Source: an uncultured archaeon
Lineage (GTDB): Archaea; Asgardarchaeota; Thorarchaeia; Thorarchaeales; CAZPUN01
Assembly: GCA_964589775.1 (NCBI GenBank)
Contig: CAZPUN010000048.1
Coordinates: 14,383-46,382 of the forward strand
Length of the DNA: 32,000 bases
Reading direction: 5' to 3'
In this document: one piece after another, positions 1 to 32,000 of the stretch
How the letters are laid out: each line of letters opens with the position of its first letter
Numbering within the stretch: the first letter of the stretch is position 1
Translations under genes and position numbers: made by a program
The notes under the pieces: generated by a model
The model's input: only the letters and a program-made list of their open reading frames with translations
Database searches by the model: none
Told to the model about the DNA's origin: nothing

Positions 1-1937
1 CCACTCATACCATAATTATCAATAAAGAAGTTAGTACCCGTAATCACAACACGACCTGTACTGATATTTAGTGCAACTAAGACTGGAGGATAATGAATAC
101 CCGAAATGGTACTATTTATCTTTCCAAATGCGACTGCAGTGGCATTTCCAGTGATATTCAAGCATGCACCATAATAATCAAATGAGAGCACGCCATCAGT
201 TATGGGATGTGATGTAATATTATCTACCAGATAAGTTCCAACTTTACCGTTAATTACAAGCGTAAACGCAGGCAATTTCTCATATGAGAATTGAACACCA
301 AATGGAGCAATTAATCGATTTGCCTCTTTAATGTTTATAGATTCATTATCTAGACCCGCAATGAATAAGCTACCACCTGCAGCTACATAATTATAATAAC
401 ATTGAACTTCAGCATCTGTCCAATTTGCCCAAGTGAGAGAAGTGCGATAGTTCTCGTCGAATTTTATAGACCAACTGCTGGGGTCTGGAATAATAATAGC
501 ATCATACCGCATTAGATTAGTCAAATTAATCTCAGAACTATTAGTGATCATTTCCACGTTTATTCCAGAGTATATCAAATTTATGTAATACATTCGAAAC
601 TGACCATATATTGAATCCATCTGCCAGAACGTATGCGAAATATCAAATGCTACATTTGCCTTGGCATCTATAAAACTAATCTGAGATTTTACATGTTGAA
701 TCGTGAAGTTTACCGCATAAAATTCCAGATCCACAAAATATGTGTCTGCAGAAATGTTGTCGGGAACATTAAATTCAACATCAATTAATCTTGTTTGATT
801 TACAAATACATGACCAGGAATTGTTATTATATTATTATTGTCCATAACTTTATGAATATAAACATAAGTCGGTTTTGATGTAATGACAGTTACATAAAAC
901 TTCGCATATGAGCCGCGGAATAATTTCATGAAATTATAAGGCAAATATTTTGGAAGTACAACCATCAGATTTGGAATTTGATCAGTAAATTCGTAAAATT
1001 TACTAGCATATTCCAGTGCATTTTTATTGTTTATGTAACCTGCACCTTCCATCCAATCGGAATATCCTAATTCAACTGCAGAGCTTAAAATGATTCCTTT
1101 AATTAGCCCTGGTGTATATTTTACGTTACGCACCTTAAATTCATGAATTATATTCGCAACAATTGCAGCAACACGAGGTGTAGCAAATGAAGTACCAATC
1201 ACTTTAGTCAGCCCGGTTGTAAAATAACCTTCAGCCACTACATCCGGTTTTAGATAGCCATCACGTACAGGTCCAGTACTACTATACCATGCAATATGAT
1301 TCGTTTCATCTATTGCACCGACAGATATAGCATATGGACTTGCAGATGGTGAATTTATATTTCCAGTACCTAATCCGTAATCTCCATCATTACCTGCAGC
1401 ACAAACAACGACAACGCCATTACTAAATGCCCAAGAAACCGCATCAAGTAATGGATCCTTAGGCAATGTCACAGAACCACCAAGAGATAAATTAATCACA
1501 TCTGCGCCTTCCTCAACAGCCCAATGAATAGCAGCAACAATACCTGCAACAGTAGCATGATCCTTAGAGGTGACTACACGCGCATTCAGAATAGCAGCAT
1601 GCGGCGAATTTTCAGCTACAACCATCGCAACATAAGTACCATGCCAATGACCATTAGGGGACGAATCCATAGTAGAAGTATCATTAACATCATAGCCATA
1701 TTCAGTTGTTATGAAACTTTTTTCTGAAACTATTCGATTCATTAGCACACCTTGTTGTGAGATACCGGAATCAATAACTGCGACTTTTACATTCAATTGT
1801 GATACTATTAATACAGGAACAACAAATGCAAAAACAAACGCAATAATGATAATTCCTACAATCAAACCAGCAATTAATTTATGCTTTTTACTGTATGTTA
1901 CATGATGTGGTTCATAGACATCCCAATCCATTACCAT
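1..1937 (-). CDS. S8 subtilisin-like serine protease with N-terminal membrane anchor and C-terminal GATase/GIFT-like domain (SKI-1/S1P-like); truncated at window edge
   Basis: Absent from the ORF track. Manual translation of key segments gives MVMDWDVYEPHHVTYSKKHKLIAGLIVGIIIIAFVFAFVVPVLIV (TM), VKVAVIDSGI (Asp codon 1770-1772), HGTYVA (His 1641-1643), VINLSLGG, VVCAAGNDG and GTSFATP (Ser 1188-1190), all in one frame. GGTG lies upstream of ATG 1937; alternative in-frame ATGs are at 1964 and 1931. Confidence 0.93.
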   Translation of the reverse strand, partial: MVMDWDVYEPHHVTYSKKHKLIAGLIVGIIIIAFVFAFVVPVLIVSQLNVKVAVIDSGISQQGVLMNRIVSEKSFITTEYGYDVNDTSTMDSSPNGHWHGTYVAMVVAENSPHAAILNARVVTSKDHATVAGIVAAIHWAVEEGADVINLSLGGSVTLPKDPLLDAVSWAFSNGVVVVCAAGNDGDYGLGTGNINSPSASPYAISVGAIDETNHIAWYSSTGPVRDGYLKPDVVAEGYFTTGLTKVIGTSFATPRVAAIVANIIHEFKVRNVKYTPGLIKGIILSSAVELGYSDWMEGAGYINNKNALEYASKFYEFTDQIPNLMVVLPKYLPYNFMKLFRGSYAKFYVTVITSKPTYVYIHKVMDNNNIITIPGHVFVNQTRLIDVEFNVPDNISADTYFVDLEFYAVNFTIQHVKSQISFIDAKANVAFDISHTFWQMDSIYGQFRMYYINLIYSGINVEMITNSSEINLTNLMRYDAIIIPDPSSWSIKFDENYRTSLTWANWTDAEVQCYYNYVAAGGSLFIAGLDNESINIKEANRLIAPFGVQFSYEKLPAFTLVINGKVGTYLVDNITSHPITDGVLSFDYYGACLNITGNATAVAFGKINSTISGIHYPPVLVALNISTGRVVITGTNFFIDNYGMS

Positions 1938-1991
1938 AGATAGCACCACATAAGAAGTAGACATAAAATGTTTAAATCTATCGACTCACGC

Positions 1992-4091
1992 TTAATTGTA
2001 TTTTAACGCAAATATCCGAATATATGTATCATGCGCCATATTATATTCTTGGAATACTAATCTTAATAGTACATGCCCGGAGTGCGAAGGTATTAATGTA
2101 TTATTAACAATAGTATACGTTTCGAATAACTGTAAAGTTATATTGTAGATATTAATTGAAGAATATACATTCTTGAAAGGTACATCGATAAGTAAATAAT
2201 TCGGGTGAAGCTCAAGTAAAAGCATATAAAGCACATTATAAGTCATTTCTTGGTTAGGTTCAGAAGCATTGTAAAACTTTATCGCAACATGATTTGTAAA
2301 ATAGGCAAGTTCACGCTGCTGAACACAGGCTATTGACTCATTATATGGTACATTTTCATTTATCCATGGAACCGCATTGGACCATCCATAATCAACAATG
2401 GGATTTCGATAATCGATATACGCAGCCCGATCAACGTATGCATAAGAATAATTTAACACAATTAGAACGATAATAAAGGATAATAAAACTCTATTATAAT
2501 AGTTCCGTCGTCTAAAGAATAGTTTGCTTATTAATAATGATACACCGATTATACACATTGTATTTGCAATATGGAAATATCGACCAATATCGTATAAATA
2601 AGTAAAATCTAAAAGAAATGGTGAGGGCGATAAATAAGTTGCAAATAGCCCAATATTAATAATATAACCAGCACCAAACAAAAGCGTCTTTTTGTCCTTT
2701 AAATTGAATAGAAAATAGCCAACAGCTATAATTACAAGAACTATCCCAATGTTAAATGAAGAAATAGCTATAGTTTTCATTATAGACTCAAATGTAGGAA
2801 GCAAAACTGGAACTATCCTTGAGCTAGGTCTTACATTACCATACATTAGTCTTTGGAAAATATATGCAGGCACATCGCCCAATCGAGATATGATTGAAAA
2901 TATGAATACCCCCAATAATTGGAAAATCCGGTCATGCATAATTAAATTATATCTTAGTATAGAATATGCAAAAATAAATGAGAACGCAAAAATTATTGAA
3001 GAAAAGATACCGAATTTTACAAGCCCATTTTGAACAGTTATGAATATTACAGAGAATATTTCAAAAATAATTAATCTAACAAATGAATCCAAAAGATTTC
3101 TTTTAGAATTATATAGAAATATAAATGGTACAAATAGAATAAATGCATAAGTTGCAGGGAACCATACCATTTGAGAAATACCCAACAGTAATCCGGATAA
3201 GATAATTTGTAATTTACTAGGCGGATCATGTAATAGCATATCAAATATTACCATTAATAGTAAAATAGCATTGATCTCAGGACCATGTAATACTGCAGAA
3301 AAATAAATGAAAAATGGACTAAGTAGAAATAATAATGTGGATACTTGAGCTGCGAATCCTGATTTTATTCTCTTTAGAATCTTATAAATTGGAACAAAAA
3401 CAAGCAAACTAGGAATTAATACAGCAATTCTAGCCCCGGTATATGAAACGTTAGATATGATCATAGAAAATGCAATCGGAAATGAAACAAACTCATGCGA
3501 AATAAGAAAACCAAAATCGAGAGATGCAAATGCAAAAATCTCGTCATTTAAGGATTTAGTGTAATACATGAACTCTTCTACAATATTTCGTGCATAATCA
3601 AAGTATAGAGCACCATCAGGAAGAATTGTCTGTAAGTTGTAAAAGATGTAAAATAAACGAGCTATAAGTCCTAAAAGAACTGCAAGTAGTATAAAACGAT
3701 TCGAAAACAAATAATCCTTAAACTTTGAAATTTTAAAATCTATATCTGACTCGCTTATTGAATAAAGCAACACAAATACAATAAAGGAATTTCCAATGAT
3801 CAAAAGAAAAACAGGATTCATAATGACGTGTAATGTCCAATATAAAGTGAATCCAACACCAAATATGAAATATTGAAATATATAACCCCAGATTATAGCA
3901 TCAAAAATAAATGTTGCAGATTCATAATTTCCAATGCGCTTTATGATCAAAACCCCGGGAAGCAAAATAAAGCCAAAAATACCAAAAATGATTTTTAGTG
4001 GTATTACTGAAAATAAATAACTAATATAAAATAGAGTAATCGCAAAAAAATAAAATGATATATATTGAAGCTTTTTATTAATATATATCAT
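1992..4091 (-). CDS. Polytopic GT-C fold glycosyltransferase (ArnT/PMT-like, GT83/GT39-like)
   Basis: Many TM helices, a DGALYFDYARNI loop after the N-terminal TMs, a GRYF motif, and a C-terminal soluble domain starting WINENVP. Confidence 0.7.
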   Translation of the reverse strand: MIYINKKLQYISFYFFAITLFYISYLFSVIPLKIIFGIFGFILLPGVLIIKRIGNYESATFIFDAIIWGYIFQYFIFGVGFTLYWTLHVIMNPVFLLIIGNSFIVFVLLYSISESDIDFKISKFKDYLFSNRFILLAVLLGLIARLFYIFYNLQTILPDGALYFDYARNIVEEFMYYTKSLNDEIFAFASLDFGFLISHEFVSFPIAFSMIISNVSYTGARIAVLIPSLLVFVPIYKILKRIKSGFAAQVSTLLFLLSPFFIYFSAVLHGPEINAILLLMVIFDMLLHDPPSKLQIILSGLLLGISQMVWFPATYAFILFVPFIFLYNSKRNLLDSFVRLIIFEIFSVIFITVQNGLVKFGIFSSIIFAFSFIFAYSILRYNLIMHDRIFQLLGVFIFSIISRLGDVPAYIFQRLMYGNVRPSSRIVPVLLPTFESIMKTIAISSFNIGIVLVIIAVGYFLFNLKDKKTLLFGAGYIINIGLFATYLSPSPFLLDFTYLYDIGRYFHIANTMCIIGVSLLISKLFFRRRNYYNRVLLSFIIVLIVLNYSYAYVDRAAYIDYRNPIVDYGWSNAVPWINENVPYNESIACVQQRELAYFTNHVAIKFYNASEPNQEMTYNVLYMLLLELHPNYLLIDVPFKNVYSSINIYNITLQLFETYTIVNNTLIPSHSGHVLLRLVFQEYNMAHDTYIRIFALKYN

Positions 4092-4188
4092 AATAATACC
4101 AACATTCTACCTTTTTCAATTAAAATTTGTTAGGTATTTAAAATAAAAGATTTGTCTTTAACCAAAAAAGTTAATTGTGAGATTATTT

Positions 4189-5520
4189 TCATTTCCAATC
4201 CAATAATCTCTTCTGACCTTCAAGCTTTCTCAGATCTGTGATGTCCTGAGTGATTTCTATTGTACCAATGTAATTGTTCTCATTATCGAAAATTGGTAAA
4301 TACTTGATATATATAAATCGGCCCATAAATTGAATCCAGAACTCTGCCTTTTTACGCTCGCCACTCTTGAAACCCTTGAGGATCTTATCGACAATATGAA
4401 CACTCTTCGGAGGATGACATTGATGAACTTTTCGGCCCAATATTGATGGTGATCTTCCAAATATTCGATGAGGACCATTTGAGAAGAAACGCACACGGTC
4501 ATCTTTATCAATGAAAGATATATCGACAGGTAAAATTTTGAAAATTTCAATTAATTCCTTCACAGATAGGAATCCCGTTCCAAGATCGATATCACCTTCA
4601 CGAACTAATTCATAATCGTCCGGCATGAGACTTTCTTGGTTCATAATTGCTGTTTTTACTTCATCAGGGATAGATAACATCTTTTCCACAGGAATCTTGG
4701 GATCTACTTCGTAAACATGTAAAGGCTTTGCAGATGGTTTCCATTCATCACCCGGTGTGACCTTGAAATAACCAATGTCGGGCTCCTGTTCCTTAATCGC
4801 AACCCATTCGCCTTCTGAAAGTAAGAAACTTAACGTAGGATAAAGAATGTTGTCTTCCCTAAAAGTCATATCAACAAGCGCTTCAATTAACTCATCAACT
4901 CGCTTCTGAACACGAGACACAAAATTACTTACGGTATCAGCTCGTTCAAATAATTTGGACAATACACGGATCGCATAACGGATTTCATCATGCTTAGTCC
5001 ATAAAACAGTCGGAACAGATGTAATACCACGCCTCTCTAAATATGGGAAAATTAACATTTCTTCACGTTCATAGTGCTTGCGTATATCACTCAAGTCTTT
5101 GAGAATGTTCTTAATAGATTGTATAAGATTTTGTTTCGTCTTATCATCAGGTGCATTTGCTAACGAACGCGCATATAACTTCAAAACTTCTGTAATCTTA
5201 ATGATTTCCTTATTCTCATCAGATAAAGTCTTCAACGGATGCCCACTTGGCAATTTATCAAATTTACCTGCACCAGTAACGGATTCTCTAAATATTTCTA
5301 CGTGTATATCACACATTGCTGCGATTTCAGCAGGCGTAACACCTTCCATAACTAATTCTTGCTCAACAACAGGAATTTCCAACGGACTAATACTTTGAAG
5401 TAGATCCTTGAACTTTTTCTTTAGCTCTTCTACATTCTCACCTGCTTGAATAGCCTTCAACATCTTCTTCATTTCTTCTTTCTTATATTCTTCATTTTGC
5501 AGCAGTTCCATTTTTATCAC
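4189..5520 (-). CDS. DUF438 + hemerythrin-like + PAS domain protein
   Basis: ISPLEIPVVEQEL and MCDIHVEIF (DUF438); GHPL, HYEREEMLIFPYLE and LWTKHDEIR (hemerythrin); PVDISFIDKDDRVRFFS and CHPPKSVHIV (PAS_10). The MELLQ ATG, just after GGTGA, is the likelier start. Confidence 0.92.
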   Translation of the reverse strand: MIKMELLQNEEYKKEEMKKMLKAIQAGENVEELKKKFKDLLQSISPLEIPVVEQELVMEGVTPAEIAAMCDIHVEIFRESVTGAGKFDKLPSGHPLKTLSDENKEIIKITEVLKLYARSLANAPDDKTKQNLIQSIKNILKDLSDIRKHYEREEMLIFPYLERRGITSVPTVLWTKHDEIRYAIRVLSKLFERADTVSNFVSRVQKRVDELIEALVDMTFREDNILYPTLSFLLSEGEWVAIKEQEPDIGYFKVTPGDEWKPSAKPLHVYEVDPKIPVEKMLSIPDEVKTAIMNQESLMPDDYELVREGDIDLGTGFLSVKELIEIFKILPVDISFIDKDDRVRFFSNGPHRIFGRSPSILGRKVHQCHPPKSVHIVDKILKGFKSGERKKAEFWIQFMGRFIYIKYLPIFDNENNYIGTIEITQDITDLRKLEGQKRLLDWK

Positions 5521-5521
5521 C

Positions 5522-5541
5522 TATATGACACATGTCATATA
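5522..5541. promoter_or_regulatory. Perfect palindromic operator TATATGACA-CA-TGTCATATA upstream of the DUF438 gene
   Basis: 9-bp perfect inverted repeat lying between a TATA-like box (~5549-5559) and the DUF438 start. Confidence 0.75.
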
Positions 5542-5615
5542 TCACTTATTTATATATAAGGTTTATGATGTGTTCGAAAAAGTACAAATAGAGGTAGTAT
5601 TCGTACCAAAAGGTT

Positions 5616-5635
5616 AATATGCCATGCGTCATATA
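5616..5635. promoter_or_regulatory. Second, degenerate operator AATATGCCA-TG-CGTCATATA upstream of the HTH regulator
   Basis: Same spacing as the 5522-5541 site with 15/18 arm positions identical. It overlaps a TATA-like TTAATAT (5614-5620). Confidence 0.65.
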
Positions 5636-5644
5636 TCTATAAAC

Positions 5645-6034
5645 ATGAAAATAAATGCATTTGAAGTCGCGTCGAGATATGTTTATCCATCTATCCGAAG
5701 ACGGATTGTAGAGATTTTGTCCAATGAACACAAATTAAATCAGCGTGAGATAGCTCGATTGATCCATATCACTCAATCTGCGGTATCGCGATATATTAGA
5801 CAAAATAGAGGAACATACATTGAGATCGAGCAGTTCAAGGACATTGATGAAGAAATTCGCAAGATGGTTCAATGGATTATTAAAGACGAGCCAAACGAAT
5901 ATGATTTGCATAAGAAGATCATTGAGATTTCATTAGAGATGCTGGGGAAGGGCTATGTGTGTGTATTTCACCATGAGATCGATGAATCTGTAGATCCATC
6001 TAGTTGTAAGACATGTATTGATCTTTTTGGTTGA
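5645..6034 (+). CDS. HTH transcriptional regulator (COG2522-like) with C-terminal CxxH...CxxC
   Basis: LNQREIARLIHITQSAVSRYI HTH, then CVFHH...CKTC. The track start (5624) falls inside the operator, so ATG 5645 (MKINAFE) is preferred. Confidence 0.85.
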   Translation: MKINAFEVASRYVYPSIRRRIVEILSNEHKLNQREIARLIHITQSAVSRYIRQNRGTYIEIEQFKDIDEEIRKMVQWIIKDEPNEYDLHKKIIEISLEMLGKGYVCVFHHEIDESVDPSSCKTCIDLFG

Positions 6035-6376
6035 AATTCGCCCTCGTGAGAGCAAGATATCTGCGTATAAAATACGTTGTAATAGATATTTAGCGAATAT
6101 ACTTCGAATCTCGGCGAGATGCTTGGATATCACTCAAATTTATTCTGAGGATGTTTTGGAATGTGATGCATTCAAGTTTCGAGCCATTATGAATCCTCAA
6201 ATTAGTTGATTGATGTTATATGTTTGCTCTTTTTTGAATATTTAGGCTATTTACTGCCGCTTTCTAAAGCGATGGTTTCTCACAGTTTATTTGTAAGAAT
6301 ACGTAATAACAAACTTTTATTAGAATAAAAAATGAATAGATAGTCGTAAAAATGGGAGAACAGGTAGTGATTTCTA

Positions 6377-7159
6377 ATGGTTTTTGATGAAGATATAATT
6401 GGTCCCAAAGACAGCATAGAATTAGAATTAAGTGATAGAAATACTCGCGAATCAAATATAAAAATGACAATACTCATTCCGATAATTGTAGTTATATTAA
6501 CGTTCATATCATTTGCATTCATTTCTGCGATTATATTATTAATTATAAATCCTAACTTTCTCTATACAGGAATTATCTTACCATGGCAGATGCAGCTGCT
6601 TAGTGCATTAGAACTATTTTTCTTAATTGTACCAGTAATTATTTTTCGTAAAGATTGGAAAAGAAAATTAGGATTCCATGCAGAAAATATAGAAAAAATA
6701 ATTTCAGAAAGTCTAATGGGGATTTTATTTGGATTTATTGTTTTTGGCGTAAATATATTAGTTGGATTTATTCAGGAAATTATCACGCCGAATACATCTG
6801 AACAGATTGACTACAGCTTTATGGTTTCAAAAGATCCAATTTCTTTAATCATTTGGGTTATAGTTATGGTGTTCTTTGTTGGGTTTAGCGAAGAAACATT
6901 ATTCAGAGGATATTTACAGAACCAATTCAAGAGGGGATTCACAAATAGATATGGTCCCCACGGAAATATCCTTGCAATTGTTTTAGCGGCATTTATTTTC
7001 GCATTAGTTCATTTAAATATCGAAGGTTTCTTGGCATTATTCGCAATGGGTATCGCACTTGGAATAATTTTTGAATATAGAAAAAACATATATACAGTCG
7101 CAGTAGCACATGGAGTTCAAAATGCCATTGTAATTCTAATTATTTCTATGACGCTATGA
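6377..7159 (+). CDS. CPBP (CAAX/Abi) intramembrane metalloprotease
   Basis: EETLFRG, FALVH and AHGVQN motifs; multiple TMs. Confidence 0.92.
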   Translation: MVFDEDIIGPKDSIELELSDRNTRESNIKMTILIPIIVVILTFISFAFISAIILLIINPNFLYTGIILPWQMQLLSALELFFLIVPVIIFRKDWKRKLGFHAENIEKIISESLMGILFGFIVFGVNILVGFIQEIITPNTSEQIDYSFMVSKDPISLIIWVIVMVFFVGFSEETLFRGYLQNQFKRGFTNRYGPHGNILAIVLAAFIFALVHLNIEGFLALFAMGIALGIIFEYRKNIYTVAVAHGVQNAIVILIISMTL

Positions 7160-7202
7160 TAGTCCTCCTCTTTATATTTTTAAAAAAGAAAAAAGCAAAA
7201 TA

Positions 7203-8366
7203 TTATGCAAGTCTTCTACGCATTGCAAAGACAATTGTTGAGAATATTACAGCGAACAATGTGAACAAAAGAACTTTAACTATCATAATCCAGTTAGTAA
7301 AGATTGAAATTCCTCTGAATGCGGCATCCATGATTAGCATTCGACCTTGATTCATAGGCATGATTTCATCAATTATTCCAACATCGAATACGCCACCACT
7401 TAAAATGAAGTTGGCAAACAATAAGAAGAGAAAACCTTGGTTCGCCTGAAGTCTGGTACTAGTCAGGACAGATATTATAACGCCCATTCCAGCACCTGAA
7501 AGAGACATCAGAGCTAGAATAATTGTTAATTCAAGATAACTCGCATTAAGTTGTAGATTAAACAAACCAATCCAGAGCACAAGGAGAAATTGACCTTGAA
7601 CAAGCCCGAAAATTGTATGCCCAAATAATTTACCAACTATTGCTTCGAACTTTGAAAGAGGTGTGAGAAGCATTCGCCCTAATGGAATATCACCTACAAT
7701 TGATTGCGCGGCTGTTGATGCGACTGCAATATGCGCGGCAAAAACAACAATAAATGCGCCTATAGTAGCACCTGCAAAATTCCCACTGGGTAGAAATTCA
7801 CGAACTGTTCGAGTCTCAATCTCACGTTGCATCCAGCCATGATCAGAACGAAATTCATCAACTACTTTTTGAAGAACATCAACCATTTGACCTTCATAAT
7901 TTAAAGAAGAACTACTGACATGCATCGGAATGAAAGCAGCAATCCCCGCAGTAACATTTCCTTCAAATCCATACGGTATCACGATATAGAGGTCTATCTC
8001 ATCATAGTACAATGCCCTTTTCGCATCATCTTCACTATTATAATAATGAACTGTCAAGTCTTCCTCCAATTCAAAATATGCACTAAAATTCTTGCTCAAA
8101 TCCTGCCCGGGATATGTGTTTGTCGGATCTTCGTCTACAATACCCCACTCTAGATGTTTAGATATCGATTCAGTTCTGGAAGTCCCTTGTGAAACCGCCA
8201 CATAAGTAGTCAGCATAATCATTCCTGGTAGAACAAATACCATAATTAACGCAGTCTTATCTTTTGTGATCGTTCGAATTTCCTTAATTATTATAGAATA
8301 AATGCGGTACAGAAATTTGCTTTTTGATTGCTGCTTCAGTACACTTTCTTTTGAACTCATAGACAT
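7203..8366 (-). CDS. ABC-2 type transporter permease
   Basis: IIKEIRTITKDKTALIMVFVLP N-terminus, an extracellular domain (GIVDED; IVIPYGF), RMLLTPLSKFEAIVGKL and C-terminal TMs. Confidence 0.88.
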   Translation of the reverse strand: MSMSSKESVLKQQSKSKFLYRIYSIIIKEIRTITKDKTALIMVFVLPGMIMLTTYVAVSQGTSRTESISKHLEWGIVDEDPTNTYPGQDLSKNFSAYFELEEDLTVHYYNSEDDAKRALYYDEIDLYIVIPYGFEGNVTAGIAAFIPMHVSSSSLNYEGQMVDVLQKVVDEFRSDHGWMQREIETRTVREFLPSGNFAGATIGAFIVVFAAHIAVASTAAQSIVGDIPLGRMLLTPLSKFEAIVGKLFGHTIFGLVQGQFLLVLWIGLFNLQLNASYLELTIILALMSLSGAGMGVIISVLTSTRLQANQGFLFLLFANFILSGGVFDVGIIDEIMPMNQGRMLIMDAAFRGISIFTNWIMIVKVLLFTLFAVIFSTIVFAMRRRLA

Positions 8367-8448
8367 CTCCCGTTAAGATTTAAGCAAAAACATTGATAAA
8401 TCCATTGCTTTGATATACTCCAAACTTTGAATACCACACAATTGGCTA

Positions 8449-9360
8449 TCATAAGAATCCCAGAACATCTGCAGAGACCAATAAATAAAGTACAAGATTC
8501 CTAATAGATATTTTCTCATGCCATCGCTGAGAAATTTGAATCACTTCAGATCTAGTAGCAGTCTTTCCATTGAAATATATCTTTCCAATAGTTCTACGGA
8601 TTCCAAGATCCCCATAGGGAAATGTATCAAACCTTCGAAGCCCGGACATTAAAGCGATTTCAGCTGTCCATTTTCCAATTCCTTTAAATTTAACGAGATA
8701 CTTTATTGCATCTTCAGTACTTAATGATGAAATATATGAGAGGTCTAGATTTCCATTAATTATTTCACTGGCAATGCTTTTTACATAATTCACTTTATAT
8801 CCAAGTTTGAATGATTTTAGTACTTCTTCATCGGCATTAAATAATTCATGAACGTTAGGAAATCCATGAATCGTGATCCCATTCATCTTTTCTGTGGGAC
8901 CGAGACCAACAACGAGATTATATGTCACAACATTGGCAAACCGATAAGATATTTGTTGTTGAATTATTCCTCGAATCAATGCTTCAAAAAAAGTATCGAA
9001 TGTGTAGGGATGGGCCCCTATTATTTTATTATATATGTGGGAAATTTTACTATCATCTCGTATTGATTCATATACTTTAGTCATATCGTAATTCGTTCCC
9101 AGAATCCATTCAACTTTTTCTTGAATTTTATTCTGATACGATTTATATTCCACTGGATAATATACGTCAAGTTGTCGTTCATTGATCTGTTCAACATGTA
9201 TTGGAATACGCAGGTTTTCAACAGTAATAATTCGGTTGAAAGACGTAGCAGTTGTTTTTTCCGGTGTAGGTTGAATATCCCGATAAATCCATGAATGAAT
9301 TGTAAGATCTAACGAATATACATTCTTTGAAGTGATTGTGAATTTATGGACATCGGACAT
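8449..9360 (-). CDS. HhH-GPD DNA glycosylase (AlkA/3-methyladenine or 8-oxoG-like)
   Basis: FEALIRGIIQQQIS, FPN, LVKFKGIGKWTAE (HhH) and FPYGDLGIRR (catalytic Asp). Confidence 0.92.
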   Translation of the reverse strand: MSDVHKFTITSKNVYSLDLTIHSWIYRDIQPTPEKTTATSFNRIITVENLRIPIHVEQINERQLDVYYPVEYKSYQNKIQEKVEWILGTNYDMTKVYESIRDDSKISHIYNKIIGAHPYTFDTFFEALIRGIIQQQISYRFANVVTYNLVVGLGPTEKMNGITIHGFPNVHELFNADEEVLKSFKLGYKVNYVKSIASEIINGNLDLSYISSLSTEDAIKYLVKFKGIGKWTAEIALMSGLRRFDTFPYGDLGIRRTIGKIYFNGKTATRSEVIQISQRWHEKISIRNLVLYLLVSADVLGFL

Positions 9361-9373
9361 CTTAAATTGACCC

Positions 9374-10204
9374 TCATATTAAGAGTAATACTATAAATGC
9401 ATCAATTGTTGCATGAAGCATTATAGGTGCAATTAGATTTTTCGTTCGTTCCCAAAGATAACCAAACATTATTCCAATAACAGCTTGAAAGACAATAGAG
9501 TGAGCAAATGCATATAATATGCTATGTGTCCCAAGATATAGAATGGGAATATGCATCAAACCAAAGATTATCGCAGAATAAAATATTCCTGCTTTTGCAG
9601 ATTTAAACAAATTGGAGATACGAGTCTGAATAACACCACGAAATAGAAATTCTTCAGGTAGTGCAGCAGCTAAGAAGTAAATAAATAAACCAATTAACAC
9701 GTTAGTTATATATATATAAGGATCAGCAAACATGTGAGATGCAAAATATGCAATTGCTAAGATTACGCCAATAATCAGGGAGAGAATTCCACCTACAAAA
9801 AGATTCTTTTTCAGATCATTCGTAGAAAATCCAAAATCGGGTAAACTGTAAGTTCTATATAATATCAGTAACGGAAATATAACCATAAATACATTTTTCC
9901 AAAGAATAGAGAACCATATGTCTGAAATATTTAAAATAATTCTAAAGTAAATTATTGATGCGACAGCCAAGATAAGAGCAAGACTCAACTCGTAGATCTC
10001 ATTGGATGTCTGAATTTGAATAACACTCATATTTTTTGTCAACTTTGTAATTGAAGGAATGAGAATTAGAAAGAATAAGCCAAAAAACACGATAAATAAA
10101 TGGAAGGGATAAAATATTACAAATATACTTAAGGATAGTACATATAATATAATAAATAACAGTATAGGATTTCTATGCTCATCATTTTGAAACATTATGA
10201 TCAC
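9374..10204 (-). CDS. Second CPBP (CAAX/Abi) intramembrane metalloprotease
   Basis: EEFLFRG, FGLMH and LHATID motifs. Confidence 0.92.
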   Translation of the reverse strand: MIIMFQNDEHRNPILLFIILYVLSLSIFVIFYPFHLFIVFFGLFFLILIPSITKLTKNMSVIQIQTSNEIYELSLALILAVASIIYFRIILNISDIWFSILWKNVFMVIFPLLILYRTYSLPDFGFSTNDLKKNLFVGGILSLIIGVILAIAYFASHMFADPYIYITNVLIGLFIYFLAAALPEEFLFRGVIQTRISNLFKSAKAGIFYSAIIFGLMHIPILYLGTHSILYAFAHSIVFQAVIGIMFGYLWERTKNLIAPIMLHATIDAFIVLLLI

Positions 10205-10261
10205 ATCTTTTTTAGTGGTGTTAAAAAGTAATCCCTATGTATAAAATTATTGGTGAGACTT

Positions 10262-10396
10262 TTGGTACAAAAAGCAGACAGAACCAAATGCGAAATATAT
10301 TCAAGAGTGGTGGGATATCTAAGACCTATTGATCAATGGAATGAAGGCAAATATGAAGAATTTAAAAATAGAAAGAAATTTGATTCTGTGAAATAA
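10262..10396 (+). CDS. 44-aa stand-alone glycyl-radical peptide homologous to the NrdD (class III RNR) C-terminus
   Basis: Not in the track. GGTGA (10252-10256), then TTG: MVQKADRTKCEIYSRVVGYLRPIDQWNEGKYEEFKNRKKFDSVK*. It carries the NrdD signature YSRxxGYLRP...WNxGKxxEFxxR. Confidence 0.88.
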   Translation: MVQKADRTKCEIYSRVVGYLRPIDQWNEGKYEEFKNRKKFDSVK

Positions 10397-10411
10397 AAAG
10401 AAAAAGAAAGA

Positions 10412-10519
10412 CTATTCTTCCTTCTTTTCTTTCTTGTAGGGGTTTCCTTTCATAGGGTTCTTGGGCTTGTGTATCTTAATTGAAAAGGTTTCCTTTAATT
10501 TCTCCTTTATAGAAGACAT
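10412..10519 (-). CDS. 35-aa lysine-rich small protein of unknown function
   Basis: Not in the track. GGGAGG RBS upstream of ATG: MSSIKEKLKETFSIKIHKPKNPMKGNPYKKEKKEE*, followed by a T-rich terminator-like tract. Confidence 0.6.
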   Translation of the reverse strand: MSSIKEKLKETFSIKIHKPKNPMKGNPYKKEKKEE

Positions 10520-10671
10520 ATTTTAAGATCCTCCCATTTTGTTACTTTTATAAGCACTAAATTATATGCACACACTACCTTATATATCTAACTACAATAT
10601 CTAAAATTTTCCAGATATACTAAACCATAACATTCATTAGAGATTATTTTTTTCACGATACAGGTGATTTT

Positions 10672-11151
10672 ATGAGCTCTGAAACAAAGCCAAAGAAAAA
10701 ACGAATTGAACGAATGGAATACGAATTTGATATGTATTTAGAAGGCAACTATAAATTCCATATCACCTTTGATCTACCGAATGTACCAGAATTCTTAATG
10801 GATGAACCACCCGAAATTGGTGGTGAGGGCGCAGGCCCAAATGCGGCACGTGTTGTTGCAGCAGGTGTTGGAGATTGTTTGAGTGCCAGTCTGATTTTCT
10901 GTCTTAGAAAAATGAAGATCCCAATCAAAGACTTCAAGACGCATGTAAAAGCAGTAGTCGAGCGAAATGCAGATGGGTATTTAAGATTATCACACATTTA
11001 TGTTACACTAAATCCAAAAATCGGAAAAGAATATGAACAAAAGAACCTAGAACGATGTATAAGTATTTTCCAGAAATATTGTATTGTATCAGATGCTATA
11101 CGACATGGCGTTCCAATTGATGTGGATGTAAAGCCTGAAGAAGAGGCATAA
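10672..11151 (+). CDS. OsmC/Ohr family protein
   Basis: DEPPEIGGEGAGPN, GDCLSASL and KYCIVSDAI give the two conserved Cys; AGGTGA RBS. Confidence 0.9.
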   Translation: MSSETKPKKKRIERMEYEFDMYLEGNYKFHITFDLPNVPEFLMDEPPEIGGEGAGPNAARVVAAGVGDCLSASLIFCLRKMKIPIKDFKTHVKAVVERNADGYLRLSHIYVTLNPKIGKEYEQKNLERCISIFQKYCIVSDAIRHGVPIDVDVKPEEEA

Positions 11152-11170
11152 GCCTCTCATATATTATTTT

Positions 11171-11902
11171 TCATATAAACACAAACGCGTTTACTAGAAT
11201 GTTAGCAACTACACTAGCTGTTAGGGTTATAGTTAGGTTATCCAACCCGTGAGGAGATAATGCTTCAACAAATCCTACGCTTAATCCCACAAAAATCGAA
11301 ACTATAATACTTAACAGAAAATCAAATCCGATACTAAGAGCGATTATAGAGCCGAGAGTAGACATAAAGATCACGGCAGCACTGCCTTCTAAACTTCTGT
11401 AACTAACAATACCGGTAATTGTTGGAACACGATATTTATGTTTTCCAAAACGAACACCAAAGGGTTCTCCAACGGCATCGCCAACACCGGTACAAACCAA
11501 TCCAACAAGCCATGTTTCAGGCCAGAAGAAATATGCAATAACTGAGCCCACAGCGCTACTAAGATAGGGTATTAATAGATATAACCAGCGAAGAGGTTCA
11601 TCTTGCTCGCGCGCTATGGATTCATAAATTCGATTTCCATTACCCCATATTAAAGCACCAAGTCCGATAATACCAATTGCTCCGCCATATATCTCAACAA
11701 TTCTGAAAGGCAAAGTAATAACAAAGATCCATCCAAAAAAGTAAAGTGAAAAATGCACTACCTTGCGTGTGTAATTTGTTTTCCATGCATACGAAATCTT
11801 CAAAGTCCCTGCAATATATCCAACTGCAAAAACCAAAAGCACAAACAATGGCAAATAAGTAATGTATTCAATAAATGAAGGAAGTTCGATGTAGTCGATC
11901 AT
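11171..11902 (-). CDS. CTP-dependent polyprenol/diacylglycerol kinase family (SEC59/DGK1/VTE5-like)
   Basis: TRKVVH, GDAVGEPFGVRFGKHK, RSLEGS and DNL motifs; polytopic membrane protein. Confidence 0.85.
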   Translation of the reverse strand: MIDYIELPSFIEYITYLPLFVLLVFAVGYIAGTLKISYAWKTNYTRKVVHFSLYFFGWIFVITLPFRIVEIYGGAIGIIGLGALIWGNGNRIYESIAREQDEPLRWLYLLIPYLSSAVGSVIAYFFWPETWLVGLVCTGVGDAVGEPFGVRFGKHKYRVPTITGIVSYRSLEGSAAVIFMSTLGSIIALSIGFDFLLSIIVSIFVGLSVGFVEALSPHGLDNLTITLTASVVANILVNAFVFI

Positions 11903-12114
11903 TATGAAACTATATTTAATAAATACAAAGATAAATTATTCGTTTTTAATCAGAGAAAATAGATTTTCAATACATTCTCGGAATAAAATTTACGAAATGT
12001 ACTAAAATCACCTATTATTTTTATATTTTTAAAATAACTTTTTAAATGGAGAGATTTCTTAGTGAAAAAATTTTATAAATAAATTTTACATATATGAAGT
12101 AAGGAGGAGCTATT

Positions 12115-12519
12115 ATGGCTGAACTCGTTTCAGATTCACAAACTAAGATTAAATTGGAACCATTTGTATCAAAAACTATTGCGATTATTTTAGCGATAGT
12201 ATTATCTACCGGATTAGGTGTAATAACAACTTGGGGTACATTGATCACGGGAGTGGTCGTAGGATTTCTAGTAAGAGATAGATGGGATGGAGGAAAGTAT
12301 AGTTTCTTAGGGACATTTATTGGTGGAACTCTATCGATTGTAATTATATTCATGACTGGAATTGGTCTTATTGCAATCCCTCCAGAGTACATTAATTTAT
12401 TAATGGCGTTATTAATAATCATAGCACCATTAGGCGGACTTCTTTTAGGAGTGTTGGGATTCATCGGTGGATTTTTGGGCGGCTTAATTGCAACATCAAT
12501 CTATGCAAACCAACAATAA
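12115..12519 (+). CDS. Small Gly-rich membrane protein (DUF5518-like)
   Basis: AGGAGG RBS, hydrophobic GxxxG-rich helices, T-rich tract downstream. Confidence 0.7.
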   Translation: MAELVSDSQTKIKLEPFVSKTIAIILAIVLSTGLGVITTWGTLITGVVVGFLVRDRWDGGKYSFLGTFIGGTLSIVIIFMTGIGLIAIPPEYINLLMALLIIIAPLGGLLLGVLGFIGGFLGGLIATSIYANQQ

Positions 12520-12771
12520 TAAGTCCCTCTTATTTCTATTTTTTATACCAATTTCTCTTACAGTTTTTTAAAAGCAATCGAGTAGTAATAGAAAAATCAA
12601 CACTCTGAAAAAAATACCGGACACTACCTAAAATATACATCATTAATAAACTTCATGAGCATGCATAATATGTGAAATACTTGTCTGATTGATGATTTAC
12701 TTTTCACATTCCATACATAAATTAAATGAGAAAACAACTACAAAAAACACAGACTTATTCAGAGGTTGCAA

Positions 12772-13902
12772 TTATGTATCTACAGGAATTATTATTCCAT
12801 CAAATCTTCCACGAGGACCAATTGCAGGAGGTCTCATAGGGTTTCCGAACATAAACCACTGAACAACGGAAAGGAAATTTTGATGATCAACAAAAATATT
12901 ATGTCCGGTCATAAGCAACTCGTATTTTTTAAATAATTTATTTGGAAGATTTGAAATAAGTTCTCGCTCAACAGCTATTTTTGTTTCTCCGATCGTATTA
13001 TGGGAATCAAGTTCATCGAATAATCCTATTTTAAACCCATCAGCAAAGAGACAGTTTTTCCAAGATTTACATGGTTCAAGATTATTAAAAGTATCTCCGG
13101 TGGCTGCTATATATAAAGCCTTTGAGTTCAAGAACCCTTTTACCAATTTACCAAATTGACCGGTTTGACATGCCTCAGAAAATACCAAAGGATATGCAAT
13201 AAATGAATACTTGTTCAGGGTATTCCCATCCAAAATTATATCCGAGTGGGTCAGCCACATATCTGGAGAACCATGAACACGCCCATATATAGGGCCATCC
13301 GAGAATTGTATTATGATTTCAGCGTAGTTAATCAGTTCTCTATTATCAACACTAAAAGTGGGAAGTGAATAAACATTAAACCCAAGTGATTTTAGTATTT
13401 TTTCATGACGAGCGGCCGATGTATTTTTCGCATTAAATATTAGAGCAATATCAGTATCTGCAAGTTTTGGATTTATATGAGATATTATCGTCGGGTAAGA
13501 ACCGAAAACACGCCCCACAGGAGTGTCTGGAAGCAAATCATCGTCTAAATCCTCATAAATTAAATCAGAAAAGGTTTTAATATCAACTGGTAGTGGAGGA
13601 ATGACTTGTGCATCCCCAACTAAAAGGAGAGCCTTCGTTGAGTAATCAGATGCGGCTTTTTGAATTTCCTTTTTTATTTTAAATGTTTTTCGCTCAGTTA
13701 ATGCAACATATGGTAATTCGTTGTTCTTACAATAATTTATAATCTTTTCACGAATATTCGAACTTATTTTACCTATTACAATGAGCATCTCACGTCGTTT
13801 GCTAATATCAATCTCACTAATTTTAAGGTCGTCAAACTCTGGAGCTTTTATCTTAACGATACGATTTGTTATATTTCGCTCTATTCGGTTAATTGGTTTC
13901 AT
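12772..13902 (-). CDS. Peptidase C25 (gingipain-like, clan CD) cysteine protease with no signal peptide
   Basis: LLLVGD, YEDLDDDLLPDTPVGRV, catalytic VHGSP and SEACQTG, and C-terminal MFGNP. Confidence 0.8.
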   Translation of the reverse strand: MKPINRIERNITNRIVKIKAPEFDDLKISEIDISKRREMLIVIGKISSNIREKIINYCKNNELPYVALTERKTFKIKKEIQKAASDYSTKALLLVGDAQVIPPLPVDIKTFSDLIYEDLDDDLLPDTPVGRVFGSYPTIISHINPKLADTDIALIFNAKNTSAARHEKILKSLGFNVYSLPTFSVDNRELINYAEIIIQFSDGPIYGRVHGSPDMWLTHSDIILDGNTLNKYSFIAYPLVFSEACQTGQFGKLVKGFLNSKALYIAATGDTFNNLEPCKSWKNCLFADGFKIGLFDELDSHNTIGETKIAVERELISNLPNKLFKKYELLMTGHNIFVDHQNFLSVVQWFMFGNPMRPPAIGPRGRFDGIIIPVDT

Positions 13903-14013
13903 AATAGATCTCCGATTTTAATTAATGTGATTATAAATATAGAAAATAATTAGTTTGTTTGGAAATATAAAGAAATCGGAAAATAAAAAAATGTGGGGAT
14001 GAATTATCCCAGA

Positions 14014-16443
14014 TCATTTCTTGCGCTTTTTGATTACAATAATACCGCCTACAACTACGACAACTGCAACAGCACCGATGATTAATAACATTGGATCAAT
14101 ACTAGCGATAATTCCGCCACTCTTGACAACATATGAGAAACCTGTAACTTTAGCCCAATTTCCAGAGAAATCTTGGATATAGTATACCACAGTTACATTA
14201 GTACCTGACGGAAGTGCAGGAATTGTCGCAATCCAAGTTTCATTCGCAATGACAAATGCCATTGTGACATTGATCCAGGTTGTTCCATTATAGTAGCTTA
14301 GGATTATAGTATGAACGCGGCTCTGATCTGTTGCAGAAACTGTTACAGAAACTTCTTGGCTCGAAGTAGGCTCAGCGGGTGATGATATATTAGATACAAG
14401 AACAGGAGGAATTTGATCCATTGGTTTCATAAGTGGCTTATCGTCACTTTCACCAGTTTGAATAGTATATGCAGTATCTCCAATGCCATTGTGGTCTAAA
14501 TCTAAGCCGGTATAGTCAGACCAATAGTTTCCATGGGTTCCATTTGTCCAATCAATTGTACTTGTGTTAAGATTAGTATGGCGTACATTTTCAATGAACG
14601 TATTAAGTGAAATATTTGCACTATTTGAGGTCCCGTATATCGCTTCAGTGTTATATGCAAATACGGATTCAGTTATACGGCCATTTGTCGAATAAATTCC
14701 AAGTGCTTTTATATTTTCTGCTAATACTGTATGATACATGTATAATTTGGATATTCCAAACAGTCCTACAGCATTCTCATTGATCAAAAAGAATGAATCT
14801 GTAATGTTAATAGTATCTACAAGAATGCCGAATAATCCAAATTTGTCATTATAGGCACGAACATTAGAAACTGAGACGTTGGTACAAAAGCCCACACCTA
14901 TGCCATATATGGAGTTATATAATAATGCATCATTAACATATAAATTAGTTGAGCTAGCTAGATATATTGCAAATGGTGAGTTTGAGATTTTTAGATTCTC
15001 AAAATGAACATCATTTGAATAATATATAGTAAGTAATCCGGAATCAATATTTAGATCATGTACTAAACTGTTAGTTACATTGAATAATATCAGCATACCA
15101 ATATCGCCTGTAATATCCTGACTTATCTTGTTTTTGATATATACAATTGGATGCCCATTGACAAAAGAGTTTTCAATCGTGAAGTTATTGAATATTGCAT
15201 AGCTTCCAGATAGAAATACAATGGGAATTTCTCTAATATTGTTAAAGTGTGAATTTCTTAATATTGTTGGATATGGACTTTTCTGGTATAGCGATTTATT
15301 ACAATATTCGGTATTAAGACCATCTATGACCAAGTACGAATAACTATTTGTTATTGCATTTGTAGAATTATTAGCAGTTACTCCAGTTATATTTACATTT
15401 GAACTGGTTACATATATTCCATAACGTATATCATGGATTTCGATGTTACTCATGGAGATATTGTGTGCATTTTGGAAATATATACCATATGTACCAGTAT
15501 TAGTGAGTGTAGCATGATCTATTATAGAATTATTTGTACTGGATAGGTTAATTCCATATTGTTTTCCATTTGCAAGATTTATATTTGATACAGTGACATT
15601 TTCATCTTGGTATAAGTTTATTCCACGGCTGCCCCATGAATTCGCGATAACATTCGATAATACAATATTTTTAGATTTTGAAATATCAACACTAGTAGTG
15701 TTTGTATCGTAAGATTTTAAGTCAGTAATTGTAAGATTCCCACAATCCATAGAGTAAAATCCATATTTTGCGTATCTTGTAGTTATATTAGTGAATTCAG
15801 AATTGTAAGTGTATCTCGAATAAATTCCGTAAGAGGTACCATTGTAGAAAATATTTGAAACAGTAATATTGTCGCTTGAATACGAAAAAATACCGTATGC
15901 AGATATAGTGTAAAATTTTACATTTTTAACAGTAGAATTATCCGAATTATATAGATATATGAGTCGGTAGCTACCATTATATATACTTAAACCATCAATA
16001 TGAACAAGCCCATGATTTGAGTATATAGCAGAAAGTCCTGAAGCACCAACATCATATAAAGTTGAATTTTTAATATATAATTCGCCACCTACATAAATAC
16101 GATAATGATATGCAGAATTATTTGATTTTATTACACAATTGTTTAATATTAATTTGGCATCAGAGTCTATATTAATTCTATGTTGCATATCTTTAGTCAA
16201 ATGCATATATAGCATAACATTCGTCAAATTTAGTGTTGCACCAGACACATGTATATTTCCATCGATATGAAGCGTCTCATCCCATACGGAGGTATCACTT
16301 GTAATATCCCAATCACCAGTAGCAGGAGGGGGGTATCCACCACCACTACCACCGGCGCTAACATTTACATTTACAAATGAGAACATAGGAACGAGAGCTA
16401 GAACCATAACTAAGTATAATGCTCTTATTTTTCTTGTGCGCAT
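14014..16443 (-). CDS. Cell-surface right-handed beta-helix (pectin lyase-like/NosD-CASH) protein with C-terminal membrane anchor
   Basis: Signal peptide, repeated YGIY...N beta-helix rungs, GNYWSDYTGLDLDHNGIGDTAY, an Ig-like segment, TM plus KKRKK, and many N-x-S/T sequons. Confidence 0.9.
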   Translation of the reverse strand: MRTRKIRALYLVMVLALVPMFSFVNVNVSAGGSGGGYPPPATGDWDITSDTSVWDETLHIDGNIHVSGATLNLTNVMLYMHLTKDMQHRINIDSDAKLILNNCVIKSNNSAYHYRIYVGGELYIKNSTLYDVGASGLSAIYSNHGLVHIDGLSIYNGSYRLIYLYNSDNSTVKNVKFYTISAYGIFSYSSDNITVSNIFYNGTSYGIYSRYTYNSEFTNITTRYAKYGFYSMDCGNLTITDLKSYDTNTTSVDISKSKNIVLSNVIANSWGSRGINLYQDENVTVSNINLANGKQYGINLSSTNNSIIDHATLTNTGTYGIYFQNAHNISMSNIEIHDIRYGIYVTSSNVNITGVTANNSTNAITNSYSYLVIDGLNTEYCNKSLYQKSPYPTILRNSHFNNIREIPIVFLSGSYAIFNNFTIENSFVNGHPIVYIKNKISQDITGDIGMLILFNVTNSLVHDLNIDSGLLTIYYSNDVHFENLKISNSPFAIYLASSTNLYVNDALLYNSIYGIGVGFCTNVSVSNVRAYNDKFGLFGILVDTINITDSFFLINENAVGLFGISKLYMYHTVLAENIKALGIYSTNGRITESVFAYNTEAIYGTSNSANISLNTFIENVRHTNLNTSTIDWTNGTHGNYWSDYTGLDLDHNGIGDTAYTIQTGESDDKPLMKPMDQIPPVLVSNISSPAEPTSSQEVSVTVSATDQSRVHTIILSYYNGTTWINVTMAFVIANETWIATIPALPSGTNVTVVYYIQDFSGNWAKVTGFSYVVKSGGIIASIDPMLLIIGAVAVVVVVGGIIVIKKRKK

Positions 16444-16553
16444 TTTATCTCTCTCCTAGGACGCAAAAAATTTTTAGCAAATCAATGCAATCCTATTGTT
16501 TAATATAAAAATTATTTGAATATAAAGTTATCTAAAAAAAGGAAAAAATGAGA

Positions 16554-17693
16554 TTATTTGGTTAAAATTTTCTTTAATGTTGTACCAATATATTCAATTT
16601 GGTCGTCTGAAACACGCGGATGTATTGGTAATTCAAAATGCTCATTGCCCACTAATTCAGCATTTGGACAACTTACCTTTGAATAATCAGGATACTTGAC
16701 GAACTTTGCCCAACGCCAATTCTGAATGTCTTTATAGGCAGGTTGTGCATAACATGGAATTGAATAGAGAGTTCGTGCACCGATATCTGCATTGCGTAGC
16801 TCTTCAATAAGTTTATCACGCGAGATTTTATTAGTTGTGAGTCGAGGCCCAAAGACATGCCACGCAGATCTGTATCCCTTAGGCTCTTTTTGTATCTTTA
16901 TCCCATCTAAGTCCCCAATTATATCAACAAGATGCTCTACATTTTTGCGTCTAGCATCAAGGAATTTGGGCAATTTCTTAAGTTGATTTACGGCTATGGC
17001 AGCTACTAGGTCCATCATTCTAAAATTGTATCCGATACGATAATAATGATATCCACCATGGGCTCCTCTGCCATGATTCTTCACAGCTTTTGCAGTTTCG
17101 ATCATCTCTTCATTGTTCGTTAAAACAATACCGCCTTCACCAGACATCATATTTTTAGTTGCATAGAATGAAAATGCGGCTATGTCGCCGAAAGACCCTA
17201 CTTTCTTGCCGTCTATGGTTGCTCCATGTGCTTGGGCACAATCTTCAATTACGAGTAGATTATGTTCTTCAGCGATTTCCATAATTGCTTTCATATCCGC
17301 AGGCAAACCAAAAATATGTACAGGCATGATTGCTTTCGTCTTAGGTGTGATCTTTTTCTTTATGCTTTCAGGGTCGATATTATAGGTTTCTGGGTCAATA
17401 TCTGCAAAAACTGGGATTCCACCTACAAAAAGTATAGCATTTGAGGATGCGATAAACGTAAATGGTGTTGTGATTACTTCATCACCCGGTTGAATTCCAG
17501 CGGCTTCTAGTGCAACATGTAATGCGGTTGTACCACTTGTTGTTACTGTTGCATATTTAGTTCCGATATATTTAGAAAATTCTTCTTCGAGTTGGCGAGC
17601 ATATTTATTTTCCACAAGCATACCGGACTTTAAGACATCAAGAACCGCATTAATTTCTTCATCTTCAATTACAGGACTTGCTGTATAAATCAA
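16554..17693 (-). CDS. DegT/DnrJ/EryC1/StrS family PLP-dependent sugar aminotransferase
   Basis: SGTTALH, GDEVITTPFTF, IEDCAQAHG, FSFYATKNM (PLP Lys) and GEGG; TTG start. Confidence 0.96.
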   Translation of the reverse strand: MIYTASPVIEDEEINAVLDVLKSGMLVENKYARQLEEEFSKYIGTKYATVTTSGTTALHVALEAAGIQPGDEVITTPFTFIASSNAILFVGGIPVFADIDPETYNIDPESIKKKITPKTKAIMPVHIFGLPADMKAIMEIAEEHNLLVIEDCAQAHGATIDGKKVGSFGDIAAFSFYATKNMMSGEGGIVLTNNEEMIETAKAVKNHGRGAHGGYHYYRIGYNFRMMDLVAAIAVNQLKKLPKFLDARRKNVEHLVDIIGDLDGIKIQKEPKGYRSAWHVFGPRLTTNKISRDKLIEELRNADIGARTLYSIPCYAQPAYKDIQNWRWAKFVKYPDYSKVSCPNAELVGNEHFELPIHPRVSDDQIEYIGTTLKKILTK

Positions 17694-17766
17694 AATTTCC
17701 GCCTCACATGAGTTTATTCAAAGAAATGAGATACTTGAATATTTAAAAGATATTCCGTTATGTATT

Positions 17767-18243
17767 CTAAAGGCGTAAAACAGTTACTTCATGCCTATAT
17801 TGCTTACGTTCATGTAAAATAACTATTAAAAATGCGCCGAGAATGATAAATAATGTTATATATAACACAAGCAGATTGCGCATTAATGATACAATTGTCA
17901 AACCAACTCCAGATAACAAACCAGTACCTGTACGTAATTTATTGTTAGTAACTCGAGGCGTTAAGCGTTGAGAAACCCACTCAATAATCGTAGTCAAACC
18001 AAGCCCAAAGCCTATTGTAAGCCAGAACAGATCAGGTTTTATTAAAATTCCTAAAAATGTAAATAAAATATAAGACAACGCAAATCCGGTATATATTCCA
18101 GTACATCTTGCACACAGTGGGATTTTGTGATTACCGATACCAACCATGAGGCAATGATCATATTGTTCAGGAGGGTGGTGCGCGAGCATTAAAATAAGGG
18201 CTTTTTTAAATACTTCTTTGCGAGATATTGTTTCATCAGACAT
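17767..18243 (-). CDS. DUF2085 family membrane protein
   Basis: PLCARCTGIY and NNKLRTGTGLL motifs. It abuts the upstream gene (TAA-ATG). Confidence 0.85.
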   Translation of the reverse strand: MSDETISRKEVFKKALILMLAHHPPEQYDHCLMVGIGNHKIPLCARCTGIYTGFALSYILFTFLGILIKPDLFWLTIGFGLGLTTIIEWVSQRLTPRVTNNKLRTGTGLLSGVGLTIVSLMRNLLVLYITLFIILGAFLIVILHERKQYRHEVTVLRL

Positions 18244-19560
18244 TTAATCGCGCTCCTGCATTGGACTACCGCAAACCGGACATAAAGCTTGACGCTGTTT
18301 GAAAAAGGAGATGGACATTTGTTTAACATGACGAACACAGGTATAATGCACACTAATATCGCATTTCTTACAATAGTAATGCGGTCCTGTGATTGGTTTT
18401 CGACATTCGAAACATCGTGGCTTCTTTTGTAAAATCTCAGTTAAAGTAGGAATTTCTTCGATCTTTAATTGCTTCTTTTCTTTTGGTTCGTCTTCACTCT
18501 CGTCTGCAAAAAATGAACCGGAACCGGATTTTACTTTCAAATGTGCCCATTCATCTTCACTACTTTCTGAAGATTCTTTTGTAGCTGTTGGTTTTGCAAC
18601 CTGTGATTCTGAAATAGATTCAGGCTCTTCCTCAACCTCTATGGATTCAAATACTTTTGCAGCCTTTTGAATTTCAGCTTTTATAGCTGCTGTGAAATCA
18701 TCACGAGATACTTTCTTTCCAAGTTTTCTTTGAGACTGCGCAAGCCTCTTCTGCTTATCAGCTTCAGCAGTTGTTTCATCTACAAGCTTCTTAATTCGCT
18801 CCCGTTCCTTCCAGTCTCTAATTTCCATAGCAGCCATAATTTCATCAATAGCTTGCTCTCGCCTTAGCTTACCACTAAGTAGATCCTGTAAGACTTTCTC
18901 GACCTTATCAGGAATTGGAGCACTCATTTCAACTTCAGCAAGCCCAGCAAGAACAGCCTCGCGTATGATTTTCTCAACCCTAAATTTGTCAAGAGATAGG
19001 TCTTGTGCTATTTCATCAACAGTATATTTTCCATTTGCTACCATTAATACATTAATTGCATCAACGCCACCAATTTGTAGTGCTTTCTGACGAATTTGTG
19101 ATGCGGGGCTTAATAAATCAACACTTCGAACCTTACGCTTGGGATAGATGGCACCTCTAAATCGACGAGATATGATCGATTTAGGACGCCTAATCAAGGA
19201 CTCGATTTCATTTTCAAATAATCGAATTTCATCAAGAGAACTCATGCGTAGATCGGTAAATAATTCATAGTTAGTTCCAAAATGTTTGGAAAAGATACGA
19301 GCAATTTCTTCTATTAGGTCCGCAGCGTTTTCTCCAGGATCCGTTGCGATTACAAAGAACAAGTCATCTTTAACCATTGTTGTGTACGATATATCGCCCA
19401 TTGTAATATTCTTTAAGGGGCGTCCACCCATTTCACGACCGAAATTATAAATAGCGGAAAAGAAACTTGCAAATAAATCTGAATCCAACTTTGTTGTTCC
19501 AAAGTCTTTGTAAAATAGGCAATTCCCACCCATATCAATTATCCAAATTCCATATATCAT
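18244..19560 (-). CDS. Longin-like domain + winged-helix + charged linker + C4HC3 RING-variant/PHD-like zinc finger
   Basis: MIYGIWIIDMGGNCLFYKDF...DLFASFFSAIYNFGREM (longin); NGKYTVDEIAQDLSLDKFRVEKIIREAVLAGLAEV (wHTH); C-x2-C-x10-C-x2-C-x4-H-x2-C-x18-C-x2-C. Confidence 0.8.
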   Translation of the reverse strand: MIYGIWIIDMGGNCLFYKDFGTTKLDSDLFASFFSAIYNFGREMGGRPLKNITMGDISYTTMVKDDLFFVIATDPGENAADLIEEIARIFSKHFGTNYELFTDLRMSSLDEIRLFENEIESLIRRPKSIISRRFRGAIYPKRKVRSVDLLSPASQIRQKALQIGGVDAINVLMVANGKYTVDEIAQDLSLDKFRVEKIIREAVLAGLAEVEMSAPIPDKVEKVLQDLLSGKLRREQAIDEIMAAMEIRDWKERERIKKLVDETTAEADKQKRLAQSQRKLGKKVSRDDFTAAIKAEIQKAAKVFESIEVEEEPESISESQVAKPTATKESSESSEDEWAHLKVKSGSGSFFADESEDEPKEKKQLKIEEIPTLTEILQKKPRCFECRKPITGPHYYCKKCDISVHYTCVRHVKQMSISFFKQRQALCPVCGSPMQERD

Positions 19561-19639
19561 ATATTCAAACTCCGCTTTTCGGTCTATTAGATGTTCATAT
19601 TAATATCTAATACAACTAGTTGATTAACTTTTCTAAATT

Positions 19640-20077
19640 TTATATGTTGATTATTTTTAAAACGTCTTCAGGAAATCTCTTCTTATTCATAGACACATAA
19701 TTTTTGATTTTATTTATTGTATTTTCAAAACCTACTGATAGTTCAAGCTTGAATTCACTCAAAGACTCTTTCAATAAAGGAGTATAATTACCCACTAATT
19801 CAATGAGCTGCTGAACTTTCTCCTCACGATATTTGTCCTTTAAAGAAGGAGGTATAGCCCATATCATAAAAGATTCAGGATCTACAATTATTAAAACTGC
19901 CCTTTCAAGTTTCAAATTAAATTTACAATGAGGACATTTGACCTTATGAATGTCACCTTTCAAAAATTTGGGAATTAAATCGAGATCTTTCGAAAACTCG
20001 ATTAGATCAATAATATCAGTTTTAAATGTCCTATGACAATTTGGGCAAATAATACTCTCTTTATGCGAACTATACAC
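19640..20077 (-). CDS. CpXC-domain zinc-ribbon protein
   Basis: ICPNCHRTF...KCPHCK pattern. Confidence 0.75.
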   Translation of the reverse strand: MYSSHKESIICPNCHRTFKTDIIDLIEFSKDLDLIPKFLKGDIHKVKCPHCKFNLKLERAVLIIVDPESFMIWAIPPSLKDKYREEKVQQLIELVGNYTPLLKESLSEFKLELSVGFENTINKIKNYVSMNKKRFPEDVLKIINI

Positions 20078-20080
20078 GGT

Positions 20081-20731
20081 TCATACCTCATTAGATTGCG
20101 TTTTTTCCTTGGTTTCTTCAGACTCCTCAGAATCTTTAAAATCCTCAGCATCACTTCTTTGTTCCATTTTCATCTCAAACAAAATTCCAGTAATTATGAC
20201 AGTTAGTACTATTGATAATATAATCGATAAATTAGTACCAAATACATCAGTAATAGCAGTTCCTGCAGAATATCCAATAATTGCGCCTAACAAAGTAGCA
20301 AGCAATTTACCTACAAAATAATAGATAGCCATCTTAACAGCACTGTATTTAGTCAGAGCAACATAAACAATAAGTGGATCGTCCGGAACAGGAGATGCAG
20401 CCGCGATAAATAATCCAAAACTACCCCATTTCTCATATTTTTCTTTCATTTTATCAAAGTTTTTCTGACGTTCCTCGCTCATCAATTTACGAGAATAACG
20501 AATTGTATAATAATGAATCATTTTTGCAGTTGTTGCAGCTAAAGCAACAATAACCGCAATAATAATCGGATTATACGTTGGTAGCAAAAAAGCAAAAACA
20601 CCTGCAAGCACAGTATTAGAAGGCGACATAAAAGGTATTAAATTAATTACTAAGGAGATTATATAGATTCCCAGATATCCTAGAGTTACTAAATCAAATA
20701 TATCCATATAGCGGTCATCTCCAGATTCCAA
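20081..20731 (-). CDS. DedA/VTT (SNARE-associated) family membrane protein
   Basis: NLIPFMSPS re-entrant motif, KWGSFGLFIAAASPVPDD and GK, with acidic tail. Confidence 0.8.
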   Translation of the reverse strand: MESGDDRYMDIFDLVTLGYLGIYIISLVINLIPFMSPSNTVLAGVFAFLLPTYNPIIIAVIVALAATTAKMIHYYTIRYSRKLMSEERQKNFDKMKEKYEKWGSFGLFIAAASPVPDDPLIVYVALTKYSAVKMAIYYFVGKLLATLLGAIIGYSAGTAITDVFGTNLSIILSIVLTVIITGILFEMKMEQRSDAEDFKDSEESEETKEKTQSNEV

Positions 20732-20832
20732 TTACTAATGATTAACTATATTTGTTTTTCGAATTTATGAATTTATTCTTTTAATGTTTCTATGCAATTT
20801 CATTACAAATAAAATAAAAAAGGAAAAGAAAT

Positions 20833-22290
20833 TTAGTAGCTTTTCCCAACTAAGACCACACGAGTGGCATCGCGGCCACAAATTGGGCACGTGCCCTCTG
20901 GCTTAAACTCCATATTCAGAGGAACTCCCAATACATCTAAATCATGTTCTTCATTTAATTTCATGGTACATTCTTCATCGTCGCATACATGTACTGTGGC
21001 AAGACCTTTTAGACGACGTACATGACGTTTCGCTTGCTCGAGATTTGTTGTCTTAAGAATCGCTTCATTGAATCTTGCCCACGCAGCTTCTCGCATATCG
21101 TTTTGAATTGTATTTAACAATTCTTTGATAGTTTCTGCGATATTTTCACGATCAACGGATATTTTTTCGCCAGTATCTCTTCGGACAAGCATAACTTTAT
21201 TGTTTCTGATGTCACGTGGTCCTAATTCAGCTCGTAAGGGAACGCCCATACCTTCATATTTATAGAATTTATTTCCGGGCGTGAGGTCCGAATAATCACC
21301 CTTTACACGAATGCCTCCAGCACGGATTTCCTCTTCTAACTTTTTAGATTCACCAAATACGTCTTCGGGTGCATCTTTGAAGGGTATGGGGACTACTATC
21401 ACCTGAATAGGCGCTACATTTGGAGGTAGCACAAGTCCATTATCATCACCATGAACACCAAGTAATGCGGCAATACTACGCTCAGATATTCCATATGAAT
21501 CTTGATGAACGTATTTCGTTTCACCATCAATATCTTCAAACTTTATATCAAAAGGCTTTGAGAAATTCTGACCAAGATAATGAACGGTCCCAATTTGTAA
21601 TGATTTCCCACTGGGCATAAGTGTATCGAATGCATGAGTATATACAGCACCAGCAAATTTATCCCATGAAGGCCTATTCGAGATTACATAGGGAACACCG
21701 AGATAATCAAAGAATTTACTGTAAATTTCTTCGGCTTCTTTTACCTGACGCTCAGCATCTTCGCGAGTTGCGTGACATGAATGCCCTTCCTTAAATGAAG
21801 TAATTTCACGAACACGAATCAGAGGACGAGTTGCTTTAGTTTCATATCGGAATGTATTAACTATCTGATACCACTTAAGTGGAAGGTCAGCGTGGCTCCG
21901 TATATACATTCTATACATATAATACATTCCAGTCTCAGATGTTGGTCTCAATACTAATTTAACATCTAGCTCGGTAGTACCACCATGGGTTACCCAATAT
22001 ACTTGCTTTTCAAATCCCTTAATATGGTGCGATTCTAATTTCAACAGATCTTCAGGAATTAATAACGGAAATAATGTCTCTTCATGCCCAGTCTCATCAT
22101 GAAGACGCCTAAGCTCTTCAAGCACAAACTTGCGGATTTTAAAACCGTATGGGAGCCATACACCACAACCCTTGAGAGGATAACGCCAATCATATAATTG
22201 ATTTTCAGATAGTACATTATCAAACCATTCAGAGAAGTTTTTTCTGATTTTGTCACGTCTGACCTTCAAATTTTTCACCTTAGTTTTCAA
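20833..22290 (-). CDS. proS: Proline--tRNA ligase, archaeal/eukaryotic type
   Basis: [38 protein letters not shown], anticodon-binding domain, and C-terminal Zn domain ending GKSY. Confidence 0.98.
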
Positions 22291-22375
22291 GTTATGTAAA
22301 TAAATTAAAAGTTTTCTTTATACAAAAATACAGAAAAACCCTATAAAAATGCAATAAAAAATAAGAAAGCCATAC

Positions 22376-23302
22376 TTAGCGTAATGGCTTACCACAACTC
22401 GGACAATATTTTCCAGCCATAGTCACTGGGATATGTGCATCACAGTGAGGACATACAACAACCAATGCTCCACCACAATGGACACAATGTTCTCCAACAG
22501 GAGTCGCCTTACCACAATGGGGACATTTTATCTGAGGTATATTTTGCATGTTAAATATAGTACTTGCTGCACTTGAAAGATCAATTGCTGCACCGCCACC
22601 ACCGCCCATTGCAGGAGCTCCACCAGTAGGAGCACCACCCCGAGGAGCCTTATTTGCGACAGATGGAGGCGCAGGAGCACCACATTGAGGACATGTTGTG
22701 GAACCGGGAGGTATACTATATCCACAATATGGACATTTACCTTCATCTTGAGCACTTTTTATGTTAAACAAGAACTGATCGATAAACTTTTTATTTCCAA
22801 ACTCGAACGAAATTGTTTCCATATTTGAAAGCGTAACAATTAATTTGTTCCCAGACTTAGATACATCATTTATTGCGCCTAATGGAATAGATACAGATTC
22901 AGGCTTGCCATCTGGGCCCATATTATACATTTGGTCGCGAACTATAGATGCAACTCCTGCAGTTACACCCCCATAAATAATACCTCTGCCGGCATGCCTA
23001 AGAGCTCTACCTCCAATTCCACCAACAGAATCGCCAATGCCTTCTAAGATAGCTCCAGCAGCGATCGCACCACCAATTACTGCAGCCTTTTTAAGCAAAC
23101 CACCAAAACCTTTTTTCTTTTGAGTCTTAAACCATACAAGGCGAATATCAGTCAGTACAAGCATACCTTTTTCCTTTTCGCCTTCTAACTTAACATCCTT
23201 GACACGAGTAATCTCATGTTCATAATTTAAAGTCTGCAGATTTCCATTCTGCAAATTAACATTTAGAAAGACGGGTCTATCAGACATAATTTTCCCTCGC
23301 AC
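22376..23302 (-). CDS. GRAM/PH-like domain with Gly-zipper insertion plus C-terminal zinc ribbons
   Basis: GMLVLTDIRLVWF and SIPLGAINDV PH/GRAM-like strands flank a Gly/Ala-rich insert; six CxxC pairs follow. Likely start is ATG 23287 (MSDRP). Confidence 0.7.
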   Translation of the reverse strand: MRGKIMSDRPVFLNVNLQNGNLQTLNYEHEITRVKDVKLEGEKEKGMLVLTDIRLVWFKTQKKKGFGGLLKKAAVIGGAIAAGAILEGIGDSVGGIGGRALRHAGRGIIYGGVTAGVASIVRDQMYNMGPDGKPESVSIPLGAINDVSKSGNKLIVTLSNMETISFEFGNKKFIDQFLFNIKSAQDEGKCPYCGYSIPPGSTTCPQCGAPAPPSVANKAPRGGAPTGGAPAMGGGGGAAIDLSSAASTIFNMQNIPQIKCPHCGKATPVGEHCVHCGGALVVVCPHCDAHIPVTMAGKYCPSCGKPLR

Positions 23303-23482
23303 TATTGAATCGGTTATTAAAATACATTATGTTATATTAAATCTTTCGCATTAATTTTTGAAAATAAAACAAAATCGTAGAGAATATATTCATACAAAAA
23401 GCGTTTTTAGATAAATTTATGAAGGGGAAATACATCGTCATCATAAGACTAAAACGCCAAAAATAGGCGCGGGTGATAACAA

Positions 23483-23830
23483 ATGACAGAAAATGAAACA
23501 ATCGCCAAAGTAAAAGAGATCGAGGAATTACTTAATTCCTTAATGAAGGACCATAAAGCCGAAGTTGGAGCATTCATGCACTTTCTAAAAGAAACAATTC
23601 AAGAAAAATCACTTTCAACAAAGACAAAAGAACTAATTTCAACAGCTCTAAGTGTTGCAACTGGTTGTGAATGGTGCATTGCACTACATGTTAAAAACGC
23701 CTTAGATGCCGGAGCAACAAAAGATGAAATTATCGAGGCATGCTTTGTCGCAGTTCTTATGGCTGGTGGTCCAGCATTAATGCATCTGATCCCAGTGATG
23801 GATGCAATAAAAACATTTGAAAAGAAATAA
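23483..23830 (+). CDS. Carboxymuconolactone decarboxylase/AhpD-like protein
   Basis: LSTKTKELI, CEWCIALH, ALDAGATKDEIIEA and AGGP; GGTGA RBS. Confidence 0.93.
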   Translation: MTENETIAKVKEIEELLNSLMKDHKAEVGAFMHFLKETIQEKSLSTKTKELISTALSVATGCEWCIALHVKNALDAGATKDEIIEACFVAVLMAGGPALMHLIPVMDAIKTFEKK

Positions 23831-23866
23831 GAAAACACCTCTCTTTTCTTTTTTGTTTGACTAGAT

Positions 23867-24325
23867 TTAAAACTTATGGAAGAAAATTATACTTGATAAA
23901 GCAATGGTCAGTTCAGTATAATTAATATCATGAATTAAAATATCCCATCTTCCCTTTATAGAACGAACTTTTTTAATAAATTCGACAACAGTTGAACCAC
24001 TAGAATCAATCACGAGATATTTATTTTTTAACAAATTTTGCCTACATGATAACAATTGTGTTCCATACTCGATTTTGAAAAATGGTGAGAAGATTTTTTT
24101 CGGATATACTTTTGCAAATTCGCTTCCATTTTTTCTCACTAAATATCTAATTTTATTATGGTCGATTTCAAAAATTAGTTCTTGTTCCGCATTATAAATA
24201 TCAATCTTAGATGCCTTCTCTTTAATAACATAAAGGGGAACATTAGATTTATCATCATGTATGAAATATTTGGGTAATCCCACACTTCGATATGCAATGA
24301 ATCTCTTTTCTTTCACTAAAATCAA
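23867..24325 (-). CDS. LURP-one/tubby-C/scramblase-like beta-barrel protein
   Basis: Repeated beta-strand pattern (YFIHDDK, IYNAEQELIF, VIDSSGSTV) and a terminal hydrophobic helix. Confidence 0.6.
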   Translation of the reverse strand: MILVKEKRFIAYRSVGLPKYFIHDDKSNVPLYVIKEKASKIDIYNAEQELIFEIDHNKIRYLVRKNGSEFAKVYPKKIFSPFFKIEYGTQLLSCRQNLLKNKYLVIDSSGSTVVEFIKKVRSIKGRWDILIHDINYTELTIALSSIIFFHKF

Positions 24326-24509
24326 GTCTCCAAGAAGTATTTATATACTAAATACAATAATAGATATATACGTTAATAAATCATTATTAAAAATTTAAAA
24401 ACATGTGCTAAAAATATCAGTTCCGATTAAGTTATATATTAGATTTGCAATATGATAATGTACAAGAAATGAGGGGTTGGACTTAAACCCAAGAGAGGTT
24501 GGATAAATT

Positions 24510-24935
24510 ATGACAAATATGCAGGATGAAAATACTGCCACTTCAGGAATTTTATTAAAAATCGAAAATGTTGACACCATACCTTTTCCAAAACAGTTTC
24601 GTGAAGCACTAGAGACAGATCATGCGCTTATGGTCCTAATAAAAAAAGACAAAGTTGTAAAAATATTCCCTATCGAAAGCAATAAAATTGCATTTCTAAG
24701 TGTTGAAGTTGGCAGATTAACTAATGACTTTTTGACAAATCTCAGCAGAACATTTAAGGAATCTGGATTATCAAACCTGCTATTTAGTACTGGCGTATGT
24801 CTTATTGAGTCTCGCTGTTTCTATGAATGCTATTTTGATCAGAACCAGCTCAAAGTTTCTATGGATAAATTTAAAGAAATGTTATCATCGATTCCAGGTG
24901 TTGAAAAAGTAATATTGAACGAATATAACTTATAA
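24510..24935 (+). CDS. Conserved-looking hypothetical protein, possibly AbrB-like N-terminus and ACT-like C-terminus
   Basis: IPFPKQFREAL (AbrB-like), STGVC and LSSIPGVEKV (ACT-like ending); GAGGT upstream. Confidence 0.55.
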   Translation: MTNMQDENTATSGILLKIENVDTIPFPKQFREALETDHALMVLIKKDKVVKIFPIESNKIAFLSVEVGRLTNDFLTNLSRTFKESGLSNLLFSTGVCLIESRCFYECYFDQNQLKVSMDKFKEMLSSIPGVEKVILNEYNL

Positions 24936-24978
24936 TTTTCTCTTTTTTGTTAAATTAAAAAAATAAAAGGAAAAAGGT

Positions 24979-26484
24979 TTATTGCCAATCTAATAGCCAT
25001 ATCGAGACAATCTGACCAATAATACGATCCCCAATAGGACCTACTAATTTTAATGGCCAATCTGCAGGACTAAGATATTGACCATCAACTTTGTATGCCA
25101 CAACTATAGAGTTATTCATCGCGATCTCATAACTTGTCAGATTTACGTAATTTCCGTTCTCACTGACTACTTTTACAGTATATCCCTTCTCTGCAAGACT
25201 AGTATTAAAGGTATTGTGTAATGAAGTTGTATTAAAGTCATCAATAATGCTAACAATGATCCATAGAGGAATTCCTTCATATACATGCCCATCAAGTTCA
25301 TATGTTGTTCTGTGATGACTGCAGGTAGCTGCAGAAAGATATGTTTGAAAATCAAGCGTCGCATTTTTAAGTCCGTATAACTGCAAATTCCAACCTTCAA
25401 ATTCGGGCTCAACAATTATTTTGGTTATCATTTTTACCCAGAAATGCCCGTCCGTAATTGCAGATTCATTACCCACATATGCGACTCTATATGGACCTGC
25501 ATCTCCAAGAGATTCACCATTTTCAGAGTATGCAAGAATCATAGTGAGATTCTTTACACCAGCTTCAGTTCCATTTTCATAATATGACATAACTCGTCCA
25601 AAAACTTGAGACTTGTTGAATGTCATTTCATATCCATCTGATGCAATAAATCGTAAGCTGAAGTTCATTTCGAAGTTAAATCCGACTCGACTTAGCAGAT
25701 ATGTAACTGGCACACCAGTATAATTATTTGGACCTACAATTGCACCGGTGGTTTTTAGATATCCACCACTTCCAGTAACTGAAGGCATCATTCTTACTAA
25801 CTCTTCATTAAGAAGATAGCTATTGCTAATCGTTACGTTTAGAACAGAACTACGAATTATCTTGAGCGAAACTACATTGCAGATCCATATCGCTGATGCT
25901 GATGAACGCCGTAATTCGGGTACAGTAGTTGCAAAATAGTCTGAATTTGAGAAACTACCATCTACAGGAAGACAAACTAGACGATATCCAGACTCCCATG
26001 TTGGAACTTGGGTACCATTATACCTGTAGGCTAAAATAAATTTGCCTTGATGCTCATAAGTATCGTTCTGCGGATAAACATTGTCATATGCTAAATAACC
26101 AGTATAATTGTCTGAAGCCGTGATTTGTAACAAGTCACCCGGCTGCATACCACCAACAACTTCTACAAGGTCTTTTAGTTCAACTCCAGTATATTCACCG
26201 GCTCCAGCCCATGTATTGATCTTTGTCTCAGCTCGAGCAGTTCCGGATGTAGAATTCATTTCCAAAAGATCATTAAGATAAATAGTCCTTTGACTACTAA
26301 CACCAATAAGCTCTAGCGGTTTAATATGAGTGTTTTGCATTGAATTGGACATAAACAGAATGCCAACACCCGCAATAGAGATTATAGCAATCGCTAATAT
26401 TGCATACATATGTGTAGTTTTCATTACATGCCACCCGCCTAATATGATAGTGAAAAAAGAAGAAGCGATATGATATTTATGCAT
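24979..26484 (-). CDS. Exported protein with three tandem molybdopterin-oxidoreductase-like (Oxidored_molyb) domains
   Basis: N-terminal TM/signal (likely start MKTTH). Three repeats of YxGV/I...(ASD/SEN)...(I/V)xAYxxxG...(R/K)xx...W/I. Confidence 0.7.
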   Translation of the reverse strand: MHKYHIASSFFTIILGGWHVMKTTHMYAILAIAIISIAGVGILFMSNSMQNTHIKPLELIGVSSQRTIYLNDLLEMNSTSGTARAETKINTWAGAGEYTGVELKDLVEVVGGMQPGDLLQITASDNYTGYLAYDNVYPQNDTYEHQGKFILAYRYNGTQVPTWESGYRLVCLPVDGSFSNSDYFATTVPELRRSSASAIWICNVVSLKIIRSSVLNVTISNSYLLNEELVRMMPSVTGSGGYLKTTGAIVGPNNYTGVPVTYLLSRVGFNFEMNFSLRFIASDGYEMTFNKSQVFGRVMSYYENGTEAGVKNLTMILAYSENGESLGDAGPYRVAYVGNESAITDGHFWVKMITKIIVEPEFEGWNLQLYGLKNATLDFQTYLSAATCSHHRTTYELDGHVYEGIPLWIIVSIIDDFNTTSLHNTFNTSLAEKGYTVKVVSENGNYVNLTSYEIAMNNSIVVAYKVDGQYLSPADWPLKLVGPIGDRIIGQIVSIWLLDWQ

Positions 26485-26777
26485 ATCGGTTTCGCCATTA
26501 GGTTTTCATTTTTTATTTTCGAATATGCTTAGAATCATTAAATCGAGACTGTCTCTTCAACTTAATCGGCTATATATTCTACGAATTCTTAAAATAACTC
26601 ATAATAAAATAAGTATTTTTGTAAACTTATTTTGTATCGATTTCAATTTATTGAAAATATCTTGTATAGTTTATATCTTAAAATAAAATCATGATACAAG
26701 GTTAACCAAGTTTATAAGATTTTATACGATATATATCATGAAAATATGTAAAAAAAATATGAAGTGGCTGGGTATGG

Positions 26778-27515
26778 GTGGGCTTATTTATGCAAGAATT
26801 AATTGATTGGAATTTGATAATAATAGTTCTCCGAGATGTTTCTATTGCATTCCTAGTTGTTGGAATTCTTCAAGTGTTTGGTATGTATGCAATTGGACAT
26901 TTAATAGCTGCAATTAATGTAGAACACGATTTAGACCATGACGTGGACCATGACGTGGACCATGATTTGGACCATGACATAGACCATGACGTGGATCATG
27001 ATGTAGATCATGATGTGGATCATGATGTGGATCACATAGCACTTGCAATAGGAGAATTACCACCAAAGGATGGATTTTTCCAATTCAAGAGAAAAGTTCC
27101 ATTTGGAGCGATATTAGGAACGTATTTCTTAGGATTTGGATTTTTGGGGATTATATTCTATTCAGATAGTCTTCAAATGTATCCGATTTCGAAAATAGCA
27201 CTACACTTTACAGCAACAATAATTACGGTTTATGCTGTTAAGACAATACTATCGAAAATATTTGTTGAAACTGGATTCAAAGTTGAAACATATTATTTAG
27301 TTGGGATGCCTGTAGTTGCGACTACGACAATAACAGATGATTTTGGTGAGGTACGAATTAAGACCAAGATGGGTTATAGACGGTTTTTGGCACGTACATA
27401 TAACAAAGGAGACACATATCCAAAAGGAACCAAATTATATGTTGTAAAAGCCGACAAAAGATTTGTTTACGTTGATAAAAAGAAATTACGATCATCAGTA
27501 AATGAAGGGGATTAA
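26778..27515 (+). CDS. NfeD/YqiJ-like membrane protein with His-Asp repeat loop
   Basis: TM helices, (HDxD)9 loop, C-terminal OB-fold (LVG...FGEVRI...KGTKLYVV); directly upstream of a flotillin. Alternative start ATG 26790. Confidence 0.82.
   Translation: MGLFMQELIDWNLIIIVLRDVSIAFLVVGILQVFGMYAIGHLIAAINVEHDLDHDVDHDVDHDLDHDIDHDVDHDVDHDVDHDVDHIALAIGELPPKDGFFQFKRKVPFGAILGTYFLGFGFLGIIFYSDSLQMYPISKIALHFTATIITVYAVKTILSKIFVETGFKVETYYLVGMPVVATTTITDDFGEVRIKTKMGYRRFLARTYNKGDTYPKGTKLYVVKADKRFVYVDKKKLRSSVNEGD
26925..27035 (+). repeat. 12-bp tandem repeat encoding (HDxD)9-H
   Basis: cacgatttagac catgacgtggac catgacgtggac ... catgatgtggat cac. Confidence 0.95.
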
Positions 27516-27520
27516 TAAGT

Positions 27521-28861
27521 ATGCAAGACTTGGTGCAATTATTAGGAAGCAATTTAGGCGTTACAATAGGAGTTTTTATTTTCCTATTGATGATGGCAAT
27601 AATAATATTTGTTAAGAAGTATGTACGAATATTTGAACCGAACATATTTTACGTACATCTTCGAAAAGGCAAAGCCATCAGTCAAGGCGAAGGCGGAATG
27701 GTAATCCGAATTCCATTCTTCGATCGTGTACTGATAGTAGACCGTACTGTACAACAATTAAACATATCAGCGGAAGAAGTTCTCTCAAAAGAGAAACAGA
27801 AGATCAAACTGAAGGCAGTCCTACAATGGCAGGCTGTAGATGCAATTTCAACTATTAATAATGTACGATGGGAGGAAATACCTTCACGATTAACTGCAAT
27901 TATTGAATCTGTTATTCGTACTGCATGCGCTCAGCTATCAGTTGAAGAAATCCTGGAAGAGCGTCAGAAAATAATAGAGGCAATCAAGAAAGAGCTTGTT
28001 GACATTGTCATGGATTGGGGATTAGCAGTCATTACAGTAGAACTTGTTGATGTCGCAGTAGTAAATGATGAATTCCTGAGGAATATGGCAAAACCCAGAG
28101 AAGCCGAAATGCAGAAAACAGCAAAAATCGCTCAAATTCAATCAGAGCAAGAAACTGGAATGATGGATATTGCCCGTTCTCGACTCCTAAAGTCTAAAGA
28201 GATTGAAATGTCACAAGAAATTGGTCTAAAAGAACAAGAGAAACTCAAGAAGATCCAAGAAGCTGAAAAGTTAAGAGAACAATCAGTCTTAAAGATCGAA
28301 CTTGAGAAACAAGTCATGCAGAAAGAATACGAGAAACGACAAGCAGAAATTGAAGCAGCCAAGAGACTCGAAGTTGCGAAAATGGAAGCTGAAGCCGAAA
28401 AACAGAGAAAGATTAAACAAGAAGTAGAAGTTGAAGCCGCCAAAATCCTGCAGAAAGCTAAAGCTCAGGCACAACAGATCCAGATGCTAGCAGAGGCAGA
28501 TGCAGAACGTATATTGAAGACCAGTGCAGCTCAGGCTGAAGGTCTTAGAAAGATGATTGAAGCCGCAAATGAATATACACCCCAAGCATTCTCTAGAGAC
28601 TTCCTACAAGTACTACCAAAGATCTACGAAAACGTCAAAGTTGGCGATATTACACTATTTGGTGGAACCGCTGGTAGTACGGAGGAAGGCGTAGAAGGCG
28701 CAGGAACAGGCGGGGCAGAAGCATTCAAAGTATTTGGCCAAGTATTATTACCAGCTATGATGCTATCTAAAATGTTAGGCCTAGACATTAAGAGCGTCAT
28801 GGGTTCAGCCCTTGGAGACTTAGCAGAAAAGGATGAGGCAAAGAAGAAGCCTAAGAAATAG
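27521..28861 (+). CDS. SPFH/flotillin-like protein
   Basis: N-terminal TM, band-7 domain (IPFFDRV; LSVEEILEERQKI; WGL), and a long AEA/EAE-rich coiled coil. Confidence 0.92.
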   Translation: MQDLVQLLGSNLGVTIGVFIFLLMMAIIIFVKKYVRIFEPNIFYVHLRKGKAISQGEGGMVIRIPFFDRVLIVDRTVQQLNISAEEVLSKEKQKIKLKAVLQWQAVDAISTINNVRWEEIPSRLTAIIESVIRTACAQLSVEEILEERQKIIEAIKKELVDIVMDWGLAVITVELVDVAVVNDEFLRNMAKPREAEMQKTAKIAQIQSEQETGMMDIARSRLLKSKEIEMSQEIGLKEQEKLKKIQEAEKLREQSVLKIELEKQVMQKEYEKRQAEIEAAKRLEVAKMEAEAEKQRKIKQEVEVEAAKILQKAKAQAQQIQMLAEADAERILKTSAAQAEGLRKMIEAANEYTPQAFSRDFLQVLPKIYENVKVGDITLFGGTAGSTEEGVEGAGTGGAEAFKVFGQVLLPAMMLSKMLGLDIKSVMGSALGDLAEKDEAKKKPKK

Positions 28862-28997
28862 CTTCTTACTTTCTCATACATTTTTTATTAAAAATATGAA
28901 TTTTCTAATTTTATTTTTGACCAAATTAACTAAAAATTAATTTAAATTTTATTTGCGAGAGCACAAGACTAAAATCCCATTTTGATGATAAAATAGA

Positions 28998-29540
28998 TTG
29001 GTGATGGATATGACCATACCGGATTGCGACAGAGAGACATTTAAGGCTTTGAAATTTGCCATAGAATCAGAAAAACAGGCATTACTAGGATACATAAATT
29101 TGGCACTAAAAACAGTCGATATTTACGGAAAAAATATGCTACTGCGAATTGCAAGAGACGAGTTCGCACACATGGAAGCATTAGAAAATGAACTAGAACA
29201 TTGCTTAGAATCTAAAGATTGGAAAAATATAGACTTAGAAAAATCAGATATTGAAACAATTGCTCCAAAAGTCTCACAATATGTTGGAAAAATAAGAGGA
29301 AAGGAAGGAGTGACTGAAATCGACGCCCTGGAAATTGCTCTAAAGCAGGAAAAAGAGGCTATTAATTTTTATAAAGAACAGGCTGAAAACACAAATAATC
29401 CTAAAGCCAAAAAATTATTCAAAAGACTTGTCGAAATGGAAACTGCACATTATGATTTGATCCTTGCAGAATTAGATTATATAAAACAAACAGGATTTTG
29501 GTTTGGTATCCCTGAATTTTCTATGGAAAATAGAATTTAA
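28998..29540 (+). CDS. Ferritin-like/rubrerythrin family di-iron protein
   Basis: Duplicated E-x6-Y...ExxH motifs (DEFAH, METAH). Likely start ATG 29010 after GGTGA. Confidence 0.9.
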   Translation: MVMDMTIPDCDRETFKALKFAIESEKQALLGYINLALKTVDIYGKNMLLRIARDEFAHMEALENELEHCLESKDWKNIDLEKSDIETIAPKVSQYVGKIRGKEGVTEIDALEIALKQEKEAINFYKEQAENTNNPKAKKLFKRLVEMETAHYDLILAELDYIKQTGFWFGIPEFSMENRI

Positions 29541-29659
29541 GACTGTTTTTTTGATTTTTTCTTTTTATTTTATCTTTTGCTATTTTAATATTCTACATTC
29601 AAAATATTTAAATATTTTTTAATGTTTAAATAAATTTAAACGAAAAATGGGGCTCATAC

Positions 29660-30451
29660 ATGGATGAAGATAATTTGATATTAAAATCAATAAGAATTTT
29701 TAAAGAGAATATCCTAACATACTTGATAGCGAGTGCAGGTATTGGATTTATCGTTATTCTGATCATTCCATTTATAGCATTTCAAATATTAATATCAATA
29801 GCTGAAGACATGTATGGGCTTGAAATAATTGTTAATAATATTTCAATGATTTTTACACTATCATTTATATCAATTACAATTTTTGGAATAACTAATGATA
29901 TAATAGAAATGGAAACCTCACATGCTGAAAGATTTGTATACTATCTGAAAAAATATTGGGGCTATGCAATAATATTAGGAATAATAGGTACGGTAATAAT
30001 ATTCATATCAAGGTATATTGAAAACGTATTGTATTATTCTCTAACATATGAACATGTAACAAAAATAATAATAGTCAAAAGTATTCAGTATACCTTTCTA
30101 TCAATCTCATTAATGTATATAGTGTTCATTTTTCCAAAGATGGTATTGGGTACAGATTTTATCCAGAGCATAAAATTTTCGTTGACTTACTGCACTAGAA
30201 ATATATTAAAGACATTACCCCCGGCAGTACTATTAATTTTTGATGCAGTAATTACCTCACGGATTGTTCTTGATCTGGCGATAAATCCAATATTGTATTT
30301 TCTTGTAATAGGGATAGGATATGCATTTGCAATAATCTTAATGATAATAATAACTCAAATTTCAATAGGAATCGATTTAGAAACACCAAAATCAAAATAC
30401 AAATCGACTGATTCTGAAGATTCATCTATTCAATTGTTGGGGGGAATTTAA
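29660..30451 (+). CDS. Hypothetical polytopic membrane protein
   Basis: About six hydrophobic helices; abuts the next gene. Confidence 0.7.
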   Translation: MDEDNLILKSIRIFKENILTYLIASAGIGFIVILIIPFIAFQILISIAEDMYGLEIIVNNISMIFTLSFISITIFGITNDIIEMETSHAERFVYYLKKYWGYAIILGIIGTVIIFISRYIENVLYYSLTYEHVTKIIIVKSIQYTFLSISLMYIVFIFPKMVLGTDFIQSIKFSLTYCTRNILKTLPPAVLLIFDAVITSRIVLDLAINPILYFLVIGIGYAFAIILMIIITQISIGIDLETPKSKYKSTDSEDSSIQLLGGI

Positions 30452-31033
30452 ATGAAGGAAGTAATGGTTCTAAAAGATCCAAAAGTAATCAAATTAGTTT
30501 TAAATGAAACACGCGCTCAAATTTTATTCCAGTTCCTTACAAAAAGAGCAATGACAGTAAAACAACTATCTGAAGCACTAGATAAAAATCCTGGAAGTAT
30601 ATTGCATCACATTAACAAATTAAAAGAAGCCGGACTAGTCGAACTTGTAAAATCAAGGGTTGCCCCAACAGGTATCGTAGAAAAATATTATCGCGCAGTT
30701 GCAAGACGCTTCACATACCAACTAGGTGTTATGTTTAAAGGCCCTAAAAGCATTGCAGATTTTGCAACAAAACACATAACAGCAATTGTTAATGCATTAG
30801 AGATCTTTGGAATAAAAATAAAAGAAAATTATAAACAAGAATTTATTGAAGATTTGATCCGTGTTCGGGATTATGAAATAAGCATAGCAGAGAAAATTGA
30901 TATAAATGATAATGTAAATGTTCCAGATAATATCAGAGCAGATGCCTTCGAACTCGCATATAACTTGATTCTCTTCCAAGATGAAAAATACCTCAAATTA
31001 AAAAGAAAACTATTAGATTACGTTGTGTTTTAG
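30452..31033 (+). CDS. ArsR-like winged-helix transcriptional regulator
   Basis: TRAQIL, MTVKQLSEAL, HHINKLKEAGLVELV and EKYYRAVA. RBS GGGGGGA lies inside the upstream gene. Confidence 0.9.
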   Translation: MKEVMVLKDPKVIKLVLNETRAQILFQFLTKRAMTVKQLSEALDKNPGSILHHINKLKEAGLVELVKSRVAPTGIVEKYYRAVARRFTYQLGVMFKGPKSIADFATKHITAIVNALEIFGIKIKENYKQEFIEDLIRVRDYEISIAEKIDINDNVNVPDNIRADAFELAYNLILFQDEKYLKLKRKLLDYVVF

Positions 31034-31155
31034 TACTTGTATCATTTAGAAAATATCTCGAACATATTCTGATATTTCTCATTTAATACATACGTTTAAT
31101 AGAAGAAATGTTCCAATAGAAATTGAGGTTAATTAATTAAGTGAGGAATTAAAGT

Positions 31156-31308
31156 ATGGATGCCCACAAGACAAATGAAATGGACAAGATTTCGACGTCC
31201 TTGAAAACCGCAGGAATTTTTCACACGCTATATGGCTTAATTGAGCAAGATATAGAGCCAACAGATGATGATGCAGAACGCCTTCGAGCACTATACGCGG
31301 GTTCATAG
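31156..31308 (+). CDS. 50-aa small protein of unknown function
   Basis: Not in the track. GTGAGGA RBS (31141-31147), then ATG: MDAHKTNEMDKISTSLKTAGIFHTLYGLIEQDIEPTDDDAERLRALYAGS*. Confidence 0.55.
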   Translation: MDAHKTNEMDKISTSLKTAGIFHTLYGLIEQDIEPTDDDAERLRALYAGS

Positions 31309-31346
31309 AATTTGTGGGCATTATGCTCCTCACAAACTATGAGCCT
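31299..31346 (+). other. Long RNA stem-loop overlapping the small-ORF stop codon
   Basis: GGGTTCATAG/CTATGAGCCT, TTTGTG/CACAAA and GGCA/TGCT pairings. Confidence 0.65.
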
Positions 31347-31356
31347 CCCGGCATGA

Positions 31357-31405
31357 TCTCGGAGAGAATACGCCCCCAACACCATCCTCTCCGAGACCTC
31401 TTTTT
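31357..31405 (+). terminator. GC-rich hairpin followed by a T-run (terminator-like)
   Basis: Perfect 10-bp stem TCTCGGAGAG (31357-31366)/CTCTCCGAGA (31387-31396), then CCTCTTTTT. Confidence 0.65.
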
Positions 31406-31449
31406 AAAATTTATATGAATTTACGGAATATACATTTGGGAATAATAAA

Positions 31450-31641
31450 TTGATCTTGCATGTATTTATTATTGATCAAAGTGGCTTACCTGCTTATTCA
31501 AAATATAATGCTTATATTTCTGCGCTTCAAAAATTCGGTACGTTATCAGTTAGACATCATGCCACTTCGATTATTAGATTCATTTTTTACATTTTCTTAA
31601 AATTCATCCCTTTATTAGCAATATTCTCGTATTTCATGTAA
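31450..31641 (+). pseudogene. Probable decayed longin-domain gene fragment
   Basis: MILHVFIIDQSGLPAYSKY...AYISALQKFG aligns with MIYGIWIIDMGGNCLFYKD...SFFSAIYNFG of 18244-19560, with an internal deletion. The rest is non-homologous. Confidence 0.45.
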
Positions 31642-31789
31642 AATAAACCAATTTTTTACACTATTTGCTCCTCTACGTGCCGCGCACACTTTTTTAAATA
31701 TCTCGCATTTTTTATCTCGTCGCCGGATACCTCCTAAAATCTCCTTTCATAACCCTTATATTTTTATATTTAGACTGTATACATATACT
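31642..31789 (+). promoter_or_regulatory. Putative CRISPR leader
   Basis: AT-rich non-coding stretch with TATA-like tracts directly 5' of the first repeat. Confidence 0.6.
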
Positions 31790-32000
31790 GTTGAAAAGTA
31801 GCCCGCAAGAATCGCGGATTGAAAGTTTGCATATGATCCTTGTTTCAAAAACGAGGTTGAATTAGTTGAAAAGTAGCCCGCAAGAATCGCGGATTGAAAG
31901 AAATAAAAATTAAAAAAAAGAGGAAGAAAAATTAAAGTTGTTGAAAAGTAGCCCGCAAGAATCGCGGATTGAAAGTGGAAATCCGCAGCTAGATTACAAA
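31790..32000 (+). CRISPR. CRISPR array (start; continues past window): 36-bp repeat GTTGAAAAGTAGCCCGCAAGAATCGCGGATTGAAAG
   Basis: Three identical repeats at 31790-31825, 31865-31900 and 31940-31975, two 39-nt spacers and one partial spacer. Repeats have the 3' ATTGAAAG handle and an internal CCGC/GCGG stem. Confidence 0.96.

Follow-up and report, generated by a model that had tools for sequence, protein, structure and literature searches.

An orphan glycyl-radical tail of the NrdD type, predicted in an archaeal genome whose class III ribonucleotide reductase is split

A small open reading frame at positions 10262..10396 of the plus strand (48-residue form from 10250), identified with Pfam NRDD and a tail-family hidden Markov model (HMM), is predicted to encode an autonomous glycyl-radical module of the NrdD type and not a member of the GrcA family. 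It lies in a window of 32,000 nucleotides, the whole stretch of DNA analysed here. By its predicted gene content, the genome has a class III ribonucleotide reductase (RNR) that already takes its radical tail in trans, and the window ORF is a second, orphan tail. We regard it as an even call whether the ORF functions as a second small subunit, or replacement cartridge, for this two-piece enzyme.

Oxygen destroys glycyl radical enzymes at the radical glycine. According to a June 2026 review, formate lyases are the only ones with known spare-part proteins, and the existence of such proteins for other glycyl radical enzymes is yet to be determined (PMC13450708); the question is likewise left open in PMC8683613. 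Kammel and Sawers (2022), as cited in PMC13450708, report that GrcA restores an inactive full-length variant of pyruvate formate-lyase (PFL) in vivo. Phage T4 Y06I is a GrcA homologue for PFL (PMC13450708). The class II RNR of Pseudomonas aeruginosa is split into NrdJa and NrdJb (PMC9669993). No description of a split class III RNR, or of an autonomous radical domain of the NrdD type, was found in the open-access literature searched.

The open reading frame and its surroundings

The open frame extends from 10232 to 10396 on the plus strand, bounded upstream by an in-frame TAA (10229-10231) and closed by the stop codon TAA (10394-10396). No in-frame ATG occurs across 10232-10396. The candidate starts are TTG at 10250, GTG at 10253 and TTG at 10262, which give 48, 47 and 44 amino acids, respectively. 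A Shine-Dalgarno-like GGTGAG, found by reading the sequence, is located at 10252..10257 (plus strand), 4 nt before the TTG at 10262, and would be a plausible ribosome-binding site for this start. A sequence-only reading of this DNA had credited the ORF with its own ribosome-binding site; the motif is present at the right place, and its role in translation is presumed. The sequence GAGGTGA precedes the ATG of the cognate tail gene described below and that of a split nrdD from Nanobdellota. The codon of the predicted radical glycine, GGA, is at 10313..10315 (plus strand) inside the motif SRVVGYLRP. Past the stop, a T/C-rich tract at 10414..10437 (plus strand) may be an archaeal oligo-T terminator, to judge from the sequence alone. 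At the ORF, promoter and terminator signals of the bacterial type are no stronger than in shuffled sequence; no significant hairpin follows the stop, where the local fold is no better than that of shuffled sequence, and an Rfam scan of the locus gave zero family matches. The GC content is 31%, against 27-30% locally. The ORF is missing among the 40 matches listed from a public protein collection in a length-restricted search, and because it is absent from these proteins it has seemingly never been called as a gene.

Only about 45-57 nt separate the ORF from its upstream neighbour, which profile annotation identifies as a CPBP/Rce1-like protease gene (9374-10204, minus strand). This gene is divergent, so the ORF is not a frameshifted tail, as had been argued earlier. 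A second CPBP/Rce1-like protease gene (6377-7159) and an HhH-GPD glycosylase gene are also located upstream, and profile annotation places an OsmC gene downstream (10672-11151). The observation that an nrdD body and nrdG are lacking nearby holds for the window; both exist elsewhere in the genome. No remnant of an NrdD body was found flanking the ORF. The redox-stress neighbourhood described in the sequence-only reading is real as regards OsmC and the glycosylase; as a link to oxygen, the neighbourhood of OsmC, hemerythrin and glycosylase genes is circumstantial. The hemerythrin domain belongs to a DUF438, hemerythrin and PAS_10 protein (4189-5520, minus strand), a possible O2/NO sensor, whose gene is divergent from that of a small winged-helix (wHTH) regulator (5624-6034, plus strand); the pair is located about 4-6 kb upstream of the orphan tail. 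No tRNA, flanking repeats, integrase or viral genes occur in the window and its composition is uniform, which leaves a mobile-element or provirus context unsupported. Read by eye, the upstream regions of the orphan, nrdD body and nrdG genes show no obvious common motif.

Identity as an NrdD tail

Residues 12-44 of the ORF match positions 531-562 of the 562 in the Pfam NRDD profile (PF13597) with an E-value of 1.5e-9 and 37.5 bits (cut-off 26.2), which confirms the earlier description of a 44-aa ORF made up of the NrdD C-terminal loop alone. The match to TIGR02487 (NrdD) covers positions 548-580 of 581 and scores 36.5 bits against a cut-off of 326. At 44-48 residues, the ORF has neither the ten-stranded catalytic barrel nor the finger loop that carries the thiyl-radical cysteine, and is thus predicted to be a piece of the NrdD enzyme, not the whole enzyme. 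It does have the R-[VI]-x-G-Y loop and the conserved W-N-x-G-K...F...R helix of the NrdD C-terminus. The glycine is invariant across an alignment of 37 stand-alone tails, and all 18 invariant or near-invariant residues of the tail family are intact in the window ORF.

An HMM was built from 40 other small tails, the training proteins having been retrieved with the window ORF as query. The scores on this model are 90.9 bits for the window ORF, 85.2 for the cognate tail on contig C7 and 31.8 for the tail of the dead NrdD on contig C21; 11 of 97 other small tails outscore the window ORF, which places it in the top ~12%. A chance ORF is ruled out by the Pfam NRDD match together with the tail HMM score, and the reading frame appears free of any sign of decay.

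The tail-family profile aligns weakly (E 0.005) to residues 610-645 of Thermotoga maritima NrdD (4COI), and in this weak alignment the glycine of the window ORF superposes on the G of the RIVGYL motif, which we take to be the radical glycine of that enzyme. An AlphaFold2 (AF2) model of the peptide alone (48 residues; pLDDT 67.5, a modest confidence) is a β-hairpin with the glycine at its tip, followed by a helix, and the modelled shape fits a glycyl-radical finger. A Foldseek search with this model gave zero PDB matches, as expected at 48 residues.

The NrdD and NrdG genes of the genome

The assembly (2.16 Mb in 64 contigs, 96.8% complete) contains four NRDD matches: a body and a tail on C7, a full-length protein on C21 and the window ORF. 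The C7 locus (L001 1218-3513, minus strand) encodes a 693-aa NrdD body that covers positions 1-532 only of the NRDD profile. Its active-site motifs, YCVGWD and SMCCRLRL, are canonical. Behind the zinc ribbon (CPIH...CPIC) comes a short stretch of low complexity, just past which the protein ends. A 66-aa tail ORF begins 13 nt past the TGA of the body, in a different frame and with its own ATG; its GAGGTGA is embedded in the end of the body gene. We read this arrangement as a genuine two-gene, translationally coupled split of nrdD. NrdG is encoded on the same contig, about 24 kb from nrdD (TIGR02495, 210 bits, cut-off 131), and its CxxxCxxC motif, CNFRCPYC, is intact. A tail-less body and its activase are therefore both present in the same genome as the window ORF.

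The C21 locus (L002 1492-3684, minus strand) encodes a full-length NrdD of 730 aa, of the type found in all relatives in the class. Aligned with seven of these relatives, the C21 protein has lost the cysteine of YFSTRDYC and all of the finger-loop cysteines (EAGCSSCCS is changed to IAGSIISAD), and its radical glycine is replaced by threonine (SRITGY is changed to SRISTY). C21 NrdD is thus predicted to be a paralogue of intact length that is catalytically dead. Its gene adjoins two wHTH genes.

With the C7 body tail-less and C21 dead, the only competent class III RNR of this genome therefore takes its radical loop as a separate polypeptide, and three states occur together in this genome: a full-length NrdD that is dead, a split NrdD accompanied by its cognate tail, and the additional orphan tail. 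The sequence-only reading had proposed a GrcA-like repair part for oxygen-cleaved, full-length NrdD. The stand-alone tail in this proposal survives, but the full-length recipient does not, as the competent NrdD is already split. That reading had also suggested looking for a full-length nrdD with its own glycine loop, together with nrdG; nrdG is present, but the sole full-length NrdD is the C21 protein. It had further reasoned that a genomic nrdD lacking its C-terminus would make the peptide a subunit of a split enzyme. The C7 body does lack its tail, but it has a tail gene of its own directly beside it.

The orphan and cognate tails are 66% identical over a 38-residue core, with saturated synonymous divergence (pS 0.73) and a dN/dS of ~0.10, and the orphan is without the 25-residue leader of the C7 tail. 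A recent duplication within the genome is rejected by the saturation of synonymous sites. The closest sequences to the window tail are stand-alone tails from unrelated metagenomes and from one DPANN archaeon (74-79% identity), and its synonymous divergence is saturated against every known relative; the orphan would have come either from an old duplication or by separate arrival. A metagenome scan gave no match to the window ORF above 84% identity. Across 86 other genomes of the class, every one of a different family, the orphan has no ortholog. The source genome is the sole member of its family among the genomes searched. In one genome of the class, a 110-aa frame (L160 1629-1961, plus strand; G050 contig C152) ends in a divergent stand-alone tail, MSRVVGYFSKIENWN..., and no NrdD body is found among the long ORFs of the 4-kb locus.

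Stand-alone tails in other genomes

The earlier expectation that similar short NrdD-tail ORFs occur in other organisms is well founded; they are found as split nrdD genes in ten genomes, as genes for zinc-ribbon and tail proteins and as small viral ORFs. A search of 5.8 billion proteins, restricted by length, yielded 40 of 38-76 aa that are all laid out in this way: a methionine, a short leader, R-T-K-C-E-[IV]-Y-S-R-V-V-G-Y-L-R-P and then W-N-x-G-K...E-F-x-D-R. The window ORF fits the small-tail pattern, with a short leader and an RT[KR]CE[IV]YSRVVGYLRP core within ~38-80 aa, but starts with TTG, not ATG.

Eighty loci with the motif from species genomes were sorted by their stop-to-stop frame and by tblastn with the C7 body. 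Ordinary full-length NrdDs account for about 62 of them; in about 10 the gene is divided as on C7, the tail lying next to the body; and three encode larger zinc-ribbon and tail proteins with no body upstream. The hosts of the split genes are mostly Woese-, Micr-, Iain- and Nanoarchaeota (DPANN), with one Bipolaricaulota genome; L068, GAGGTGAATTGAATG, is a DPANN example of the C7-like design. In each of the 10 other genomes with split nrdD, every body is matched by exactly one tail; G100, one of the ten, has two split loci, both complete.

In one of these three loci, a Paceibacterota operon (L096 3988-7104, plus strand), a full-length nrdD (710 aa) is followed by a gene for an 85-aa zinc-ribbon and tail protein and then by nrdG. 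The tail of the 85-aa protein is identical over 36 residues to that of the adjoining nrdD, which suggests that the two tails may evolve in concert. Among 80 metagenome loci, about 25 are true small tails. About six of these have no body in the 700-2700 nt of upstream sequence that could be read, and several adjoin helicase, HNH or exonuclease genes.

Viral tail genes

The best 80 IMG/VR loci were ranked by similarity to small tails, an order that favours small tails, so the fractions that follow are not prevalences: 60 of 74 tails are small ORFs, and 58 of these 60 have no NrdD body within 5 kb. The viral tail genes (L245-L324) encode 39-190 aa. In ten viral genomes searched over the whole record (G087-G096), a tail (profile positions 506/531-562) was found in every case and an NrdD body in none; CheckV rates five of these records as 100% complete, and direct terminal repeats are present in five. 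NrdG is absent from all five viral records tested. As the viral genomes have the tail but no NrdD body, the tail works as an independent gene, and since it is kept in compact genomes without the parent enzyme, it must act on the enzyme of the host. Tail-only genes thus appear to be selected on their own. No neighbouring gene is conserved beside the viral tails, and PHROGs contains no dedicated small-tail family, only the full-length phrog_487. In one virus (L285), the tail gene is directly upstream of a body gene.

Proposed role

The free peptide, which would consist of the glycine loop and the C-terminal helix, is proposed to serve the two-piece NrdD of the genome. NrdG, the radical SAM activase encoded on C7, would take a hydrogen atom from the glycine of the peptide, either free or docked on the body. 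The glycine finger would enter the barrel of the tail-less 693-aa body, a step also required of the cognate 66-aa tail, and the docked glycyl radical would then produce a thiyl radical on the finger loop SMCCRL. With no covalent bond between body and tail, the tail could be exchanged: one destroyed at the radical glycine, for example by oxygen, would be swapped for a fresh one and the 80-kDa body would not have to be resynthesised. Since the C7 body is built to accept a free tail, any compatible tail peptide could in principle serve, and a second tail gene at another locus would give added supply or separate regulation. This scheme presumes that the orphan is expressed, that NrdG activates it, that it binds the C7 body and that it has a link to oxygen damage. 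Counting against an active role are the TTG or GTG start, the upstream space of about 45-57 nt and the lack of an ortholog in the class. In addition, tails and bodies are paired one to one in the ten other genomes with split nrdD, and for this reason an extra tail is no regular part of the system.

These same features lend themselves to another explanation, that the ORF is a relic, either the tail left over from a second split nrdD after deletion of the body or a fragment introduced by a virus or mobile element, unused and unexpressed and intact by chance or recency. We consider this doubtful, although it has to be taken seriously. A second split locus is plausible, as G100 has two complete ones, and this genome already keeps one dead NrdD, on C21. 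The ORF has only TTG or GTG starts behind a very short intergenic region and is without an ortholog in the 86 genomes of the class, and the one-to-one ratio of body to tail in the ten other split-nrdD genomes makes an extra copy look accidental. Intactness by chance is, however, hard to reconcile with the state of the ORF: neutral drift should have given a 135-nt AT-rich frame a stop codon or cost it the glycine loop, but the 18 invariant or near-invariant residues are retained, the HMM ranks it in the top ~12% of small tails and the Shine-Dalgarno-like motif is at the right distance from the TTG at 10262. Recency fits poorly with a GC content (31%) near the local 27-30% and with saturated synonymous divergence, which indicate that the tail is not a very recent arrival, and the flanks hold no body remnant, repeats, tRNA or integrase.

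The peptide could instead be a regulator or decoy that competes with the C7 tail for access to the body or NrdG, thereby tuning or shutting down the class III RNR, for example under oxidative stress. Its position apart from nrdD and nrdG, beside OsmC and near the hemerythrin-PAS protein, would suit such a role, as would its sequence, which differs from the cognate tail at a third of the core positions and is without the 25-residue leader. A decoy, however, needs none of the complete catalytic loop that is kept here, including the glycine and the flanking invariant residues, and genes of this kind also occur in viruses, which have a need for dNTPs; we consider the idea improbable. Supply of the glycyl radical in trans to C21 NrdD, which reads SRISTY where its relatives read SRITGY, would parallel the restoration of inactive full-length PFL by GrcA (as cited in PMC13450708), but it is rejected as very improbable, largely refuted by the loss of the finger-loop cysteines and of the YFSTRDYC cysteine, which leaves no acceptor for a thiyl radical, and the C21 tail is of a different NrdD subfamily (31.8 against 90.9 bits).

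The replacement cartridge for the two-piece enzyme is the reading that we carry forward. Its stronger form, an expressed and possibly stress-regulated, exchangeable radical cartridge that would, together with the viral and bacterial tail genes, make up the first spare-part or detachable-radical-subunit system beyond pyruvate formate-lyase, we put forward tentatively. If true, an exchangeable 5-kDa radical peptide would answer the spare-part question for the enzyme that supplies anaerobes with DNA precursors, would offer a minimal substrate for the study of NrdG activation and would explain the viral 'nrdD fragment' genes of 40-60 aa that occur without a reductase body. To the tails of bacteria and viruses the present locus adds an archaeal case, a minimal ribbon-less form and an orphan second tail beside a split NrdD and a dead, ancestral one.

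Relation to known systems

The window ORF resembles GrcA/YfiD of E. coli and T4 Y06I in being a small stand-alone domain with a radical glycine, for which action in trans and activation by a radical SAM enzyme are presumed. Viruses carry counterparts of both kinds, T4 Y06I for PFL and the many IMG/VR genes for the NrdD tail. The differences from GrcA/YfiD (IPR011140) are in sequence, size and setting. The window ORF does not contain the PFL-type Gly_radical domain (PF01228), PF13597 being the only Pfam family reported at E-values up to 1. It has 44-48 residues compared with the 127 of GrcA and is without the long disordered N-terminal half of the latter. The recipient is tail-less here by the structure of its gene, whereas that of GrcA becomes so by oxygen cleavage of PFL, and the genome has no full-length parent with a functional glycine loop, NrdD being split and the C21 protein dead.

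A closer likeness is found in the small subunits of split class III RNRs (C7, DPANN and Bipolaricaulota), with which the window ORF shares the signature R-T-[KR]-C-E-[IV]-Y-S-R-V-V-G-Y-L-R-P...W-N-x-G-K...F...R. Like the cognate C7 tail, it is a small ORF with a short leader behind a Shine-Dalgarno motif; unlike that tail, it is not adjacent to the body gene, has no translational coupling and starts with TTG instead of ATG. With 66% core identity, it is as far from its cognate counterpart as from the tails of unrelated organisms. The division of an RNR catalytic chain into two polypeptides, with a C-terminal functional module set apart, is shared with NrdJa/NrdJb (PMC9669993). NrdJb belongs to an enzyme of another class and cofactor and contains the reducing cysteine, a zinc finger and IscU-like domains but no radical site, in contrast to the NrdD tail.

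The zinc-ribbon and tail mini-proteins (~85-150 aa; L096, L066, L113 and viruses) also present a stand-alone NrdD loop, presumably in trans. They have a CxxC...CxxC ribbon of their own; some of their genes stand alone and others lie between nrdD and nrdG, and in some cases a full-length nrdD with its own tail is present as well. The window ORF is reduced to a minimum: it has one cysteine and no ribbon, which here belongs to the body. L066 (5749-6111, plus strand) and L113, from Thermodesulfobacteriota/Desulfobacterales, encode proteins of 120-166 aa that have CxxC...CxxC and an NrdD tail, and an nrdD body is absent within 6 kb of either. These two proteins, the Paceibacterota mini-protein and several of the viral ones have the motif Y-x-K-C-x-x-C-[FY]-x-K-[DN]-P-x-L-x-N in common.

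Follow-up and report, generated by a model that had tools for sequence, protein, structure and literature searches.

The window analysed here, a stretch of 32,000 nucleotides (nt) from contig CAZPUN010000048.1 of an uncultured archaeon of the order Thorarchaeales, contains between positions 31095 and 31405 a G+C island (40–52% against a background of ~28%) comprising a predicted promoter, a short open reading frame (ORF) and a structured 3′ untranslated region (UTR) (Table 1). Together with the fold-back mRNA explanation developed below, and with the same slightly better than even confidence, this island is interpreted as one free-standing gene whose product is a 50-residue acidic helical protein, specific to Thorarchaeota and nearly universal there. 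The distance from the predicted TATA box to the leader block matches that of an AT-rich TATA-like element in the main family of homologues described below. With the TATA-to-start spacing usual in archaea, transcription would begin at about 31122–31128, 5′ of the Shine-Dalgarno (SD) region. Within the trio of close relatives, conservation of the promoter and leader (31060–31155) and of the 3′ UTR exceeds that of synonymous ORF sites. A leader peptide, or a longer ORF running through the leader block, was considered and rejected, since the relatives do not maintain one reading frame from the block to the AUG, which marks the block as non-coding.

Table 1. Features of the small-protein gene, with positions in the window and the evidence for each.
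Feature	Position	Strand	Evidence
Predicted archaeal TATA box, TTTAATAG	31095–31102	+	Invariant across three close relatives
Conserved promoter-proximal/leader block, GTTCCAATAGAAATTGAGGT	31110–31129	+	Nearly invariant in close relatives; homologous to main-family TCCAGTGGAAGTAGAGGTG block
Shine-Dalgarno region GUGAGGA, 5′ arm of long-range helix 1	31141–31147	+	Exact complement of 31327–31333
GUAUG including start codon, 5′ arm of middle 5-bp helix	31154–31158	+	Partner 31322–31326 in this genome
CDS of 50-residue acidic protein	31156–31308	+	Synonymous excess against relatives; Thorarchaeota-specific family
Codons 2–5, AUGCCCACAA, 5′ arm of 10-bp long-range helix	31160–31169	+	Exact complement of 31312–31321
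3′ UTR fold-back segment: 3′ arms of three nested helices, anti-SD UCCUCAC at 31327–31333	31312–31333	+	Complementarity and folds
Alternative local hairpin: outer stem 31300–31308/31337–31345 (including stop codon), inner stem 31311–31316/31331–31336	31300–31345	+	Constrained folds
CCUCCCGGCA, motif common to all relatives	31344–31353	+	Present in all three close relatives; aligned by covariance model R1 to the P2 loop
Terminal hairpin: 10-bp G+C-rich stem 31357–31366/31387–31396, 20-nt loop with GCCCCCAACACCA (31372–31384)	31357–31396	+	
T5 run, likely archaeal termination signal (predicted 3′ end)	31401–31405	+	Conserved in three close relatives

The ORF is a real protein-coding gene under purifying selection. 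Two close homologues were identified, P0001 at locus L010 (94% identity) and P0002 at locus L011 (78%), and the codon differences, which fall mostly in third positions, comprise 20 synonymous and 3 non-synonymous changes relative to L010 and 16 and 11, respectively, relative to L011; it is the synonymous excess (20 against 3) and the third-position changes that identify a true protein-coding gene. This genome's own lineage is represented by three sequences only: scans of metagenome contigs with a protein pattern or with 16-mers returned no additional member, the 120 16-mer matches being due to chance and containing no ORF. The wider family, which was reached via weak DNA matches in two relatives, consists of proteins of 46–51 residues sharing the core STLQKNAEVLH-x-LYGLLDSDREPTD-x-DA-x-SLR-x-LYASS. 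By profile search, the gene was detected within Thorarchaeales in 66/87 genomes, including 23/24 of high quality and 17/17 genera, almost always as a single copy, and in none of the 313 genomes from other Asgard families. All named genome records carrying it (58/58) are MAGs of Candidatus Thorarchaeota, or of Promethearchaeota as phylum label, and only about 10 clusters occur among 1.84 billion representative proteins. The main family shows no conserved gene neighbourhood; synteny with the ArsR-type gene upstream of the ORF is limited to the three closest relatives, and in other genomes this gene is sited elsewhere. No significant protein-family match was obtained from Pfam, NCBIfam, PDB sequences or the ESM Atlas, and the best E-value in a Foldseek search against the PDB was 3, with generic three-helix structures in the top rows that do not constitute evidence. 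The AlphaFold model, computed from the family alignment (mean pLDDT 81), predicts helices at residues 6–10, 14–31 and 37–48 arranged as an amphipathic helical hairpin.

A preliminary description of this locus, made from the sequence alone, had proposed that the ribosome-binding site and start codon of the ORF can be locked by the 3′ UTR of the same mRNA, and the pairing on which this proposal rested is borne out. GTGAGGA (31141–31147) is exactly complementary to TCCTCAC (31327–31333), ATGCCCACAA (31160–31169) is exactly complementary to TTGTGGGCAT (31312–31321), with which it was also found as an inverted repeat, and GTATG (31154–31158) is able to pair with TATGC (31322–31326) and does so in the predicted fold of this genome. 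The resulting nested long-range helix is present in both the MFE and the centroid folds of 31120–31410, and the fold of this segment reaches −78.3 kcal/mol compared with −60.95 ± 4.87 kcal/mol for 200 dinucleotide shuffles (z = −3.56), none of which was as good (0/200), so that the complementarity is genuine and exceeds chance by a wide margin. Across the predicted transcript (31118–31402), pair probabilities range from 0.83 to 1.0 in the 7-bp and 10-bp helices, with six pairs of the SD helix at 0.99–1.0, and from 0.53 to 1.0 in the 5-bp start-codon helix. The perfect 10-bp terminator stem (31357–31366/31387–31396), followed by T5 at 31401–31405, was likewise confirmed.

The idea that these elements form a two-state switch holds only in part, in that the competing local hairpin exists but the two states are not balanced at equilibrium, where the closed form dominates and the local hairpin appears only when long-range pairing is forbidden. 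With fold energies computed without cellular factors, holding 31138–31172 single-stranded gives −62.1 kcal/mol against −77.6 kcal/mol for the closed form, a cost of ~15.5 kcal/mol, and limiting the 3′ arm to downstream pairing gives −62.0 kcal/mol against the same closed value. The predicted equilibrium behaviour is that of a lock, as opposed to a switch poised between two states. Comparison of the close relatives further showed that all three carry the six SD pairs unchanged and that the 10-bp helix keeps eight pairs and has undergone one compensatory change in L011 (U31161:A31320 to A:U), whereas the 5-bp helix at the start codon is kept neither in L010 nor in L011 and is thus a peculiarity of this genome, not a general feature. 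In the terminal hairpin, nine stem pairs are invariant, one has changed in a compensatory manner in L011 (U31357:A31396 to A:U) and the loop varies in length. The outer stem of the local hairpin is invariant in the three close relatives and hence uninformative, and its inner stem is weakened in L011.

Sequestration of the SD through fold-back of the mRNA 3′ end is the hallmark of hok (hok/Sok of plasmid R1) and aapA1 (aapA1/IsoA1 of Helicobacter pylori) (PMC9841398, PMC5416894, PMC6733600), and the same is predicted here, as would be expected if the locus were a type I toxin-antitoxin system in which a toxic-peptide mRNA is silenced by fold-back and accompanied by an unseen antisense RNA. The likeness comprises a full-length mRNA with a small ORF whose 3′ segment pairs with the SD and start (in the present case as computed only), a closed form far more stable than the open one, and competing local hairpins. 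The peptide, however, which had been correctly described as not hydrophobic like classical type I toxins, is acidic and hydrophilic (GRAVY −0.56, net charge −5), and its highest 19-residue Kyte-Doolittle window, at 0.69, indicates that there is no membrane helix. Whereas hok and aapA1 are bacterial, encode hydrophobic membrane peptides, have a patchy and often multi-copy or mobile distribution and are controlled by an antisense antitoxin and activated by 3′ processing, the present gene belongs to an Asgard archaeon, specifies an acidic soluble helical product, is single-copy, vertically conserved and near-universal in one order among unconserved neighbours, and carries in its 3′ UTR conserved hairpins with an invariant loop; neither an antisense antitoxin nor activation by 3′ processing is known for it. 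By eye, no AT-rich promoter-like stretch was apparent opposite the G+C-rich conserved block. On these grounds the toxin interpretation, which the preliminary description had also entertained, is considered very improbable.

The alternative suggestion of a CRISPR regulator stems from the location of the gene ~385 nt 5′ of the first CRISPR repeat at 31790. CreTA modules are CRISPR-regulated toxin-antitoxin RNA pairs of haloarchaea, and a CreTA-like RNA pair guarding the adjoining array was weighed alongside a CRISPR-associated regulator, the CRISPR-adjacent position in one genome being the only point of resemblance to CreTA. CRISPR linkage is not conserved in relatives, a CRISPR-like array being present in the flanks of only 1/68 loci, namely this genome's own, and L010, at 94% identity, has the ordinary metabolic genes PRTase and PNP downstream. 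A search for a psi-repeat between 30900 and 31785 yielded a best repeat match of 19/36, which is the chance level (shuffle mean 18.2, maximum 22). Unlike CreTA, the ORF is protein-coding and under purifying selection, and the locus shows none of the CreTA features tested, which leaves a CRISPR-related role barely credible. The possibility that the unit is a multi-copy MITE with terminal inverted repeats was also rejected, since the 2.16-Mb assembly, which is 97% complete and in which repeats could be under-assembled, contains a single copy of the 321-nt unit.

The 3′ UTR of the main family (58 sequences in the 3′ UTR alignments) is strongly conserved, more so than synonymous sites, and contains three hairpins, P1 (CCUCAU with AUGAGG), P2 (GUCUC with GAGAC around the loop CGUGCACCUCCCGGCAUCA) and P3 (GUGGGGGC with GCCCCCAC, then ACACC). 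Taken jointly, 92% of the cells of P1–P3 are paired, all covariation measures but one exceed all 500 shuffles, all of them exceed slid registers, and double changes occur at five pairs in P3 and two in P2; RNAalifold on the full alignment recovered fragments only, due to the gappiness of that alignment. CUCCCGG is invariant in the main family (58/58), and so is the P2 loop motif GCACCUCCCGGCA, which this genome shares. In the main family, CACCUCC is similar to the 16S rRNA 3′ terminus. A covariance model of the main-family UTR, termed R1, gave about one strong match per genome in 64/86 main-family genomes, directly 3′ of the ORF in the loci for which coordinates were compared, indicating a gene-specific UTR as opposed to a dispersed RNA. 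Against this genome, R1 scored 12.6 bits (E = 0.05) at 31313–31398, with P1 and P2 absent; GCUCCUCA (31325–31332), which is conserved throughout the main family as the 5′ arm of P1, is recognisable, and the model aligned CCUCCCGGCA and the terminal hairpin, which is equated with P3. Judged by this alignment, the UTR of this genome is probably a divergent relative, not a full member, of the R1 element. Rfam returned no match at E ≤ 1 in the window and none at gathering score in six main-family loci, and neither the protein nor the RNA element was found in the curated libraries searched.

The invariance of the loop motif and its presence in this genome, the covariation support for P2 and P3 and the conservation of the UTR beyond that of synonymous sites would all suit a 3′ UTR that is, or yields, a separate small RNA, whose C-rich loop GCACCUCCCGGCA would target the SDs of other mRNAs in trans and for which pairing with its own mRNA would be secondary. 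The element is nonetheless attached to the ORF in the loci checked, at about one per genome, no separate promoter was identified, and the co-evolution signal described below is with its own start region, so that a small RNA of this kind is regarded as decidedly unlikely.

Complementarity between the start region and the 3′ UTR recurs in the main family, where ACGGAGAC-(GAA)-AGCGA-UGACC is complementary to GGUCA-(AU)-UCGCU-GUCUCCGU, a stretch that begins in the final bases of P1 and reaches into the 5′ arm of P2. Genus-level variants keep the complementarity with different spacing, for example with GCGAAUGA-U-GACC facing GGUC-U-UCAUUCGC, AAUGACCUCA facing UGAGGUCAUU, and GACCUCC facing GGAGGUC, and one case is compensatory (AUGACC:GGUC to AUGGCC:GGCC). 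Sliding 25-nt windows over leader and CDS were each scored for pairing with the initial 75 nt of the 3′ UTR, and in 58/61 loci from both families the best-pairing window started 19 to 7 nt 5′ of the AUG. Full-length partition-function folds paired positions −14 to +6 to the 3′ UTR with a mean P of 0.59–0.85 in 10/16 representatives, ~0.3 in two and ~0 in four, where P1 and P2 form instead. A swap test on 28 dereplicated main-family sequences, based on duplex energies between related sequences and ignoring competing intramolecular structure, gave −28.0 kcal/mol for cognate against −24.2 kcal/mol for non-cognate combinations (0/3000 permutations), with a difference of ~0 in each of the five windows used as controls (one in the leader, −50 to −21, and four in the CDS); with this genome's lineage included, the values were −27.45 and −22.91 kcal/mol (0/5000). 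The long-range pairs of the main family are 85.9% paired against 42–56% in slid registers, but their column-by-column covariation is not above that of shuffles (95/500 reach the score), because neither side varies much and most of the differences that do occur are shifts of the indel type. Compensatory changes in homologues are found as individual exchanges, at U31161:A31320 in this lineage and at AUGACC:GGUC in the main family, and not as column-wise covariation in the latter. Together, these comparisons indicate that an architecture of pairing between start region and 3′ UTR is conserved and co-evolving order-wide, with the two families using different sequences and UTR positions.

Conservation of the two sides could also have separate causes, the ribosome in the case of the SD and hairpin P2 in that of the 3′ segment, instead of mutual pairing. 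Put more broadly, the complementarity would be a by-product of a purine-rich SD that matches C/U-rich stems kept for stability, termination or protein binding, with no pairing of the ends in the cell; long-range covariation that does not rise above shuffles, the clear covariation of the local hairpins and the representatives that fold into local hairpins only are what such an origin would produce. It would not account for complementarity that extends past the SD to the AUG, codon 2 and spacer, for a cognate advantage restricted to the start-region window, or for two families with the same architecture via different sequences and UTR positions, and is therefore thought rather unlikely. Two further structural candidates were discarded. 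Pairing of the leader GAGGUG with CACCUC in the P2 loop is 86% paired, without covariation or a cognate advantage (−50 to −21), and a bulge-helix-bulge splicing motif that would circularise the ORF has bulge sizes and positions that differ between genera, as judged by eye. GAGGUG may itself lie at or 5′ of the predicted start site.

A different role for the same pairing would be to close the mRNA into a loop for exonuclease protection or re-initiation, so that output is raised and not lowered. Here the 3′ arm (31312–31321) begins 4 nt past the stop codon (31306–31308), within the ribosome footprint of that codon if the inferred footprint size is correct, so that a terminating ribosome would melt the arm, and translational control in haloarchaea needs both UTRs, which interact functionally (PMC2636863). 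This stop-adjacent geometry is not conserved, however, the pairing segment of the main family being located 35–60 nt past the stop codon, behind P1. Moreover, the SD and AUG are themselves buried by the pairing, and such burial inhibits initiation in the systems that have been studied. A loop of this kind is accordingly deemed unlikely as the main explanation, and both it and a small RNA could coexist with fold-back gating.

The explanation preferred here, held with a confidence just above even, is that the locus specifies a fold-back gated mRNA for a Thorarchaeota small protein. The mRNA is probably self-silencing, its conserved 3′ UTR pairing with its own SD and start codon, and the comparative data support the post-transcriptionally gated small-protein mRNA that was originally proposed, in that the gene is real, its SD is complementary to its own 3′ UTR and the arrangement is conserved. 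We infer that this pairing occurs in vivo, acts to repress translation and is opened by some means. On completion of the 3′ UTR, the mRNA would fold back, the segment containing the anti-SD would pair with the SD, the AUG and the codons next to it, and ribosome binding would be blocked; the finished transcript would be closed on its own start site and translationally silent. Translation would then take place only co-transcriptionally, before the 3′ UTR is made, or where the 3′ segment is opened or removed, candidate openers being a helicase, trimming of the 3′ end or a factor bound to the invariant loop of P2.

A competing local hairpin for the 3′ partner, as had been envisaged, is seen in the constrained folds of this genome and, in the main family, corresponds to the covariation-supported P2. 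There, the SD-pairing segment GUCUCCGU doubles as the 5′ arm of P2 and the AUG helix takes the last two bases of P1, which makes the closed long-range helix and P2 mutually exclusive. The 3′ arm of P2 (GAGAC...) imitates the SD region, giving an SD/anti-SD/anti-anti-SD arrangement within the 3′ UTR, and any influence that stabilises P2 would release the start site. P1 and P2 appear to have been lost from the lineage of this genome, where the partner is placed directly past the stop codon, which may represent the same principle with a different sequence. A more specific version, offered tentatively and with a probability well short of even, is that of an undescribed archaeal 3′ UTR riboregulator, a three-part switch in which a trans factor would recognise the loop GCACCUCCCGGCA as a mimic of the 16S rRNA 3′ end, open the closed mRNA and so control a small protein that marks Thorarchaeota. 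The trans factor in such a riboregulator may be a protein, a ribosomal component or another RNA.

Among known systems, a form of translational regulation has been described for haloarchaeal mRNAs that depends on both UTRs and on a functional interaction between them (Brenneis and Soppa 2009, PMC2636863). The genes and the lineage concerned are different, and the evidence for Thorarchaeota is comparative and computational only. In haloarchaea, the requirement for both UTRs is reportedly genetic and comes without a conserved base-pairing model. The alternation of an anti-SD between the SD and the 3′ arm of P2, with mutually exclusive ON and OFF folds, is akin to the SD/anti-SD/anti-anti-SD switches of translational riboswitches, RNA thermometers and attenuators; unlike in those leader elements, however, the sequestering element is situated in the 3′ UTR, ~170–250 nt from the SD, and the closed state is too stable for a simple RNA thermometer (~15 kcal/mol here). 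The regulatory principle is one already known, here in a novel form and attached to a new lineage-specific small-protein family in Asgard archaea.

Asgard archaea are the closest prokaryotic relatives of eukaryotes and, to our knowledge, almost nothing is known of their post-transcriptional control. The locus brings to light a protein family that lacks annotation and is restricted to a single Asgard order, and the comparative result removes a tempting but wrong CRISPR or toxin annotation. It also represents a compact, sequence-defined system of ~285 nt, with 60 natural variants and clear mutational predictions. If the riboregulator reading is true, this would be the first case of a cis-regulatory RNA in Asgard archaea that is backed by comparative data and, if fold-back represses translation, 5′–3′ mRNA closure would extend from bacterial toxin mRNAs to a non-toxic archaeal core gene.

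The small gene is flanked on one side by a regulator gene of the ArsR/HTH_5 type and on the other by a short ORF and a CRISPR array (see the table). A gene of the ArsR/HTH_5 type was found directly 5′ of the small gene in all three close relatives examined (3/3); in the main family the ArsR-type homologues and the small gene are far apart (250 kb in genome G009, to take one case), and the window's genome carries a second ArsR/HTH_5-type copy on contig C50. The initial ~15 codons of the downstream ORF (HVFIIDQSGLPAYS), together with some DNA further on, were found to align to positions ~1040-1200 of L010, the locus of a close relative, after which the frames diverge. The predicted protein had no match in a Pfam search, and the ORF looks like a decayed gene remnant, cut off at the start of the CRISPR leader. 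The array comprises three identical repeats of 36 nt, starting at 31790, 31865, and 31940 (spacing 75), and no array was found near other loci of the small-gene family.

Features flanking the small gene in the window
Feature	Window coordinates	Position
ArsR/HTH_5-type regulator, 193 residues	30452-31033	Directly upstream of the small gene
ORF, 63 residues	31450-31641	Downstream of the small gene, ahead of the CRISPR leader
CRISPR array	31790-32000	Extends to the end of contig C48

The window's own genome also encodes a divergent paralogue of the small protein (G000:C56:11339-11476; locus L069, 1195-1335), which is 46 residues long, 33% identical, and matched by the family profile with E = 1e-19. 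Its AT-rich flanks contain neither the conserved leader nor the conserved 3′ UTR, and no such paralogue was seen in any of the order's other genomes. In one genus, the small ORF is kept with no recognisable conserved 3′ UTR downstream (locus L067, G007:C12:14529-14678), the sole match to the RNA model within this locus being weak and on the opposite strand. The 3′ UTR element has two strong matches in genome G063, the second of them at G063:C105:12247-12365 (85.9 bits); the protein search gave a single ORF for this genome, on a contig other than C105. Since contamination of this genome is 7%, the additional copy may stem from a contig edge or a mixture of strains. Hairpin P3 of the main-family 3′ UTR, with 7-8 G:C pairs, is followed by ACACC(A) in most genomes (e.g. 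L024 1391-1500, minus strand), an arrangement that resembles the acceptor stem of a tRNA together with its discriminator and CCA. The loop of the window's terminal hairpin contains GCCCCCAACACCA (31372-31384).

When the 3′ arm of the fold-back was withheld from folding, the SD region GUGAGGAAUU (31141-31150) paired with AAUUUUUCAC inside the ORF (31214-31224), forming a helix of 10 bp including two G:U pairs, which by eye is preserved just in part in the close relatives L010 and L011. This helix could act as a transient co-transcriptional trap, a candidate likeness to the traps of this kind in the hok and aapA1 mRNAs.
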